Below are positions 1 to 64,000 of a DNA stretch of 64,000 bases, one piece after another; positions within the stretch are counted from its first letter, which is position 1, and each line of letters starts with the position of its first letter. The DNA comes from a virus, in IMG/VR virus record IMGVR_UViG_3300017593_000402, positions 64,001-128,000 of that record; one strand, 5' to 3'. The notes under the pieces are model-generated. The model worked only from the letters and a program-made list of their open reading frames with translations. It had not been told where the DNA came from and did not search any database. The position numbers and the translations under genes were made by a program.

Positions 1-9
1 TACAACGCC

Positions 10-900
10 TTGATTGACTTTATGACAAGTACGTTAGGGTGGGAAGTCAAGAAAACTGGAACTACTGGAGGTAGTTACGGAAGAGATTATACTATCCTTT
101 ATTCTAGCGGCGAATCAGAGCAAGAAGATATTTACGTTGGATTTAGTTGGTATTATCGTACTAATATTCGTTGCGGCATTCAAGTAAACGCTTATACAGG
201 GTTCGACAGTGCTTACGGCTTTAGTAGTTTAGGTTCTCTAAATACGGAGAAGTCCCACGGTGTTTATAGGTGGTTGCCCACCGTACTACTTCAGGACACA
301 AATTACGATCACGTGTGGTTTTGTGGAGATAAAGATAGTTGTTTCGGTGTAGTTAGGTGTGTTACTATTTACCCCCACTTTTGTGTTGGCCTCTTACGAC
401 GTTATTGGTCACGGTATTTTGATCCTTACCCTCTTTATGCGTTTGGAACTTTCAGTGGCGGATACAATTACCCTTATGACTATGACTGGAACGACTCTTC
501 GCGGTTCAGAGGAATCAGTTCTTACCGACATGGGGATTACTGTAGAGATTACTTGTGGTACAATCAGGATACTTGGCATTCGGATTTTGGTTACTACCCC
601 GTGGATCCTGGTACAGGAGATACTATGCGACATGAACATCCTGAAAGAAAAAAGAAAATCTTTACCGCTAATATGTTTATCCACGCAATGGAACTGCCTA
701 ACAACGAGAAAGCTATTGCCCCTTTTATGATCGCCGATGAGACAGGTATACGCGGCGAAATTAAGTGGGTTTATAAGTTATCTCGAGCTGTTGGGCTGGA
801 TCCGGAGGACGAAGTTACAATTAACTCGGCTTCGTACAAAGTATTCCCTGGTACAGTAGATCTGAATCTCTCAAGATGGTTTGCAATTAGACTCGCTTAG
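10..900 (+). CDS. putative virion structural/tail-associated protein (probably 5'-truncated by window edge)
   Basis: Frame is open from position 1; Tyr/Gly/Trp-rich; C-terminus (GIRGEIKWVY...EDEVTINSASYKVFP...FAIRLA) resembles siphophage tail-tip accessory proteins; heads the tail cluster. Confidence 0.55.
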   Translation: MIDFMTSTLGWEVKKTGTTGGSYGRDYTILYSSGESEQEDIYVGFSWYYRTNIRCGIQVNAYTGFDSAYGFSSLGSLNTEKSHGVYRWLPTVLLQDTNYDHVWFCGDKDSCFGVVRCVTIYPHFCVGLLRRYWSRYFDPYPLYAFGTFSGGYNYPYDYDWNDSSRFRGISSYRHGDYCRDYLWYNQDTWHSDFGYYPVDPGTGDTMRHEHPERKKKIFTANMFIHAMELPNNEKAIAPFMIADETGIRGEIKWVYKLSRAVGLDPEDEVTINSASYKVFPGTVDLNLSRWFAIRLA

Positions 901-907
901 GAGTTAA

Positions 908-1861
908 TTGAGCATGGGTGTGATTAAACTCTATAAGTCAAAAATTGTTAACGATTCGGAGTTCAACGGAGGTTATGAAGATTGCTCGTCCGAGATTTTC
1001 TCAGGACAATATGAGAACCTTTTTCCAGATGTCTCGCCCTCCGAACGTGCTTCTGGGTACGTTCGTTATCGAAAGTTCTTCGTTCACGCAACTGCTCAAA
1101 CTATCTCTAGTTCGTACGTAGGAATCTTTGACAGGAGCCCTGCAGGAGATTATTTTAGACTTCACGCAGCAACTGTTGCTCAGACTCAAGGAAGTTTACT
1201 CGCACTTCCTTCGCACAAGTGGTATGGTACTGGTAGGATTACCCAACCCGTTGCCTCTGGGGCTACAGTTGTAGTTGCGTCTTTTGATGGTGATGTCCCT
1301 GATATTGAAGTGAACGATACCGTTCTTTTGGCTAGTGCGACTGATAATGAACTGCATACTGTGGCCGCTGTTACCAGTTCCGGACTGAGTGTAACCGTTA
1401 CTTTGAGTAATGGTACTAACCACTCGTACGATACGGGTTCTCGTTTGTGCCACTTACTTCCGTTGGGTAGTATTGCCCCTAGTTACTCTGATTGGTTGGA
1501 GTCTAGCTCTTCAGGGACTTATGATGAAGTGAATTACCCTCCTAGTGTGTATAATGTGGGGACGGTTGAAGATGTTTGGACTTTGACGTTTTATAGTTCC
1601 TCTGCGTTTACGTGTGTAGGTTTAACTACGGGAACTGTTGGAACAGGAGATATTAACAACGATTTTTCGCCCAGTAATCCTGTGGGGGGCACCTATTTCA
1701 CACTCTACGCCTCCGGTTGGGGAGGTTCATGGCAGTCTGGAGATTCTGTCTCGTTTAAAACTCACCCGTCTTCGAAGCCTGCTTGGGCTAAAGAAGTTAT
1801 CCCTGCGGGCGCTGCGCCTTGTTTCTCGAATGAGGTGCCCTTTATTGTGATCTATGCTTAA
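908..1861 (+). CDS. phage tail-associated structural protein
   Basis: N-terminal IKLYKS..D...NGG...NLFPDVS..ER..G....RKFF motif typical of phage tail proteins; Ser/Thr/Gly-rich beta composition. Confidence 0.6.
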   Translation: MSMGVIKLYKSKIVNDSEFNGGYEDCSSEIFSGQYENLFPDVSPSERASGYVRYRKFFVHATAQTISSSYVGIFDRSPAGDYFRLHAATVAQTQGSLLALPSHKWYGTGRITQPVASGATVVVASFDGDVPDIEVNDTVLLASATDNELHTVAAVTSSGLSVTVTLSNGTNHSYDTGSRLCHLLPLGSIAPSYSDWLESSSSGTYDEVNYPPSVYNVGTVEDVWTLTFYSSSAFTCVGLTTGTVGTGDINNDFSPSNPVGGTYFTLYASGWGGSWQSGDSVSFKTHPSSKPAWAKEVIPAGAAPCFSNEVPFIVIYA

Positions 1862-1871
1862 GGGGACCCAG

Positions 1872-1937
1872 ATGACTCTTAAGACGACTACTCCAATTCT
1901 CGAGTCTTACACTCCTAGTGGGCTACTGCGATTATAA
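1872..1937 (+). CDS. tiny ORF (21 aa, MTLKTTTPILESYTPSGLLRL), possibly a gene remnant
   Basis: ATG at 1872 after AGGGG; fills the gap between tail genes; below ORF-track cut-off. Confidence 0.25.
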   Translation: MTLKTTTPILESYTPSGLLRL

Positions 1938-1955
1938 CTTAAGGAGAGGAAGTAA

Positions 1956-4900
1956 ATGGGCTGGCTCCCAGAATATTCACACAGAATCAGGTTCAAGATT
2001 GATCATGCAAAGATTGACTCTGATCTTACTCACTTCCCTATTACCCTCTTCTTGACTGAAGATAATGCTGATGCAGTCTTTAATGAACTGGGTTCTAACT
2101 ATAAGAAGATTGCAGTTACTTCTGATGATGGTACTACTCAACTTTATGTAGAAGTTGAAGTATGGGACTCAGCGAATAAACAGGCAGTTCTCCATATTTC
2201 TAGGTCGTCTTGGACTATTTCGTCATCTTCAGATACTTATTTTTATCTTTACTACGACGCGTCTGTTGCAGACAACACAACTTACGTTGGAGATCCTGGA
2301 GATTCTGTTGCTGCAAATGTTTGGGATGACAACTTTAAAGCGGTTTACCATTTATCTCAAAATCCCACAGGAGGCAATGGATGTATTAAAGATAGCACCA
2401 GCAACAATAATGACGGTACTCCTCATGGAAGTATGACTTCAGATGATTTAGTTGATGGGGGGGTAGGAAAGGCTCTGGACTTCGACGGAAGTGACGACTA
2501 TGTGGATTGTGGGAGCGACGGCAGCTTGGATATTACTGGTCCTCTTACAATAGAGTCAGTTGTGAAGTTATCTTCTACAGGCGGGAGTCAAGCTTTTTTT
2601 GAAGGGCGTCTGCAATATACATTGTGGGTGAATTCAAGTGGTAGAGTACGCCTTGCAGACACGCAAGGTAACTACTGTGATTCAGATTCTGGTGATTTTG
2701 CCTGGGATGTTTATCAGTACGTAGCTGGCAAGTTTTCGGGTTCTTCTGGAGACTCTATTACCACGTCCAATGCTGCTGTTTTTATAAACGACGCTAATGT
2801 AACAGCAGCTACGGGAGGTACGTGGTTGCCACAGTCTCTTTCTACTGCTGTAATTGCGTGTTCTCCTCAAGCTACGCCCATCTCTTTTGCAGATGGTTTG
2901 ATAGACGAAGTAAGAATTTCCAACGTGGCTCGTTCCGATGCTTGGATCAAGGCGACTTATTATTCTTTATTTAATAGTTTGATAACTGTTTGTGAGCATG
3001 TAACGGCGTGGAGTTATAGAAAGAAAATTACTATTTCTGGTTCTCCAGGAGCCGGAACAGGTTATCAAGTCCTTTTAAAAGTAGGAGAAAGTTCTGGAGC
3101 TAGTAACTGTGATTTCCATGTTGAAGGGCATTCTGCCAAGTTCCCTTCAGGAACCAATGATTCAGGAGACCTTCGTTTTGTAGATAACGATGGTTCTACT
3201 TTTTTAAACTTCTGGGTTGAGAAGGTAGAAGGTGAGGCACCCAATAGAGTAGCTTATTGTTGGGTTAAGATAAACGACAACTTAGATTCGGATGTGAATA
3301 TTTACTGTTATTATGGCAACCCTGGGACAGGTAATGTAAGCAACGGGAAAAATACGTTTGAGTTCTTTGACGATTTTAGCATTGACTCACTTTCAAACTA
3401 TGATCTGATTTCGGTGTTTCACTTCGGCGACGGTACTGATGATAAAACAGCAGGAACTTATGATGTAGTTAATCAGAGAGTAAACATTAACACTGGTGAT
3501 AACCTTGAAACGGTTTATTCCCCGAAAAATTTTACCATCAGAAATTTTCATGCCCAGGCTAAGTTTCTTGTTTCAGGAGGCTACCCGTATGGTGCTACGG
3601 GTACTGTAGTAGGACGGTATCAAGATGACAACAATATGTACACAGGCCAAAAGGCAGCACAACAGTATAGTGAGACTGGGGGGACAGGTTCTTATTGTAG
3701 TTATACATCACCAATAATACGTAAGTGGGTTGCTAGTACCGAGAGTGACATTGCTACACCCCCGTCAAATAATTACATTCCAATGAATACTGAAACTATA
3801 CTAGCTCTAGCAATATATGAAAACAATATAAAATTCTTTGTTGACGGTTCAGAGGTTTTATCGACTACAGACTCTGATTTATCTGATGCAGGCAGGGTGG
3901 CATTTGGAGCGGGTCAGTGGGAGGGCTGGCTGGATGAGATCAGAGTCCGTAAATATGTGTCTCCCGAACCTTCTTTCTCTACTGCAGGAGACGAAGAGCA
4001 ACTTGTCGGCCCTACCTGGTATCAGGCTATTTCTTGTATTCGAAATCGCCTTTACGAGATTGCCTACAATTCTAAACATTACCTTACTTCTACCTTTTAT
4101 ATGTTCTTTAGAATTTGGGGAGGTGATATTACTAAAGTCAAGAACAAAGTATTTGCTGATGCGTTAACTTTAATAGCCAACCAAGTTCGATCCTATCAGC
4201 TCGTGGTCCCTCATTTGATTCAACATTGGGACGGCCCTGAAGGTGATTACCGGCTCGTTCCTCCTTCTACTCGCGAACGTCCATGGTGGTGGTGGCCTTA
4301 TTCTTGCGGTGAACCCGTATCTAAAGGGCAGGAGGGTATTAACTATTCACGTATTTCGAAGGATCGTCGTTACGACACGTTTTTCTCCCCCCAACGGTAT
4401 TATTGGGGTGTAATAGTAGGGACACCGTACTCACGAACTCCCTCATCTTACGCAGGTAAAACAATTGAGGACAAACCAAAGAATTTCTTCTGGAACAGAG
4501 TTTACGTTGTCCCTACAAAAATTGATTTCGGATTTACTAAGGTAGGTTCGTCTCGGTTAATTCACATTTTACATCGTTATGAAGACACCTCTCACGATTT
4601 ACAATCTGTTTCTTCTTCGGATCCTACGTTTTCGGTAACTCTTCCTGAGCCTTTGCCTCACACTATGGCTCCCGGGGCTGAGATGGACGGTCTTGTGAAT
4701 GTGGCACAGGTGGGGGCAGTGAGAGTAGTAGACGCGCCCATCTACTTCCATTTTGATACAGTAGGAGACGCCATTTGTTATGTTTCTGCTACGTTCGCTA
4801 TAGTCCTCTTGAAACCGAGAAAGTATGATCAATGGAATACACCTCATACTTTTCAGAAGATAAAGTTCAAGTTCGAAACAGAATTGGTTCACAACTTAGC

Positions 4901-5948
4901 AAGCAAGCCCACCCGTATTCCTAAACTTTATTACCCTACCCGCTCGTCTTCGTTGCACTTGGGAGCTGTTGATGAGGTTGCATATGATCTTGATTATGAT
5001 GCTATCAATGCGGCTCGTTATTTAGTAGTAGTGCCTGAGTTTCCTCTTAGAGTACGATTAGTGAGCAACGCGCACCAACATGATACCCAGATAGTGGTAG
5101 AAGATGTCACAGACTTTGAGGTAGGGTATTCTGCTGTTTTGTGTAGCTCGCGTCATTTAGAAGCGGGCCAGATCACCGAAATTGACGCAGCCTCGAAAAC
5201 ACTTAAGTTTGCTGGCCAGCTTCAGTATGATTATGATGTGAACGATACCTGGGTGTACCCCAGTTTTACGGGGTACGGCCACGTGCGACGGACTCGTTCT
5301 TTAGTGAAACATAATGTTTACAACCTTGAGATTGACGTAGATGAAATAATCCCTGAGGGCTGTAACGCATTGACAGGTACTACTTCGCAGTGGTACAAAC
5401 GGCCAAGAACGGTGCTTGTTGAAGGGTCTGTAGTTGATAGTAGGGATGTTAAGGGTCTTGAAGTTGGCGTCCCGTCCATTAAAAATCCTTTGAGCTCTCG
5501 TCTGCGTGATAAAATTGTTGTAACGCATAGTTACCAGTTCTTTGGAACTGCTTGGAGGGATTTCAAAGACTTGTTTTTATACGCAAAAGGGCGCTATCAG
5601 AAAGTCAATATAATCACTTGGTTGAGTGAATTACGCGTTTACGAAGACGCTTATCAAGGTTCTGCTTCGCTAAAGATCATACCTCGGACTTACTCTGAGA
5701 TTTGGAGTGCTTACAAGAAGGTGGTGATTGATTATGGATCTACTATAGTTCACACGACCGTTACGGGCGTAGTTACTGCTGAGGATCATTGTGTAGTTAC
5801 CCTTCAAGATAATTTGTCGTTAGACACACCGAAGGGTACCCCACTCCACTTTAAGATTGACGCTTACTTAACAGAGGATACCATCGAGTTTGATTTCAAG
5901 GGCGATGGCTGTTTCGTAACTGTTACTTGGGAGGAAGCGTATGACTAA
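1956..5948 (+). CDS. DUF2341/LamG-like domain protein fused to a C-terminal tail-tip structural domain
   Basis: Two DUF2341-like modules (W.YRKKITI...DLRFVD.DG..L.FWVE...WVKI...IYCYYGNP), a LamG-like domain (GKALDFDGSDDYV...DGLIDEVRISNVARS), and a C-terminal FFWNRVYVVPTKIDFG region resembling siphophage tail-tip proteins; RBS AAGGAGAGG. Confidence 0.7.
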   Translation: MGWLPEYSHRIRFKIDHAKIDSDLTHFPITLFLTEDNADAVFNELGSNYKKIAVTSDDGTTQLYVEVEVWDSANKQAVLHISRSSWTISSSSDTYFYLYYDASVADNTTYVGDPGDSVAANVWDDNFKAVYHLSQNPTGGNGCIKDSTSNNNDGTPHGSMTSDDLVDGGVGKALDFDGSDDYVDCGSDGSLDITGPLTIESVVKLSSTGGSQAFFEGRLQYTLWVNSSGRVRLADTQGNYCDSDSGDFAWDVYQYVAGKFSGSSGDSITTSNAAVFINDANVTAATGGTWLPQSLSTAVIACSPQATPISFADGLIDEVRISNVARSDAWIKATYYSLFNSLITVCEHVTAWSYRKKITISGSPGAGTGYQVLLKVGESSGASNCDFHVEGHSAKFPSGTNDSGDLRFVDNDGSTFLNFWVEKVEGEAPNRVAYCWVKINDNLDSDVNIYCYYGNPGTGNVSNGKNTFEFFDDFSIDSLSNYDLISVFHFGDGTDDKTAGTYDVVNQRVNINTGDNLETVYSPKNFTIRNFHAQAKFLVSGGYPYGATGTVVGRYQDDNNMYTGQKAAQQYSETGGTGSYCSYTSPIIRKWVASTESDIATPPSNNYIPMNTETILALAIYENNIKFFVDGSEVLSTTDSDLSDAGRVAFGAGQWEGWLDEIRVRKYVSPEPSFSTAGDEEQLVGPTWYQAISCIRNRLYEIAYNSKHYLTSTFYMFFRIWGGDITKVKNKVFADALTLIANQVRSYQLVVPHLIQHWDGPEGDYRLVPPSTRERPWWWWPYSCGEPVSKGQEGINYSRISKDRRYDTFFSPQRYYWGVIVGTPYSRTPSSYAGKTIEDKPKNFFWNRVYVVPTKIDFGFTKVGSSRLIHILHRYEDTSHDLQSVSSSDPTFSVTLPEPLPHTMAPGAEMDGLVNVAQVGAVRVVDAPIYFHFDTVGDAICYVSATFAIVLLKPRKYDQWNTPHTFQKIKFKFETELVHNLASKPTRIPKLYYPTRSSSLHLGAVDEVAYDLDYDAINAARYLVVVPEFPLRVRLVSNAHQHDTQIVVEDVTDFEVGYSAVLCSSRHLEAGQITEIDAASKTLKFAGQLQYDYDVNDTWVYPSFTGYGHVRRTRSLVKHNVYNLEIDVDEIIPEGCNALTGTTSQWYKRPRTVLVEGSVVDSRDVKGLEVGVPSIKNPLSSRLRDKIVVTHSYQFFGTAWRDFKDLFLYAKGRYQKVNIITWLSELRVYEDAYQGSASLKIIPRTYSEIWSAYKKVVIDYGSTIVHTTVTGVVTAEDHCVVTLQDNLSLDTPKGTPLHFKIDAYLTEDTIEFDFKGDGCFVTVTWEEAYD

Positions 5949-6810
5949 AATAGCACTTGAGCTCACTGGGGGGTTAGGGAAGAATATTGCTTTTACTGCA
6001 GTGCTCCCTTACCTCGACTCTAAACCAACCATTTTATGTTCGTTCCCTGTTGCCTTTGAGAATAGTCCTTATGTGGAGGAGTGTGTGCCGTGGCCTTCTT
6101 CCAACTTTAGGGTGCTGAGTGAGTTTGATATAAGGAAAGTTGAACCCTACTACGTTGCGGATTACCGTCAAGGGAAGATTACTCTGATTGAGGCAATATT
6201 TAGATCCTGTGATGTTAAGCTTGTGCAGGGCGCTGCCCCGAAGCTTTACTTAACTGATAAAGAGAAGAAGGATGCACGGGCCTATCTCGATCGGAAAGGG
6301 CGCCCTGTTATTTTATTCCAACCTTTTGGAGCTTCTACCGACGTATCCAGCCCCCTCTCTTCAGGTCAACGCTCTTTGAGTAAAGATCAAGCGCTGAAGT
6401 TAGCCCGGTTCTTGAGCGATTTTGGTACTGTACTCGTACTGCGCGGTTTGTCCCAACCCTCGCTACCTGGATTTGAGCATCCTGATTTGAACTTAAGGTT
6501 TTCCATCTCTCTTGTGTCAGAAGCGGACGCTCTAGTGGGTGTGGATAGTTGGCTTTGCCACGCCGGGGCTGCACTGGGGAAGAGAGGTTTCTTTATCTTT
6601 ACGTCTACGGACCCGAGACAGTTGTCCTATCCTCTGCACATTTCAGTTCAGTCACCTAACCGCTGCGATTTGTACCCATGCCGCCGTCCTTGGCCAGGAG
6701 TTCCTGACAATTTTGTGTGTCCCTTTGGTTTGAAGTGCCAAGATTTTAATCCTGAAGTATTTTTTGAAGAGATAGAGTCCTATTTGAAGGAGGCCCTCGT
6801 TGAAGTTTGA
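5941..6810 (+). CDS. glycosyltransferase family 9-like protein (ADP-heptose transferase fold)
   Basis: N-terminal GGLGKNI, PKLYLT, and ADALVGVDSWLCHAGAALGK match GT9 motifs (GGLGD...; VG.DSG..HLAAALG). Confidence 0.75.
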   Translation: MTKIALELTGGLGKNIAFTAVLPYLDSKPTILCSFPVAFENSPYVEECVPWPSSNFRVLSEFDIRKVEPYYVADYRQGKITLIEAIFRSCDVKLVQGAAPKLYLTDKEKKDARAYLDRKGRPVILFQPFGASTDVSSPLSSGQRSLSKDQALKLARFLSDFGTVLVLRGLSQPSLPGFEHPDLNLRFSISLVSEADALVGVDSWLCHAGAALGKRGFFIFTSTDPRQLSYPLHISVQSPNRCDLYPCRRPWPGVPDNFVCPFGLKCQDFNPEVFFEEIESYLKEALVEV

Positions 6811-7600
6811 CGGCGTAATTCTCGTTTATGGCATGCATACAGACTATTTAATTGCGACTAACTTCCCGTTTACGACCAATGACTCTATTACCTGGGAACC
6901 TCTTATCACGTCTGATATTTCATACGAGCTTTCTGGCGTAGATCGGAAAGAAGCGTTTACTATTAAAATTTTACGGGATAAAGTACCCGATCTCTCAAGT
7001 TACCTTGTAAATCGAGTTGGTTCTGTGACAGTTCGCGCTGTTGAGATTGATGTGGATACGGCAACTTGGTCAGAGTTTTATCAAGGTAATGTCACTAAGT
7101 TTAAAATCGACCTCCACTTTGTCGAACTCGAAGTTGAGAGTATGGTGTCGTTAGGTCTTAGGTCAGCGAATCGTGTCCGCCTTTCTCTAGGATGTATTCG
7201 AACTTTAGACGAATGTGGAGTCGCATGGGATTCTTATTCTGCTTCTGGAATAGTAGCTGGTATTAGTGGGAGAACTATCTCGATTAACTATACTACTCGG
7301 GGTTCAAACTTCCCAGACCCCGTTCCAAATAATTTTCTGAAATATGGGAAGTTAGTTGCGCCAACGGAAGTTAGGAGTATAGTTTTTAATGATGCGGGTT
7401 CTGTGGTGGTGAGGTTTGCTACTCGTGATCTGTCTGTAGGAGATGTTGTTACTGTTTACGCCGGGTGTGATAAATCGATTGCAACTTGTAGAGACAAGTT
7501 TAACAATTTGGATAACTACTTAGGTTTTCCTCATACTCCTACAGAGAGTGCGACTTTAAGAGGAAGACAGGGAAAGACTGCGTCTGGTGGAAAGAAGTAA
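6800..7600 (+). CDS. phage BR0599/DUF2163-family tail-tip hub protein
   Basis: C-terminal AGCDKSIATCRDKFNNLDNYLGFPHTP is the BR0599 signature; upstream C...L..C cysteines. Confidence 0.85.
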   Translation: MKFDGVILVYGMHTDYLIATNFPFTTNDSITWEPLITSDISYELSGVDRKEAFTIKILRDKVPDLSSYLVNRVGSVTVRAVEIDVDTATWSEFYQGNVTKFKIDLHFVELEVESMVSLGLRSANRVRLSLGCIRTLDECGVAWDSYSASGIVAGISGRTISINYTTRGSNFPDPVPNNFLKYGKLVAPTEVRSIVFNDAGSVVVRFATRDLSVGDVVTVYAGCDKSIATCRDKFNNLDNYLGFPHTPTESATLRGRQGKTASGGKK

Positions 7601-8048
7601 GTGCTACAATTGCGTACTCTTTGAGAAGGCTAATGAATGGATTGGTACCCCATTTAAACTCAGGGATTGTGTTAAAGGTAGGGGGGCTGATTGTGTGAGT
7701 GCGCCTCTTTCGATCTTGGTAGATGTAGGTCTACTTCCTAAGGAAACGTTTCTAGATATTTACAGCGCGCGAATGCTCAAACTATTTCGTCAAAACCATC
7801 AAGAGTTCTTACGGCAACTGGCGCATACTTTTGGTGACAATTACATGGTGGTAACTGGAGATAAAAGTGTGAAGTGCGGAGATATTGTGGTGCGAGACAT
7901 TGGGCGCTATAGAGAGATGTTCGCCGCAGTCTATGTGTCCGATAAGTTTCTCGTTGCTAGACCTGTAACCGGAGTTCAGTGGGTTGCTAACTTTGAATTT
8001 GACTACAAAATTTCTAAAGTCAATTTTAGGTGTCCTTGTGAAGTGTGA
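7587..8048 (+). CDS. NlpC/P60-like tail-tip peptidase, copy 1
   Basis: A.EWIGTPF....KGRGADC motif; lies between hub and large tail protein as in GTA-like tail tips. Confidence 0.7.
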   Translation: MERSKCYNCVLFEKANEWIGTPFKLRDCVKGRGADCVSAPLSILVDVGLLPKETFLDIYSARMLKLFRQNHQEFLRQLAHTFGDNYMVVTGDKSVKCGDIVVRDIGRYREMFAAVYVSDKFLVARPVTGVQWVANFEFDYKISKVNFRCPCEV

Positions 8049-8502
8049 GAATTGTTATTATTATCAGTTAGCACAGAAGTGGGTTAATACCCCTTTCAAG
8101 CTCGGGGGTACTTCTCTTAAGGGAATTGACTGCTTTGGAGTCTCATTACGTATAGCACAAGAGAGTGGTTTGATTTCGGAGGATCAGTTCAAAGTAATTC
8201 ATACTACAACGGTACTTAGGATTCTAAGGAAAGAGGGTGTACATAAATTCAAAACGTTTATTCAGGAAGGGAGTGGTGGACGACTTGTTGAAACAACTAA
8301 CCCAGCAGACTTGAAGTGTGGGGACTGGGTGTTAAGAATTATAGGAAGAAATTTTGACGTTGAGAGTGCTCTGTTTGTAGGAGGTCAGTTTATTACATCT
8401 TTCCCGAAAGAGTGTGTTACTATCACACCTGTGTTTAAGTTTGACTTTGCAATCTCGTGGGGAGGATTTTCGTTTAGGAAATGGCGGTCTTTGCAACTCT
8501 AG
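8038..8502 (+). CDS. NlpC/P60-like tail-tip peptidase, copy 2
   Basis: AQKWVNTPFKLGG...KGIDC motif; GTG start at 8038 chosen by alignment with copy 1 (KCxNC). Confidence 0.65.
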   Translation: MKCENCYYYQLAQKWVNTPFKLGGTSLKGIDCFGVSLRIAQESGLISEDQFKVIHTTTVLRILRKEGVHKFKTFIQEGSGGRLVETTNPADLKCGDWVLRIIGRNFDVESALFVGGQFITSFPKECVTITPVFKFDFAISWGGFSFRKWRSLQL

Positions 8503-10820
8503 CAATTTATGCGGCGTTGTTTCTCGCGAGCTACTTTTTGGCGGGGCCACCTAAGACTGAGGACAGTCCGGGCGACCAAAGTGCTAATGAAGTAAAGATT
8601 CCTCGCAACCGAGTTGGGCTGGCGATTCCCTCTGTTTTTGGAAGGGGCCAGGTTGCTGGCGTAATGATTGATATGGTTCCTAAAGTAGAGGCATATGGTC
8701 GTTTCAAGCGGTCATTTCAAGAGGTTGAACATAAGAAGAAGGTAGGTTCTGGTAAGGCTAAGGCAGAAATTACCTATTACACCTACGTGATGGTTGCTCG
8801 TTGGGCCTTTTCTATAGGCCCGGTCGATGAGTTTACGAAGCTAATCCTTGAGTCCACTCGAGTGGATGTAGATCACCCTTCTTCGGGGTGCGATCAGAGT
8901 GAACGAGGTAAGTACCTCGGGGGCTATTGGTACTATGGTACGTCTACGCAAACTCGACATTCTCACGACACCGCTCTTCATGACAGTTCCGACCTATTGA
9001 ACTATCGCAATGTGGCGTACGCTACACTAAATATTTGTTTAGGACAATCTCCATCTCCTATCCACCCACAATGTGAGTTGAAAAGGTTCGTTCAGCCCTT
9101 GACTTCACTTGGGAAGAAAGTTGGAGATGACGCTAATTTGATGCAAGTCCTTTACTACATTCTAACGAATCGATGGTATTTGAACATCCCGGAAAGTTTG
9201 GTCGATAAAGATTCGTTTATAGAGGCAGGTAATGTTCTTGCGTCGGAGGGAATTGGAGGTTCATATGTAGTTTCAACTTCAGCCGACCTAGGACAGGTAA
9301 TAAGAGAGATCTTAGATTGGTGCGGGGCCAAGCTTTATTGGTATCAAAACAAAATTTGCGTTAAGGTAATTAGAAATACAGGGGCTGCAACGTTGACTTT
9401 AACTGATGATGACATTGACAACTTGTCACTCGAGGGGAATCTTTGGACCGCAGTTCATTGTGCAGCTTCGCTGGAGTGGATTGATCCTCACAATGATTAT
9501 GAGACGAACTGGATTTATCAGGTTGACCACGGTACCGAAGCAGTTGCAGGTAATTTTAAACTAAACGAGTTTAGTTATAGGATTATTGCTTCTGATACTA
9601 TTGCAAAGAAAGTGCTTGATCGTAAGATGACTGAGGTTACGTTCCCCCGTATTAAAGCTACTTTCACGACTACTGTGTCTATCGAACCTTACCAAATCAT
9701 TGAGATTGATTCTGACCAGTTTGGAGTAACGGGTACATTTAGGGTTACATCAATTGTTCGAAAGGGAGTGGGCGTTTACGAGCTTGAGGCTATAGAACTT
9801 GTTGAAGCAGAACCTGTTGACATGTCAGACGTTCCTTCTGTTGGTCCAGGAGTAGTTACGCAGGACTTCGAGAGTAGTTGGATTTCCTGGGGTTATCTCG
9901 AAAACCCAATTGGAGGTGTTTACTTCTGGTGTAAACCTGATTTAAGCAATCCTTACTTAAAAGGTTTCTCGATAACCTTGAGTTACGACTCTTTAGAGCT
10001 TTCTACGGCAGAGATTTTGGTTAACTACTTAGGGACGCTAACTCACGATGTTCCTGTTACTCATAAGACTTCTAGGACTTATCAGATCGATGTTACTAGT
10101 GACGTCGCTTTTTCACTACTTGGATCTAGTGATGCTGGTTGGTTCGCTGGTTCTTTGTTATTACTGATCAATAACGAGATAATTTCTGTTAGAGATGTAA
10201 GTGTAGATGAGAGTGGATACCATTTTGTAGGAGTAATCAGGGGATTCTTCAAGACAATCATCTCTTCACATGCTGCTGGAACTGACGTGTTCTATCTGAA
10301 TTACAACTCTCCCGTTACTACGGATAGAAATACGTTTGCGCCTCTTGCTAACCAAACCCTCGATATTGACATGACCCCTCGACATCACTTCCTTGGAGCG
10401 GAAATCGACGATACAGAACACGCGGAGACAGACTCCTTTACGTACAAGGGTAATCCTTTTAGGCCATTGCCAATCTGTAATCTCCAGGTTAATGAGCAAG
10501 GTAATAATCACCGCGTTTCTTCGGGCGATGACGTCAGCATTAGTTGGAGGAACCAATCTAGAGATGGGGCGGGGTTTCATTTCCCAAGTCAGCAAAAGCC
10601 ACAGGATCCTACTCCTGATTATGACCAGATCCGGTTAGAGATTTATGATGGTACCACGCAGGTGAGAGAAGAGATATTAGATGGCACAACTACGTCGTAT
10701 GACTACACGTCCGCGCTGCAATCTTCAGACGGCGTGCTTAACAAGAACTTCACGATTAAAATTACGCCAAGGAACAACGTATGTGAGGCGGACACTGTTG
10801 AACTAACAGTACTACGCTGA
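8481..10820 (+). CDS. large tail-tip protein (GTA/host-specificity J-like central tail protein)
   Basis: Hydrophobic N-terminus, G.AIP.VFG motif, Y.GT.TQ, YRNVAY, RG.F.T...H.AG motifs; follows BR0599 and NlpC genes. Confidence 0.8.
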   Translation: MAVFATLAIYAALFLASYFLAGPPKTEDSPGDQSANEVKIPRNRVGLAIPSVFGRGQVAGVMIDMVPKVEAYGRFKRSFQEVEHKKKVGSGKAKAEITYYTYVMVARWAFSIGPVDEFTKLILESTRVDVDHPSSGCDQSERGKYLGGYWYYGTSTQTRHSHDTALHDSSDLLNYRNVAYATLNICLGQSPSPIHPQCELKRFVQPLTSLGKKVGDDANLMQVLYYILTNRWYLNIPESLVDKDSFIEAGNVLASEGIGGSYVVSTSADLGQVIREILDWCGAKLYWYQNKICVKVIRNTGAATLTLTDDDIDNLSLEGNLWTAVHCAASLEWIDPHNDYETNWIYQVDHGTEAVAGNFKLNEFSYRIIASDTIAKKVLDRKMTEVTFPRIKATFTTTVSIEPYQIIEIDSDQFGVTGTFRVTSIVRKGVGVYELEAIELVEAEPVDMSDVPSVGPGVVTQDFESSWISWGYLENPIGGVYFWCKPDLSNPYLKGFSITLSYDSLELSTAEILVNYLGTLTHDVPVTHKTSRTYQIDVTSDVAFSLLGSSDAGWFAGSLLLLINNEIISVRDVSVDESGYHFVGVIRGFFKTIISSHAAGTDVFYLNYNSPVTTDRNTFAPLANQTLDIDMTPRHHFLGAEIDDTEHAETDSFTYKGNPFRPLPICNLQVNEQGNNHRVSSGDDVSISWRNQSRDGAGFHFPSQQKPQDPTPDYDQIRLEIYDGTTQVREEILDGTTTSYDYTSALQSSDGVLNKNFTIKITPRNNVCEADTVELTVLR

Positions 10821-10832
10821 GGAGGTTAGTAG

Positions 10833-11681
10833 ATGGGATTCTTAGAGCCTTACGAGTTTGAGGAGATGGGGAATGTAATTGGATGGGATGCTATTTGCAC
10901 AGGAAACACTCAAAAAGTAAGAGATGCAATCGGTGCTCCTTGTTATTCGGTTACAGCTGGAGAAAACCTCTCTAAAGGACAAGCTGTTTATATCGCAAGT
11001 GATCAAAGGGCTTATAGAGCTAGCAATACTTCTGACAGTACCATGCCTTGTGTAGGGTTTGTCTATAAGGATGCATCTGCAGGTAACGATGTGTGGATAC
11101 AGTTTGACGGGCGTGCCGCGCTGTTTTCAGGTCTTACAGTTGGGTCTAAGTATTTCGTAGGTACAAATGGAGGGATTACTTCTACACGGCCTACTGGGTC
11201 GAATATAGTTCAATGTGTTGGGATTGCTGTTTCTTCAACCACACTCCTGCTCGTATCTTTGGGGTGCGACTTTGCTAGCACTAGGACGGCAGAAGTAGGA
11301 GGTTTACATATAGTAGGGGCAAGTGACAGCTTTGGAACCGCTCAGGTGATTGATGTTGATGCTTCCCAGAGCGACCCATCTGCTATTACGTCTACTGCAG
11401 TTACCTATGCCGATGCTGCGGCTGTTACTTTAGGAGACGCAGACTTAACGTATGACGCGAATGAGAGAGACTTGATTAACGATCTGAAATCCAAATATAA
11501 CGATCTTGTACCTCTGGTAAACGAGATAAAGAGTGACTATAATGCGTTAAGAGCTGATGTTACTTCTATCCACTCTGTCTTGATAGGGACTATTGATTAC
11601 TGTGATGCTTTAAAAGCGAAAATTAACGAATTACTAGGAGAGCTCCGTAAGACCGGTGGTTGCGGAGTTTTGAATGATTAG
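10833..11681 (+). CDS. virion fibre/decoration protein (DUF2190-like N-terminal domain plus coiled coil)
   Basis: TAGENLSKGQAVYI...GLTVGSKYFV...G.ITST.P...VQ.VG.A motif; C-terminal heptads. Confidence 0.55.
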   Translation: MGFLEPYEFEEMGNVIGWDAICTGNTQKVRDAIGAPCYSVTAGENLSKGQAVYIASDQRAYRASNTSDSTMPCVGFVYKDASAGNDVWIQFDGRAALFSGLTVGSKYFVGTNGGITSTRPTGSNIVQCVGIAVSSTTLLLVSLGCDFASTRTAEVGGLHIVGASDSFGTAQVIDVDASQSDPSAITSTAVTYADAAAVTLGDADLTYDANERDLINDLKSKYNDLVPLVNEIKSDYNALRADVTSIHSVLIGTIDYCDALKAKINELLGELRKTGGCGVLND

Positions 11682-11693
11682 AGGAGGTAGCTT

Positions 11694-12107
11694 ATGATAG
11701 AGTATCCTGTTGTTGAAATTGTAAGGCTAGAGGAGAATGAATCTTACGGCACCTTTGGAGTGCTTCGTATTCAGAAGCAAGTCTTTTGTGTGACTCTCGA
11801 ACCTGCGGACCGATTCAATATGCCCGGAGTTTCATGTATTCCCGCACAGCAGTACATATGTAGAAGGCACGTTTCTAGCCGGTTTGGGGAGACTTTCATA
11901 GTTACAAATGTACCGGGCCGTGTTGGTATTCTATTCCATCCGGGCAATGAAGTTGAAGATACTGCTGGGTGCATTCTTTTGGCGGAACATTATGGGAAGT
12001 TACACGGTGATAGAGCTGTGCTGAATTCGGGTAAGACGTTCAAGAGGTTTATGGAGGTTATGAAGGACTTTGATAAGTTTCATTTGACAATTCTGGAATG
12101 TTATTAA
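11694..12107 (+). CDS. DUF5675-family protein, putative endolysin (L,D-transpeptidase-like)
   Basis: TFGVL...CVTLE...CIPA..Y...VPGR.GILFHPGN...DT.GCILL signature; lies upstream of a holin-like gene. Confidence 0.75.
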   Translation: MIEYPVVEIVRLEENESYGTFGVLRIQKQVFCVTLEPADRFNMPGVSCIPAQQYICRRHVSSRFGETFIVTNVPGRVGILFHPGNEVEDTAGCILLAEHYGKLHGDRAVLNSGKTFKRFMEVMKDFDKFHLTILECY

Positions 12108-12562
12108 AGGGGGTTAAATTGGTGAAAAGAGTTTTAATAGGAGTATTATTGTTGTTTTTAATGAACAGTTCTCTTTGCCTGGCGAAGAATCGGATTACTT
12201 GGCTTAGTTTGCTAAACAACAAGCATTTCTCTGCTGGTGAAGTTGTTTCCACTCGAGTCCTCGATCTTGATAAACTACGCGCTACAGGGTACTTTTCGTT
12301 ACAAGTGACGATTACTGGAGGAGGTGTTTACACTATTAAGGAGAAGTGCAGTCTCGATGAACAGTTTTTCAGAACCCCCGAAGGAGTCCCAGATATTGCG
12401 ACTGAGCTTACTTCTACTTCTGGTCCGGAGAGCGACGGCCATTTGTTTATACCAGTTGATTTGGGTGCAATGACGAAGTATTTGCAGTTTGAGGTGGTTG
12501 AAACTTCTGGGACTTCCGGAGGTACTGTAACAATTCTATTGGGGATAACTGTGGATCGATAA
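12098..12562 (+). CDS. exported beta-rich hypothetical protein
   Basis: Basic then hydrophobic signal-peptide-like N-terminus (KRVLIGVLLLFLMNSSLCLA); true start probably GTG near 12122. Confidence 0.5.
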   Translation: MLLKGVKLVKRVLIGVLLLFLMNSSLCLAKNRITWLSLLNNKHFSAGEVVSTRVLDLDKLRATGYFSLQVTITGGGVYTIKEKCSLDEQFFRTPEGVPDIATELTSTSGPESDGHLFIPVDLGAMTKYLQFEVVETSGTSGGTVTILLGITVDR

Positions 12563-13039
12563 GTGATGGTCAGGAAAGTCCTTTCAATTAGTATATTGCT
12601 CTTGGCGATTTTTACAACAAGTGTTTGTGCTCAATGGGTGCGTAAACGTCAATTCGTCTCAGACTCTACAATTACTGTCGCGTGGAACGCTCCTATAGTG
12701 CTGTCTACAGGTGACCCGATTCCAACTGATGCTGTTTTAAAGTACCGGGTTTACATTCGAAGAGTTGGGTCTCCTCCGCGAGAGATTACTTCTGCTCCTA
12801 TTACAGAGACTCAATTTACGTTCGCTCCTCCTAAAGTTGACTTTTGTTTTATTGGTGTACGTGCAGTACTTTACGATTCTAACGGAGTTCAAATTAGTGA
12901 ATCACCTATCGCGTGGTCGTACGACCTTAGAGTAGCAGCTAATGGTCGTACGTTCGGGATGCGTAACTATTCCTCGAAGTTGATAACTATATTGGGGCGA
13001 AGACCTCGATGGGGCCAGCTTTGGCATCATCGATGGTAA
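12563..13039 (+). CDS. exported fibronectin type III-like protein
   Basis: Signal-like N-terminus; ITVAWNAP...LKYRVY...FIGVRAV...ES pattern of FN3. Confidence 0.5.
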   Translation: MMVRKVLSISILLLAIFTTSVCAQWVRKRQFVSDSTITVAWNAPIVLSTGDPIPTDAVLKYRVYIRRVGSPPREITSAPITETQFTFAPPKVDFCFIGVRAVLYDSNGVQISESPIAWSYDLRVAANGRTFGMRNYSSKLITILGRRPRWGQLWHHRW

Positions 13040-13075
13040 AAAGCACACTAAATTCTAAAACAGGAGGTAGTTAAG

Positions 13076-13291
13076 ATGGAGATTAAACCAGGATACAAAA
13101 CTACTGAGTTTTGGGTAACTGTAACAGCGAAAGCAATTGCCCTGCTTGCGGCTCTAGGTGTGTTTACACCTGAGCAAGCTTCTGTGGTAACTCAAGCGAT
13201 TACTCAACTAGCCGGAGTAGTGGGAGTTGTAGCAGCTGCATTTGGCTACTCTCTGGCAAGAGGTTCTGCTAAGAAAGGGAGTCAACAATAG
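13076..13291 (+). CDS. holin-like membrane protein
   Basis: KPGYKTTEFWVT N-terminal motif, two hydrophobic segments, basic tail; AGGAGG RBS. Confidence 0.7.
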   Translation: MEIKPGYKTTEFWVTVTAKAIALLAALGVFTPEQASVVTQAITQLAGVVGVVAAAFGYSLARGSAKKGSQQ

Positions 13292-13547
13292 AATACTAAC
13301 TCGCATTAGGGGGTAGAAGAGTGTTTACGAGGCTGGTGATCGCTTTAATCTTGTGCTTTTTTCGTGTTTGTTAGTCACGCTCTGGGAGTAGCACGTACTA
13401 GCGCCACTCCCAGACCCGGTCCAGTAAGACCTACAGCACTTAGGGTACTTCATTAGGTGAGTCAGACCGCTTTGAATCATCGGCAGAGCTTTACACGAGG
13501 GTACAACTGTATTACAGCTATTATCTTCAATTGGGAGGTCCGAAAAA

Positions 13548-14090
13548 ATGGCCGAACTATTAGTCAAGTCTAGTGATACGACAAACCCCGATCCAATAAA
13601 AGATTTACGCGGATGCTACAAAAAGGGTGACGTTGTAGTTGTGAAGCCAGATGGATGGAAATGGGGGAAAGAAGAGTTGAACAAGAATAAGTTCTACATT
13701 CTGTGTGTGCCTGACAAAGAAGTCGATGAATTAAAGTTTTTGACAAAGGAAGATGAAATTGTGCTGGGAAATCGGTACATTGCTGAGTCTCCTGAATTAG
13801 GAGTAATGGCAGAAGGTCCTGATGCAGAGACAGCATCTAAGACTTGCCAAACCCTAGCTGATGCTGTTCTGAAGAGATTACAAGACCACGATTTATCTCC
13901 TAGTTACCAAATCGTAACAAGAATAGAACCTATCAGACACGTTGTGGCCAGGCGCAGACATAGGATCAACATTGAAGATATTGAGGACATCCTACAAAGT
14001 GAGGTAGTTGCTGAAGTAACCAGTGACAAAATCAGCGTAACAGACAAACCTCAGAAAATATCAGCAACCTTAGCGAAGCTGGCTAAGTAA
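13548..14090 (+). CDS. hypothetical virion-associated protein
   Basis: GGAGG RBS; YKKGDVVVVKPDGWKWGKEE motif; abuts the following fibre gene. Confidence 0.5.
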   Translation: MAELLVKSSDTTNPDPIKDLRGCYKKGDVVVVKPDGWKWGKEELNKNKFYILCVPDKEVDELKFLTKEDEIVLGNRYIAESPELGVMAEGPDAETASKTCQTLADAVLKRLQDHDLSPSYQIVTRIEPIRHVVARRRHRINIEDIEDILQSEVVAEVTSDKISVTDKPQKISATLAKLAK

Positions 14091-14091
14091 A

Positions 14092-16185
14092 ATGGCAACT
14101 GAAGTTGTAAAGATAGTCGATACAGGAGGAAGTGGAGATTACTCATCTCTAGCTGCTTGGGAAGCAGACTTCGGGAGCTGTACCCAGTCGAACTACCCTT
14201 CTATGTCTGGAGACGGTGACCTTGTGGGAGCGGACTTGATCGCTGTTGCTGATTGTAGGTGTTCAACTGGGGATGAGGATGATAGTGCAGTTACTATTGA
14301 TGGATGGACTTCTGTAGACTCGGATCACTACATTAGGATTTGGACCGATCCAGATCAGGGGTACAGACACCCAGGGAAATGGGATGACACAAAGTACAGG
14401 CTTGTGCTCTCCGAAGGAACTATTTTTGACATACAAGAAGAGTATGTGAGACTTATTGGCTTACAGATGAAAGGAACGAGATCGACAGGGTCTCAGTTGT
14501 TGATACATACATATTACACAAGCCGTTATCTGCGGGTCGAAAAATGTATCCTCTGTAGAGAGAATGCTGGTGGAACAGTAAATACTGGAATTGGTTGTGA
14601 TAATTCTGCTGTACAAATTTATTTGGTCAATAATCTTTTTTATGACATACCTCAATATGCCATTCGTGGAAACGACTATTACTACTTATACAACAATACT
14701 ATTATCAACTGTGGTACTGGTGTAGATGGTGGATCATCAGGGTATTGCAGAGCTATCAACAACATTGTTGACTGTACTACTTGTTTTGTTGGGACTTTTG
14801 ATTCATCTTCTGATTACAACGTATCTTCAGATAATACAGCTCCAGGGCCAAATTCAATCCACAACGCTACAGTTACTTTTGTAGATGCAGCTAATGATGA
14901 CTTCCATCTAGATGCTTCTGATACAGTAGCACGAGACGCAGGTACTGACCTTTCATCCGATCCATATTTAGCTTTCACTGACGACATAGACGGCGAGACC
15001 CGCTCTGCACCTTGGGACATTGGAGCAGATGAGTATGTGAGTGGAGGAGGTGAGATCGTTGTAATATCTGATAATGGCTCTGGTTCTGATTCTTTGCTCC
15101 AGATAACAACGTTACTTTCTATAAATGATACTGGAACGGGTTTAGATTCTACTCCCAACCTCCAAGCTTCTTTGGACCTTTCTGAGCAAGGGTCAGGGGC
15201 TGATTTTTTATCCCAGCTTTCAGCTTTGTTAAATATAAATGATTCTGGTTTTGGGGAAGATAATTTACCTTCTATACCTGTTTCAGCTTTTGTATCAGAT
15301 ACTGGCACTGCTTCTGATTCTATTTCTTCTTTGACCGTTACTTTTTCAATTTCCGATGCAGGAGTAGGCTCAGATAGCCTTTCAGTATTAAAGGAACTTC
15401 TTAAAACCATTTCTGATTCAGGCATCGCTTCTGATCTAATAGCTTCTGTTACTGTAAATGTGTCTGTTCCTGATTTTACGTTAGGCCAAGACAATATAAG
15501 CGGTATATCAGCAACTTTGACATTGTCAGACACAGCGTCTGGGTTAGACGCAATAATAGTTTTAAAAGAGCTTTTAAAACAAGTTATTGATAGTGGATTG
15601 GGAGCGGACAGTGTTTCTTATTTAAACGTATCTTTTGGTCTATCTGATACTGGCAAAGGCAACGATATTTTATCTTCTATTTCTGCTAGGATTCCTATAT
15701 CAGACTTTGGTTTCGCTGTAGATGTAATTTCTGTTTTAACAGAAATAATCAAAAGTATATCCGAATCAGGGCAAGGCACAGACTCGCTTTCTTCTATTTC
15801 CGCAAATTTAGGTGTGACAGATGGTGCAATTGGGACCGATTCTGTTGGAATAAATGTATTTTTAACTGTTTCTGATGTTGCAACTTCAGCGGAAATTTTA
15901 ACGATAGCCAAAACTGCTCTAAAAGTAATAACTGATGGTGGAGTAGGATTAGACATATTAAGTAGTGTTGTAGTTAATGTTCCAGTTAAGGATTATGGGC
16001 AAGGACTTGATCTTATTACGCAAATAATTACAATATTATCTATAATTGACTTAGGAGTTGCTACTGATGTAATTTTAAGATATGATACTGCTGTTAAGTT
16101 AGTTAGTATCTCTTTTAGGCTTAAGAAATCAAATATTGAGTTTGGGCTTAGAACTAATGAAATTGAGTTTAAACTTTACACTTAG
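14092..16185 (+). CDS. tail fibre/spike-like protein: beta-helix domain plus SDxGxGxD repeat region
   Basis: GDYSSLAAWE start, parallel beta-helix-like YNNTIINC/NNIV, DFHL...A.DAG...DIDG.TR...WDIGADE motif, then roughly 15 repeats of ~20-22 aa. Confidence 0.65.
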   Translation: MATEVVKIVDTGGSGDYSSLAAWEADFGSCTQSNYPSMSGDGDLVGADLIAVADCRCSTGDEDDSAVTIDGWTSVDSDHYIRIWTDPDQGYRHPGKWDDTKYRLVLSEGTIFDIQEEYVRLIGLQMKGTRSTGSQLLIHTYYTSRYLRVEKCILCRENAGGTVNTGIGCDNSAVQIYLVNNLFYDIPQYAIRGNDYYYLYNNTIINCGTGVDGGSSGYCRAINNIVDCTTCFVGTFDSSSDYNVSSDNTAPGPNSIHNATVTFVDAANDDFHLDASDTVARDAGTDLSSDPYLAFTDDIDGETRSAPWDIGADEYVSGGGEIVVISDNGSGSDSLLQITTLLSINDTGTGLDSTPNLQASLDLSEQGSGADFLSQLSALLNINDSGFGEDNLPSIPVSAFVSDTGTASDSISSLTVTFSISDAGVGSDSLSVLKELLKTISDSGIASDLIASVTVNVSVPDFTLGQDNISGISATLTLSDTASGLDAIIVLKELLKQVIDSGLGADSVSYLNVSFGLSDTGKGNDILSSISARIPISDFGFAVDVISVLTEIIKSISESGQGTDSLSSISANLGVTDGAIGTDSVGINVFLTVSDVATSAEILTIAKTALKVITDGGVGLDILSSVVVNVPVKDYGQGLDLITQIITILSIIDLGVATDVILRYDTAVKLVSISFRLKKSNIEFGLRTNEIEFKLYT

Positions 16186-16194
16186 GAGGCAATT

Positions 16195-16710
16195 ATGGTC
16201 GTAGAAAAAGGCGGACACAAAAGTAAGTGGATAATAACTCGTTATCCTAATGAAGAGGCTTTTAAAAATAAAACCCCTAGTCCAGTAATAGATGCTGAAG
16301 GCCGAGAGTTACCCGCAGTTTCGGTTGTTGAGGGTAATATTTTATTGAATGTAGGTATTGGCGAGATGTGGGATTTGATTTGCGGTCTAGGTTCTCCTAC
16401 TGCTTATGATAATACTAATGCTGAGTTAGGAGTAGGAAACGGAACAACTGCTGCTGATGCTTCTCAGACAGATTTGCAAGGAAGTAGCACTGCTTGGCAA
16501 TCAATGGCAACAGGATACCCACAACGTTCTGGTCAAACAGTGACTTTTAGGGCTGAGTTTGATGGAAGTACAGCTAATTTTAGTTGGCAAGAGTTCGCTG
16601 TGAGGAATGGTTCTACAGCTAACAAGTTGATGAATAGGAAAGTAGAAGATCAGGGAACAAAAGCTTCGGGCCAAGTGTGGACTCTTGAGCTTCAAATAAC
16701 TTTGTCATAG
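16195..16710 (+). CDS. virion structural protein (tail/fibre-associated)
   Basis: GVGNGTTAA...QTDL...ANFSWQEF.V.N...NRKV...GTK.SGQ.W.L motif common in phage structural clusters. Confidence 0.55.
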   Translation: MVVEKGGHKSKWIITRYPNEEAFKNKTPSPVIDAEGRELPAVSVVEGNILLNVGIGEMWDLICGLGSPTAYDNTNAELGVGNGTTAADASQTDLQGSSTAWQSMATGYPQRSGQTVTFRAEFDGSTANFSWQEFAVRNGSTANKLMNRKVEDQGTKASGQVWTLELQITLS

Positions 16711-16717
16711 AGGGTTT

Positions 16718-17035
16718 ATGAAAAATATAATAAACGAAAATAGCACAGCCTATTTATCTCTGACTTTCAAGAACAAAGAAGGGGAAGTAGAAAGCCCTCA
16801 GGCTGTGACTTATAGTATTCATTGTTTGACTAACGACATAGAAATAAGAGGAGATACTTCGGTGTCTCCAGGGCCTTCAATTGAAATTGTTTTGTCTCCT
16901 ACTGAGAATAGAATTATTGATCCTAATAATAAATATGAACGCCGTTTAGTTACTGTTACAGCTACTTATGGTCCTGATGAGAAAATAACTGGGCAGTATG
17001 AGTATAAGGTTTTGAATTTGAAATATATTTCGTAG
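16718..17035 (+). CDS. hypothetical virion-associated protein
   Basis: Co-oriented, tightly packed ORF with GAGG RBS. Confidence 0.5.
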   Translation: MKNIINENSTAYLSLTFKNKEGEVESPQAVTYSIHCLTNDIEIRGDTSVSPGPSIEIVLSPTENRIIDPNNKYERRLVTVTATYGPDEKITGQYEYKVLNLKYIS

Positions 17036-17069
17036 TATGTTAATAACTTATTAGCTAATAGGAGGTTTT

Positions 17070-17999
17070 ATGCCAGTACCAATCGCAGTAAAAAAACAAG
17101 CAGATAAAGCAAGAGACCTTGAGAAAAAATTACTTGATAAAGACAAGGATGATAATAAGGACGATAAGCCTCAGACAGGCGAACCTACTCAACCAGAACC
17201 TTCTTCTACAGGTTCTCAATCTTCTTCAGAACCTGCAACGCCTGCTGAACCTGAACCTAAACCAGAACCTTCTTCTGACGTATGGGAACAGAGATATAAG
17301 ACTTTACAAGGTAAATACAATGCAGAAATTGGAAGATTACAGGATGTGCTAAAGACAATGCAGGCCGAAAACGAATTTCTTAAAGGCAAATTGGCTACTC
17401 TAGAAGATATGGTTAAAACTCAATCTGTGTCTAATCCTCCTGCTCCTTCTCAGCAGGAAGACCCTTTGGCTGTTATTAAGGATACATTGCCTGAAGTATA
17501 TGATGCTCTTATTAAGTATACGTCTCAATTTGTTAAGAAAGATGAAATTCCTGATATAGAAAAAACGGTTGAAAATAAAGTTCAGCCACTTGTTCAAAGT
17601 ACGTTTCAGGCTACATTAGCAAGTCTTGTACCCGATTGGGAGACACTGAACACTGACCCTGATTTTATTGAGTGGCTTCAGCGTCCAGCCCCCTATTCGG
17701 ACAAGACTTTGCATGAGTTAATGTTGGAATATTTTAATCAAGGTGATGCTCATAAAGTAGCTCAATTTTTCTTAGATTATAAGAAAGAAAAACAGGCTAC
17801 TAGCCAGCCCTCGGCTAACGTTGCACCTCCGAGGAGACAGGCTGCCGTAACACAACCGCAGAGTCCCAGACTGATAAAGCGGGACGAGATAGTTCAGTTT
17901 TATAGGGATGCTGCGTTAGGCAGGTACTCTCCTGAACAAAAAACTCAAATGGAGGCCGAGTTTATAAAGGCCATCCGAGAAAATCGTGTGATAGATTAG
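17070..17999 (+). CDS. capsid scaffolding protein
   Basis: Pro/Glu-rich N-terminus, WEQRYKTLQGKYNAE coiled coil, VPDWE.LN.DP.F.EWL motif; directly upstream of the capsid gene. Confidence 0.75.
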   Translation: MPVPIAVKKQADKARDLEKKLLDKDKDDNKDDKPQTGEPTQPEPSSTGSQSSSEPATPAEPEPKPEPSSDVWEQRYKTLQGKYNAEIGRLQDVLKTMQAENEFLKGKLATLEDMVKTQSVSNPPAPSQQEDPLAVIKDTLPEVYDALIKYTSQFVKKDEIPDIEKTVENKVQPLVQSTFQATLASLVPDWETLNTDPDFIEWLQRPAPYSDKTLHELMLEYFNQGDAHKVAQFFLDYKKEKQATSQPSANVAPPRRQAAVTQPQSPRLIKRDEIVQFYRDAALGRYSPEQKTQMEAEFIKAIRENRVID

Positions 18000-18009
18000 G
18001 AGGTCAACT

Positions 18010-18930
18010 ATGCCAGTTGCAAAAGTGCCAGGTTATCCTGATTATAATGCTACCAAGAATATTCCTGTAATTTTTGCAGGAAAAACCCTTGAGAAATTTT
18101 ATGAAGCTAGCACTGTGGCTAACATTTCGTCTGTGGATTATGTAGGCGAAGTTAAAAACGTCGGGGATACAGTCTATATCAGGACTGTTCCTAATATTAC
18201 TATTAAGGATTACAAAAAAGGCCAGAAACTTGATCTAGAATATCCTGAAAGCCCTTATGTAGAATTTTCAATTAATAAGGCCAAGTACTATAACTTTGCT
18301 TTGGATGATATTGATATTAAGCAGTTCGATCTGAAAATGATGGGCAAATATGCGGACGATGCTGCGGAACAGCTTAAGATTACTCAGGATACTGAAGTCT
18401 TTGCTACTATTTATGCGGATGTGGACGATGCTAATCAGGGAAGTTCTGCAGGAGCTAAAACTGGAAAGTTCAATCTCGGAACGACTGGTTCCCCTGTTAC
18501 GCTGACTAAGGATAATATTATTGATTACATAGTGGACTGCGGAACTGTTCTTGATGAGCAGAATAGACCTTCTACTGATAGGTTTATAGTTATGCCTCCG
18601 CATATTGCTGGACTGATTAAAAAATCTGACCTTAAAGATGCTTCTCTGACTGGAGACGCTAAGTCTATTCTCCGAAGCGGATTGATAGGCTCCATTGACC
18701 GTTTTGACATTTATATTTCTAATTTGCTGCCTATTGTGAATGATGGTGGGACAAATTGTACTTATATTTACTTTGGCCATAAATCTGCTTTGGTGTTTGT
18801 TACGCAGTTAACCAGAGAAGAAATGTATAGGCCCCAGGACACATTTGCCGAAGCTATGAAAGGTTTGGTGGTGTATGATTTTGCTGTTATTCAGCCTGGA
18901 AGTCTCGGCGTATTGTATGTTGAAGTTTAA
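18010..18930 (+). CDS. major capsid protein (HK97 fold, P22-coat-like family)
   Basis: IP.IFAGK.LEKFY...DY.GE.KN.GDTV.IRT.P, F..DD.D..Q, LDEQN.P...RF.V.PP, G.IG.IDRF.IY.SN motifs. Confidence 0.9.
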   Translation: MPVAKVPGYPDYNATKNIPVIFAGKTLEKFYEASTVANISSVDYVGEVKNVGDTVYIRTVPNITIKDYKKGQKLDLEYPESPYVEFSINKAKYYNFALDDIDIKQFDLKMMGKYADDAAEQLKITQDTEVFATIYADVDDANQGSSAGAKTGKFNLGTTGSPVTLTKDNIIDYIVDCGTVLDEQNRPSTDRFIVMPPHIAGLIKKSDLKDASLTGDAKSILRSGLIGSIDRFDIYISNLLPIVNDGGTNCTYIYFGHKSALVFVTQLTREEMYRPQDTFAEAMKGLVVYDFAVIQPGSLGVLYVEV

Positions 18931-18947
18931 TTTAGGAGGTAAGACAA

Positions 18948-19385
18948 ATGGCTACTATTAACGGGCTTGGCGGACACTCGGCTGCGGTCCCTTTTAAGGG
19001 ATCAGGAGCAGCCTTTGTATTGGAAAATATAATTGATTTGGATGCTCTTAACATAGCTAGCGGCGATGTTGTACAGGCTCTCCCTGTTAAAGCAGGAATG
19101 AGAATTCTTCTTGTTGAAACTGAAATTGTTACTCCTTCAGACGCTGCTACATCAGCTACGGCTGATATTGGAGATGGAGATGATACTGATGGTTTTGACG
19201 CTTCTGTGGACCTCAAAGCAAGTGCGGGCACTATAGTATGTACTGCTATAGGCACAGATGCTTATGGTACGTCTGGGAAACGCTATACAGGCTCAGACAC
19301 TATTGACCTTACTGTTACGTATTCTGGTGCTGTTACTGTGAAAGGTAAGGTAAAAATTCGGGCACTTGGCTTTATGATGGAATAA
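18948..19385 (+). CDS. capsid decoration/cement protein
   Basis: Small beta-rich protein co-transcribed with the capsid gene, ahead of a terminator. Confidence 0.6.
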   Translation: MATINGLGGHSAAVPFKGSGAAFVLENIIDLDALNIASGDVVQALPVKAGMRILLVETEIVTPSDAATSATADIGDGDDTDGFDASVDLKASAGTIVCTAIGTDAYGTSGKRYTGSDTIDLTVTYSGAVTVKGKVKIRALGFMME

Positions 19386-19388
19386 GAT

Positions 19389-19415
19389 AAAGGGGGCTTA
19401 GTGCCCCCTTTTATT
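19389..19415 (+). terminator. intrinsic terminator
   Basis: AAAGGGGGC-TTAGT-GCCCCCTTTTATT hairpin with T tract after the capsid genes. Confidence 0.85.
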
Positions 19416-19431
19416 AGGTTTGGAGGTAGGG

Positions 19432-19632
19432 ATGCGCAAGTTAAAACAGATTACAACAGGGCGAATTTATATTTACACTGAAGCCTTAGCTAAACGTAAA
19501 GATATGGTCTTGATTGAAGATTCTCCAAAACCGAAGAAAGTTAAAAGAAAAGTGAACAAAAAAGTGAAAAAGACTGATGATAAACTTTTTAATGAACTTT
19601 TGCTAGATTCAAAAGAAGATGAACAGAAGTGA
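19432..19632 (+). CDS. small basic hypothetical protein
   Basis: GGAGG RBS before ATG; GRIYIYTEALAKRKDM motif. Confidence 0.55.
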   Translation: MRKLKQITTGRIYIYTEALAKRKDMVLIEDSPKPKKVKRKVNKKVKKTDDKLFNELLLDSKEDEQK

Positions 19633-20239
19633 GCTTGTTCAAAGAGTAAGAGAGCTTTTGTTTGACACAGAAATTCCTTATCTGTGGGGAGATTCTGATT
19701 TGGAGTTTTATTATTATCTTTCTGTAAGGGAGATGTGCCGACGCACTCTTCTTTACAGAAAGACTTTTGATCCTATTTTGTCTGTGGCCAATCAGTATAT
19801 ATATGATTATCCAAATCAGCTTATTTTGCCTTTAGAAATTACTTACGACGGAAATGATTTGACTAAGATTGATTATAACAGAATAAAATCCGTTCGTGGC
19901 ACTGTAGGCACAGTTAAGTATTATTGCTTGGATTTTGCTCCTAAACAGATTGTTCTTCATATGACACCAAGCGAATCTGATAAGGAAATAGTTATTTATG
20001 GAGCTGCGATTCCAGATTCTAAGGCTATTGAATCAGCTATTCCAGATGAATATACTGATTATTTAATATATGGAATGTTAATGTTTGCTTTTCAGAAAGC
20101 GGATTCTGAAACAGTTAGCCCGTTTGCTGCTAAGTATGAAACTTTGTGGAATGCGTATATTGAAAAAATTAATCGAGAATTAGACAGGAACAAGTATGTT
20201 CCTTTATCCCAAACTCTTGTGCATCCTGGTTTGTTGTGA
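19619..20239 (+). CDS. head-tail adaptor protein (podovirus type)
   Basis: ELVQRVRELL.D...YLW.D.DL..Y, IP.EY...L.Y..L..AF.K.D.E motifs; post-capsid position. Confidence 0.7.
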   Translation: MNRSELVQRVRELLFDTEIPYLWGDSDLEFYYYLSVREMCRRTLLYRKTFDPILSVANQYIYDYPNQLILPLEITYDGNDLTKIDYNRIKSVRGTVGTVKYYCLDFAPKQIVLHMTPSESDKEIVIYGAAIPDSKAIESAIPDEYTDYLIYGMLMFAFQKADSETVSPFAAKYETLWNAYIEKINRELDRNKYVPLSQTLVHPGLL

Positions 20240-20937
20240 AACCATTATTTCAAACAGAGTTGTTTTTAGGAGAAGTACAAACTACTCCTAAATTTGTGGT
20301 GGTGTCTAGAAAGACACCTCTTCCTCTTTTAATTAATGGCTTGCCTACCGATTCGGGTTCTCTCAAGGCTCAGGATTTAACAGGATTGCAATTTGTTGGA
20401 GAAGCACACGCTCCGCCTTTGTCTTTACTTTTTGTCTGTTTAGGTAGGCAATGGAAAGTAGAAGGTAATCGTCTTTACTATAGTCCTCCTTTTACTTCTC
20501 TAAACTTAGAAGGCGGAGAGCATTATGAGGATGACTCTACAAAGGCTATTACTTTTAATCATTTAATAAATGCTGTAAGCATAAGCCCTACTGGGTTGGT
20601 ATGCAAATGGGCTTTATATGTATCGACTACAGAAGCTGTTTATGAGATAAAATTTCAGGGTACTAAGCCTTTGATTCAGAGAATAATTAGTTCTCCAGCT
20701 TTAGGTTCTATAGGTGTAGGCGTTCTGGAGAGGCCTATGTCAGACAGCCTTCCTTCAGGAACCCAGATAGTTATTATTCCTACGCATAAAGGAATTTTTA
20801 TTGCTACTGACGGTGGAACACTGCCATTGACTGAGAGACACCCCAATGTATTGTCAAATTTTGATTATGTACATATTGCCTTTAGTATTAATGATTATGG
20901 GCAGTATTTAGTATTTTTAGATGCTTTGAAAAAGTGA
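20236..20937 (+). CDS. putative tail nozzle/stabilisation-like protein (short, divergent)
   Basis: Follows the adaptor; GNRLYYSPPF motif reminiscent of podovirus tail proteins. Confidence 0.35.
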   Translation: MKPLFQTELFLGEVQTTPKFVVVSRKTPLPLLINGLPTDSGSLKAQDLTGLQFVGEAHAPPLSLLFVCLGRQWKVEGNRLYYSPPFTSLNLEGGEHYEDDSTKAITFNHLINAVSISPTGLVCKWALYVSTTEAVYEIKFQGTKPLIQRIISSPALGSIGVGVLERPMSDSLPSGTQIVIIPTHKGIFIATDGGTLPLTERHPNVLSNFDYVHIAFSINDYGQYLVFLDALKK

Positions 20938-20965
20938 AAACGTTTTCATTTTTGGAGGTGATTCA

Positions 20966-21769
20966 ATGGGAAATGTAAAGATTTCAACGGGAATGGCCAA
21001 GGCTTTGGCAGTAAGAGACAATTTAAAAAGCTTAATGACAGATTGTGTGCTTCAGATATTTAGTGGTTCTGTTCCTAATTCTGCTGATGACGCTGAAACT
21101 GGTAGTTTGTTGGTAACTATTACTACTGACGGCAATAGTTGGTCGGCCAGTGAAAGGCAAGTGATGAATTTTAGCATTACTGCAGTTGGTAACAGTGGAG
21201 ATACTCTAACAATTACTATCAGCCCTGTAATTCCTTCTGGTACTAATGAAGTTATTCAATATACTAAGTCTGATTCTGAATCTACAGTAAATGAAGTAGC
21301 CAAAGCGGTAGTCGATTTAATAAATGCTAATTCGGAATTAGTTGATGCCGTTGTAGGTTCAAATGGTGAAGTTATTTTAGTATCCAAATATGCAGGGGAT
21401 AGTTTTTCTGTGACTGCTGTGCCTAGTGGAAGTTTGACTGTAAGTGCTGTGAGTGAATTGGTAACAAATGTTAGAGGAAATGGTTTGCATTTTGAGTCTC
21501 CACAAAATGTGGACAATGGTATACTTCAAAAAACTGATGAGACTTGGAAAGGAACAGTGTCTGCGTCAGGCACTGCTTCTTATTTTAGATTAAAAGCTAT
21601 TACAGATGCTGGGGCACAGGATAGTTCTGGTGTTTATAAGAGAATTCAAGGTACAGTGGGGACTTTGTCTGATTCACCTTTGCAATTGTCTGGAAGTTCT
21701 ACACTAACTAAAGATACGACAATAACAATAGGCTCGTTTTCTATACAAATTCCTTTGGCTAATGCTTAA
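20966..21769 (+). CDS. virion structural protein, paralog of 23501-24352
   Basis: STG...LQIFSGSVP.SADDAETG.LL...W.G....GTA.YFRL...RIQGTVG core. Confidence 0.6.
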   Translation: MGNVKISTGMAKALAVRDNLKSLMTDCVLQIFSGSVPNSADDAETGSLLVTITTDGNSWSASERQVMNFSITAVGNSGDTLTITISPVIPSGTNEVIQYTKSDSESTVNEVAKAVVDLINANSELVDAVVGSNGEVILVSKYAGDSFSVTAVPSGSLTVSAVSELVTNVRGNGLHFESPQNVDNGILQKTDETWKGTVSASGTASYFRLKAITDAGAQDSSGVYKRIQGTVGTLSDSPLQLSGSSTLTKDTTITIGSFSIQIPLANA

Positions 21770-23489
21770 AAAGATTTTATTTGGCTCTAAAGCGTATGAA
21801 TATCTGCCTTTGGCTAGGCATTTATGGAATAAAATGCCTGAAGGCAAAAAGTCTTATAGGTTTTCTGGAGTGTATATTGATTTAGCCAAAGGCATTAATA
21901 ATTATATTCGTATACGAACGGTTGAAGCTAAAGAAGAAGCCATTTGTTTGTTTGCAACTTATAAATATGACATGTTTGCTAATTATTCTCTTTCAATTTG
22001 GAGAGTAGATTTGCATGGCAATTTAGATATTTTGTTGCTACCTGATACTAGCATTAGAAAGATTAAGAATGGACATCCTGGCGATGTGGCTTGTGGAAGA
22101 TTTAACCATGACAATCCTTCAGAGTTTATTCTCTGCATTCAGGATTCTTCTGTTTTTTATACTACTCTTAACTATGTTGAAGGAACATACAGGGACTGCC
22201 TTGAAGATGTACGAGGAGAAGCTTATCAATATTTTTTTAAGGTGTTATGTGATTTTAAGTCGATGACTATCAATTGTTCTCAGATGACTAAAATTAAATA
22301 TTATGATTATTATTCTCATTTTGGTTGTTATCCAGATTGTAATATTTATTACCCACCAGGTAGTTGGGAATTTAGGTGGAGTTCTGAGAAATGTGAGGGA
22401 GAGAAATCCTGGACTAGAGATTCTATTTTTGACATATTTGTTAATAACGATGGTATAAAAAGATTATTAAGTTCTACTTATTATATGTATCAATGGAACC
22501 CTGTTCAACAAAGATGGAACATACCTCAACAAGAAACTCCTCCGTCTGAATCTAGGCGTGGACATGAAGTTATTCGCAGATTTATCCATTACGAAGGTGG
22601 TAATCAAATTTCATTAGAAGACACAGACCGTTACTCTTATAGTTATAGGAAATGGGGTGGAGATTCTTATTATTTTGGGTGGAAGTTTATTGATCCTCAA
22701 AATCTTATTCAAGATGTATATAATTGTAAGGTTATTAATTCAAAAGCATTTGTTTATTTCAGAAATGATATTGGTGATTCTGCTCATGTACAAATTCGGG
22801 TAACTGATAGTAAATATGGAGACTCTGGTGTTCTTGCTAATTTGACAGTACCTTATGAACCAAAGTACTATGGTAGAGAACATGGAGGTAATTATCCAGT
22901 TTATCCGACTATCACTTTGCTTCGAGACGAAGGAATATCTCTTACTATTGATGCTCGGTTTGTGTCTTTGTTTTCGTGGGCTTTTCATGATTTTCTATCA
23001 TATAGTTTTTGGGTTGGTAGTTTTGCTGATTCTTTGGAAGATAATAATTCTCTATTTGAAAGCCATAATACATGGTTAACTGGCTTTCCTAATCCTTTTA
23101 ACAAAAAGGAATATTTTGGAATTTGGTATAGTGATGTTCCTGATTTTGGAAATGGCGGGCTGGGTTGGTCCGATCCTTATTTTTGGGATGGATTTTTTTG
23201 TATTCCTTTTTCTAGTTGGGATGCAAAAATCTCAGGATGGCATGAAATCAGACCTGTTAAAAAAGAAAACTTTGCTCCATCGCTTTTAAGTCCTTATTTT
23301 AGAAATACAATTATTGTTCCTACTCGTCCTTTTAAAGGTTTTTATGCCAAAGGGTCTGAACCTACGGCTGATTGGGATGCTAATATTTTGTTAGATGCAA
23401 CAGTTGTGCAATCAAAAAACGGAAAAGTATATGTAAACGGTGATATGAAAAAGAATTCAGTAGATAAAACTAAATTACAAATAAAATAG
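21762..23489 (+). CDS. hypothetical protein (aromatic-rich, possible receptor-binding/tail protein)
   Basis: 575-aa ORF within the structural operon. Confidence 0.45.
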   Translation: MLKKILFGSKAYEYLPLARHLWNKMPEGKKSYRFSGVYIDLAKGINNYIRIRTVEAKEEAICLFATYKYDMFANYSLSIWRVDLHGNLDILLLPDTSIRKIKNGHPGDVACGRFNHDNPSEFILCIQDSSVFYTTLNYVEGTYRDCLEDVRGEAYQYFFKVLCDFKSMTINCSQMTKIKYYDYYSHFGCYPDCNIYYPPGSWEFRWSSEKCEGEKSWTRDSIFDIFVNNDGIKRLLSSTYYMYQWNPVQQRWNIPQQETPPSESRRGHEVIRRFIHYEGGNQISLEDTDRYSYSYRKWGGDSYYFGWKFIDPQNLIQDVYNCKVINSKAFVYFRNDIGDSAHVQIRVTDSKYGDSGVLANLTVPYEPKYYGREHGGNYPVYPTITLLRDEGISLTIDARFVSLFSWAFHDFLSYSFWVGSFADSLEDNNSLFESHNTWLTGFPNPFNKKEYFGIWYSDVPDFGNGGLGWSDPYFWDGFFCIPFSSWDAKISGWHEIRPVKKENFAPSLLSPYFRNTIIVPTRPFKGFYAKGSEPTADWDANILLDATVVQSKNGKVYVNGDMKKNSVDKTKLQIK

Positions 23490-23500
23490 GAGGGTGTTCT

Positions 23501-24352
23501 ATGGCTCTTAGATTTTCAACTGGTTTGAAAAACATTTTATTGGGACTTACTAGGGATTCAGTAGAAAATGGCAGTTTTACATCAGATACCAGTGGTTGGA
23601 GTGCAATAGACGCAACTTTGGCTTCTGTGTCTGGGGGACAAGATGGTAATTGTTTACAAATAACTAATAATACTTCTGCAAAAGGATATGCTTATCAGGC
23701 TCAGCAAGTTAAAAATGGGCATAGGTATATGCTAGAGTTGTATCACAAAAACGGTACTGGTCAGGGTTTTGTTAAAGTTGGAACATCGCCAAATGATGGT
23801 ACATTTATTGACCTAGCTGCTCTAGACGATTCTGACTGGACTAAGTATTATTTTTTGATAGAAAGTAACATACAAGGAAGCATTTATGTGACATTAGGTG
23901 TAGATGATGATACTTCTGGGCATACTACTCTTTTTGACGAAGTCAAATTTATATGGGAAGCCTCTTCTATTAAAGAAATTTTTAAGAATTCGAAATTGAT
24001 TATTTATACGGGTTCGCAGCCTGCTAGTGCGGATGATGCTCCTACTGGAACTAAATTAGTTGAGATTACCAAAAATGGTTCTGGAAACTTTGATCTAGAG
24101 TTTGATGAGGCTGATGATGGTTCTATTAATAAAATTCCAGGCGACAATTGGAGTGGTCAAGCTATAAGTAGTGGAACTGCTGGGTGGTTTCGGTTATTAG
24201 TTAATGGCGACACTGAAGTATATAATACTAATGATCCTCGTATAGATGGGGCTGTAGGTACGAGTAATGCCGAGTTAATTATGGCAGATACTAATATAGT
24301 AACTGATTCAGTTCAAACTATTTCAGTTTTTAGGTTGAGTGTTTCTGTCTAA
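23501..24352 (+). CDS. virion structural protein with inserted carbohydrate-binding-like domain
   Basis: MALRFSTGL start, ENGSF...SGW CBM-like insert, IYTGSQPASADDAPTG...GTAGWFR...RIDGAVG core. Confidence 0.6.
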   Translation: MALRFSTGLKNILLGLTRDSVENGSFTSDTSGWSAIDATLASVSGGQDGNCLQITNNTSAKGYAYQAQQVKNGHRYMLELYHKNGTGQGFVKVGTSPNDGTFIDLAALDDSDWTKYYFLIESNIQGSIYVTLGVDDDTSGHTTLFDEVKFIWEASSIKEIFKNSKLIIYTGSQPASADDAPTGTKLVEITKNGSGNFDLEFDEADDGSINKIPGDNWSGQAISSGTAGWFRLLVNGDTEVYNTNDPRIDGAVGTSNAELIMADTNIVTDSVQTISVFRLSVSV

Positions 24353-26682
24353 TGGGCGTTAAAGATTCAGTTATTTTTGGTGCTAGTAGCTACAAAACTT
24401 CTGGCGGTGCAACCTCTATGGGAGGTTTGTACTACAATGGGTATATTTATGTTTTAGGTTTTAATCCTGATGAAAACACTGTTTATTTAACTAAATCAGA
24501 TGTAGCAGGAAATAGGCTGTGGGAACTACCTTTCTATAGTTCTGAAACTTGGTATGCTGGTGATGGTTACGATGCAGGTGCTCCTCTTATTTGTAACGGC
24601 AGAATTTATTACAAAAATCAAATAAATAATACTATTTGTTGGGTACCTTTTTCTGATCCTATAATACCAAATCAGACTTCTACTAAAATATTGGATTGTG
24701 GTGGAGCTGAAACTGATTATCATTCAGTAGGGCACAAATATTGGTTTGGGAATTTGATTAAAGGAGAATATATTTTTCATATAGAGCGTGATGCGCATAC
24801 TATTTTAGTTACTGATTTAGATGGAAATTTTATTGGGAGATTTGGAGAATATGGAACCGATTTAGGACAATTTACGTATCCTAGTTGGGCTATGTATTAT
24901 CCTCCAGATCGTATTTATACTTGTGAGCTTTCTCCTGGGAGGAAGGTTACAGAATGGAGGGTAGAATCATGGCAAGACCCTTTTATTATAACACCTGTAG
25001 CTATAAGGTTAGATTTTAGAGAAAGCGGTCATGCTTACGATCGTTTAGGGGGATGTGCTTATAGAAATAATCAATTTTTTCTTTTTCATTTTTATCCTGC
25101 GTGGATGGGTTTAAGTTTCTATCGAATAGAAGAAGATTTTTCTTTAGTTTATGATTCATCAGTTAAAATAACTTACCCTGGAGTGTCTTATAACACTTAT
25201 TATGGTTTAGGTGTTTTTGCAGATGATACCAAAGTCGTGTGTTTTCCCAATCGAGGCGGAAGTGTTTGGGCTTTTGCTGGGACTATTACTGCTATAGAAA
25301 ACGGCTTGGACGAAGATTTTTCAGTTGACATTTATGCTATGATTTCTGGGGTAGGCATAGATGTCAATTTTTCTTTGGAAAGTGGTATTCCCCAGGCATT
25401 TGGAGATTTAAATTTTGAATTAACTGCCGAAGGATATATTCAACAGAATGCTTTTGATGAAAAGTTTTTCTTTTCTGCTGAGGCTTTATGTGGTCATTAT
25501 GATATGATCGCTGACTTCGGTTTTAATTTGGTTAGTGGGGAGTACGGTGTTAGAGATACATTTGGGTTTGATTTATTTGCTAGCCAGAATCATTTAGAAG
25601 AATTATTTGGTTTTGAACTTTATACTGAAACTTCTATAACTAAATTTTCTGAATTGGAAGAAGCTTTTGGTTTTGAATTATTAGGCAGTTCTCCCCATAG
25701 TGGAAAGTTATCTTTAGAACTTGAAACTTTTGAATTTCATGGTTTTGCTGCAACAGATTTAATCGCAGATTGTCAGTTAACACTCGAATCTCTAAATCTC
25801 TTTTCATATGAAGGTCTGACCAGTACGTTAATGCTTCCTTCTTTGGAAGTAAACGCTGCTGTTTTTGTACCAGCTATTGCTAGTGGCAGTCTTGTTTTGT
25901 CTGGACCGAGTATTACCTCTACTCTTTCTGTACCTATTTCTGCTTCTGCGGAACTGAAATTGGAAAATCTAGCAGCGACGGGCCTTGCTCTTATTCACGG
26001 ACAACTAAATGGAAATTTGATACTGCCTTTGCTGTCCACTCAAGGTATTATGTCAATGGGAGCATCTGCGGGGCAATTAGAGGTTGTTCTAAACAATGTT
26101 CAAATTCAAAGCTGGACCGCAGTAGTTCCTTCTGTAGCAGGTACTTTAACTATGCCTGCGGTAGATGTTTTTGCTTCGCAAACTATTGAGTTATATAGTA
26201 TTTCTGAACTTTATGACGGAACTTCAATAATCCATATCTCTAATGGGAGTTATAGCCAAGTAGATTTGTCATCCTTACCTGAGTTAGAGGAAGATTTGTT
26301 TGATATTCAGGGAATAGCTATAAATTTGCGAACTACAGCAATTAGTAAAATAGGTTATCCTTCTGACTATAACGTAATTGATCTTGGGTATTTAGATGTG
26401 CATAAAGGAGCAGTCAATGACTACTTAGTATTTTTCTTGTTTGGTGATATGCCTACTCAAGAAAATTTAGTAGGACGATTAATAGTAGGTGATTATTCTT
26501 ATGAAATAAAACAATGGATTAGCGAAGGAGAGTGGAGAGTAGTAGTTGGTAAGGGCATTACTAAGCGATTTTTTAGAGACCCAAGCAAACGCTATCAAAG
26601 AGTTATATTGCAATTGAAAAAAGATTTTGAGCTTAAAGGATTAAGTATTTTAGCTACTCCAAATCCCAGGAGATTACGTTAA
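24352..26682 (+). CDS. tail/virion protein with an NHL-like beta-propeller segment
   Basis: DGNFIGRFGEYGTDLGQFTYP NHL-type repeat; repetitive stalk-like middle region. Confidence 0.5.
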   Translation: MGVKDSVIFGASSYKTSGGATSMGGLYYNGYIYVLGFNPDENTVYLTKSDVAGNRLWELPFYSSETWYAGDGYDAGAPLICNGRIYYKNQINNTICWVPFSDPIIPNQTSTKILDCGGAETDYHSVGHKYWFGNLIKGEYIFHIERDAHTILVTDLDGNFIGRFGEYGTDLGQFTYPSWAMYYPPDRIYTCELSPGRKVTEWRVESWQDPFIITPVAIRLDFRESGHAYDRLGGCAYRNNQFFLFHFYPAWMGLSFYRIEEDFSLVYDSSVKITYPGVSYNTYYGLGVFADDTKVVCFPNRGGSVWAFAGTITAIENGLDEDFSVDIYAMISGVGIDVNFSLESGIPQAFGDLNFELTAEGYIQQNAFDEKFFFSAEALCGHYDMIADFGFNLVSGEYGVRDTFGFDLFASQNHLEELFGFELYTETSITKFSELEEAFGFELLGSSPHSGKLSLELETFEFHGFAATDLIADCQLTLESLNLFSYEGLTSTLMLPSLEVNAAVFVPAIASGSLVLSGPSITSTLSVPISASAELKLENLAATGLALIHGQLNGNLILPLLSTQGIMSMGASAGQLEVVLNNVQIQSWTAVVPSVAGTLTMPAVDVFASQTIELYSISELYDGTSIIHISNGSYSQVDLSSLPELEEDLFDIQGIAINLRTTAISKIGYPSDYNVIDLGYLDVHKGAVNDYLVFFLFGDMPTQENLVGRLIVGDYSYEIKQWISEGEWRVVVGKGITKRFFRDPSKRYQRVILQLKKDFELKGLSILATPNPRRLR

Positions 26683-28677
26683 ATGAACATCAATGACCTT
26701 TTGGGTTTTTATTCATCTATTACTGATACAATTAATTTTGTAAGTGGAGAAATATCTAGTTTTGCTGAAGAGGTTAGTGATGTAATTAATTTTGATTTTA
26801 GTGTGCCAGAGCCAACTGAATTTCCTACGAATTTAACTAGATATTCTGACCCATTGGTTGATTTTTCACATTTACCTCAGCTAACTTCAGATTATCCTGA
26901 TTTTGAGGCGTCTCCTGAAAATTATAAGGCGACAATAACTGAATTGCGCCATGCAGTAGATGGTCTTTTAAATACACTCCAAGATATTACGCCTGATTTG
27001 GGTTGTTTTGAATTAAATTCTTTACCCGATCCTCCTAATACTGATATTAATCCTGATTACCCTTCTTTGACATTGGAGTTTGGGAATATACCTTCTCCTC
27101 CAAATATTCCTGACTTAAATATTCCTTCCATACCAAATTTAGAAGAGATTTCGGTTGCAAAAGAAAAACACGTTGTTGAGGATATAATAAGTTATTTTGA
27201 GTCTCTAGCAAATTATATCGGTCAGATCAAACAACTTTTACAGAATCAGTCAATAGATGTTGATACAGACTTTCCTAATGGGGTAAATATCGCTCCTGCT
27301 AAAAAGACTTTAGAAGATTGGTTAGAATGTGATTATAATCCAACTATGACTAAATTAACCAATATAGATTTAGACGGCCTTGCTGATGCAGTAGCTGGTA
27401 CGAATATTGATAGTTACAGATATTATATGCTTCCAGATGGATTTGTCGAGGCTGTTATGGATTTTGCGGAAAACATAGAAGGACTGGATTTAATACGTAA
27501 AGAACCTCTTTCTTATTTAGATTCTTTGAGACTCAGCCGAGAAATAGAAGATATATTAGGTGAGGCTACTGTTAGAGGTTTTAACGAGGATGTAATAGAT
27601 GAAAGAGTAGCCTATGATATTACTTTACACAGAATTCAAACACAGCTTGGTCTTACTGAGAAAAAAGGAAAGATACTGTCTTCGTGTAGTGAACAAATGT
27701 GGAAGGCTGTTGACAGAAAGCCAAAACTTTATAATCAGTTATCTACTTGGCTTCTTGTGTCTTATTATTCTCTTGTTGATAATATACTTAAACTATATCA
27801 AGTTAAAATTAAAACTATTCAGGAAAGGATAGACTTAGTTGACAAAGCTATAAAAGCGAACCAGTCTAGGTTACAAATTCTTTCTGCTTCTGCCTTAAAT
27901 CTTTTTGCTAATATTGAAACTCAAATTCGTAATTTTGTGTCTAAATTAAAATCCCAGGTGTTAGAAATTCAAAGCGAAACTTTGATTTCGCAAGCTGATC
28001 TTTTAGAATCTCAGGCAATAGTCAAAAAAATTACAGAATATGTTCAAAAAATAAGAATTACAGAAGCAAAGCTCAAAGAAATTCAGTCAAGACTTAGTTT
28101 GTATGAAGTTAAAGCAGGATTATTTGAAAGCCAGCTTCGATTTGAAGTCTTAAAGAATAATCAAGTAATACTCGAAAACCAGAATAATGTTTTGTCTACG
28201 TTAACTCAGTTTATTGATTATGATAAGCTTGTAGAGCAATATAGGTTACTAGCCAACATACAAGAAGGAAAATTAAGTGTGTTTAATGATTATATTTCTT
28301 ATTTGATTACAGTAGTATCTAAGCTAACTCAAACACCAAAAGTGGTTAAACTTAGAGGCAGACTAAAAAACCTCCAAGCACAAATAAACAAATTTTTAGT
28401 TCAGAGACAAGCAAAAGATACTGTTATGAATACTTGGCAAGCTTCTCTTTCTGATCGGTGGACTGTTGATTCTTATGACTATAAAAAATTAATGCAAAAA
28501 ATAGTTTATGATGCTCAGGCTGCTGTTACTTTTGCTGAAACTCATTTAATAGATAGAATGGCCAAGGCTTCTGGGAAATTTAATACTTTAGGAGAGTATT
28601 ACTCTAAAAAAGTGGCAGGAGCTTTGTCTGCTGCCCATACAGTTGTTGGAATAACTAACAGGATACTGGAAGGATAA
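26683..28677 (+). CDS. Pro-rich/coiled-coil virion protein (putative ejection protein)
   Basis: Acidic Pro-rich N-half, long helical C-half; same architecture as the next gene. Confidence 0.5.
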   Translation: MNINDLLGFYSSITDTINFVSGEISSFAEEVSDVINFDFSVPEPTEFPTNLTRYSDPLVDFSHLPQLTSDYPDFEASPENYKATITELRHAVDGLLNTLQDITPDLGCFELNSLPDPPNTDINPDYPSLTLEFGNIPSPPNIPDLNIPSIPNLEEISVAKEKHVVEDIISYFESLANYIGQIKQLLQNQSIDVDTDFPNGVNIAPAKKTLEDWLECDYNPTMTKLTNIDLDGLADAVAGTNIDSYRYYMLPDGFVEAVMDFAENIEGLDLIRKEPLSYLDSLRLSREIEDILGEATVRGFNEDVIDERVAYDITLHRIQTQLGLTEKKGKILSSCSEQMWKAVDRKPKLYNQLSTWLLVSYYSLVDNILKLYQVKIKTIQERIDLVDKAIKANQSRLQILSASALNLFANIETQIRNFVSKLKSQVLEIQSETLISQADLLESQAIVKKITEYVQKIRITEAKLKEIQSRLSLYEVKAGLFESQLRFEVLKNNQVILENQNNVLSTLTQFIDYDKLVEQYRLLANIQEGKLSVFNDYISYLITVVSKLTQTPKVVKLRGRLKNLQAQINKFLVQRQAKDTVMNTWQASLSDRWTVDSYDYKKLMQKIVYDAQAAVTFAETHLIDRMAKASGKFNTLGEYYSKKVAGALSAAHTVVGITNRILEG

Positions 28678-28678
28678 A

Positions 28679-30556
28679 ATGAGTTACGATGTAACCTCTC
28701 TTATTTCGGAAAGACTTGATGCTATTGAACACGGAGCGGCTACTACTACAGGAGCGATTAATAGTTTTTTGGATGAGTTTTTGCACAGAGGTGGAATAAG
28801 CATTAGTCTTGCTCCAATTAAAGATTTGCCTATTCAGGTTGAACCTATTCCTGACTTACCAGAGGAAATAAATGTTTCTGATTTAGATTATATTCCTACT
28901 GATTTAACTTTTCCTGATCATCCTATAGAAGAATTTGATTTAAACGAGCTTGTTTCTGAATTTGATTCTATTTCTACAGAAATAGGGCAGAATATAGACA
29001 AACCTCTTATTAGTTCTGTATCTCAAGCTTTAGATTCTATTTCTATGCCTGAAATTCCTGACGATTTAGATTCCATAACTGAACCTTCGTTAGAAGCAAT
29101 TTCTTTGCCTACGCTGCCTTCGTTTGATAAAGTGTCGGTTCCTTATCCAGAATCAATTACAACTGAGTTTTCTCCTGCGGATATACCTTCTCTTGCATTT
29201 ATTGAAACGCAACAGTTATTTAAAGAATTTGATTCTCTTTTACAAAAAGATTTGCAATTTTCTAGGTATGCACATGAATTGATAAGAGATAGACGCTCTC
29301 GAATTAAGGAGTTAATAAATTTTTACGAACGAGTTTTGAATATTCTCAAAACTACCAATCCTCTCCAAAGAGTTGAAAAAGTTATCAATGAAATAAATTT
29401 TATTGTAGATGAGGGAGAGAAAAGATTTATTAGTCCTATTTATGAGAGATACAGTTCTTTTGCTTCTAAAGATGTCAGAGATAAGTTAGAGAATTTGTAT
29501 TACCAGGCCAAAATTTTGAGTACGGGTCAATTGAAAGAAAAATACTTTAGTGAAAACGTTTTCACTGACCGTGATAAAGAAGATGAAATAGAATCTTTAG
29601 AACTTCAACTCAAGGAAGACTTAGATAAACACGAGACTGCTTATATAGATGCCTGCATTCAAGTTTGGAATGTTACTACTTCATATGTTCTTTTGTATGT
29701 AACCAAATTATTAATAGAATTTCAGCAAAGGCTTAATTATGAAAATATTTTGGTTCAGCTCCATGAGGACCTAAGTAAAGCAATTTTGAGATATTATGAT
29801 ATGTATAATGCTTTGCTCCAAGCTGAAAATACACAATTAGATAAGTTCAAAGCTGTTTTGAATAGAGCTAGTATGGAGTTAGATAAAATTCAATCAATTC
29901 TTGAAAAGAACAACGCCTATATAGAGGCTTATGCTGCTCAGGTTAGAGGGCTCCAAACTTTGGTTGATAAGTATAATGTAGATAGAAGACTATACCAAGC
30001 TCAGCTTGCTGAAAGATCATCTAGAGTAGATTTAGCTAGAAGCGTTTATCAAAACAATCAAGCTAAAGTTGATTTATATCAAAGAGCTGTAGCTCTGGTT
30101 AACAAGCTTTATGGTCTAAGACAAGAAAAAGTGAGAGATATTCTTAACAGAGGTAGAATTAAATTGGGGTTTGCTAAAGCTCAACAACAGTTAGACGTGA
30201 CAGTTTCTAAAGCTTTGGAAAACATTTATAATATTTATGGTGATATTATGGAAGTAGATATAGACAGATATAAAGCTGAATATAATAATATTTTGAATGA
30301 TAGTATTTTGGATTATAAAACTAAAGTTAGATTGAATGCGGAACGAGCTAATTTATTAAAACAAGCTTACTCTGTGTTTCTCCAAAAAGTGGGGCAAGAA
30401 GATAGGTATATTTTAACAAGTACTCGATTGATCAATGATATGGCAAACAGATTAGCTATGGAAGCTTTTAGGCCTTTGGCTTCTATGTCTTCTGGATTAT
30501 TGAGTGCTATTGATGCTGTTGTTAATGGGTTATACGAATTTGTAGCTGAGGGATAA
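28679..30556 (+). CDS. Pro-rich/coiled-coil virion protein (putative ejection protein)
   Basis: Same architecture as the preceding gene; IEAYAAQV-type heptads. Confidence 0.5.
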   Translation: MSYDVTSLISERLDAIEHGAATTTGAINSFLDEFLHRGGISISLAPIKDLPIQVEPIPDLPEEINVSDLDYIPTDLTFPDHPIEEFDLNELVSEFDSISTEIGQNIDKPLISSVSQALDSISMPEIPDDLDSITEPSLEAISLPTLPSFDKVSVPYPESITTEFSPADIPSLAFIETQQLFKEFDSLLQKDLQFSRYAHELIRDRRSRIKELINFYERVLNILKTTNPLQRVEKVINEINFIVDEGEKRFISPIYERYSSFASKDVRDKLENLYYQAKILSTGQLKEKYFSENVFTDRDKEDEIESLELQLKEDLDKHETAYIDACIQVWNVTTSYVLLYVTKLLIEFQQRLNYENILVQLHEDLSKAILRYYDMYNALLQAENTQLDKFKAVLNRASMELDKIQSILEKNNAYIEAYAAQVRGLQTLVDKYNVDRRLYQAQLAERSSRVDLARSVYQNNQAKVDLYQRAVALVNKLYGLRQEKVRDILNRGRIKLGFAKAQQQLDVTVSKALENIYNIYGDIMEVDIDRYKAEYNNILNDSILDYKTKVRLNAERANLLKQAYSVFLQKVGQEDRYILTSTRLINDMANRLAMEAFRPLASMSSGLLSAIDAVVNGLYEFVAEG

Positions 30557-30557
30557 A

Positions 30558-31568
30558 ATGCCTCGTTATTATGATCCAAATAAGCCTGTAAAAATAGACA
30601 AAAAACTGATTGAACAAGAAGCTCTCCAGACTCCTTGGATAGACCCTATTGATTTATTGACGTTTGGACGTGGAATTCTAGGCAAGGCTGGTGTAAAAGG
30701 AGCTGGAGAGGCTTTGAGTGCATTATCTATTAAAGGAGCGTCGAAAATGGGGCTAGCTAACAAAGCATTTAGTTTAGGAGGTAAGGCTCTAAAGAAAGGA
30801 TGGCCTGTGTTATTAGGCTATGCTTTAGGTTCTATGGGTGGTAAAGGTGAAAAACAAGAAGCTTTGCCTTCTGTAGAAAAACCTGCTCTTACTAGAGAGC
30901 AATTTCAAAGCTTTGTTGATCAAATTAATAGCATTTTAGGCGGAGGTATTCCTATTAATGAGTATTCTAGGCAGGCTGTAGAGCTAGCAACTAAAGCCTT
31001 GCCTACGCTGCAAGCCGCTTATACTCCTGTTATTGAAAGCGGCAGGGAAGCTGCAAAACGTTTAACTAAATTAACCTCAGCTATTCCTCTGACAACTACG
31101 CAAGGGCCGAGCTATTATGATACAGGACTACTAGACGTAATGGGTTCGCAGATTTCCAGGTTGCTAAGCCAGGCCCAACCTGCCGATATGAGTTTTGGTT
31201 CTTTATTAAGAGCTAAATACGCCAGGCGTGCTTTGCAAACAGCTCTGCCTACTTATGCAAGTCTGATAAATGCTGGGCGTCGATCAGTAGCCCCTTCATC
31301 TGTAGTGCCTAATTTAATAACTGCTGCTTATACTGCACAAACACAACCGCAACTTAATATGCTTGCTGCTTTGCCTCAGCTTCTTACAACAGCACAGACT
31401 ACTTTGCGTCAAATTGGAGCAGGACAACAGGCAAAGGCAGCTATGCTTCTCAATACATTGTTAGGGAGCCAAAACCGTATGGACGTAGCTACTTTAACTG
31501 CTTTAACAAGACTAGGTGCGCTTGATCCTACAATCAGAGATTTAATTCTTCAAAATTATATTCAATAA
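30558..31568 (+). CDS. putative internal virion/ejection protein
   Basis: Ala/Gly/Gln/Leu-rich helical protein just before the giant gene. Confidence 0.5.
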   Translation: MPRYYDPNKPVKIDKKLIEQEALQTPWIDPIDLLTFGRGILGKAGVKGAGEALSALSIKGASKMGLANKAFSLGGKALKKGWPVLLGYALGSMGGKGEKQEALPSVEKPALTREQFQSFVDQINSILGGGIPINEYSRQAVELATKALPTLQAAYTPVIESGREAAKRLTKLTSAIPLTTTQGPSYYDTGLLDVMGSQISRLLSQAQPADMSFGSLLRAKYARRALQTALPTYASLINAGRRSVAPSSVVPNLITAAYTAQTQPQLNMLAALPQLLTTAQTTLRQIGAGQQAKAAMLLNTLLGSQNRMDVATLTALTRLGALDPTIRDLILQNYIQ

Positions 31569-31580
31569 GGAGAAAAACAA

Positions 31581-34500
31581 ATGCCTAATAATGCTCTTGC
31601 AGAACTTATAGCAAGAAGAATGTTAGGACTTCCTTTGCAGGGAGACTTAAATCTGCCTTCTGAGCAGGAGCAAGTAGGATTACCTCCTACTCCTGTTTCT
31701 CAATTACCACAAACTGCTATTCCTGCTGGAACTGCATTGGTTCAAGTTCCCCAAGCCCCTACTATGAGACAAGTAGTGGGTGAAGAGGAATCGTGGCCTA
31801 GTATTCTTGCTAAGTCTGCTGCTAGCGGATTAAGCCAAGTTGCTACAGGTGCGTTGGGAGCGGCATCAGGTATTTTGGAAAATTTAGGAGCTAATACTCA
31901 AGAGCTTCAAAATCTGGCTAATGAAATCAATCAAGCTTTGGCTCCTAAAGTAGGTAAAAGTAGAGCTAAATCATGGGTTGCTGGAATTATCCAGTCTACA
32001 ATAAACTCTTTAGCTCAATATGCCTTATCAAGAAGATTTGGGATTCCTTTACTTCCTATGTTTGGGGTTACCAGTGGAGGACAGAAATACTTACAAACTA
32101 GGCAAGAAGGGTATGCTCCTAGTACAGCTTTAAAAGCTGCTGTTCCTACTGGTTTGTCCGAAGCTCTTACTGAGAAGATTCCTTTTGAAGCAGTGTTTAA
32201 AGATGTGGGCAAGCCTATTGTTAAACGGTTGATTAAACTATATGGAGGCGAGCTATTAGGAGAGAACATTAATACTTTAACTGAAGATATTGTAAACCGA
32301 GTAGTTTTGCATCAGCCTCAGACACTTAATGATTATATTCGTGATCTGGTTGATACTACTGTTATTACATTAGGCCAGACCAGTTTGACTGGATTACCAG
32401 GAATTGTTGCTCAAACACAACTAGAAAAGAGAAGAAAAGCAGCTATTCCTTCAACTGAAAAAGTTATTGAAGAAGCTCTAAAAGCAACAAAACAGGCTCC
32501 GACTCCTGAAGCGGCTAGCGAAACTGTATTAGATGTTCTGCCTTTGGTTATAAAGTCTTTAAGTGCTTCTAAAGTAGAAGCAAATGACTATCAAGGTTGG
32601 GCTAGGGAAGCAGTCAAAGCTTATAGTAAAATTGCTAATGCAATTCCTGACGAAGACCTCTCTGTCAAGCGAACGCTTAATGATACCGTTAAGGCTTTTA
32701 AGCTTATAGCAAGTGGCAGAAAGTTAAAAGATGAAGAACTACCTATTTTATCTCATGCTAGTGCAGAAGTTACAGAGTGGCCTGATGATATTCCAGGAAA
32801 ACAGGCTTTGCTAAAAGCTATTGACACGCTAGTCAAAACTAACGAACCTCCCAAACCTAAAACTGCTATTCCTGAATCTAATTTACTTACTCTTGGATTT
32901 AAGCCTTCTGAGCAAAAGAAGCTTAGTGCTGAAGATAAAGAGAAGATTCTAAAGAACAAGATCAGTAGAAAGGACGTCATCCTCAAAAGAGATGGGACTG
33001 TAGTTTATAAGAAGGAAAAAGCTCCGACCAAAGAGCTGATTCCTAAACAAGAAGCTATTCCTACTAAAAAAGAAACTCCAGTTAAGAAAAAAGTTCCTGC
33101 TAAGAAGAAACCTGTTGAGAAACCAACTACGGGTTCCTTGGATGAAACTATACAAGAGTTCAAAAACTTAGGTTATACCATTAAGGAAATAACCTCCTTA
33201 AAACCTGAGGATATGGTCAAGATTAAGGAGGAGAAAATACCCAGAGACCAGGTAGAGATAAAAGAAGGCAAGTTAATACTTAAGCCAAAGAAAGAGGCCG
33301 TTCCAAAAAAGAAAGCTCTTCCTGAAAAAGAATTAATTCCTAAAGAAGCTATTCCTAAGAAGTCTGAAAAAGAACTAATTCCCAAGGAGAAAAAACCTGT
33401 ACAGGCTATTGATATTACTAAAATTGCTCAAACTCCGAAATCTAAAATAAAAGGATTGGTAACTATTGATGAGAAGGCCAAAGAAATTGTCCAAATAAAA
33501 GACAATAAGGTTATAGTACATCCAGATTTCTTTAAAAAGAGGAAAGTAACTCGTAAAAAATTGCTTAAAGAAGCTTTAACGCCGAAACCCGTAGCAAAAG
33601 AACCAATAGTAAAAAAAGGAGCAGCGGCTCCAGCTACGCCTAAATTTACTGAGCAAGAAAGAAAATCACTCAAAAAGCTTGGGTATAGCGACAAGCAAAT
33701 ACAGCGTATGAAACCCGAAGCTGCTAAGGAACTCCTTTCTAAGAAAATCAAAGCAGATTTTGTAAGCGTAAAACAGGACGGAACTATCAAAGTTTTAAAA
33801 CCAGAAGAAGTTAATGAAGTAGAAGCCGCTCTGAAAAAGAAGGTCAAAACACTTACTAAAAAACCCAAGCCTTTGTCTTTAATTGAACTTCCTAAAATGA
33901 AAAAAGGAGCCGAGTCTCCTGAATTAGCTGCTAAAGTTTACAAAGTTCACTACGATGGTCAGTGGCCCGAAGGCCCGATGATGGGAAAATTAAGCGGTGC
34001 GTATTCTTTTACTTTAACTGAAAAAACTCACCCTATTTTTGGGAAAAAAGGAGGAGCTACCAGTATAGTTGTGCCTAGAGGGGAACTCTCCAAGTTGCCT
34101 GAAATAATAGAACAAAAAATTAGAGAGTATGCAGAAGCTGAAGGTTTGGCTCAACCAGAGTTGATACCAGGGCATCCTGTTAAGTCTGAGTCCCGCAACC
34201 TAGAAGCAACTTCTAGAAACAAGATGCGGTTGTTTAAGACAAACCTAAAAGCACTGAAAAAAGCAATTCCGCATCCTACTATCGAGGACAGAATTACTGC
34301 TGCTTATTATAGATTTAAGCCTGCATGGGAAAAGTTTACTGGAAAAGGAAAATACTTAATTCCTAATTTGGGTAGGACTAAATATGTGCAAGAAGAAGCC
34401 AAAGCTAGAAAAGTAGAAGATAAAGATTTATTTAAACTGGATTATCTCCTGAGTGCCAAAGAATGGCTGGCTGGTACTAATTTCAAAGAACAAATTAAAA

Positions 34501-37500
34501 AAGGATTGATAACTGAAAAGGAAGCCCAGGCTCGAATTAGATTCTTTGATAAGTTCGGTGAAAACGTTTTCAGATTTAAGTCCGAACTAACGTCTGGTTT
34601 AACAGATATGTTTCGCAAATGGGCAGAAGGAGAGCCATATAAACTTGACCCAGAAGAACCAGATTCCCCTCATATCAATAACATAATTATGGAGGCCCTT
34701 GGTACTCCCAAAGAAAAAATAGCTCCTCGTTATACTTTAGAAGAACTGCTTCATCCTCCAAAAGATAAAGCTGAGGAAATTTCCCATCATCTAGCCTATG
34801 GCTTTGCTTATACCATAATGGACAGGTATATTCGTTTGGCAAGAAATATTCCAGTTTCTACTGTTGAAGACATATTAGATAATATGCTTACTTACGGATT
34901 GGTTCATTATGAAATGGCGTTTGAGGATGAAGATTCTTTCTTCTTTAACGAATTGGCTCCGACCGAACTTTCTGATGAGCAAATTAAACAGTTATTAAAG
35001 AATGCTACGTTTGACAAAATAGCAGACTATTTGGAAAATTTTCACTTTTTCTTCCTAAAGAATAATATGGGTCTCCATAAATTGGATACTATTTTAGGTC
35101 TGTCCGCAGGATTAATGAAATACACAATGGATTTAATTAGGTCTGAGGAGTATTTTGAGTCTACTGATGCTGGCCGAGTTGTAAGGAACGAAGTGAAAAA
35201 TGTGGTAATGCCTGCTATCCAGAGAATAATTCAGGCTGCTGATAAGTTGATGGTTGTAAGCCGAGACCTAAAGCATATTGTAGGTATAAAAGGTATTATG
35301 AAAAAGCTAGAGCGAACGATTCTAGCTTATCAAAATAAAGAAATAGATGATCCTGAAAAATATATTAGAACATTAGAGCCTTATTGGAGAAAAGTAATTC
35401 TCCCTTATCTAACATCTAATGAAAAGGCTTTAGCTGAAAAGATAGGAAGCGAAGAATTTTACAAAGCTAAGAAAGCTGGGATAGCAGATAAGATTTTGAA
35501 CAACCTTGCAGACCGTATGACTGCTTACTCGACCAGTGCGAATGGTTTTAAGAGTCTGGTTACCCAGCCAAATACAAATGCTTATCAAGCTCTTCTCTAT
35601 CTTTCAAAACATGCACAAAGTTTGCATGTTCGACAGATGGCTAGCATTTTGGCCGAGCTAGGTTATGTTGCCAAAGCTCTTCCAGACGTTCCATTGGAAA
35701 TACGCAGGGTAGCCTCTTCTTCTCGTGCGGTATTCAATAGCAGGGGACCTCATGTTGGTACTATTACTGTTCGACCTAACTTGAGCCCTTATGAACTTGA
35801 GGTTTCCTTTTTGCACGAAGTAACACACGCTCTGACTTATTATAGACTTTCTGTTAACAAAGAAGCCCTCCAGACCGTTAACAATTTGATGGTTAAGGCT
35901 AGAGAACACATATCTGACACGGAAAAGAAAGTAGCGGATTTGCTGCTTCGTCAGGTTAGGCTAAAAGAAGCTGTAGATTGGGACGAGATTAACGAGCTAA
36001 CAAAAGATGATGAATCATTTAAAGCTCATTATAAAGAATATGGTGACAAGTGGTACTTGGTTTTGTACGGATTAGCTCATCCCCATGAGTTTGTGGCAAA
36101 CGCCATATCTGATCCTGCTACATATTTGTTTTTAAATGGCATTGAAGTAGAAAAGAAACAGAGTTTGTGGGACAAGGTAATTGATTTCGTTGTCAATGTT
36201 TTAGGAATAGGAAAAGACAAAGCTACTTTATGGACTGAATCTGTCAAAGAAATTTTGGATATTATTAATAAAAGCAAATTAGATGATGTGGTTTTCCTCA
36301 AACAGTTAAGAAGAGAACCTCAAATTTCGAATTACCTCAAACAACAATTAGAAGCTACTGAACTAGCTGATCCTGTATTGAAAGATTTTCAGGTACAGCA
36401 ATTTGAAGAGAAGCTACAGCAGTTTGCACCTTCTTTGAACGATTATGATTATGAACATTTGAAAGGATTTGCTAAGCAGCTTCTTAAACAATCACCTAAA
36501 GCGGCTCCTAAGCTTGCAGATATAGGCAAAGTAAGACAAGCTGTAGGTTTGCCTTTGTGGACATCTCTTATCCATCCAGAATTTGCTCCTTTATTTAAAC
36601 ATACAGTTAAAGCGATGGAGGAGAAAAATTTTGCTCTCCACAATATTTTGGAGACGGGTAATATTTATTTTTCCCAGCTTAATGATGAAGAAAAAGAAGT
36701 TGTTAATGCTGCAATTAAGATAAGTGATGCTTTGAATATACAATTTACCAGGAAAGAATTGGCTAATTTTCCAAATACAGTTAAAAGCCTTAAAGCTCTT
36801 TTCAATAAGCTGTTTATTTACAGAAAAGCTCCTTCGGTTGTTCGCCAGCAAATTCTGGAGCAGTCTCCTTTTGATCTGCCAAAAGAATACTCACAACCAG
36901 AGTATATTAAGAGGTTTAAGTACTTTTTTGATTATGCTCTGCCTAGTTTTAAGATACAGAAAATTTATGGAGTTATGGCTGATGGTTACTATAACTATTG
37001 TGAAGTAACCAACAAAACAGCAGAACATATTTCGGATAAACTTCTTACTCTTATTATCGACGTTGTAGTAAAAGACCCGATGGCTTCTAATACTATTTTT
37101 GCTCTAATCAAACATCCAGAATTGAAAAAGAAAATATCTGAAGATGCTTTAGCAACTTATGAGCCAATTCTTGAAGAAGTAGAAAATCATCCGCTTTTTA
37201 AAAAGTATGAAAGAATTAGAGATTTGATTGATAAGTTAGACTTTTATAGTCCTCGTTACAGAGACCAAGATGCTTCTGAAATGATTGTAGCTTTTGACAA
37301 AGAAGCTTTTGCCAAATCATTTAAGAAACACATAGCCCAAACTGGGAGCAGAGCTAAGGCTCTGGAAAAAGTTTATGACGACTTGTCTCAGCAAAACAAA
37401 GTATATCTAAGAGAACACGTAAGAAGAATTGATCCTGATATGCAGAAAAAGCTAGAAAGAGCCAAAAGAGTGTTTGGCAAAGACAATGTTGTCCTTCTAC

Positions 37501-39353
37501 TTCCAAATTATAGATTAGCTGAGAGCGTATATGGAGATATTACTGAAGGCAATGTCGGTGCTTTTCTTGAAGCTTTGGCGAATAAGACTAAAAGCGGCAA
37601 GGCTAGCCCAGAAACTCTAGACGAAATTCTTTCGGAAATTTCAAACATGATTGAAGAAGAGTTGCTGGCTAGAAGTAGAGCAGGACAAAAATTCCTCCAC
37701 AGAAATCCTTATTTGATCCTGGGTTATCATTTAGATAAGACTACAGAGGAAACATTTAATTATGTCAATAATGCAGCTAACTATATGGCTCGTATAGAAG
37801 CATTAGTAAACGGACTTCCTTTGCTTAATAGGATTGATCCAAAACAACAAGCCAAGTTAAGAGATTATGCACATAAATGGTTTTTTGATCAGCTTAAACC
37901 ACAGACTCAGTTTGATAAAGTTGTTGGTAAAACTAAAGCATATATGTTTTTGTGGTATTTAAGTGGAATGTTAAGGCCCGCAGCGGTTCAGGCTACGCAG
38001 ATGTTTGTAAGCACTATTCCTTTGGCTAAGATTATTTATAAACTGCCTTTGAGCAAGGTTAGTGCTTTGTTTATGAAAGCGTATAAAGATGTTATCCTCA
38101 ACGGAAATATAGAAGAAAATGAAAATCTAACTGAAGACGAGAAAAAGTTTCTTAATATTACTTACGCTAAAGGCGTAACCACTGCCCAGTTTATTAACCA
38201 AATACGAGACGAAGTAGCAGGTAGCGGAGGTTGGACTGTAAAAGCTGCGACTTGGCTTGCTACACCTTTTGCTTACATGGAACAAACCAACCGCTTGGCC
38301 ACTGCTTTAGGAGTGTACCGATTTTTTAAACAACACAATCCCAGCTTGAAACCTGATGATCCTACTGTAGTCAACGAAGCTACTGATTTAATTAATATGA
38401 CCCATTTCTTAATGGGCAAACTTAACTTGCCTTCTATTGCTACAGGAGGGACAGTACCACAAGGCTTGGCTAGGCTTGCTGTAACTTTTAGATCATTCAC
38501 TATGAATTTGCTAGAACTTTATAATTATACTCTCAGGCATATGCCTGCTAGCAAAAAGCTATGGGGTTTGAACAAGGAAGGGCTAGAATTCGTAGCTTAC
38601 AGTCTTTTGGCTTTCAGCATGTTTGGCGGTATTTTGTCTATACCTTTCCTCGATGATCTTATCAAACTGCTAGAACGGCAAACAGGAAAACCTCTTAGAC
38701 GATTGTTCTTTAAGAAAATTGGAGACATCAATAATCCTTTGGCTTATAGCTTAGAAAGAGGTCTTCCTTCTTTAATTGGCGTGGATTTAAGCGGTTCTCT
38801 AAAAATAGAAATACCCACTTCTCCTTCAGATGTATTGAATGCAATATTTGGAGTATATGGAGGATTGGCCAAGAATGCTACAGATTCCCTTGTTGCTTAT
38901 CAAGGATTTGATAAAATCAATGCTGTGTATCGAATTTTACCGCAATTTATAGGTAATCCTCTTAAAGCATATGAGGCCTATAAAGGATTGAAAAATCCTT
39001 ATAATAAACCTATATATGACGAAAACGGTAAGCCGATTAAAGTTAGTTTGCCAGAAGCCTTATTAATCGCTACTGGGTTTAGACCAACTAGATTTGGCAA
39101 GACATATGCGTATAAAAGTGCTGCTAGAAATATTTCTGCATATTTTAGGAAGAGGAGAAATGAGATTTATAATATGTTTAGGTCTGCTCAGACTCCAAAG
39201 CAAAGAGCCAAGGTACTTGCTGAAATAGTAAAATACAACAAGGAAGCATCTAAATATATTACTGTCCCACGAATAACTCTTAGGTCTTTGGCTACTGCTA
39301 TAATGCCTAAACAAGAAAAATTGGCTGAGGAACTTAGGATGAGAGGTCTTTAA
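31581..39353 (+). CDS. giant internal virion (DNA-transfer/polyvalent) protein with zincin metallopeptidase motif
   Basis: 2590 aa; Ala/Gly-rich N-terminus, Lys/Pro-rich linker with three LGY/LGF modules, FLHEVTH...HEFVA zincin motif, helical C-terminus; last gene of the virion operon. Confidence 0.7.
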   Translation: MPNNALAELIARRMLGLPLQGDLNLPSEQEQVGLPPTPVSQLPQTAIPAGTALVQVPQAPTMRQVVGEEESWPSILAKSAASGLSQVATGALGAASGILENLGANTQELQNLANEINQALAPKVGKSRAKSWVAGIIQSTINSLAQYALSRRFGIPLLPMFGVTSGGQKYLQTRQEGYAPSTALKAAVPTGLSEALTEKIPFEAVFKDVGKPIVKRLIKLYGGELLGENINTLTEDIVNRVVLHQPQTLNDYIRDLVDTTVITLGQTSLTGLPGIVAQTQLEKRRKAAIPSTEKVIEEALKATKQAPTPEAASETVLDVLPLVIKSLSASKVEANDYQGWAREAVKAYSKIANAIPDEDLSVKRTLNDTVKAFKLIASGRKLKDEELPILSHASAEVTEWPDDIPGKQALLKAIDTLVKTNEPPKPKTAIPESNLLTLGFKPSEQKKLSAEDKEKILKNKISRKDVILKRDGTVVYKKEKAPTKELIPKQEAIPTKKETPVKKKVPAKKKPVEKPTTGSLDETIQEFKNLGYTIKEITSLKPEDMVKIKEEKIPRDQVEIKEGKLILKPKKEAVPKKKALPEKELIPKEAIPKKSEKELIPKEKKPVQAIDITKIAQTPKSKIKGLVTIDEKAKEIVQIKDNKVIVHPDFFKKRKVTRKKLLKEALTPKPVAKEPIVKKGAAAPATPKFTEQERKSLKKLGYSDKQIQRMKPEAAKELLSKKIKADFVSVKQDGTIKVLKPEEVNEVEAALKKKVKTLTKKPKPLSLIELPKMKKGAESPELAAKVYKVHYDGQWPEGPMMGKLSGAYSFTLTEKTHPIFGKKGGATSIVVPRGELSKLPEIIEQKIREYAEAEGLAQPELIPGHPVKSESRNLEATSRNKMRLFKTNLKALKKAIPHPTIEDRITAAYYRFKPAWEKFTGKGKYLIPNLGRTKYVQEEAKARKVEDKDLFKLDYLLSAKEWLAGTNFKEQIKKGLITEKEAQARIRFFDKFGENVFRFKSELTSGLTDMFRKWAEGEPYKLDPEEPDSPHINNIIMEALGTPKEKIAPRYTLEELLHPPKDKAEEISHHLAYGFAYTIMDRYIRLARNIPVSTVEDILDNMLTYGLVHYEMAFEDEDSFFFNELAPTELSDEQIKQLLKNATFDKIADYLENFHFFFLKNNMGLHKLDTILGLSAGLMKYTMDLIRSEEYFESTDAGRVVRNEVKNVVMPAIQRIIQAADKLMVVSRDLKHIVGIKGIMKKLERTILAYQNKEIDDPEKYIRTLEPYWRKVILPYLTSNEKALAEKIGSEEFYKAKKAGIADKILNNLADRMTAYSTSANGFKSLVTQPNTNAYQALLYLSKHAQSLHVRQMASILAELGYVAKALPDVPLEIRRVASSSRAVFNSRGPHVGTITVRPNLSPYELEVSFLHEVTHALTYYRLSVNKEALQTVNNLMVKAREHISDTEKKVADLLLRQVRLKEAVDWDEINELTKDDESFKAHYKEYGDKWYLVLYGLAHPHEFVANAISDPATYLFLNGIEVEKKQSLWDKVIDFVVNVLGIGKDKATLWTESVKEILDIINKSKLDDVVFLKQLRREPQISNYLKQQLEATELADPVLKDFQVQQFEEKLQQFAPSLNDYDYEHLKGFAKQLLKQSPKAAPKLADIGKVRQAVGLPLWTSLIHPEFAPLFKHTVKAMEEKNFALHNILETGNIYFSQLNDEEKEVVNAAIKISDALNIQFTRKELANFPNTVKSLKALFNKLFIYRKAPSVVRQQILEQSPFDLPKEYSQPEYIKRFKYFFDYALPSFKIQKIYGVMADGYYNYCEVTNKTAEHISDKLLTLIIDVVVKDPMASNTIFALIKHPELKKKISEDALATYEPILEEVENHPLFKKYERIRDLIDKLDFYSPRYRDQDASEMIVAFDKEAFAKSFKKHIAQTGSRAKALEKVYDDLSQQNKVYLREHVRRIDPDMQKKLERAKRVFGKDNVVLLLPNYRLAESVYGDITEGNVGAFLEALANKTKSGKASPETLDEILSEISNMIEEELLARSRAGQKFLHRNPYLILGYHLDKTTEETFNYVNNAANYMARIEALVNGLPLLNRIDPKQQAKLRDYAHKWFFDQLKPQTQFDKVVGKTKAYMFLWYLSGMLRPAAVQATQMFVSTIPLAKIIYKLPLSKVSALFMKAYKDVILNGNIEENENLTEDEKKFLNITYAKGVTTAQFINQIRDEVAGSGGWTVKAATWLATPFAYMEQTNRLATALGVYRFFKQHNPSLKPDDPTVVNEATDLINMTHFLMGKLNLPSIATGGTVPQGLARLAVTFRSFTMNLLELYNYTLRHMPASKKLWGLNKEGLEFVAYSLLAFSMFGGILSIPFLDDLIKLLERQTGKPLRRLFFKKIGDINNPLAYSLERGLPSLIGVDLSGSLKIEIPTSPSDVLNAIFGVYGGLAKNATDSLVAYQGFDKINAVYRILPQFIGNPLKAYEAYKGLKNPYNKPIYDENGKPIKVSLPEALLIATGFRPTRFGKTYAYKSAARNISAYFRKRRNEIYNMFRSAQTPKQRAKVLAEIVKYNKEASKYITVPRITLRSLATAIMPKQEKLAEELRMRGL

Positions 39354-41707
39354 AAACTCAAATTAGTTCCTATTTTTCCTTCTGTTTCTATGGGGTATTC
39401 GACTGTAATACCCCAATGTTTTTTTATGTACTCTTTAGTTCTGTTTTCAAAACAGTCCTTTAGTATTTCTTGGCATTTTTCTATTACATCTTCTCTAGCT
39501 CGATAGTAATAAGCATCGTGAATAAACAAGTTGGTAAGTTTTACTTTAGTTCTCAATTTAGGTTGGCTGTTTATTTCCTTATAAAAAAGGCTAACTCCTA
39601 GACATGCTAGTTCACTGCTAAAATTTTGTACTGGAGTGTTAATAGCTTGTCGTTCGGCCTTGCTTCTGAAGTAAATATTTTTGTCATTAATTCTAGGCAG
39701 ATGTCTTTTCCTTCCAAGCACACAACGAATGTATCCACGCCTAGATGCAATAGCTACCATCTTTTTGTGATAAATAGGCAATCTCCAGTACCCGTTAGGA
39801 GCTGAGAAAAATTTTTCTCTGTATTCCACTGCTTCCTTTTCTGTAAGCACAATATCATAGTTTTTAAAAGCATAATCCACTAAAGTTTTTGCTTGCATTC
39901 CATACAACAATCCAAATACAACAGGCTTTGCTTTTTGTCTTTGCTCTTTGCTTACTTTGTTATAAGGAGTTCCTGTCAATATAGAAGCAGTGTATGTATG
40001 TATATCCAATCCTTTGCGTAGTGTTCCTAGTATGTTTTGGTCATTGGCTAACCAGCCTGCGATTCTAACTTCACTTTGAGACAAATCTTGTGTTCCAATC
40101 AAGTAGCCATCTTCTGCGGTAATCAATTCAAGTATGTATTTGGCTAATTCTCCGTGAGTAGGAAATTGTTGCATAGGAGGGTCAAGCATAACTGTTCTAC
40201 CAGTTACAGTTCCAGTTAGAAAAATTTTAGGATAAATATATCCGTTAGGTTTAAGGTTTTTCCTTATTAAAGGAATATAAGTCGAAAGAATTTTTTTAAT
40301 CTTGTTGTATTTAATAAGATTAGCAACCCAGGGATGGTCTTTAAACCGCTTAAGATGATGTTTGTCTGTTGAAGGTTGGTTGGTTTTTTCTGTAAATGAA
40401 ATAGGCTTCAATCCTAAGCCTTTTTTCGTAAACATATATTCAGCAATAACATTAGGGGTAAGTTTCTCAGCTCCTGGCGGTAAGAGTTTTTCTTCTAATG
40501 TATGTAACTCGTCATACAAAGCGTCTTCGTTTTCATCAAGTTTGTTTATGTTTATAGGCCAACCCGTTTGCGATATATCAGCAAAGGCTTTTTCTACAGG
40601 AACTATATAATAGCGATAATACCGCATTAACTTCTTATCTTTCTTTATATGCGTTGTTAAGTTTTTGTATATTTCTAACGTGGATTTAGCATCAATAGCT
40701 ACGTATTTGATTAATCTTTTCTTTTCTATTTTGTCTAAGTTAGTTCTGTCATTGTTTACTATGTTTTTAATGTTATGAAAATTGGTATACACGTTAGCTA
40801 GGTGTTCCAAGTTATACGACTCCATATTTTCGTCCACAATGTGAGCCATATTCATTACATCATAAACAGGGCCTTTTACTTCACATTTTAAATTTACTTT
40901 GCATACCCATTCATCAAAAGGACGATTGTGTACTATTTTGATTATTTTTGGACTGCTTAAAATTTCTCTGACTTTGGGTTTGAGAGTATTGTTTTTAATC
41001 TGGGAGGAATAAATCTTATCTGTTCCTGCTAAGGAAATGGCCAAAACTTTCCCGTTAGTGTGCATTACATTCAAATTTTCAGTTTCCAAATCAAAAGCTA
41101 CTACATTGGACGTAGGCAGCTCAATGGAAGAATAGTCTATGTCTATTTCTGATAGTTTTCCGCTTTTAAAATATTCTACTGCTTCCTTCAAATCAGAATA
41201 AAAAAGCTTTTCAGCTTCCTTCATTTTAGAGACAGGGATATAAGGGTACCCTGTGTGGGCCTGGCGTAACACATATGAGGGATGGTATGTGGCAATGTAA
41301 GTATAAGGACCTAAAGTATGAAATGCACCTCTGAATTTACCTATTTTCTTTTTGTTTAAATGTTGGAATAAAGCCCACTCCCCAAGTAAAACTATAAGGT
41401 TAGGTTGGAGCATTTCCAGGGCTTTCATTGCATATTCTTTACAGTGCTTCACAGCCTTTTCTATGTCTGTTCTAGAATCATCAGGGTATTTAGGGCATCT
41501 CATAGAATTTAGAATTGAATAGTCCTTTCGTTTTAATCCCAGCAGTGAAAACGTTTTCATTAATAATTGACCGCTTGGTCCGATAAAAGGCTTGCCTGCT
41601 TCTAGCTCTTCTTTGCCAGGGCATTCTCCTATTACAACAAGCTTGGGAGAATTTTTTTCATATTTAACTTTTGGCCTTCCTCTAAAAGGACAACCTTTGC
41701 AACTCAT
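39350..41707 (-). CDS. polA: family A DNA polymerase with N-terminal family-4 uracil-DNA glycosylase and 3'-5' exonuclease domains
   Basis: UDG motifs CxxC, GECPG, PFIGPSG, YHPSY; Exo motifs FDLET, HNRPFD, YVAIDA; Pol motifs DLSQSEVR, RQKAKPVVFGLLYG, HDA. The ORF track labels it '+', but the ATG is CAT at 41705-41707 and the stop is TTA at 39350-39352, so it is on the minus strand. Confidence 0.93.
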   Translation of the reverse strand: MSCKGCPFRGRPKVKYEKNSPKLVVIGECPGKEELEAGKPFIGPSGQLLMKTFSLLGLKRKDYSILNSMRCPKYPDDSRTDIEKAVKHCKEYAMKALEMLQPNLIVLLGEWALFQHLNKKKIGKFRGAFHTLGPYTYIATYHPSYVLRQAHTGYPYIPVSKMKEAEKLFYSDLKEAVEYFKSGKLSEIDIDYSSIELPTSNVVAFDLETENLNVMHTNGKVLAISLAGTDKIYSSQIKNNTLKPKVREILSSPKIIKIVHNRPFDEWVCKVNLKCEVKGPVYDVMNMAHIVDENMESYNLEHLANVYTNFHNIKNIVNNDRTNLDKIEKKRLIKYVAIDAKSTLEIYKNLTTHIKKDKKLMRYYRYYIVPVEKAFADISQTGWPININKLDENEDALYDELHTLEEKLLPPGAEKLTPNVIAEYMFTKKGLGLKPISFTEKTNQPSTDKHHLKRFKDHPWVANLIKYNKIKKILSTYIPLIRKNLKPNGYIYPKIFLTGTVTGRTVMLDPPMQQFPTHGELAKYILELITAEDGYLIGTQDLSQSEVRIAGWLANDQNILGTLRKGLDIHTYTASILTGTPYNKVSKEQRQKAKPVVFGLLYGMQAKTLVDYAFKNYDIVLTEKEAVEYREKFFSAPNGYWRLPIYHKKMVAIASRRGYIRCVLGRKRHLPRINDKNIYFRSKAERQAINTPVQNFSSELACLGVSLFYKEINSQPKLRTKVKLTNLFIHDAYYYRAREDVIEKCQEILKDCFENRTKEYIKKHWGITVEYPIETEGKIGTNLSF

Positions 41708-41949
41708 AATGTTTCACCATCCAAATAGGTTTGCATGTTGTGCATTAAACGACTTAATAAGCCTAATAAAATAGTCACTCTGTCTTTTCCTGCAAAGAAA
41801 GTACCCACTAACGTATTTTTGTCTTCAGGATCGTCCCACTCGTATGCTATACAAAAATTGCGTAGTCTCCCTTTTTCTAGTAATTCTAGCACTTCTGATA
41901 ATACAGCGTGTGCTTGCCCATGCTCGACTAACTTGATTATTTCAGCCAT
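41704..41949 (-). CDS. hypothetical protein
   Basis: Overlaps neighbours in the operon; GGAGAGG RBS. Confidence 0.6.
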   Translation of the reverse strand: MAEIIKLVEHGQAHAVLSEVLELLEKGRLRNFCIAYEWDDPEDKNTLVGTFFAGKDRVTILLGLLSRLMHNMQTYLDGETL

Positions 41950-42247
41950 TATTCCTCTCCTCTAAAATAGCTAGTAAATCTTTGATTCTCAATACAGCAT
42001 AATCGTTTTCGTATCTTTTACCTTTAATATGTACGATTAATAAAGGAAGCTTATCTTTGGGCGTGTATTTTTCTGCCTGGGCAAACCAGCTTTCTATTAC
42101 TGCTTTGGTTCTAGATTTACATTCGATAGCAAATTTTTCTGTTAATACGTCTACTTTACCTAATGTCCCAAGATTTAAGCCCTTAAAAAACTCAGCCACT
42201 TTTTTCTGATGTTCTTTTCCTCTTGCTCTGTTTCGTTTTGGGTTCAT
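41942..42247 (-). CDS. PD-(D/E)XK Holliday junction resolvase-like nuclease
   Basis: NRARGK.H...VA, VD...FAIECK, W..QA motifs. Confidence 0.7.
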   Translation of the reverse strand: MNPKRNRARGKEHQKKVAEFFKGLNLGTLGKVDVLTEKFAIECKSRTKAVIESWFAQAEKYTPKDKLPLLIVHIKGKRYENDYAVLRIKDLLAILEERNNG

Positions 42248-43022
42248 TAAAACATTCCTCCCTAAACATACATTTTTTTGCATTAGGACTAAGTTTAGTC
42301 CTGCACGTCCTTTCGGGAATTTCTTTACTAACTATTTGCTTAAGAAGTTCAGGAATTCTGTGATGAAGATTATATTCTTTTTTGTCTACTAAATAGGGCT
42401 TAATAGCAATTTTTTTGAAATCCTTTTTGAAATAGATGATATAGGCTTTTTCATTGCTTACATGAAATAATTCAAAAGCTGGGTCTTTCTTTACAAATTT
42501 ATTGTTATACATCCAAAGATAACCACATGTTTGAAATATATGGTCAAATAAAGGTTCTTCTAGCGAGTCAAAATCTTCTGGTCTGATACTCTTTATTTCA
42601 GCAATAAAAACTTGCTTTCCTACTCGTATTAAGGCGTCCACGCTTCCTGTCAATGTAAACCAACCTCTAGATAAATTTAGGTAATATTCTTCTAATTTCA
42701 TATTTTTTCGATTGCACTTTAAAGACTTTCCATAAGACAAGTAATGAGTTTCTCCGCACTGAAAACACTTCCACTTTGAAATTAAATAAGAACTATATTT
42801 CGCAAGAAGATTCTGTATGAGGATTCCATAAGTAAATGCCAGGACCATTGGTTTAGGGTATGTTCGTTTGAATCTAAAATTTTTGCCAGTTTTTCTGGCA
42901 AACCACACTGCTCTAGGGCATATATTTACTAAATCACTTATGTGTAACCGCAATCCTGACCTGTGCTTAGCATCATTAGTAGAAAACAGATTGTACATAT
43001 TCTTATATAAATCATCTTCCAT
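42192..43022 (-). CDS. Cas4-like PD-(D/E)XK exonuclease
   Basis: ISDL..ICPR, GSVDAL...EIKS, Q...Y, C-terminal C...KKCMFREEC (Fe-S cysteines). Confidence 0.75.
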   Translation of the reverse strand: MEDDLYKNMYNLFSTNDAKHRSGLRLHISDLVNICPRAVWFARKTGKNFRFKRTYPKPMVLAFTYGILIQNLLAKYSSYLISKWKCFQCGETHYLSYGKSLKCNRKNMKLEEYYLNLSRGWFTLTGSVDALIRVGKQVFIAEIKSIRPEDFDSLEEPLFDHIFQTCGYLWMYNNKFVKKDPAFELFHVSNEKAYIIYFKKDFKKIAIKPYLVDKKEYNLHHRIPELLKQIVSKEIPERTCRTKLSPNAKKCMFREECFNEPKTKQSKRKRTSEKSG

Positions 43023-43239
43023 TCTTGTTCCTAACAATTATAGCCTCCTTAAATCTCTGCAAAGCTACTAACACGTCAATTAGCTTGCTATACTGTTTTT
43101 CGTTGTAAGATTCCAGTGTCAATAGAGTTTCTCTTATTTCGTCTATTTCTGATTTTAGTACAGCAGGAGTAATAGCCACGGCATTTTTATAGCCTTTTCT
43201 ATTATAATAATTTCTTATGAGTATCTCTTTGAGGTTCAT
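43012..43239 (-). CDS. hypothetical protein
   Basis: Overlapping start/stop coupling with neighbours. Confidence 0.5.
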   Translation of the reverse strand: MNLKEILIRNYYNRKGYKNAVAITPAVLKSEIDEIRETLLTLESYNEKQYSKLIDVLVALQRFKEAIIVRNKNGR

Positions 43240-43661
43240 ATTATTTTGAATAACTTAAGCATATTTTCTGATAGGATTATCAAAGGACCTATTGTTTTTC
43301 GGTACAACCTGGTTTTCTTTTGCGCTCCAGATTCCCACACTCCTTTAATTTCTATTACATGCCCGTTTACCAAAAAATCTGGGATATATTGTTTTCCATG
43401 AGGCAACAAAAAACTGTAAGGTTCATATTTGAAATTTAAATCATTTTCTTTGCAAAACCTGGCAAAAGATTCTTCCCAATTGCTTTTGTAGTCCCAACTT
43501 TTGGGCAAAGGCCTTCCTCCTGTAGGTGGATCAACTGGAATGCTCAGATAATCAATTAAGCAATCTCTAGAGCAAAAATAGTTTCCATCGTAACCTATTA
43601 TTTTCAAGTCTCTTTTATCTGCTATAAATTTATCCTGGCAATGTAGGCATTTAACCAGCAT
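43236..43661 (-). CDS. T7 endonuclease I-like nuclease with N-terminal Zn finger
   Basis: CLHC...FCSRDC; YKSNWE..FA, YEP..F, YIPDF, IEIKG. Confidence 0.75.
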   Translation of the reverse strand: MLVKCLHCQDKFIADKRDLKIIGYDGNYFCSRDCLIDYLSIPVDPPTGGRPLPKSWDYKSNWEESFARFCKENDLNFKYEPYSFLLPHGKQYIPDFLVNGHVIEIKGVWESGAQKKTRLYRKTIGPLIILSENMLKLFKII

Positions 43662-44655
43662 TGTATAGCTCCTTATGATATTGATTGATAATTGCTTTGA
43701 CTACCATGTTCTTGAAGTCTTCGTCTTCTAATAGTTTCTTCAGTTCTTTCAGTGTGGTCCTGGTTTCACCTAGCAAAGAGAAAGATTTTTTATTCTTAGA
43801 CAAAAGGTTATACCGCTTTGCATATTCAAGAATAGGTTTTTCGTCTTCTACTTTACCATTAATTAAATCTATAACAAATTCTCCACTCATTTTAGGTAAT
43901 CCTAGTCTGTTCTTTTCAACGGTAAACGAATGAATACTGGAACGAGGAAACCCGTCTACAGTTTTATAGCTTTTATGATACAGTTTTAAAGTAAGGCTGG
44001 TGAGATGGTCTATGATTTTGCCTCCTGGCATTCTAGTTTGTGAGGCAAACTTTTGTGCGCCTATATTAGCTCTGACTTGGTTTATAATTAATACAGTCAA
44101 TAACCTATTGTTTTGTTTAGCTTGGCTCATTGCTACTAATAATTTGTTAAATAATTGTCTTATTAATCTGGCAGAAGGGCCTACAAAATTGGACTCAGAG
44201 CTTGCTTCTACTTCATTTATACTGAATATCATTGCTACGCTATCTATTACTATAAGACCAATATCATCTGCTTGTGCTAGTTCGTAGACGCTGTCTACTC
44301 CGTGTTCTCCGTAAAGAGGCTCAAATAAAATTAGTCTATCCATATTAGTTATAAATTTTTCAGCCCATGCTTTGTTAAATCCTTTTTCAAAATCTACGTA
44401 GACACATTTATACTCGGTTGCTTTAAAATAACTGTCGATAATCTTGTAAGAAAGAGTGCTTTTTCCTGAACTCTTAGGTCCCCAAAGCACTGTAAATTTG
44501 TTTAGTGGAATTCCACCTGTCAACAAATCGACTGTAAACACACCTGTTCTCAGTTGAACAATATTAGAGGTGCTGGATGCTTTTTTGATAGTATCTGGAA
44601 ACTTGGATTCTAGAGTTTGAATGATTTTGTCTGAGCTAATCATTCTATTCCCCAC
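43651..44655 (-). CDS. recA: RecA/UvsX-like recombinase
   Basis: TG...VDL.TGGIP, Walker A GPKSSGKST, IVIDSVA, INQVR, PGG, KN motifs. Confidence 0.9.
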   Translation of the reverse strand: MGNRMISSDKIIQTLESKFPDTIKKASSTSNIVQLRTGVFTVDLLTGGIPLNKFTVLWGPKSSGKSTLSYKIIDSYFKATEYKCVYVDFEKGFNKAWAEKFITNMDRLILFEPLYGEHGVDSVYELAQADDIGLIVIDSVAMIFSINEVEASSESNFVGPSARLIRQLFNKLLVAMSQAKQNNRLLTVLIINQVRANIGAQKFASQTRMPGGKIIDHLTSLTLKLYHKSYKTVDGFPRSSIHSFTVEKNRLGLPKMSGEFVIDLINGKVEDEKPILEYAKRYNLLSKNKKSFSLLGETRTTLKELKKLLEDEDFKNMVVKAIINQYHKELYNAG

Positions 44656-44921
44656 TCCTTCAATTTTTCGTCCATCTTAGTTTCTACGAATTTAGCAGCT
44701 TTTTTGTACATTTTATTGATATTTTTCTTAGTACAAGGAACAGTCAACCCTATTCTAAATTTCAGCATTTCCATGTTTCCTACGTTTATTGTCCTGCCAA
44801 ATTCATAAGTAACATAAGCCATGTCTTCTGTAGCAGGAGTATCTGACGGAACTTGCTGAATATCATCGTTTTGTATTAACGTTGTCTGTACCGTTTTGTT
44901 TTTTGTAGATTTCTTTGACAT
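44640..44921 (-). CDS. hypothetical protein
   Basis: GGAGG RBS; GRTINVGN.E..K motif seen in phage replication modules. Confidence 0.6.
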   Translation of the reverse strand: MSKKSTKNKTVQTTLIQNDDIQQVPSDTPATEDMAYVTYEFGRTINVGNMEMLKFRIGLTVPCTKKNINKMYKKAAKFVETKMDEKLKEWGIE

Positions 44922-45225
44922 AATTTTCTACCTCCCTGGGCTTAAAATGTGGGTATTTTCTAAAGTGATAATAAGTTTGTTCCAATATGCTTCGGGGAAC
45001 CCATCTTAATCTTATAAACTCTATACATAAGTCCGCCAGAAATGTGAACATTCCATATGATCTCAATACCTTCTTACAAGGGCTTCCTTTGCTGCTCCAG
45101 ATACGAGCTACAGGTCTTCCATTGTACTCGCCGTAAGAGTGCTTTATTCGCTTCGTCCTAAAAAACCACAAATTTATTAATCCATCATCTGCTCTTCTCA
45201 ATAATTTGGAATCTACTGTAGGCAT
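44863..45225 (-). CDS. hypothetical protein
   Basis: ATG at 45225 (MPTVDSK) bridges the helicase and the next gene. Confidence 0.45.
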   Translation of the reverse strand: MPTVDSKLLRRADDGLINLWFFRTKRIKHSYGEYNGRPVARIWSSKGSPCKKVLRSYGMFTFLADLCIEFIRLRWVPRSILEQTYYHFRKYPHFKPREVENYVKEIYKKQNGTDNVNTKR

Positions 45226-46450
45226 CTCTCTTTTTCCTCTTCCAATAGTTATTAGCTTGTTTACAAAGTACATCAACAACGTCAAACACCATAACTGGTT
45301 TGTTTCCTGTGTACCTACTAAGTCTTCCAATAGCTTGTGTAACATTAGAACGAGGAGTAGCAAATATCACACAGTTTATTTCTGGAGCATCAAATCCTAT
45401 TCCAGCAGCTTGATATGTTCCAAAAATAATATCCTCCTTACCAGTGTAAGTTTTTTTAGAGCCAGTTAACCAGGCAATGTTCTTGGTTTCAACCAGCCTG
45501 GCATACTGATCTAATAATGCCAAAGAGTCGGAAAGAATGAGTACTTTATTTCTTCTTTTTACTGCTGTGTCTGCTAGTTTAGCTATTAGCCTATTTCGTC
45601 TTGGAACATCCAGTTTTTCATTATACTTACTTCTAATAAACTTGTTTCCTCTATAACATCCTCTTCCAGATGTTTTGGGGTCTGCATACTCAATTTTAAT
45701 GACTTTAAAATCTTTTCTTTCTGCTTTGTAAGAAGCTAAAATCGGCCCAATATGCCATTTAAATATATAAGTTTTACCATCTGCACGAGTAGGAGTAGCA
45801 GACAGCCCTGTTCTTATTTTGGGATTAAACTTAGGAGCTGTCTCAGAAAACTTTTCCGCTCCCATAATATGGACTTCATCGTAAATAATATGCCCAAAAG
45901 TTTCTGGAGGAATAGAAGCATTAAGCAGAGTTTGGATCATAGCTACTGTAATAGGTCTGTAGTCTCTTACAGATTGTTGGATTAGCCCTGGTTCTTGCCC
46001 TGTAAATTTTCTTATAGCTTCTAACCATTGATTCCTGATAACTTCTGTATGTACAACTATCATGGTTTTGTAACCCAAAAGACAAGCCAGAGCTATTCCA
46101 ACAACTGTTTTACCAGTGCCTGTCGGCATTTGAATAATTCCACCATAAGGAAACCGTTTAAGGTTTCGCATGTACATATCTATGACTTTTTGTTGATAAG
46201 GACGCAACTTTCCAATAAAAGGGATATGTATCGTTTCCCATTTTCCTTTTACAGGAGGATATTTAGTTTGGTTTATATAGTAGCGAGGAACTCCGACTCT
46301 GCCGTATTTAAACCGCATCAGCGTGTAACTACCTTTGTTAGTTCCAAAGAAGTTAACACGCTGAACGGTTAACTTAGCTTTGTCTTCCTCCGTCAACTCT
46401 TCTTTTGGGATGTAAACCAGCTCTTTAACTAAATAGCTCTTCGAGGTCAT
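45185..46450 (-). CDS. superfamily 2 (DEAD/DEAH, UvsW/XPB-like) helicase
   Basis: LRPYQ, MPTGTGKT, DEVH, LSATP.R.DG, G.G.D.P, QAIGR. Confidence 0.9.
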   Translation of the reverse strand: MTSKSYLVKELVYIPKEELTEEDKAKLTVQRVNFFGTNKGSYTLMRFKYGRVGVPRYYINQTKYPPVKGKWETIHIPFIGKLRPYQQKVIDMYMRNLKRFPYGGIIQMPTGTGKTVVGIALACLLGYKTMIVVHTEVIRNQWLEAIRKFTGQEPGLIQQSVRDYRPITVAMIQTLLNASIPPETFGHIIYDEVHIMGAEKFSETAPKFNPKIRTGLSATPTRADGKTYIFKWHIGPILASYKAERKDFKVIKIEYADPKTSGRGCYRGNKFIRSKYNEKLDVPRRNRLIAKLADTAVKRRNKVLILSDSLALLDQYARLVETKNIAWLTGSKKTYTGKEDIIFGTYQAAGIGFDAPEINCVIFATPRSNVTQAIGRLSRYTGNKPVMVFDVVDVLCKQANNYWKRKKRDAYSRFQIIEKSR

Positions 46451-47177
46451 CGCCTTCCTCTTCTTCCTCAGATTCTGGCTCAACACCCTCTTCCTCCTCT
46501 TCTACGGTATTAAATATATCATCAATCTCTTCGCTTACATCTTCCTCTGATCCAACAATTGTCGTGTCAATACCTAGTGCTTCTAATTCTTCGTCCGTAG
46601 GAGGAGCAAGTACCGTTTCATAATCAAACGGTTTATTATCTTCAAATTTTCTCAAATCTATCTTGCCCAGAATTTCGAAATAATTACCGCAATTAGGGTC
46701 ATTAGCTGTATACCGCTTAACCCTTGCTACTAAACCCCTAAGTTTTTTGTGTTTCTTTTTGACATCCTCCAAGAAGTTTATTGCAGAGCCCTTAAGTGGA
46801 AGAAGTACTTTTCTATTCTTTACTACCTTGCCGTCACTGGTAGTGAATTTTCTGCCGTCGATTATGCTGTAATAAGCAGTATAAGTAGGCCTGTACCCTT
46901 CCTTGCAAACAGAGCATGGCGCAAAATCGTCTGTACAGGTTATGTAGTTACCCCACTTTCCTCCTATTTTTAGATTGTGTTCCTTGATATAAAAACCGTC
47001 GGAATCAAGAAAGACAATCTTTGCCTCTTCTCCTGGCTGTAGCCAAAAACGAGGAGCGTATTTTTCTTTCCTCTTTTCTGCTATCGCATCTAATTTCCTT
47101 TTTTCCTCAAAGCCTTCTCTGCCTTTTTTGAACCATGAAGAATTTTTTCCTGACTTGCTTGTTCTCTTTTTAGCCAT
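46425..47177 (-). CDS. single-stranded DNA-binding protein
   Basis: RFWL..GE, H...C....C..C Zn site, very acidic tail ending LEELFS; lies between primase and helicase. Confidence 0.7.
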   Translation of the reverse strand: MAKKRTSKSGKNSSWFKKGREGFEEKRKLDAIAEKRKEKYAPRFWLQPGEEAKIVFLDSDGFYIKEHNLKIGGKWGNYITCTDDFAPCSVCKEGYRPTYTAYYSIIDGRKFTTSDGKVVKNRKVLLPLKGSAINFLEDVKKKHKKLRGLVARVKRYTANDPNCGNYFEILGKIDLRKFEDNKPFDYETVLAPPTDEELEALGIDTTIVGSEEDVSEEIDDIFNTVEEEEEGVEPESEEEEEGDDLEELFS

Positions 47178-47179
47178 TT

Positions 47180-48130
47180 CTAAACCTCCTTGATAGTTGA
47201 TAAAACTTTTTTAATTAGCTTTTTTTCGACTGCTTCTGCTGGGTCATTGCAGCCTTTGTAATTAGTAACCTCGTAGAACTTTATATAATCTTTTAGTTTT
47301 GTATAAACCCTTTCCTTTGCTTTCTCACCTCCTTTGTCGTTGTCAAAGAATAAAATCATTGTTTTGGCTTCACACTTTCGAAGCGTTTTTAGTTGAGCAT
47401 TGCTTATTTCTGCCCCACCGCTAGCCCACACATTTGCTATTCCGTAGTCAAATAGAGCAAGCAAATTTCTCTCTCCTTCTACTAAGATTAAGGGCTTGGA
47501 AGGGTCAATAGAACGATGGTAACCAAACCACACTCCGAGACTGTGGGGCATCGTGCCTCCCAGCTCTTTATAAAATCTGTACTTCATATTTTCTTCAATG
47601 TATTTATCTTTGCCCAAGTATCGTCCTTTTAAGGCTACTACTCTGTTGTTATAGTACCGAATCGGTATTACAAGTCTTCTCTCGCTGGCATCATAGCGTA
47701 GTGAAAACACGTGAATTGTCCTCATGGAGAACATATTTCCTTTGTATAAGGGAAAAGGAATGACGTTGATATACTTTGGCTGGCGAGGCGAAATACCACA
47801 AAATAGTCTTGGAATAAATTCATAAGACGACAGCATTGCTTTTAACGTTGGGTCTTTTACACCAGTTATCTTCTTCCAAATTCTGGGTAAATCACGGATG
47901 TGCCCTTTAGTACCACAGGCAAAGCAATTGAACACGCCGTTGTTAGTGTTTATTCCAAAAGAAGGATGCTCATCCACTCCGTGTTCATGTGTCCACCTAG
48001 CAAAAGGGCAGGAAGCTCTTATCCAAACAGAGGGTTTGGATGTATCGTATTTAATCTTCGTGCAACCCAGATACTTCAAGACTTCCAGGAATAAGTTCAC
48101 GTTTGCTGGCACATTTCCCATAGTTTGCAA
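47180..48130 (-). CDS. DNA primase (Zn-binding plus TOPRIM)
   Basis: CPF...H...D..PSF...FNCFACG; LVEGE; FFDNDKGG; NDP. Confidence 0.88.
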   Translation of the reverse strand: MQTMGNVPANVNLFLEVLKYLGCTKIKYDTSKPSVWIRASCPFARWTHEHGVDEHPSFGINTNNGVFNCFACGTKGHIRDLPRIWKKITGVKDPTLKAMLSSYEFIPRLFCGISPRQPKYINVIPFPLYKGNMFSMRTIHVFSLRYDASERRLVIPIRYYNNRVVALKGRYLGKDKYIEENMKYRFYKELGGTMPHSLGVWFGYHRSIDPSKPLILVEGERNLLALFDYGIANVWASGGAEISNAQLKTLRKCEAKTMILFFDNDKGGEKAKERVYTKLKDYIKFYEVTNYKGCNDPAEAVEKKLIKKVLSTIKEV

Positions 48131-48362
48131 TCTCCTTTCTTGTTGGCTCTATGTACCATTCTCGACAATAGTCCATGTACCTCTTCCAATCTTCTTCGGT
48201 AAAAAACTTGTCTGGCTCACCTACTAATGCAAATACAATAAGCGTTTCTAGGATGTACGGACTAACGTCCATAACCCTATCGCCTAAAACAAGAAGAAAA
48301 GCTTTCAGCATTCTACGCTGTTTTTTGTTTAGTTTGACTCTTAAGGTTTTCTTTATTTTCAT
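48051..48362 (-). CDS. hypothetical protein
   Basis: ORF coupled to the DnaB stop. Confidence 0.45.
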   Translation of the reverse strand: MKIKKTLRVKLNKKQRRMLKAFLLVLGDRVMDVSPYILETLIVFALVGEPDKFFTEEDWKRYMDYCREWYIEPTRKEIANYGKCASKRELIPGSLEVSGLHED

Positions 48363-49564
48363 TCTAACGGTGACTCCGCTTCAACTTCTGAAAAATCCAT
48401 TCGTTCCCAATCCCAGTGGATTTGGAAGATACAATTTACGCCTTCTCTGTTTGCTATAGTTTCGACTGTTTTTACATTTGCTCCTTCTTCGCCATATATG
48501 CTCATGGCTACGGAGCAAAGCTGTGACAAAGCGTCAGTTAAATGTATGTGTTCAAGTCCACCAGACTTTTTCTCCTTTGGAGCTTCTCTGTTGAATTGGA
48601 ACGAAACTACCAAAGGTATGTTAAAATTGAGTGCCATTAGTTTTAATTCTTGTGCGATTTCACTGGCAACCTCCCACTTTGCTTTATATTTGCTGTTAAT
48701 TTTTATCAAATACCCTCCATCTATAAACACTAAATTAGGTTCGTGTTCATCTATTAACACAAATATGTCATCAATCGTGTGACGGAATTTTCCGTCAACA
48801 TAGATTAGAGGAGGCGCATTGGTCTTTGATTCCTCAATAGCTTTTTCAGCAAAGGTTGAAATCTCACCTTTCTTTACAGCCTCAAATTTGAGCTTGTGCG
48901 CCATAGCAATAATTCTTTTTGCTTGTTGCATTAATCCCATTTCCATTGAGATTAACATAGCTTTATAACCAGCTTTGCTAGCTTGATAGGCCGAGTAGAC
49001 CATTGACATGCTTTTGCCCTTCTTGGGCCTCGCTAAAATTAAATTTAAGTCTCCAGGCTGATAGCCTTCTATAGCCTCATCGAGGCTTTTCCATCCAGTC
49101 GGAATTCCAAATGGTAGGCCAATCTTAGCCCTTCTTTCTCTTACGTACCCCAAAAACACATCGACTAATTCGTCGAACATATAGACGCCATCATCCGTCT
49201 TTTTCATAGACCTGTATCGGTCTGTAATTTCTTTCATTATTCGTAAAGCACTATCCAGGTCGTGTTTGACCAACGCTCCTTCAATTTGTTTTGAGGCTTC
49301 TACTAAATCCTCCTTAAATTTCCTTTCGATACACCTTTCAAGTAGCAAGTCAATTGGTGTATCTGGTATAAGAAGAGCTTCCTCATCGAGCAGTTCTGCT
49401 AAAGTTGAAAGTCGAGGTAATTCGTTGTATTTGTCTACATATTTTTTGATTATATGGTAAGCTTCTCTCTCGTCTTCAATGAAAACGTTTTCACTCAGCT
49501 TTTTGAACAGCTTTATGTTGTCTTTCTCTACTATCGCTGTGAGCAGTTTTAAACCAACTGACAT
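48359..49564 (-). CDS. dnaB: replicative DnaB-like helicase
   Basis: GIPTGW..LD...G...GDL...ARPKKGKS, SMEM, VFIDG.YL, LK.MA....IP....QFNR. Confidence 0.92.
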   Translation of the reverse strand: MSVGLKLLTAIVEKDNIKLFKKLSENVFIEDEREAYHIIKKYVDKYNELPRLSTLAELLDEEALLIPDTPIDLLLERCIERKFKEDLVEASKQIEGALVKHDLDSALRIMKEITDRYRSMKKTDDGVYMFDELVDVFLGYVRERRAKIGLPFGIPTGWKSLDEAIEGYQPGDLNLILARPKKGKSMSMVYSAYQASKAGYKAMLISMEMGLMQQAKRIIAMAHKLKFEAVKKGEISTFAEKAIEESKTNAPPLIYVDGKFRHTIDDIFVLIDEHEPNLVFIDGGYLIKINSKYKAKWEVASEIAQELKLMALNFNIPLVVSFQFNREAPKEKKSGGLEHIHLTDALSQLCSVAMSIYGEEGANVKTVETIANREGVNCIFQIHWDWERMDFSEVEAESPLE

Positions 49565-49986
49565 TACTTACCCTCGACTATCAAGTAAGCGTTTGACAGT
49601 AACATATCTGCATAGGCAACGCCCAGTGTTTGTTTAAGTACCAGCTCGTCATAAGCGTTTACGACTATTTCCTTGTCTTCGTAAACCATCACCATCACTT
49701 CTTTTGGGTTGAATACATTCGTAAGTGCCGTGTCTATGAAAACTATCTTTCCTTTGCAGTCTGGGTACACGGATAAAACTGCTGCGTCTGTCCTCCCTTG
49801 TCTACGTATCTTTAAGGCAATAATTGTAGAAATCAAAGCTCTCTTTTTCTCATTGTATTGCCCTATTATTACTACCTGCTTTGCGTTCCTGGCTTTTTTA
49901 AGCATATCCAGGTCAAAATTATAGGCCAATGGGTTCCCCAAAGGAATTCTTCGGAGTTTTATTAGCTTAAGAATCTCGACTTGCAT
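49564..49986 (-). CDS. hypothetical protein, possibly a degenerate helicase loader
   Basis: Directly upstream of DnaB; strand/helix pattern reminiscent of DnaC/IstB but no intact Walker A. Confidence 0.35.
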   Translation of the reverse strand: MQVEILKLIKLRRIPLGNPLAYNFDLDMLKKARNAKQVVIIGQYNEKKRALISTIIALKIRRQGRTDAAVLSVYPDCKGKIVFIDTALTNVFNPKEVMVMVYEDKEIVVNAYDELVLKQTLGVAYADMLLSNAYLIVEGK

Positions 49987-50336
49987 TAGTAGACTCCTCT
50001 TTCAGTTGAAAGGGTTGCCTTAGATAGTGCGAGGTGTTTTATGTCTGAATAATTGAAACAAAATGAAATGATGCCACAGTCGTACCGTGGCACAAATTTT
50101 CTCAATGTCTCAAAGTTGGTAGCAGCAAATGTAATAACTGAAGGCAAATCTTTGTCAGAGTAACTGAGGAATTTCTTTAATATTGCTTTGGTCTTGTAAG
50201 TATTAGGCGTAAACTTAGGAGCAACATTCTGCATTTTGTGAGCAAGATACCAATACTTCTGGAAATCTGCTTCTGACCATCCTTGTCTTTCGTATTTCTC
50301 TTCAAGCTCCTCTAATGCTTCAACCAAATCCAACAT
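49986..50336 (-). CDS. hypothetical protein, first gene of the replication operon (possible initiator)
   Basis: AAAGGAG RBS; downstream of a promoter and next to the origin-like region. Confidence 0.45.
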   Translation of the reverse strand: MLDLVEALEELEEKYERQGWSEADFQKYWYLAHKMQNVAPKFTPNTYKTKAILKKFLSYSDKDLPSVITFAATNFETLRKFVPRYDCGIISFCFNYSDIKHLALSKATLSTERGVY

Positions 50337-50368
50337 TTTTTCTCTCCTTTCATCATTTGATATGCGAA

Positions 50369-50397
50369 AATATAATTCGTCAAATAAAATTTGTCAA
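50369..50397 (-). promoter_or_regulatory. sigma70-type promoter of the replication operon
   Basis: TTGACA-17 bp-TATATT on the minus strand. Confidence 0.7.
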
Positions 50398-50411
50398 GCA
50401 GAAAATTTCGA

Positions 50412-50440
50412 TTGACATTTTTGTTAGTGATGATTATTAT
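50412..50440 (+). promoter_or_regulatory. sigma70-type promoter, divergent
   Basis: TTGACA-17 bp-TATTAT; no ORF before the next terminator. Confidence 0.6.
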
Positions 50441-50445
50441 TTAGA

Positions 50446-50534
50446 TGATTTCTCCAGTTCCTCCTTTCATTAGCGGCTCTATTGGGTCGCAGAACAGTTT
50501 CTTTCAAAGGCCTCAAATGAGGCCTTTTTATTTT
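50446..50534 (+). ncRNA. candidate ~85-nt small RNA with anti-SD segment
   Basis: Bounded by a promoter and an intrinsic terminator; contains TTCCTCCTTTCAT. Confidence 0.4.
50506..50534 (+). terminator. intrinsic terminator (possibly bidirectional)
   Basis: AAAGGCCTCA-AA-TGAGGCCTTTTTATTTT. Confidence 0.8.
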
Positions 50535-50586
50535 GGGATTTTGGACCCCCCTCGGACTTAAGCGGGCCTGCTAGCACTTAACGGAC

Positions 50587-50750
50587 TCCCATTTATATTT
50601 ATAAATTTTTAATTTATAAATAAAATAAATGGGAAAATATATAAATCTTCGATTTATATTTAGAAAATTTTCAATTTTCTTTATTTTATATCCTATTATC
50701 TTCGATAATCGGCCAAACTATTATAATATTATAAACTACAATAAATTGTA
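50587..50750. repeat. AT-rich run of consecutive inverted repeats; candidate replication origin
   Basis: Six back-to-back hairpins/palindromes, three with TTC/GAA loops. Confidence 0.6.
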
Positions 50751-50791
50751 TTTTATAATCTTCTAATACTTTGGATTAGTTACAATTTAGC

Positions 50792-51013
50792 CTAGCTCTC
50801 CTTTCCATCTAGTAGGAGATACCACCTAGCTTCTCCATACCCGTAGAAATTTTTGTCGGGACACTCGTCCAAATCTGCTATGTATTTTGGTTCAAAATTA
50901 AATGTGCATATCCTCCAGGGAGTCCTGTAGAATATGCACAGTCTTTCTCCTACTTCACAATACTTTATCCACTTGTCATTTCTTATTGGAAAACCAGGTA
51001 TTAATTCTTTCAT
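50792..51013 (-). CDS. hypothetical protein
   Basis: ATGA overlap with the AAA gene stop. Confidence 0.5.
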   Translation of the reverse strand: MKELIPGFPIRNDKWIKYCEVGERLCIFYRTPWRICTFNFEPKYIADLDECPDKNFYGYGEARWYLLLDGKES

Positions 51014-52545
51014 GTTAATAATACTTTTGTGGATTTGCTTACTTTCGGAACTTGGTTAGCAATCCTTGCTCTGGTAGTTCCCCACTTTCTCAGTTCTTCA
51101 ATTTCTTCTTTTCTGCTAATTGATAGAGGAACAGTAACGTCGCAAATTTCCAAAATATCTTGGGTAGTTACGTCTCTTTCTTCATAAAAAGCTTTAACTT
51201 TTGATTGCTTCAACACGTTCTCTATTTCAGCTCCTGTAAATCCTTCTGTTACTTTTACAATCTTGTCGAGTGAAAACGTTTTCACTTCCAGTCTGAGTTT
51301 TTTCATGTGTATTTTAATTATTTCTTCTCTTTCTATTTTCTTTGGTAAATCAACAAACCACAGCTCATCGATTCTACCTTTTCGTTCTAGCTCTGGAGGA
51401 AGAGCATGGACATTATTTACTGTAAAAGCAAAGAAAATCGGAGCTGTAGTTTCCTGCATAAAATAAAGGAACGAACCAATTACTCGTGCTGTAGTTCCAG
51501 CGTCTGTAAAATCTGAAGAACCCATTCCACTAAAAGCTTTTTCTGCTTCGTCTATCATCACCACTACAGGAGCTTGTGCTTCTATTTCCTTCAATACTCT
51601 CCTTGTATTCTCTTCAGTTTCACCAAGTCTTGGACCAAACAGACTTCCCACATCTACTCTAAGCAAGGGAACATTAAAAAGATTTGCCAGTATCTTACAG
51701 CTCAATGTTTTGCCTGTACCAGGAACACCAGCTAACAACATTCCTTTAGGGACTGGGACTTTTTCTGCTATTGCCTTAGCTCGATTGTTAAATACTTTTG
51801 CTGCCATTACTGCCCAATGCCTAAAAGCGTGGAGGCCTCCTAAATCATCTATTGTGTCTTCAGGACTTAAGTATTCTATCATTCCATTTTTCCTTACTTT
51901 TTCAGCCTTCAATTTTTGAAGTAAGTTTAAGTCTAATTTGCCTTTGCCTTGCACTAATGCTGTTTTAAAAGCCAGGTTAGCTTCGTGCATAGTAAGGCCT
52001 GTTAAATATTCCGCTGCCTGCTTGCACTTGGCTTTACTGATTTTTACTTTGTTGTTCTTTACGATGTCTTCTACAATTTTTAATAGCTCTTCTTGAGTAG
52101 GAAAAGGAATGTCTATCATTCCACAATATTGAGAAATTTCTTCTGGCAGATTGAAATTGCCTTGCATTATGCAAATAGTGAAAGAGTCTGAGCTGGCTAT
52201 CTTCCTGAGATATGTAGTAATTAGCGGTAAATTAAATCTTTCAGTTAAGTACCAATGAAAATTGGTTAGCAAATATATGTGTGGTTCGTTATCGGCCGCA
52301 ATATGCCTTAAAATATCCATATGGTTAGAGCATTCTCCGTTTACTCCGTCTATGGAGTTCCAAATCTTTAAGGAATACCCCTTTTCTGCTAAATCGGGAG
52401 GAACTACTTTTGATTTTTTGAGTTCCTCGTTCAATTCTTTTACTGTATTTTTTACTATTTCTGTAATTCGTTCTGTTTCGATTGAATTAATTAAAATGAT
52501 TTTATACCGACTTTTTATCATTGTTTTTAACATCATCCGCACCAT
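51010..52545 (-). CDS. Ycf46-like AAA+ ATPase (degenerate N-terminal AAA plus active C-terminal AAA)
   Basis: DLGGL, PKGMLLAGVPGTGKT, IDEAEK, LPPELERKGRIDE, GFTGAEIE, VPLS. Confidence 0.88.
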   Translation of the reverse strand: MVRMMLKTMIKSRYKIILINSIETERITEIVKNTVKELNEELKKSKVVPPDLAEKGYSLKIWNSIDGVNGECSNHMDILRHIAADNEPHIYLLTNFHWYLTERFNLPLITTYLRKIASSDSFTICIMQGNFNLPEEISQYCGMIDIPFPTQEELLKIVEDIVKNNKVKISKAKCKQAAEYLTGLTMHEANLAFKTALVQGKGKLDLNLLQKLKAEKVRKNGMIEYLSPEDTIDDLGGLHAFRHWAVMAAKVFNNRAKAIAEKVPVPKGMLLAGVPGTGKTLSCKILANLFNVPLLRVDVGSLFGPRLGETEENTRRVLKEIEAQAPVVVMIDEAEKAFSGMGSSDFTDAGTTARVIGSFLYFMQETTAPIFFAFTVNNVHALPPELERKGRIDELWFVDLPKKIEREEIIKIHMKKLRLEVKTFSLDKIVKVTEGFTGAEIENVLKQSKVKAFYEERDVTTQDILEICDVTVPLSISRKEEIEELRKWGTTRARIANQVPKVSKSTKVLLT

Positions 52546-52627
52546 CCTTTCTTACAATTTTTGCAATTTTTTATGGGGCACTGCTCACATTCGTCAAGCC
52601 AAATTTGGAGCTGTGCCCCTCTTACAA

Positions 52628-52798
52628 CTATGATGATATTTTTATTGTTGTCTCTTGGATTAACGGCTTCTCTTCTAGAATCTCTCCTAGTTTGTTCGCC
52701 ACTTCTTCGATTGGTTCCTTGCATTCGTCTCCCCAAAATCCTTCTCCTTTGATAGTCACGGTTCCATTCTTGTTAATCTTTATTCTTATTTGCGGCAT
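52628..52798 (-). CDS. DUF2997-like protein (56 aa, missed by ORF track)
   Basis: Translated by hand: MPQIRIKINKNGTVTIKGEGFWGDECKEPIEEVANKLGEILEEKPLIQETTIKISS; GGAGG RBS; matches the I.I..dG.V.....G..G..C......LG pattern. Confidence 0.75.
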   Translation of the reverse strand: MPQIRIKINKNGTVTIKGEGFWGDECKEPIEEVANKLGEILEEKPLIQETTIKISS

Positions 52799-52809
52799 AC
52801 TTTTACCTC

Positions 52810-53151
52810 CTATAGAAGAAAAACTGCGCTGTTGATAAATAGGCTTCCATTTGAAACTGCAATTACATACACAATAATTCTATCTTGTGGGTAAGAAGTC
52901 GATTTGAAATATTTCACAGGAATACCAAACAATTCCTTTACTGGGACACCATTAAATAACTTTCTTGCTGATAAAGTAAGTAGTATTTCGGCTGGGTTGG
53001 CATTATATTTTTCCTTATTATGTCTAATCAAATTCTCCACTTTCAATAAAAAATCCTCTTGTTTTGGCTCTTCCAATTTTACAGATTGATTCATTTTGTA
53101 CATTTTATTCTCCTCTTTCCATATCGTTTTAGATGCGGATAATGATTTCAT
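52810..53151 (-). CDS. hypothetical protein
   Basis: In operon; true start probably ATG near 53103 after GAGGAG. Confidence 0.5.
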   Translation of the reverse strand: MKSLSASKTIWKEENKMYKMNQSVKLEEPKQEDFLLKVENLIRHNKEKYNANPAEILLTLSARKLFNGVPVKELFGIPVKYFKSTSYPQDRIIVYVIAVSNGSLFINSAVFLL

Positions 53152-53395
53152 TTCCTACCTCCTCTTTTATTCCACCAGTTTTTTCTACTAAATAATCTAC
53201 AATTAAATCAGTAACTTTGCTAACATCCATAACGTCATACTTTAACTTTTTATCTTGAATTTTTATCGGTCTAAATAGCTCTGTGTTAGTGAAAACGTTT
53301 TCACTTGTTTCTTTATAACCTTTTTTTATTGCGATTTCCCTGAACAAATCAGGTTCTACTTTTAATTCTACTTCAACTATTCTGCTCATTTTCAT
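53129..53395 (-). CDS. DUF1257/Ycf35-like protein (divergent)
   Basis: MSRIVEVELK...GY N-terminus and Y...G...EE....I.IRI C-terminus; neighbours DUF2997-like and Ycf46-like genes. Confidence 0.5.
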   Translation of the reverse strand: MKMSRIVEVELKVEPDLFREIAIKKGYKETSENVFTNTELFRPIKIQDKKLKYDVMDVSKVTDLIVDYLVEKTGGIKEEVGNEIIIRI

Positions 53396-53400
53396 TCTCC

Positions 53401-53844
53401 TTACCACCAAATAGTTTGTTTAGTTTTTGTTATTTTTTCTAACATTTCATTCTTTCCTTGAAGAAATTTTCCAGATGTTTTTATCCACAGACTTGGAGCA
53501 TCTTTTACTCTCACTAAAATTTCTGGGACATTATCTAATTCTATGAAGCCAAAATGGGAGTGAGTGGGCCTCCCCCACTCCATGATTTTTGTGTTTAATA
53601 CTATCAATACTGAGTCTGGAATGTCTAATTTACAAACTACCCGTACAATATACGGGTAGGAGGAGCAATCTTTTTTGTATACCATCCATTCGTGAGGAAA
53701 TAAATAACTAACATGACGATAGACCCACTTCACTCCTTTCTGCTTTATTTCTTTAAGGCTGGTGTGGTAAAGAAAGCCCACACTCAGCCGAATGGATGAC
53801 CTGGCAGAGGTAGATAATGTCCCTCTGCTGAATTGTAATTCCAT
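53401..53844 (-). CDS. hypothetical protein
   Basis: Coupled ORF with GAGGAGG RBS. Confidence 0.5.
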   Translation of the reverse strand: MELQFSRGTLSTSARSSIRLSVGFLYHTSLKEIKQKGVKWVYRHVSYLFPHEWMVYKKDCSSYPYIVRVVCKLDIPDSVLIVLNTKIMEWGRPTHSHFGFIELDNVPEILVRVKDAPSLWIKTSGKFLQGKNEMLEKITKTKQTIWW

Positions 53845-54476
53845 TATTCCTCCTCATCATCGTCAAACTCTACTTCTCCCCATTCTTCTTCCTCTATAGG
53901 TTCATCTGACATCAAGAATTCTTGACAGATATATTCGAGGGCGGCTCCGTTGCTGTCTGTTCCAACCATTTGTTTAGCTTTCTCGATTGCTTGGTTGACA
54001 ACATCGTATTGGTCTTCAATTAAATTGAATGTTATTTTAGTGATATTAATTTCCTTTTTAGGTGCAATGTTTTTTCTAAGTTGTTTTACAGTATCTTTTA
54101 CTTCTTGGAATGTCATATTTGGAGCTTTCTTAAGTAGTTTTTCTATTTCTTCTTTGTTATCTAACAGGCTTATTTCTTTGAATTTGGTCCAGGAAACATT
54201 TAAAATCACCTCCTTTGGAATATTGTATTTAGAAATAGTTTCTCCCATTTGGGCATACCAAAGAGCAATCCTGTACTCCAGACTCAATTCTCCTTCTACG
54301 TAATCTTTATAACTCTCATAGCCCCAGGATGCGTATTGCTCTTTTTCTTTGACTTCATAGAGCTTGAGATATAAGTCATACCTGCTTTCGTCGATATTCC
54401 TGGCGAGAGTTTTGATTTCCTCTCTAATGCTGACCTTGGCTTTTTTTTCCATTTTTACGCTTTTTTTCTTTGCCAT
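53844..54476 (-). CDS. putative DNA-binding protein (DUF3102/ParB-HTH-like helical domain, acidic tail)
   Basis: GGAGG RBS before MAKKK; LYEVK...Y..WGY.SY.DYV..EL.L..R.A and SWTK..EI patterns. Confidence 0.45.
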   Translation of the reverse strand: MAKKKSVKMEKKAKVSIREEIKTLARNIDESRYDLYLKLYEVKEKEQYASWGYESYKDYVEGELSLEYRIALWYAQMGETISKYNIPKEVILNVSWTKFKEISLLDNKEEIEKLLKKAPNMTFQEVKDTVKQLRKNIAPKKEINITKITFNLIEDQYDVVNQAIEKAKQMVGTDSNGAALEYICQEFLMSDEPIEEEEWGEVEFDDDEEE

Positions 54477-54480
54477 TTTA

Positions 54481-54675
54481 CTACCTCCTCTTATGTAAGA
54501 TTTTTGTGTATTTACTGCTGTTAGGAAACGCATACTTTGCTCCTTCTAATTTAAAGAAGGCAAAACCGCTTCTAAAACAACCAGTCTCAATGACTCTTCC
54601 AGACCAAACACCACAAAGCTTTTTGTTTTTAGGATAGTTGACTTCTACTGTCACAACTTCTCCTTTTCTTATCAT
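54481..54675 (-). CDS. small hypothetical protein
   Basis: AAGGAGG RBS upstream. Confidence 0.5.
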   Translation of the reverse strand: MIRKGEVVTVEVNYPKNKKLCGVWSGRVIETGCFRSGFAFFKLEGAKYAFPNSSKYTKILHKRR

Positions 54676-54691
54676 TTCCTTTCCTCCTTTC

Positions 54692-55039
54692 TTATTTTAC
54701 TCTGTATTGATAGTAAGTCGTCACTTTCTTGATCAATTTATTCAATTCTGTAGGCAAAAAGAATTTCTTTATTGCTGAGGTAATTCTGATGACTTTGACC
54801 AATTCTTTTTTAGGCATCCTCATCGCAACCTTTACAGGGTCGTATTCTACTCTCTCATTTTCTGTAACTACTAGCTCATATTTTTGTCCCTTGTATTCTC
54901 CGTAATAAGTACCAGTAGTGAGGGGCATTTCTTCTAATTCCGTTCTTAGCTGTTTTTGTCTACTTTGTAATTCTTTTATTTTCGTGTCAAGCGCACAATA
55001 CTCTCCTATCTTTTGTTTAATGTTATTGTTTTTAGCCAT
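54692..55039 (-). CDS. hypothetical protein with N-terminal coiled coil
   Basis: AAAGGAGG RBS; first gene of the leftward operon. Confidence 0.55.
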   Translation of the reverse strand: MAKNNNIKQKIGEYCALDTKIKELQSRQKQLRTELEEMPLTTGTYYGEYKGQKYELVVTENERVEYDPVKVAMRMPKKELVKVIRITSAIKKFFLPTELNKLIKKVTTYYQYRVK

Positions 55040-55087
55040 TACATAACCTCCTTTCATCATTGAATTTTTTGGATTTGGTTGCTCAAA

Positions 55088-55138
55088 AATTTAAATTCTC
55101 AGTTTTCATTTGTCAAGTGGAAATTTTTTGGATAGAAT
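55088..55138. promoter_or_regulatory. overlapping divergent sigma70 promoters sharing TTGTCAA
   Basis: Minus: TTGACA-17-TAAATT; plus: TTGTCA-17-TAGAAT. Confidence 0.65.
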
Positions 55139-55167
55139 CTAAATAATTGAAATGATGGAGGAAAAAA

Positions 55168-55605
55168 ATGAAAACGTTTTCACTTTTGCCATCGACTGAG
55201 CCCAAACAATTTTCTGATGATGAATTGGATGGATTTGATCTCCTTCCTCAGTCTTGGAAAACATTTGCTATCGAATATTTAAAACATCGACGGCCTATTC
55301 GAGCAGCGAAAATTGCTGGATTTAAAGACCCCAAAAAAATGGCGAAACGCCTGCTCCAGAATGAAAAAGTAAAGCGTTATATGGAATATGAACAAGAAAG
55401 AATGAAAGAGCTAGCTCGAATAGACAGAGAATATGTTGTTCTCAAATTAAAAGAAATAGCAGAAAAAGGAGCAAAAACGAGCGACCGACTCCAAGCTTTG
55501 AATTTGCTTGCCAGGATCGAAGGCTTACTCCAAGACAAAGCCGCCCAACAGCCTCCTGTTCTTCTTTTTAACTTCCAGGGCTTAAAGGTAGAGAGCGAAG
55601 ACTAG
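55168..55605 (+). CDS. terS: terminase small subunit
   Basis: FA.EYL.....RAAKIAGF......A.RLL....VK.Y, V...L.EIA, SDRLQAL.LLAR..G motifs. Confidence 0.8.
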   Translation: MKTFSLLPSTEPKQFSDDELDGFDLLPQSWKTFAIEYLKHRRPIRAAKIAGFKDPKKMAKRLLQNEKVKRYMEYEQERMKELARIDREYVVLKLKEIAEKGAKTSDRLQALNLLARIEGLLQDKAAQQPPVLLFNFQGLKVESED

Positions 55606-55641
55606 AGTAGGTTTGCAAAAATTTTTCGAGGCTTGTAAAAT
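55602..55641 (+). promoter_or_regulatory. promoter with conserved CTAGNGTAGGTTTGCAA element
   Basis: TTGCAA-17-TAAAAT; element recurs at 58632, 59438 and (partially) 59526. Confidence 0.6.
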
Positions 55642-55675
55642 CAGGCCAAAAATTTTGGAGAAAGGAGGAATTGAA

Positions 55676-57346
55676 ATGTCATACGACACAGGTTTTTACT
55701 TCATTTCAGCGAGTCCTGGAGACCAAAAGAAATTCAGGAACACCTTGGAGTATATGGAAGTGAAGTCTCAAAAACTTAGTGGCATCCTGTCCCTTGATTT
55801 GGTTGCCGCTGATTTAGGGCATAGTTATCTAAGCCCTGATTTTACTTGGTATTGGTCTCCCAAAAACAGAAAACTGTATGAGGTATATAAAACAGACAAT
55901 TTGCTCATCAGTGAGGTCCCAGATATAAAAGCTAAATGGATGGGAACTTATCATGATGTCCTCATCCGAATATGTCCTGAAAAACCGAGGCACGGAATAC
56001 TAGATAACATCTTTATCCCTAAAGAAAAGCTGAGAGAGAAAGGGATAAAGAAATTTTTACCGCCTGATTATGAGGCGGTGGTCCAACCCAAACTAGAAGG
56101 GGACAACGTAGTATTTAACAAGTTTACTCTATCAATTGGAAGAGGGACAGATGGAGTCACAAACAAAGGGGAAAGTTATACTTTCCCTGGAGGAATTTTC
56201 TACCCCATTACTACTTGCATTAAGCTGTGTGCGGAATGCCTCGATCAGGTAGAGATTGAGGCAATAGTTAAGAAAGGCGATATTACTTGTGTTCAAATAC
56301 GCAGAACCCCTTCTCCTATCTCTCCGCAGGGAGAGGCTAAGGGGAAGTGGCAGGGCTTTAATTTCAACGGTGAACGGATTGAAAAGTATAAAATAATCGA
56401 AGACTTAGATGACCTTGCTGAAATAGAGTGTCTGGAAACAAAAACAGTTCTAATACATGTAGAAGGAAGCCTTAATTCCCACGCCGCAGCGTGGGCAAGA
56501 GAAAAAGGATTTCCTTATCTTATTGTAGAGAGTGAAGAAGAAGCCCTAGACTTGATTAAGAAAAAAGTAAAACTATACAGTAACGGGGTAATGGTAGATA
56601 CCAAACCTTATAAAGAAAGGAAGCACAGAAGTTACGCATTTCCTACCTATTTTAAACTAGGTAGGGAATTTGGAATGGTGTATGACCTGCCCATTGACTT
56701 AGAATTGATCGGCAGATGGACAGTTACATCGGTATTATTTTTAATGTCTTACTTAAGTGGCTGGCCACACAGTAAGAAAGGTGCTTTCATAGCAGGGCTG
56801 GCCTCTGATATTCTCCCTCGCATAGCTATAATGCTATGTGTCGGAGAAGCGAGGCATCAAAATCATATATATTCAAATAACGTAGATACACCGATACTAG
56901 ACGAGCTGATAGTAAACCCTGCCAATGGCTTATTATTTCCTGAAAGCCTAGAAGGGAGAAAGTCTTTGTATTATCATTACTTACCAAGAAGTAGCGATAT
57001 TGATCAAATAAAACTAGCCTCCGAATTAGAGCAACTTTTTGTGCTAAACAGATGGGAAAAGGGTTACGGAGGCAGGGCCTGGGGTAAAATTGCTAGACTT
57101 GCCAAACGATGTCTAGCAAGCAGAACGAACGCACAGTTTAAGAGCTATTTGAACAAGTTGATCAATGCCGTTCATAACGGCGGCTGGTTTTTAGATAAAG
57201 TTACACTTCGGCACTATTTCGACGCAATAGCTGAGCCGAAATGCAATTTTATAAACTATATCCAGGCAGTCAATTTAGCTTTTGATTTAGTACAAAAAAT
57301 AGTTTTGCTAGAAGAGAAAGGAGGCAACTATGTTAAAAAGTTATAA
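55676..57346 (+). CDS. PEP-synthase/PPDK-like dikinase: ATP-grasp-like region, phospho-His swivel domain, distinct C-terminal domain
   Basis: VVQP...G.G.DGV...EIEA....I..VQIR, GSLNSHAAAWAREKGFP (cf. TSHAAIVARELGIP); C-terminal GYGG.AW..IA...HNGG..LDK; AAGGAGG RBS before ATG 55676. Confidence 0.65.
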   Translation: MSYDTGFYFISASPGDQKKFRNTLEYMEVKSQKLSGILSLDLVAADLGHSYLSPDFTWYWSPKNRKLYEVYKTDNLLISEVPDIKAKWMGTYHDVLIRICPEKPRHGILDNIFIPKEKLREKGIKKFLPPDYEAVVQPKLEGDNVVFNKFTLSIGRGTDGVTNKGESYTFPGGIFYPITTCIKLCAECLDQVEIEAIVKKGDITCVQIRRTPSPISPQGEAKGKWQGFNFNGERIEKYKIIEDLDDLAEIECLETKTVLIHVEGSLNSHAAAWAREKGFPYLIVESEEEALDLIKKKVKLYSNGVMVDTKPYKERKHRSYAFPTYFKLGREFGMVYDLPIDLELIGRWTVTSVLFLMSYLSGWPHSKKGAFIAGLASDILPRIAIMLCVGEARHQNHIYSNNVDTPILDELIVNPANGLLFPESLEGRKSLYYHYLPRSSDIDQIKLASELEQLFVLNRWEKGYGGRAWGKIARLAKRCLASRTNAQFKSYLNKLINAVHNGGWFLDKVTLRHYFDAIAEPKCNFINYIQAVNLAFDLVQKIVLLEEKGGNYVKKL

Positions 57347-57905
57347 AAAATCAAATTGTAAATGCAACGTTTATGGTCTTACTAGAGCATTCCGTATAGA
57401 GAACTTGATCTTCTATGGTGGTTCAATAGGTGATGCTTTGTATGATAGATATGATTTAATTATTAACGCTAGTGGACGGTCTATTGCTAACATTGTGGAA
57501 GCAAATGAATTGGCAAAGAATCTTTTTCCTAGTGCTTTAAAGGCTAGTTTAACTGATACAGCTATTATTGAGATAGATTGGACGGACGGCAGCGTTCCTG
57601 CCTTAGGGGTAGACTTTTGGCAAGGGCTAGTAGATGGCCTCAAAAAAATTAAGCAAGAAAAATTTAAAATTGCCTGCTGTTGTTTCGGCGGGCATGGCCG
57701 CACAGGGACGATGTTGAGTGTTTTTGCAGGGTTATTTGACCTTGCGGATGACCCTGTAACTTTCATCCGCAAAAGATATTGTCCTTGTGCGGTAGAAACA
57801 TACGTTCAAATTTCCTATGTTGAACGTATGACAGGAAAGGAGGTGAGAGCGAAGGCTGGGCGTAATACATACATATGGGGAGGTGATATAAACGAGATGT
57901 ATTAG
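57330..57905 (+). CDS. protein-tyrosine/dual-specificity-type (CX5R) phosphatase
   Basis: W.DGSVP acid loop, CFGGHGRTG P-loop, R..Y...AVET..Q Q-loop. Confidence 0.85.
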   Translation: MLKSYKKSNCKCNVYGLTRAFRIENLIFYGGSIGDALYDRYDLIINASGRSIANIVEANELAKNLFPSALKASLTDTAIIEIDWTDGSVPALGVDFWQGLVDGLKKIKQEKFKIACCCFGGHGRTGTMLSVFAGLFDLADDPVTFIRKRYCPCAVETYVQISYVERMTGKEVRAKAGRNTYIWGGDINEMY

Positions 57906-58003
57906 ATGCAATTTATTGATGTTCAGAGTAAAAAACTTGACATACAAATGCCCGCTTTGCGGGGACACATTAACTCTTAACGTAAACGTAAAGGAGGAGA
58001 AAA

Positions 58004-58483
58004 ATGGTAAAAGCACAAGTAAGACAGACAGACGAGTACTTTCTGCACGTACAAGTCAAAACTGACAAGGACGATCTTAGCTCTCCCATGAATAGAAGCT
58101 ATGGTTATGCTTTCAACCTAGAAATGAATGAGGAGGAGAATGAACGCTTTTTGGAGGCTACTGAGGGCCTGCAGGCCGAGCTTCCCAGTTTAGCGAATAC
58201 GGAAGCTCGATATTACCCTGCTGAGATTATCGGGGACGGTCTATATGTAGACGGCAAGTTTATTCTCAATCTACCTGACCAATACGCTGAGTATGGCGAA
58301 GAAGAACCACCAAAAGAGAAAGAAAAAGTCAAAGACAAAGACCTTGTGAAAGCAGGTCCTGGCCTGAACACCACGGACAAGTGGGCGATCTTTTTTGGTG
58401 ACTATCTTGTCTTTGTACAAAGTAAAGATAAACCCGAAGTAAGGAAAGTAAAGGAGGTTATCAATGTTAATAATATGTCCTAG
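58004..58483 (+). CDS. hypothetical acidic protein
   Basis: AAGGAGG RBS. Confidence 0.6.
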   Translation: MVKAQVRQTDEYFLHVQVKTDKDDLSSPMNRSYGYAFNLEMNEEENERFLEATEGLQAELPSLANTEARYYPAEIIGDGLYVDGKFILNLPDQYAEYGEEEPPKEKEKVKDKDLVKAGPGLNTTDKWAIFFGDYLVFVQSKDKPEVRKVKEVINVNNMS

Positions 58484-58580
58484 TTGTAGAAAAGGGTATC
58501 TCCATATTTACAGGGACGGGTATAAATGTCCTATCTGCGGGTATATAGTAAAATTACTTGAAATACCCGTTAAACGCTAA
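58464..58580 (+). CDS. 38-aa zinc-ribbon protein (missed by ORF track)
   Basis: MLIICPSCRKGYLHIYRDGYKCPICGYIVKLLEIPVKR; AAGGAGG RBS; ends just before a terminator. Confidence 0.65.
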   Translation: MLIICPSCRKGYLHIYRDGYKCPICGYIVKLLEIPVKR

Positions 58581-58589
58581 TTCCAAGAT

Positions 58590-58618
58590 AGGGGAGGCTT
58601 GGCCTCCCCTTTTTTATT
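58590..58618 (+). terminator. intrinsic terminator
   Basis: AGGGGAGGC-TTG-GCCTCCCCTTTTTT. Confidence 0.85.
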
Positions 58619-58631
58619 ACCCTTTATCAGG

Positions 58632-58671
58632 CTAGCGTAGGTTTGCAAGCGCAAAAATGGCCTGATAAAAT
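58632..58671 (+). promoter_or_regulatory. promoter with CTAGNGTAGGTTTGCAA element
   Basis: TTGCAA-17-TAAAAT right after the terminator; bracketed by inverted repeat TTTATCAGGC/GCCTGATAAA. Confidence 0.6.
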
Positions 58672-58704
58672 GCAGGCAAAAAACCACGAAAGGGGGATGT
58701 AAAC

Positions 58705-59187
58705 ATGGACGACAGACCTACAAAAAGCAGGTTATACCAGTCCTTGCCGCATGGCAGCGGCATTGACCTAGACTGGTACATTGAGGAAACCCGTAAATCT
58801 TTTAGGTGCTACAACGGGTATCACTGTATGGACGAAAACGGGTTTTACGAGGGGTGGGCCGATTTTGTCTTGATAGTACCAAAAGCTAACCCGTTGGAGT
58901 TTAAGCTTCAATTCCGTGGACGCAGGAGCCAATATTTAGCCAGGAAGCATATGTTAAGAGATTATTTGGAGGACGCATTCCTATTTGCGTTAACAAGCGA
59001 ATTCCCACGGTATGTCAGCGATATACCAAAACACTATGTTCTGGTGTACAATAGTCAAGATATAAGGGCGTTGGGAGTCAATCCTTGGGACTACCCACTG
59101 ATATTCTACGATCCCGAAAGCGAAAGAATTTATGGGATTAAAAACAACGTGGCTTATTTGAATTTACCTGTAGTAAGGGTAAAATGA
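58705..59187 (+). CDS. phage hypothetical protein
   Basis: LPHGSGID...YH.M.ENG.Y.GW motif; GGGGGA RBS. Confidence 0.6.
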   Translation: MDDRPTKSRLYQSLPHGSGIDLDWYIEETRKSFRCYNGYHCMDENGFYEGWADFVLIVPKANPLEFKLQFRGRRSQYLARKHMLRDYLEDAFLFALTSEFPRYVSDIPKHYVLVYNSQDIRALGVNPWDYPLIFYDPESERIYGIKNNVAYLNLPVVRVK

Positions 59188-59441
59188 AAACGTTTTCACT
59201 AGACTGGGAGGAATTAGATATGGCACGATTTCAGGGAATAGTTGAAACTGATAGGGCAAAGAGGACTAGCCGACTAGCGAACAAGTGGGGGACGGTTCAA
59301 CTAAATACATGGGATAAGGGCGTCCTTGTGGAGGCCCAATACAACGACACTACAAAGCAGATAATTTTTTCAGTATGGGAAACTGGGGGGAGCAATTACC
59401 CCAGGCCCAAGAAACTGTTAGCTAGAATAGAGGAAGGCTAG
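59184..59441 (+). CDS. hypothetical protein
   Basis: ATGA overlap, or later ATG at 59220 after GGAGG. Confidence 0.55.
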   Translation: MKTFSLDWEELDMARFQGIVETDRAKRTSRLANKWGTVQLNTWDKGVLVEAQYNDTTKQIIFSVWETGGSNYPRPKKLLARIEEG

Positions 59442-59627
59442 TGTAGGTTTGCAACCAAGGTCTGCTAAAGCGGTAACTCCATGTCACTAGGGAGGGCCTA
59501 GTAGCTCAAAGGCCTAGGTTCTCCCGTAGGTTTGCAATAGTTTTTCGCCTGTGTTAAAGTACAACCAAAACATCGGCAATAACCTTGCCTTGCGAGGGCC
59601 GATGAATAGTAAAGGAAGGAGCTAGGT

Positions 59628-59900
59628 ATGGAATTGGTGATTAAAGGTGTAAGGACTCTGGTTAAGAACGGAGATAGGAAAAGCGAATTGGACGAAGGTA
59701 AGCTTGTAGTGGATTTAGAAAACAAAACGTTAATATACGGAAAAAAGAAGATAGAACTAGAAGGGATAGAAAAGGAAAAATCAATTCATTACCTCTGGGT
59801 GCAGGTATTTAGCAATGATGGGAATGTTACCTTTTCGGGTAACATGCTAGAATACAAGCGGAAAAAGAAACAGACCAAAAAATCAAACAGCCTTCTATAG
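59628..59900 (+). CDS. hypothetical protein
   Basis: AAGGAG RBS; upstream TTGCAA-17-TAAAGT promoter; downstream terminator. Confidence 0.6.
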   Translation: MELVIKGVRTLVKNGDRKSELDEGKLVVDLENKTLIYGKKKIELEGIEKEKSIHYLWVQVFSNDGNVTFSGNMLEYKRKKKQTKKSNSLL

Positions 59901-59909
59901 CCTGCCTTG

Positions 59910-59947
59910 ACTCCCTAGGGTATCGGACACCTAGGGAGTGTTTTTTT
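59910..59947 (+). terminator. intrinsic terminator
   Basis: ACTCCCTAGG...CCTAGGGAGT followed by a T run. Confidence 0.75.
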
Positions 59948-59977
59948 AAGGGCGTGGGCGATTTTTATCAACCCTCC

Positions 59978-60280
59978 CATACGAAATGTAAAAAGTAAAA
60001 GTGAAAATGTTTTCACATACAAAATGTAAAAAATGAAAGTGAAAATATTTTCACGCACAAAATAAAAATGAAAACGTTTTCACTCGCTCAGTGGGAGTGT
60101 TTCCAGAAAAAATAAAGTGAGAATATTTTAGGTTGCGAGTGAAAACGTTTTCACTCATAAAAAATAAATTAGAAGGTGAGGTTGTTCCAGGAATTTATTA
60201 AGTGAAAATATTTTCACTGTTGAAGATGTTTTTAGTTTTTGAGAGTGTGGTTATCCACAAAAGTGAAAATATTTTCACTT
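59978..60280. repeat. cluster of six GTGAAAAYRTTTTCAC-type palindromes (protein-binding array)
   Basis: Copies at 60001, 60039, 60068, 60139, 60202, 60263; first two lie within 38-bp imperfect direct repeats; TTATCCACA at 60251. Confidence 0.85.
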
Positions 60281-60311
60281 TGAAATAAAAAAGTTTTAGT
60301 CAAATTTTTTC

Positions 60312-60340
60312 TTGACAGTAATATAAGGTTGTGTTATATT
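60312..60340 (+). promoter_or_regulatory. sigma70-type promoter with extended -10
   Basis: TTGACA-17-TATATT with TGn; heads the operon that includes the RAMP gene. Confidence 0.75.
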
Positions 60341-60386
60341 ACTGTCCAAAAAGTAGATGTGAAATGTATTGAAAGGAGGGAGTGTT

Positions 60387-60623
60387 ATGGCAACGATTTT
60401 GGTATGCGACCTTTGTGGTAGTAAGCAAAGTGTGAAAAGGTGTTCTTGGACGATTGATCGAGAGACGGATGCCGCAGGAAGCGCAGACGATGTTTTTATG
60501 AATGTAGATTTATGTTTGAAATGCGAAAATCGGTTACTTAGACGAGTCATTGATAGTCTAATAAAGGATGAAATAGAGTTCGGTAAAAGGATGTGGGATG
60601 AATATAGAAATATTCTTAGGTAA
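60387..60623 (+). CDS. small zinc-finger protein
   Basis: VCDLCG...DLCLKC; AAAGGAGG RBS. Confidence 0.65.
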   Translation: MATILVCDLCGSKQSVKRCSWTIDRETDAAGSADDVFMNVDLCLKCENRLLRRVIDSLIKDEIEFGKRMWDEYRNILR

Positions 60624-60640
60624 TTAATTATGAAGGGAGT

Positions 60641-60883
60641 GTGCCAATGGATGCAACGAAAGAGTTAGAAAAGGTAAAGGTTACTCCAGATCAAGAAGCC
60701 TGGCTTAAGGAAAGGATAGAAACAGCAATTCAGATGGCAATGTCATTGAAACAAGCTAGGGAAGTTCAAGCAGACTACTATGCTTATACGTACGGTTTAG
60801 ATGGCGTGATTGAAGGAACTGCGCTTGAAATTATTCACCTGCTTGGTCTGGAGCCTGCTTATGTAAATTTGAGACGAAAATGA
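60641..60883 (+). CDS. hypothetical protein
   Basis: GGGAG RBS; operon packing. Confidence 0.55.
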   Translation: MPMDATKELEKVKVTPDQEAWLKERIETAIQMAMSLKQAREVQADYYAYTYGLDGVIEGTALEIIHLLGLEPAYVNLRRK

Positions 60884-60916
60884 ATGTAACTTTATATAGT
60901 TTTAAGGAGGTAAAGA

Positions 60917-61341
60917 TGAAAAAATACAAAAAGAAGCCAGTAATAGTAAAAGCAGAGAAATGGGCAGGGGAGTTTACGCCTGAGCTTTTGGAAGCATTGA
61001 AAGCAAGCGATCGTCGGTTTGCCAAAGCTAGCAATGGAGACTTATTAATTTCGACTTTGGAAGGTACTATGCGAGCAGCTAAAGGAGACTATATCATCTT
61101 TGGTGTTAATAATGAACCTTATCCTTGTAAACCTGATATTTTTATGAAAACTTATGAGAGGGTTGGAGAAGATGAGTCGCCTAAAGTTTGGAGGGTGGCT
61201 GTTCTTCTAAAGAAAGACTCGAATGAGTGTGATTTTAGGTACCGCATTTTAAGACCCCAGTATTATAGCAAAAAATGGTATTGCGGTAAGCTCAGTGGTA
61301 CTCAGGAATGCACATACGAAAATTGTCCATTTAAGCTATAA
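60917..61341 (+). CDS. conserved phage protein (KKPV...TLEG...GDYII..V..E.YPCKPDIF..TYE) with Cys-rich extension
   Basis: Recognisable widespread phage motif; AAGGAGG RBS. Confidence 0.7.
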
Positions 61342-61344
61342 CAG

Positions 61345-61545
61345 ATGTATAAGCAGGAAAGAAGGATATTTGAAGGCGAAAGAATCTATGTGCGCTGTCC
61401 AAAGAGGAGGGACAAAGGTTTGATACCGATTGGGGCGTGTAAATCATGTGCTATATATAATAGGTATGCCGTTGCCTTCGAAACCAATGGGATTGAATTA
61501 GAAATGGAGGTAGAAACATGGAAGTGCAGTTCAAAGTCTTCGTAG
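61345..61545 (+). CDS. small Cys-containing hypothetical protein
   Basis: CP...CKSC; operon packing. Confidence 0.45.
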   Translation: MYKQERRIFEGERIYVRCPKRRDKGLIPIGACKSCAIYNRYAVAFETNGIELEMEVETWKCSSKSS

Positions 61546-61718
61546 AAAAAGAAGAATATGGACATAGCTTGATAATAGGAGAATATGCTGTGTGTCCTAC
61601 TTGTAACCATGAAAGTTTGAGAAGGCACGTAAGAATAGACCTCCCTACTTTCGAGGTTACTAAACAAGATTTATTGGAAAAGTTTGAAACTGTAGTGAGG
61701 TTTTTGAGCGATGAATGA
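61518..61718 (+). CDS. small hypothetical protein (CPTC)
   Basis: GGAGG RBS. Confidence 0.55.
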   Translation: MEVQFKVFVEKEEYGHSLIIGEYAVCPTCNHESLRRHVRIDLPTFEVTKQDLLEKFETVVRFLSDE

Positions 61719-62046
61719 TTATTATAAATTTTTTCATTTCACAGTTACGCTTGGATTGGAATGCGGTTTGGATCATCCTATTGAGTGGGCTGTTAATGTA
61801 TCTAGAACGCCTGGCGGTACTTTGTCTTCTGATTATTATAAAAGAGTAATCAAATACCTCCCTCGTTATCTAGTAGAAATATTTGAGTGCTTTTATTTGA
61901 GACGCCCTGATAACGCTAATGAAGTTTTGAGGATGTGTGACGATCATTATCCAGAAGGACATTTATGTAAAGGTTATTTTTCTGCCCTGAAACCAAAAAT
62001 AGAAGCTTATTTGAAGGAGAATAAAGATGGAAATATTTCATATTGA
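61711..62046 (+). CDS. hypothetical protein
   Basis: Overlap coupling; GAGG RBS. Confidence 0.55.
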   Translation: MNDYYKFFHFTVTLGLECGLDHPIEWAVNVSRTPGGTLSSDYYKRVIKYLPRYLVEIFECFYLRRPDNANEVLRMCDDHYPEGHLCKGYFSALKPKIEAYLKENKDGNISY

Positions 62047-62221
62047 TTTAGAAAAAGTGGAAAATAGGTGTATTGCTGATCCTTCTTTTTATTCGATAGT
62101 CAGCTATTTAGTTAAGTTAATTTTGTCTAAACAGGTGGAGCCTGTGGATTTGTTTGGAGGAGCTGTCCTTGCTGCAAAAATAGCAGAGACACTGTTAGAG
62201 AAGAAACCTTTGACTAATTAG
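62027..62221 (+). CDS. hypothetical protein
   Basis: AAGGAG RBS. Confidence 0.55.
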   Translation: MEIFHIDLEKVENRCIADPSFYSIVSYLVKLILSKQVEPVDLFGGAVLAAKIAETLLEKKPLTN

Positions 62222-62230
62222 GAGGGAAAT

Positions 62231-62584
62231 ATGTATCTATATAAATACGAGAAACCTTATTATGTTCTTTGTGAAGATGGGGTAGAGACATGGAGAGGCA
62301 AAGAAGTAGCTGTAGCTTTTTCTTACCATCCCAATGAAGCTGTTTTGTATAAACATGGTGATCCTGAGTTGGTAGAGAAATGGTATCGTGAAATCCTTCG
62401 TAGGTTTCGGTTAGTGGCTAATCAATTTATTAAATTTTCTACTTTTGAAGAGGAAGTAAAGTTTTGGCAGGATGAATTGGAGAGTATCAAGCTTATAAGA
62501 GGTAAATTTCCTGTAGATGAGTTGAATAAGTGTTTGAGTATTTCTGGGTATATCGGGAGGTTTTATGAGCGACTTCAAGATTGA
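62231..62584 (+). CDS. hypothetical protein
   Basis: GGAGG RBS. Confidence 0.6.
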   Translation: MYLYKYEKPYYVLCEDGVETWRGKEVAVAFSYHPNEAVLYKHGDPELVEKWYREILRRFRLVANQFIKFSTFEEEVKFWQDELESIKLIRGKFPVDELNKCLSISGYIGRFYERLQD

Positions 62585-62747
62585 TTTTCTTGAATATATT
62601 GTAAAAGATATATTGGGAGTGGCTCAATCAGAAAAGTGGAAAGCTAGTGACCAAGTAGCTTCTATCCACGCTGTGTGGATGGAAATTGGACGTAGATTAG
62701 GTAAGGAGATGGATAAAATAAGAAAGATGGAAAGAAATGAAAAGTGA
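62565..62747 (+). CDS. hypothetical protein
   Basis: GGAGG RBS. Confidence 0.55.
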   Translation: MSDFKIDFLEYIVKDILGVAQSEKWKASDQVASIHAVWMEIGRRLGKEMDKIRKMERNEK

Positions 62748-62759
62748 GAGGAGGTTTTT

Positions 62760-63371
62760 ATGAAAAAATTGGTAGAGTTAGAGGAAAGATTTAATGTAAA
62801 AATTAGGTTGTTGGAGCCTTTACTAGGCACGGTTCCTAAAGACCAAGAAGTATATAAAAGGTTTATAGCAAGCAAGGCTCCTGACCCTGAAGGAGGAGAA
62901 GAAGAGACTGAGACTGTGGTGTCAGTAGAAGAGAAAGGCTGGACTGGATTCCATAAGGACGAGAAAGGATTATTTATCTATAATTACATGATTAAAGGCT
63001 TTCTTAAAGCCGCTTGTGAAGTGTGTATGAGTGCAGGAGCATTAGATAAGATTTCAGCATATAAAAAATGGATTGACTTAGTTGTTTTTATCGACCCTCG
63101 ACGGATTTATTTCGGCAAATACGAACCTGATGGGTGTCTTGAAAGACCTTTGCGGACTTTAACGCCTAAAGGCCCAAGAGTTAGTGTTTGCAGAAGTGAT
63201 TATATAAAAGAAGGTACTGAAATAAATTTTATGGTTCGGATTCTGAAGAATAAGGCAGGGATTGACCAAGTTGCGATAGAACAAATGCTTGACTATGGCC
63301 AGTATGTTGGTCTTGGTCAATGGCGAGGTTCAGGAGGTTATGGAAGATTTGAAATAGTAGAGATAACGTGA
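62760..63371 (+). CDS. stand-alone RAMP-superfamily (Cas7/Csm3-like) RNA-binding protein
   Basis: N-terminal strand VKIRLLEPLLG, YMIKGFLKAA helix (cf. GSSLKG.LR), C-terminal glycine-rich loop GLGQWRGSGGYGRF; GGAGG RBS; no cas operon nearby. Confidence 0.8.
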   Translation: MKKLVELEERFNVKIRLLEPLLGTVPKDQEVYKRFIASKAPDPEGGEEETETVVSVEEKGWTGFHKDEKGLFIYNYMIKGFLKAACEVCMSAGALDKISAYKKWIDLVVFIDPRRIYFGKYEPDGCLERPLRTLTPKGPRVSVCRSDYIKEGTEINFMVRILKNKAGIDQVAIEQMLDYGQYVGLGQWRGSGGYGRFEIVEIT

Positions 63372-63372
63372 T

Positions 63373-63637
63373 AGTGGCGTTATGTTAGGTGTGGGTGTGG
63401 TTCAGTAGACCGAAGTTTCGGTTCAGTGAAGTTCAGTTGAGGCAAGGCAAAGTAAATTTTAGTCAAGGTATAGTCGAGTTTAGTTGAGGTATTGCTCAGT
63501 AACGTTCTGGCAATGTAGCGTGCGAAGTAAAGTTTGGGAATAGTACTGTATCTTCAGGCACAGGTAAGGTATCGCAAAGCCTTGGAACAGTATCGCATAT
63601 TTTGGCAAAGGTAAGGCACTGTATGGCTGCGGTGAAC
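63373..63637 (+). ncRNA. pentamer-periodic (NGY)NN repeat array; candidate guide RNA of the RAMP protein
   Basis: About 50 consecutive units, e.g. GGT-TC AGT-GA AGT-TC AGT-TGA GGC-AA GGC-AA AGT-AA; begins 2 nt after the RAMP stop and ends at the next RBS; no ORF of 60 aa or more. Confidence 0.75.
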
Positions 63638-63656
63638 AAAAGGAGGTGAGTAATTT

Positions 63657-63992
63657 ATGAAAGTTCTATCAACAGGTCCGTTGGAGTCTCGGTTACAGGT
63701 TTTACCTGGGTTACGTGAAAGGAGAGGAGTTCTCTATATAGATTTTAATTTTTATATGGAAAACTCACATATAGTAGGAGAGGTGTTTCATAAGTTAAAC
63801 ATAGTTCCAATTCAAGTTAGTACTAATTTAGCTGTTGAGAAAGTATTCGTTTATTTTGTGAGTCCTTTGTTAGACAAAACTCCTTTAGGGTACAGACCAC
63901 CTATGTTTGAGGTTGAGATTGAAACTGATGACGGTACATATATTAAAAATGTAAAATTAGTAGAAAGAGAGGTTGATAGGTATGAAATGTAA
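63657..63992 (+). CDS. hypothetical protein
   Basis: AAGGAGGTGA RBS. Confidence 0.6.
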   Translation: MKVLSTGPLESRLQVLPGLRERRGVLYIDFNFYMENSHIVGEVFHKLNIVPIQVSTNLAVEKVFVYFVSPLLDKTPLGYRPPMFEVEIETDDGTYIKNVKLVEREVDRYEM

Positions 63993-64000
63993 GATTGAGA

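Follow-up and report, generated by a model that had tools for sequence, protein, structure and literature searches.

The locus lies at the downstream end of a 64,000-nt window, the whole stretch of DNA analysed here, which covers bases 64001-128000 of one 137,043-bp virus record that CheckV rates as 100% complete; the phage comes from a hydrothermal vent. It consists of a gene, vipr, and of a periodic array that follows it on the same strand, embedded in a run of same-strand genes:

62760..63371, + strand: vipr gene, an intact open reading frame of 203 aa, predicted to encode a Vipr-family RAMP (Cas7-like) protein
63373..63635, + strand: predicted vrRNA array, 263 nt, about 50 xGY/NN units in 12 blocks
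63636..63656, + strand: sequence joining the end of the array to the ribosome-binding site AAAGGAGG of the next gene

An initial annotation of this DNA had described a 203-aa protein with the motifs LLEPLLG, IKGFLK and GLGQWRGSGGYGRF, followed by repeats 2 nt after its stop. The reading frame at 62760..63371 (+) indeed carries all three motifs; the last base of its stop codon is 63371, and the repeat units set in at 63373. The description of the repeat stretch as free of reading frames was nearly right, those that overlap it being only 32, 42 and 47 aa long. The next gene begins with an ATG at 63657, with the strong ribosome-binding site AAAGGAGG before its start. Between 62400 and 63900, neither a terminator-like site near the array nor a promoter-like site on the + strand was found, which suggests that the array would be co-transcribed with vipr and with the downstream genes.

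Downstream of the array, an endolysin, a large terminase, whose gene lies 1.6 kb away, and a portal with an apparent intein give the locus a phage context. The portal-like gene (1014 aa; L056:6666-9707, contig 130666-133710) is situated just past the end of the window; a LAGLIDADG domain and a weak Hint match lie in the middle of its product, the Pfam SU10_portal match is split over residues 363-891, and the gene thus looks like one interrupted by an intein. About 0.8 kb past the array and two genes ahead of the large terminase, L056:4431-4775 (contig 128431-128778) encodes a protein of 115 aa in which a helix-turn-helix is combined with a zinc ribbon of the NrdR-like kind, and whose sole homologue among the 55 related loci described below is found in L001. 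This protein could be a small terminase subunit or, conceivably, a DNA-binding helper of the VIPR locus. A 139-aa reading frame that occupies 63973-64000 of the window and continues to contig position 128392 matches phrog_1485; its similarity to DUF1599 ('nucleotide modification associated domain 1') falls short of the 25-bit cut-off, at 20.3 bits and E 7e-4. At 59978-60063 of the window, where long reading frames are few, a stretch of 38 nt is repeated in tandem (2.3 copies, 87% match).

Searches with the 203-aa protein gave no match in Pfam, no meaningful match by sequence in the PDB and, in PHROGs, only phrog_4652, a family of unknown function, at E 0.0039. Relatives number 405 in one database and form 1745 clusters at 50% identity in another, and none of them carries a Pfam domain; the NCBI protein J7J18_06425, a member of this clade, is 82% identical. 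An AlphaFold2 model built with 50 relatives as input (pLDDT 82.3, pTM 0.76) has the RAMP architecture, with a single RRM core, a thumb hairpin and a glycine-rich loop. When this model was compared with the PDB by Foldseek, the check that had been proposed for a suspected RAMP or Cas7-like protein, a Cas7/Csm3 fold was recovered: there were 170 matches at E<=0.001, with type VII Cas7, Csm3 and Cas7-11 on top at E ~1e-8, although sequence identity to the matched Cas7 chains is merely 10-17%. In BFVD the best match (E 3.9e-17) is to a phage protein annotated as 'Cas system-associated RAMP superfamily protein'. A second line of comparison used the Vipr of Escherichia phage SUSP1, encoded by a 194-aa gene that is flanked on either side by a long intergenic region in which strict GGYNN repeats abound. 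Alignment with hhalign of a profile of 50 sequences of the present family (A1) to one of 30 SUSP1-clade sequences (A3) gave a probability of 91.4% and an E-value of 9.1e-7 over 177 columns, which is near full length; the single SUSP1 protein aligned to the family at the G-loop only, with a probability of 59.8%.

The 5-nt periodicity reported for the adjoining sequence is the strongest in the contig, but it is not strictly one of 5 nt, as one extra base is inserted every 4-5 units. Autocorrelation of 63372-63656 is 0.42 at lag 5 compared with ~0.2 at other lags, and the period-5 score of the array exceeds all others in the window (z 7.7) and in the 137-kb contig (z 8.0); its value, 0.183, was reached in 0 of 2000 mononucleotide shuffles (maximum 0.071). 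Further autocorrelation peaks stand at lags 21 (0.50), 26 and 47 (0.48), and those at 21 and 47 are explained by an alternation of 21- and 26-nt blocks. In a phase-tolerant scan for GY units the array scored 56.5, against 11.0 for the next best site on either strand and 12.5 for the shuffled genome; no solo guide elsewhere in the contig rose above the shuffled-genome level, so that the phage carries a single array without detectable solo guides. A second period-5 signal, at 50651-50850, was considered as a GY array and rejected, being AT-rich intergenic sequence without G-Y units. The region concerned, 50600-50790, has A/T runs beside minus-strand genes and the second-highest period-5 score (z 4.4-4.6), and is possibly a promoter or origin region.

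Parsing by dynamic programming, in which 'G then pyrimidine' was the sole information given, divided the array into 50 units: 38 of five bases, 11 of six and an irregular one. The NGY triplet with a variable dinucleotide that had been read from the repeats reappears here as xGY/NN, where position 2 is G in 92% of units and position 3 is a pyrimidine in 96%. Position 1 is free except in the unit that follows a six-base unit, where it is G in 11 of 11 cases as opposed to 22% elsewhere. The array is in this way divided into blocks, each of which opens with GGY after one extra base, and whose lengths alternate between 21 and 26 nt:

Block 1, from 63373, + strand: 21 nt
Block 2, from 63394, + strand: 26 nt
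Block 3, from 63420, + strand: 21 nt
Block 4, from 63441, + strand: 26 nt
Block 5, from 63467, + strand: 21 nt
Block 6, from 63488, + strand: 21 nt
Block 7, from 63509, + strand: irregular, 17+11 nt (63509-63536)
Block 8, from 63537, + strand: 26 nt
Block 9, from 63563, + strand: 21 nt
Block 10, from 63584, + strand: 26 nt
Block 11, from 63610, + strand: 21 nt
Block 12, from 63631, + strand: one unit

In the four regular 26-nt blocks the fourth unit is non-GY, and the closest relative, L001, has its non-GY units in matching positions. Counted on these blocks, some 17 of the 50 units start with GG followed by C or T, mostly singly and at block starts. The RNA of the array would be poor in C (36 of 285 bases), with a fold energy no better than that of shuffles (z 0.05), and no 3' tail was found between blocks or at the array. 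Rfam recognised no family in the array and only three tRNAs in 16 loci, which leaves no hammerhead ribozyme among the matches.

Whether homologues are accompanied by similar arrays, as the initial annotation had asked, can be answered from 55 IMG/VR loci, all 55 of which contain a period-5 stretch. It starts at the 3' end of the gene in 48, lies 165-660 nt downstream in four (L023, L026, L048 and L053) and is present upstream only in three (L010, L019 and L052). The period-5 score is at least 0.14 in 54 of the 55 loci, compared with a maximum of 0.123 outside the array in the present contig, and the G-Y pattern is on the strand of the gene in 55 of 56 arrays. Across these 56 arrays about 20% of units have six bases, and blocks of five units are the commonest. 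Of 827 units that directly follow the extra base, 80% have G at position 1 and 63% have A at position 4; for the 3351 other units the figures are 27% and 42%. Linkage to vipr is not shared by the surrounding genes. The other neighbours in the window have no homologue beyond L001 and L003 among the 55 loci, and clustering of reading frames from 51 non-redundant loci gave no common family but vipr and antisense shadows, save in one closely related sub-clade; there is thus no conserved helper (vap) gene.

Selection on the array can be followed in the comparison with L001, whose protein is 97% identical. The insertions or deletions between the two arrays are of 5 and 26 nt, exactly the size of one unit and of one block, and these are lengths that no reading frame could tolerate, and translation of the array as a conserved peptide, which had been named as an outcome fatal to the proposal, is thereby ruled out. 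Substitutions at unit positions 1 to 5 number 12, 1, 16, 5 and 8 of 50; at position 3 every one of the 16 exchanges C and T, and the single change at position 2 falls in a unit that has no G there. The G (1 of 50 changed) and the pyrimidine (16 of 16 C<->T) are therefore preserved, which argues for purifying selection on the grammar of the units. In other close pairs, which come from two locus groups of one sample each and are not independent, positions 4 and 5 are the most variable, position 1 is nearly so and position 2 is the least. Public runs that contain the stretch number four, all of them DNA and from one hydrothermal-vent study, with contigs that show no variation; no RNA run is listed among them.

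These features fit the VIPR (Viral Interference Programmable Repeat) systems, programmable RNA-guided DNA binders that have been described only very recently and have been proposed to predate CRISPR. In preprints from April 2026, VIPR is described as a minimal RAMP, Vipr, together with vrRNAs of alternating fixed and variable bases, mostly phage-borne, which silences competing elements by gapped pairing with dsDNA (bioRxiv 10.64898/2026.04.26.720920). According to the same preprint, in which 667 systems are published, all seven types use GGY/NN 'or a related consensus', some loci without YNNGG having NNNGG, YNNNG or NNNNG repeats instead (Methods); a vap accessory gene, of which six kinds are known, is 'typically' present and not required; the vrRNAs of type II have 9-16 repeats; and in 'staggered arrays' the vrRNAs abut with a one-base overlap (legend of fig. 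S18). By token-entropy periodicity, a later preprint arrives at 21 clusters and reports further non-canonical triplets, among them WGT/NN and TGH/NN (bioRxiv 10.64898/2026.10.21.760802). Detailed study has been confined to type II, with small-RNA sequencing for types III and V.

With VIPR type II, as described by its authors for Escherichia phage SUSP1 and a Pseudomonas fulva prophage, the present locus shares a RAMP that is small, has a single RRM and a thumb, and carries a G-loop of the form G-x-G-[D/Q]-W-R...G-R-F; it is likewise phage-encoded, homologous at the profile-profile level and without cas genes or a CRISPR array (here Cas1 and repeats across the contig, and the flanking reading frames), and its five-base units, with a fixed G-pyrimidine and variable bases, adjoin the gene on the same strand. 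However, SUSP1 has strict GGYNN repeats in tracts of ~15 units with a structured tail, whereas in the present array G2 and Y3 are the only fixed positions, successive blocks of 4-5 units are shifted by one base and no tail follows, although an invariant structured 3' tail after each repeat tract characterises type II. SUSP1 also has vap1, an accessory gene of a kind for which no conserved counterpart occurs at this locus. As the GGY triplet is present in only about a third of the units, the array lacks the four or more tandem YNNGG repeats by which canonical vrRNAs are recognised, and of the published forms only the alternative YNNNG fits; a related consensus of the NNNGG, YNNNG or NNNNG kind does stand beside vipr, xGY/NN being equivalent to YNNNG. 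As far as the preprint text and figure legend describe them, YNNNG and 'staggered' arrays resemble the present one in that the unit is Y-N-N-N-G, neighbouring blocks adjoin with no tail between them and each boundary displaces the frame by one base, and the one-base punctuation seen here may be a 'staggered array' in that sense. The blocks, at 21 and 26 nt (4-5 units), do not reach the length of type II vrRNAs, for which 9-16 repeats are stated. The WGT/NN and TGH/NN arrays are similar in having five-base units with one degenerate triplet position beside Vipr-like folds, but their motifs have ~10 repeats and one-base punctuation is not described in the passages of that preprint that concern them.

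A further difference from SUSP1 lies in the protein. The cryo-EM account of SUSP1 Vipr assigns the reading of G1 to H17 and D177, that of G2 to thumb R138 and W178, and the pocket for Y3 to E71/M72, R179, C173 and T175 (bioRxiv 10.64898/2026.04.26.720927). In the profile alignment, W178 and R179 correspond to W188 (46 of the 50 family sequences) and R189 (50/50), the thumb arginine R138 to R145 (44 R and 6 K of 50) and M72 to M77 (41/50), whereas H17 and D177 correspond to T24 and Q187 (49/50 each). From this alignment the readers of G2 and Y3 appear to be kept and those of G1 to be replaced, and T24 and Q187 would be consistent with an array in which the first position is free. At the 20% identity of the SUSP1 alignment single-residue equivalences could be shifted, especially H17/T24 and R138/R145, so that those of the thumb and the first strand are tentative. 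The agreement of the changed G1-reading residues with the free first repeat position provides a testable rule of protein-RNA specificity.

Taken together, an intact 203-aa gene and, next to it, the strongest five-base rhythm of the contig indicate that the locus is very probably a VIPR system, composed of a minimal Cas7-like RAMP gene and a vrRNA array behind it on the same strand of a 137-kb phage genome. Membership had been suspected in the initial annotation, and it is now supported by the fold, the profile match to the SUSP1 clade, the conserved RNA-contact residues of the G-loop and the association of gene and array in 55 of 55 loci. The kind of system is thus already known, and the present locus is an additional example of VIPR.

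The structural matches, the best of which are to Cas7 of types VII and III, could also be taken to mean that the protein is a stray Cas7 of a CRISPR-Cas system, served by crRNAs from the host or from elsewhere in the phage. The earlier statement that cas1/2/5/6/10 and a CRISPR array are lacking holds for Cas1 and for the array: Cas1 (PF01867) is absent from the whole contig, Tandem Repeats Finder detected no CRISPR-like array in the window or the contig, and the ten flanking reading frames contain no Cas Pfam domain, Cas1 being the one cas family for which the search extended over the whole contig. Class 1 CRISPR-Cas systems combine cas genes with a CRISPR array of 60-79-nt period, and their Cas7 proteins (type VII Cas7, type III-A Csm3) take a step of 6 nt, as opposed to the 5 nt of the adjoining array. 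Given also the 10-17% identity to Cas7 chains and a profile that matches the Vipr clade instead, a stray Cas7 is scarcely credible in this complete contig. The periodic stretch might alternatively act as DNA, for example as binding sites for a packaging or replication protein, with the RAMP-like gene an unrelated neighbour; its position 1.6 kb upstream of the large terminase gene and the exclusively DNA nature of the four public runs would agree with this. However, the array accompanies a vipr homologue in every one of the 55 loci, in which the other neighbours are not conserved beyond L001 and L003, its pattern is specific to the strand of the gene (55 of 56 arrays), and the homologous SUSP1 protein is reported to bind five-base units of the same type as RNA (10.64898/2026.04.26.720920, 10.64898/2026.04.26.720927), all of which makes a DNA element highly improbable.

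That the locus is a decaying remnant, in which a Vipr gene stands beside an eroded array that no longer makes working guides, is suggested by the 5 of 50 units without a G-Y core, by the irregular block at 63509-63536 and by the lack of a target in the searches described below. It is a very unlikely reading, as the reading frame is intact and 97% identical to that of a relative, G2 and Y3 are still present in 92% and 96% of units, changes relative to L001 preserve the G and the pyrimidine, and the four non-GY units of the regular 26-nt blocks recur at the same places in L001. A better case can be made for a VIPR relative that follows a different rule, in which each block of 21-31 nt is a separate short guide or each unit offers three variable bases (GY+NNN), and whose gapped code, or even target (RNA vs DNA), is unlike the 1-nt-skip DNA silencing of type II. 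The blocks are modular, the 26-nt indel relative to L001 being exactly one of them, and the unit after the extra base is set apart by its G1 and A4 frequencies; position 1 is as variable as the NN positions among close relatives, the SUSP1 residues that read G1 are replaced, and the canonical rule yielded no target. However, alternative rules with contiguous or skipped triplets, or with an extra or missing skip at block junctions, yielded no target either, N4N5x1 triplets show no depletion of stop codons (152 observed, 158 +/- 8 expected), the databases searched may simply lack targets, and the preprint text already allows a 'related consensus', YNNNG repeats and staggered arrays (10.64898/2026.04.26.720920). 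On balance, a different rule is possible but rather unlikely.

On the preferred reading, that of a VIPR system, a mechanism can be proposed for the locus by analogy with SUSP1. The array would be transcribed together with vipr, and each Vipr protomer would bind one five-base unit. The fixed G-pyrimidine part would be taken up by the protomers and the variable bases left accessible; these may then pair, in gapped fashion, with dsDNA of a competing phage, satellite or prophage, so that its transcription is silenced. The initial annotation had arrived at the same model, a solo RAMP on pentamer RNA with a fixed triplet as handle and a gapped variable guide, which coincides with the published VIPR mechanism. 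For the present locus we infer from that analogy the transcription and processing of the array, the binding of protein to RNA, the targeting of DNA rather than RNA, the skip rule, the targets and the nature of the 21/26-nt blocks.

The present copy is part of a large branch (1745 clusters at 50% identity) in which only G and Y are fixed, the array is punctuated by one extra base and then a GGY unit every 4-7 units, and a conserved helper gene is absent. It may be that this branch uses a guide format of its own, with only G-Y fixed, Q for D in the G-loop, no helper and blocks of 21-31 nt set by the extra base and a GGYA unit. The functional guides would then be short blocks in which four to six protomers assemble from a GGY anchor, or such blocks would form the structural repeat of one long filament, and the RNA-target code would be unlike the published 1-nt-skip rule; such a format is a tentative proposal, and a doubtful one.

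Searches for targets were made under several of these rules. Within the own contig, windows of 9 units read by seven rules (skips of 0-3 nt; one base more or less where blocks join) matched at best 16 of 18 bases, the same as shuffles of dinucleotide order. Strings decoded from 51 arrays (NN, triplets, and triplets with the extra base) were compared by BLAST with ~0.96 Mb of related loci and the contig, and the top matches equalled those of shuffled controls. Exact matching of 620 whole blocks (5-8 units) under four rules gave 455 matches against 428-444 in controls, 3 against 0-3, 416 against 363-417 and 442 against 371-411. Windows of 10 or 7 units from the arrays of the window and of L001, read by six rules, showed no excess over controls; nothing above chance emerged for guides against the vipr genes of rivals, or from decoding triplets by dropping the G-Y letters. 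Three patterns built from blocks 63467-63513 were scanned against IMG/VR: the 1-nt-skip pattern had 4 matches, in which flanking units agree at 7-10 of 32 positions, the pattern with an extra skip at junctions had 2 (10-12 of 32), and the contiguous-triplet 24-mer had 0. The databases searched may lack the targets.

The locus thus offers a clean minimal case, one gene and one array in a complete hydrothermal-vent phage, from a very large branch with a repeat grammar unlike that of the characterised type II, and the punctuation into blocks raises the question of how guides are delimited and read in this branch. Some relatives have larger arrangements. Arrays lie on both sides of vipr in L032 (2001-2975 and 3476-5275), L014, L021 and L035, and in L032 there are ~324 very clean units (G2 99%, Y3 99%), with tRNA genes on both flanks. 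At L027/L028:3547-4075, L035:3643-4425 and L030:3574-4150 the G-Y score is almost as high on the opposite strand, which points to arrays in opposing orientation or to tracts on both strands.

What the first reader, a model, noticed from the sequence alone, without database searches (positions are those of the whole stretch)
63373..63637. Higher-order grammar inside the array: 21/26-nt blocks closed by a 6-nt unit, relaxed NGY triplets
Parsed by hand from 63394: [GGT-GT GGT-TC AGT-AG ACC-GA AGT-TTC] [GGT-TC AGT-GA AGT-TC AGT-TGA] [GGC-AA GGC-AA AGT-AA ATT-TT AGT-CAA] [GGT-AT AGT-CG AGT-TT AGT-TGA] [GGT-AT TGC-TC AGT-AA CGT-TCT], one irregular 33-nt block, then [AGT-AC TGT-AT CTT-CA GGC-ACA] [GGT-AA GGT-AT CGC-AA AGC-CT TGG-AAC] [AGT-AT CGC-AT ATT-TT GGC-AAA] [GGT-AA GGC-AC TGT-AT GGC-TGC]. 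Every 4th or 5th unit has one extra base, and blocks usually restart with GGY. The triplet is AGT, GGY, TGY or CGY rather than strictly GGY. This is not a simple microsatellite, because variable positions differ while phase is kept. Inference: the 6-nt units mark processing boundaries or helical phase correction (21 nt is about two DNA turns).
Basis: partly seen in the sequence, partly recalled or inferred. Interest (0 to 1): 0.75.

Follow-up and report, generated by a model that had tools for sequence, protein, structure and literature searches.

The report
Staggered VIPR guide-RNA array in phage
The five-base rhythm with one extra base every 21 or 26 bases is real; it is the guide-RNA array of a phage VIPR system, a CRISPR relative described in 2026, so this is a new example of a known kind.

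Summary
Observation confirmed. Window 63373-63635 holds 50 NGY+NN units. Twelve units carry extra bases (11 six-base, 1 seven-base), spaced every 3-5 units. Only 2 of 100,000 random placements are as regular. The Fourier peak at 5.28 nt beats 0 of 500 shuffles.

The array lies directly after a 203-aa gene with a Cas7-like RAMP fold. That protein is homologous to the Vipr protein of phage SUSP1 (hhalign 90%). This is therefore a VIPR system (bioRxiv 10.64898/2026.04.26.720920).

The grammar holds across the family:
- 73 of 82 related loci carry such an array beside the gene.
- 18% of 6,948 units are six-base.
- Block size peaks at 5-6 units, and the unit after a slip starts with G in 87%.
- Type II arrays (SUSP1 kind) lack this punctuation, but their repeat tracts end with the same +1 slip followed by GGY.

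Best reading: each slip ends one short guide and starts the next. This probably matches the paper's "staggered vrRNA arrays", a figure I could not see. The reading "21 nt equals two DNA turns" is not supported. No target was found.

This scan has noted the same grammar in at least 26 other genomes.

The parts
62760..63371 (+). vipr gene: 203-aa lone RAMP (Cas7-like) protein. G-loop reads GLGQWRGSGGYGRF.
   Evidence: ORF. AlphaFold2 model has pLDDT 85.4. Top Foldseek hits are type VII Cas7 and Csm3, E 5.6e-8. hhalign against the SUSP1 Vipr family gives Prob 90.2%, E 1.5e-6 over 175 columns. 405 homologues found; none of the 120 listed has a Pfam domain.
63373..63635 (+). vrRNA array: 50 NGY+NN units in 12 blocks plus one last unit. 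It is the only such array in the 137-kb genome.
63373..63508 (+). Blocks 1-6: 63373-63393 (21 nt), 63394-63419 (26), 63420-63440 (21), 63441-63466 (26), 63467-63487 (21), 63488-63508 (21). Each is closed by a 6-nt unit. Blocks 2-6 start with GGY.
   Evidence: Parse; counts.
63509..63541 (+). Two short degenerate blocks: 63509-63525 (17 nt, closed by a 7-nt unit) and 63526-63541 (16 nt). The blocks that follow them start AGT rather than GGY. L006 has the same block layout here.
63542..63635 (+). Blocks 9-12: 63542-63562 (21 nt), 63563-63583 (21), 63584-63609 (26), 63610-63630 (21), then a final unit GGT-GA at 63631-63635.
63641..63992 (+). Ribosome-binding site (AAAGGAGGTGA) and a 111-aa ORF (63657-63992) directly after the array. 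The ORF is an orphan and is not a recognisable vap gene.
   Evidence: No Pfam hit. Only 2 proteins at E <= 0.001: one identical to the query (100%) and one 77% relative. No conserved neighbour gene across loci by blastp.

Best explanation
The stretch is the guide-RNA (vrRNA) array of a phage VIPR system (Viral Interference Programmable Repeat). It is probably transcribed together with the vipr gene just upstream.

By homology with the SUSP1 system, one Vipr protomer binds each pentamer. It buries the G-Y scaffold and presents the two variable bases, which read target DNA two bases at a time while skipping every third base.

The 6-nt units are +1 register slips. Each ends one short run of repeats, and the next run restarts with a strict GGY. 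The array is therefore a head-to-tail string of 12 short guide modules of 3-5 repeats with no 3' tails. This is most likely the 'staggered vrRNA array' architecture of the VIPR paper, with the relaxed YNNNG-type repeat.

Shown here: the grammar, its conservation across the family, and the protein's fold and homology. Inferred: transcription, protein binding per repeat, that filaments stop at the slips, and any target.
For: System identity:
- Cas7-like RAMP fold.
- Full-length profile homology to the SUSP1 Vipr family: Prob 90.2%, E 1.5e-6. The G-loop GQWR aligns with GDWR of SUSP1.
- A weak direct hit to PDB chain 36pp_D, 'SUSP1 Vipr protein', E 0.46.
- 73 of 82 distinct related loci have an array next to the gene: 69 arrays downstream and 9 upstream.
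- The best chain lies on the gene's strand in 83 of 86 sequences. The 3 exceptions score 15.4 or less.
- The N4N5 dinucleotides resemble codon positions 1-2 (r 0.70, against 0.33 and -0.08 for the other frames). This matches the published wobble-skip rule.

Slips as boundaries:
- Block sizes over 1,184 blocks: 943 (80%) are 4-7 units, with variance 3.28. Simulated random placement, parsed by the same program, gives variance 19-23.
- The unit after a slip has G at position 1 in 87% and A at position 4 in 61%. Mid-block units have G at position 1 in 31%. The last unit of a block tends to read GC-AA-N.
- Type II control: in 77 loci, only 99 of 663 blocks are 4-7 units, and the tracts run 8-18 units. 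Yet 56 of 90 distinct tracts, and 3 of 4 in SUSP1, end with one extra base followed by GGY.
- Window versus L006 (97% protein identity): the indels are exactly one 26-nt block and one 5-nt unit.
- All blocks keep the codon 1-2 composition. A model in which the frame cycles by one base per block is worse by about 250 nats. An extra target base per slip in a continuous coding target is therefore disfavoured.
Against: - No RNA evidence exists for transcription or for ends at the slips.
- No target was found for any block or pair of blocks, so the reading rule at a slip is untested.
- Guides of 3-5 repeats specify only 6-10 bases. The main texts I read show function only for 9-16-repeat type II vrRNAs.
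- Purine richness at N4 could reflect protein preference rather than codon mimicry, which weakens the frame argument.
- Only one closely related array pair exists for the indel argument.
- Equating this array with the paper's 'staggered arrays' rests on a figure legend alone.
- No vap gene was found.
Confidence: 0.6

Rival explanations
1. The array gives one or two long vrRNAs coated by a continuous Vipr filament. The extra base every 4-7 repeats is a tolerated bulge that relieves strain or keeps the filament in phase about once per helical turn. The published filament has 6 subunits per turn alone and 5 per turn on DNA.
For: Block size peaks at 5-6 units, close to the published 5-6 subunits per turn (10.64898/2026.04.26.720927, Results part 1). 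Block size is specific to each array (ANOVA p 1e-34), as expected if it tracks the protein. All blocks keep the same codon-like frame, which also fits a continuous target with no extra target base.
Against: Within one array the block size still varies (mean sd 1.07 units), so the spacing is not a strict geometric ruler. The strict GGY restart and the GC-AA-N ending look like end signals. The same slip ends type II repeat tracts. Exact scans with a cross-boundary pattern and no extra target base found nothing.
Confidence: 0.25
2. The extra bases are neutral decay of a pentamer array (replication slippage or point insertions) and have no role.
For: [quoted passage not shown] The window has two degenerate short blocks.
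Against: Regular spacing: 2 of 100,000 random placements match the window, and family-wide variance is 3.28 against 19-23 for random placement. A specific sequence signature sits at the slips. Only +1 is common: the first parse gave 1,172 six-base units among 6,417 units in 66 arrays, with few 4- or 7-base units per locus.
Confidence: 0.05
3. One reading: the blocks keep a motif in phase with the DNA helix (21 nt is about two turns), for example as a protein-binding or packaging site.
For: The window's mean period of 5.28 nt is close to half a helical turn.
Against: Blocks range from 21 to 36 nt across relatives. There is a strict strand bias toward the gene's strand. The neighbouring protein is an RNA-binding RAMP homologous to Vipr.
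Confidence: 0.03
4. A TRAP-like attenuation site: triplets with 2-3-nt spacers wrapped around a ring protein.
For: The grammar of triplet plus 2-3-nt spacer resembles the TRAP binding site. That resemblance is recalled from memory and was not tested.
Against: There are 50 units rather than about 11. The triplet is NGY, not (G/U)AG. The partner protein has a RAMP fold. No Rfam family matched.
Confidence: 0.02

Closest known systems
VIPR systems with 'staggered vrRNA arrays' and YNNNG-type repeats (bioRxiv 10.64898/2026.04.26.720920: Results, methods section 20, legend of fig. S18)
   Same: A lone small RAMP gene in a phage, with a same-strand pentamer array beside it. The first G is relaxed (NGY+NN is the same as YNNNG). 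Successive short runs abut, so that the end of one marks the start of the next.
   Different: I saw only the legend, not the figure or data tables, so the match is an inference. The main texts I read do not describe the 5n+1 block rule, the strict GGY restart, the size distribution (mode 5-6 units; 3-5 here), or its dependence on lineage.
Type II VIPR of Escherichia phage SUSP1 (KT454805; vipr at 28474-29061, minus strand)
   Same: Homologous protein (hhalign 90%). G-loop G(D/Q)WR...GRF. One repeat per 5 nt. Repeat tracts end with a +1 slip then GGY.
   Different: SUSP1 has strict GGY, tracts of 11-14 repeats by my parser (9-16 in the paper), a roughly 45-nt 3' tail with a pseudoknot, and a vap1 gene. 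The window has NGY, 3-5 repeats per block, no tail, and no recognisable vap. The residues that read G1 in SUSP1 (H17, D177) align with T24 and Q187 here. This rests on an alignment at 20% identity and is an inference.
Class 1 CRISPR Cas7/Csm3 backbone filaments
   Same: RAMP fold with thumb and G-loop (Foldseek E 5.6e-8 to type VII Cas7 and Csm3). One protomer per fixed RNA step.
   Different: No CRISPR repeats or spacers. No other cas gene was recognised among the neighbours scanned. The step is 5 nt rather than 6 nt. The protein has a single RRM.
TRAP binding sites in Bacillus trp leaders (recalled, not tested)
   Same: Triplets separated by 2-3 variable bases.
   Different: Different triplet, different copy number, and a different partner protein.

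Membership tests
VIPR system (Vipr + vrRNA) | Small single-RRM RAMP protein with thumb and glycine-rich loop | tested here: met
   AlphaFold2 model, pLDDT 85.4, pTM 0.79. 164 PDB chains at E <= 0.001; the top ones are type VII Cas7 and Csm3. Long beta-hairpin at residues 125-149 and G-loop at 182-196.
VIPR system (Vipr + vrRNA) | Sequence homology to an experimentally studied Vipr protein | tested here: met
   Profile-profile hhalign of A1 (40 sequences) against A3 (26 SUSP1-family sequences): Prob 90.2%, E 1.5e-6, 175 columns. Against the single SUSP1 protein: Prob 68%, 45 columns. PDB sequence search gave 36pp_D at E 0.46 only.
VIPR system (Vipr + vrRNA) | Flanking tandem pentamer array with a fixed G-rich triplet and variable NN, on the gene's strand | tested here: met
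   50 units, 44 with G2 and Y3. 73 of 82 related loci have such an array. 83 of 86 sequences have it on the gene's strand.
VIPR system (Vipr + vrRNA) | Viral, non-CRISPR context | tested here: met
   The genome is a 137-kb single contig carrying phage genes (PHROG hits). There are no CRISPR-like tandem repeats in the window. Relatives were found in IMG/VR (353). I ran no dedicated search for cas genes.
VIPR system (Vipr + vrRNA) | Accessory vap gene | tested here: not met
   No neighbour gene is shared across loci by blastp. Ten downstream ORFs have no common Pfam family. The window's downstream ORF has only 2 proteins at E <= 0.001, one of them identical to itself. The paper names six vap genes for seven types, so one type may lack a vap; that is my inference.
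VIPR system (Vipr + vrRNA) | Expressed vrRNA that co-purifies with Vipr | not testable with these tools
   No RNA holder is listed for this DNA.
VIPR system (Vipr + vrRNA) | NN bases match natural targets by the 1-nt skip rule | tested here: inconclusive
   NN composition fits codon positions 1-2. No target was found: 1 Mb of held DNA, 4 exact scans of IMG/VR (plus analysis), and 2 exact scans of metagenomes.
Staggered vrRNA array (fig. S18 of the VIPR paper) | Adjacent vrRNAs whose boundaries overlap by 1 nt, so that the end of one is the start of the next | tested here: inconclusive
   The 5n+1 blocks joined at a GG fit the legend's wording. The figure and data tables were not available.
CRISPR array | Direct repeats of about 20 nt or more, separated by unique spacers (recalled definition) | tested here: not met
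   TRF finds no such array. The repeating unit here is 5-6 nt.

The most novel reading that the evidence does not exclude
A one-base register slip followed by GGY is the RNA-encoded stop and restart signal for Vipr filament growth in all VIPR types. In type II it sits once, in front of the tail. In this clade it recurs every 3-7 repeats, and the tail has shrunk to a single base. The array would then make strings of one-turn mini-filaments with footprints of 9-21 bp. Module length would be set by lineage (means of 4.2-7.2 repeats), and the modules might act together on one transcript.
Probability: 0.3. Interest if true: 0.55.

Novelty: new member of a known kind. Interest (0 to 1): 0.3.

Why it matters
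VIPR is a newly described RNA-guided DNA-binding system. This locus adds a hydrothermal-vent phage member that lacks a vap gene. Its guide modules are the shortest among the 65 arrays I compared (3-5 repeats).

The family-wide counts give a simple rule for splitting such arrays into guides, which strict 5-nt callers would miss: 5n+1 blocks, a strict GGY restart, and the same slip at the end of type II tracts. The counts also suggest that guide length is written in the RNA by a one-base slip. That would bear on how filament length is set and on the design of minimal guides.

It does not open a new class. The same grammar has been noted many times in this scan.

Tried and rejected
Searches that gave nothing:
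- Rfam at E <= 10 on 62000-64000: only a chance U6atac match outside the array.
- Pfam, NCBIfam and PADLOC on the protein: nothing meaningful.
- blastn of the locus against phages: no match.
- RNA fold of the array: z -0.02, so no structure signal.
- RNA evidence: no RNA holder listed. The four DNA runs held contigs identical to the window, with no variants.

Target hunts:
- (a) All 66 arrays against 1 Mb of held DNA, with steps of 2-5 nt per unit and 0-2 extra bases at a slip. Real guides did no better than shuffled ones.
- (b) Exact IMG/VR scan with 9 units of a 12-unit block of L062: 0 hits.
- (c) The same with 9 units of an 11-unit block of L029: 30 hits at 3 independent sites. 28 of the 30 are one gene end in related contigs, in codon frame. 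The block's first and last units and its neighbouring blocks do not match, so I treat this as chance.
- (d) Window units spanning two slips. With no extra target base: 0 hits in IMG/VR and 0 in metagenomes. With one extra base: 9 hits at 5 independent sites, none extending, so treated as chance.

Stop-codon depletion in N4-N5-N1 triplets was mild (0.58-0.84 of expectation) and decided nothing. Near-identical blocks shared between arrays were few: 11 pairs among 1,192 internal blocks. Array-against-array blastn gave only one truly homologous pair. I considered the TRAP-like and DNA-phasing readings and set them aside (see rival explanations).

Supplementary files and figures of the papers were not available. 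Fig. S17 and S18 and data S4 of 10.64898/2026.04.26.720920 may already show this grammar and this clade. In the main texts, my searches for '6 nt', 'hexa', 'bulge', 'extra nucleotide', 'six-nucleotide', 'irregular', 'interrupt' and 'frameshift' found nothing relevant.

What I saw of each paper:
- 10.64898/2026.04.26.720920: abstract, Results, Discussion, methods sections 18 and 20, and passages including the legends of the supplementary figures.
- 10.64898/2026.04.26.720927: abstract, Results part 1 of 2, and passages.
- 10.64898/2026.10.15.759431: abstract, section 17, and a term search.
- 10.64898/2026.10.21.760802: passages only.

Full report
**What is there.** Window 63373-63635 is the whole gap between a 203-aa ORF (62760-63371, + strand) and the ribosome-binding site of a 111-aa ORF (63657-63992). 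A Fourier scan shows a sharp peak at 5.25-5.3 nt that is unique in the 64-kb window. The power is 11.65 at 5.28 nt. None of 500 neighbour-preserving shuffles (maximum 4.65) or 500 mononucleotide shuffles (maximum 3.75) reaches it.

A dynamic-programming parser scored only N-G-Y at the first three positions of each unit and allowed units of 4-7 nt. The array has 50 units in 263 nt. G is at position 2 in 46 units and a pyrimidine at position 3 in 48; position 1 is free. There are 11 six-base units and one seven-base unit. Block sizes are 4,5,4,5,4,4,3,3,4,4,5,4 units. Spacing this regular arises in 2 of 100,000 random placements. The unit after a long unit starts with GG in 10 of 12 cases, against 9 of 37 elsewhere.

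**What it is.** The upstream protein has no Pfam, NCBIfam or PADLOC match. It does have 405 homologues at E <= 0.001. With a 40-sequence alignment, AlphaFold2 gives a confident model (pLDDT 85.4). The best PDB matches of that model are Cas7 of type VII and Csm3 of type III CRISPR systems (E 5.6e-8). A profile search of PDB sequences gave weak hits to a type VII Cas7 and to 'SUSP1 Vipr protein' (E 0.42 and 0.46). That hit led me to three 2026 preprints on VIPR systems.

In those papers, a lone ancestral RAMP (Vipr) polymerises on a vrRNA made of GGY/NN pentamers, one protomer per repeat. The NN bases read DNA while skipping every third base.

I located the SUSP1 locus and built an alignment of its protein family. 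A profile-profile comparison with the window's family gives Prob 90.2%, E 1.5e-6 over 175 columns. The G-loop GLGQWR...GRF aligns with GVGDWR...GRF. The methods of the first paper mention relaxed repeats (NNNGG, YNNNG, NNNNG). The window's NGY+NN unit is the YNNNG form.

**The pairing is conserved.** All 5 phage records with a homologue show their strongest ~5.1-5.2-nt periodicity next to the gene. IMG/VR holds 353 relatives, of which I fetched 80. With the gene masked, 73 of 82 distinct loci have an array scoring at least 25 beside it: 69 arrays downstream and 9 upstream. When both strands were parsed, the best chain lay on the gene's strand in 83 of 86 sequences, and the 3 exceptions scored 15.4 or less. 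The window's genome is a single 137-kb contig and has only this one array. No CRISPR-like repeats occur in the window.

No accessory gene is shared between loci. The window's downstream ORF has only 2 proteins at E <= 0.001, one of them identical to itself. The paper names six vap genes for seven types, so a type without vap may exist. That is my inference.

**The higher-order grammar is a family trait.** Of 6,948 units in 78 arrays, 18.1% are six-base. Block sizes over 1,184 blocks are:

| Block size (units) | 1 | 2 | 3 | 4 | 5 | 6 | 7 | 8 | 9 | 10+ |
|---|---|---|---|---|---|---|---|---|---|---|
| Blocks | 58 | 55 | 42 | 193 | 335 | 291 | 124 | 49 | 21 | 16 |

The variance is 3.28. Synthetic arrays built from the real units, with six-base units placed at random, were parsed correctly by the same program and gave variances of 19-23. 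The regular spacing is therefore not made by the parser.

The unit after a slip has G at position 1 in 87% (GGC 48%, GGT 31%) and A at position 4 in 61%. Mid-block units have G at position 1 in 31%. The closing unit tends to read GC-AA-N. Block size differs between arrays (ANOVA p 1e-34). Array means run from 4.18 units (this window, the lowest of 65 arrays) to 7.17, with a mean within-array sd of 1.07. Blocks are almost all unique: there are 11 near-identical pairs among 1,192 internal blocks.

**Controls in type II VIPR.** In SUSP1 the same parser finds uninterrupted 5-nt runs followed by ~45-nt tails. In 77 distinct type II loci, only 99 of 663 blocks are 4-7 units long, and strict runs are 8-18 units. 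The punctuation every 3-7 repeats therefore belongs to the window's clade.

However, 56 of 90 distinct type II runs, and 3 of 4 in SUSP1, are followed by exactly one extra base and then GGY. The slip thus also marks the end of the repeat tracts of type II vrRNAs; for SUSP1 the vrRNAs themselves were mapped by the authors' small-RNA sequencing.

Four results support the view that each slip ends one short guide and starts the next:
- the restart signature at the slip;
- the type II analogy;
- the only close relative, L006 (97% protein identity, 88% array identity), differing by exactly one 26-nt block and one 5-nt unit;
- the legend of fig. S18 ('staggered vrRNA arrays... [quoted passage not shown]

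The variable dinucleotides resemble codon positions 1-2 (r 0.70) in every block. A model with the frame advancing one base per block is about 250 nats worse. A continuous coding target with one extra base per slip is therefore unlikely. This argument is weak if the purine bias at N4 comes from the protein rather than from targets.

A continuous filament with a tolerated bulge about once per turn remains a live rival. The structure paper gives 5-6 subunits per turn.

**What failed.**
- No RNA run holds this DNA, and the DNA runs are identical to the window.
- No target was found in held DNA or by six exact scans. The hits that did appear did not extend beyond the pattern.

**Standing.** The class, the relaxed repeat and, probably, the staggered layout are in print (preprints of April-October 2026). 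Notes from this scan report VIPR arrays in at least 379 genomes and the same 5n+1 grammar in at least 26. Those notes are AI-written and not independent evidence, and I read them after forming my own reading. This locus is a new member of a known kind. The family-wide counts and the shared slip at type II tract ends are small additions.

Noticed in passing
L044:1038-1953 and L044:2576-4232: One IMG/VR relative carries very large arrays on both sides of its vipr gene: 176 units upstream and 318 units downstream, about 2.6 kb in all.
   Followed up: no
L117-L196 and L086:27400-29600 (minus strand): In type II VIPR arrays the strict pentamer tract ends with one extra base followed by GGY, in 56 of 90 distinct runs and in 3 of 4 SUSP1 tracts. 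Common endings are GGTAT|GGGT and GGCAA|GGGC.
   Followed up: partly
L087-L116 (for example L087:139-164): Nine units of an L029 block match the 3' end of a gene exactly and in codon frame. The match lies just before the next gene's ribosome-binding site and recurs in 28 related IMG/VR contigs of about 35-42 kb. The flanking units do not match, so I scored it as chance, but it was not resolved.
   Followed up: partly
window 59978-60063 and 60312-60340: A 38-bp tandem repeat (2.3 copies, TRF score 130) lies about 250 bp upstream of a near-consensus promoter-like site (TTGACA, 17 nt, TATATT; 11 of 12). That site heads the same-strand string of small genes that contains vipr. Earlier first-reader notes describe palindromes and a DnaA box here.
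   Followed up: no
window 60880-61341: A 153-aa ORF matches PHROG 419 (E 6.7e-31, function unknown) and related families.
   Followed up: no
window 62760-63371, residues T24 and Q187: The SUSP1 residues reported to read the first G of GGY (H17, D177) align with T24 and Q187, which are invariant in this clade. This might go with the relaxed first position. The alignment has only 20% identity.
   Followed up: partly
L197-L205: The cross-slip pattern with one extra target base gave 9 metagenome hits (5 independent sites), while the pattern without it gave 0. None of the hits extends into flanking units.
   Followed up: yes
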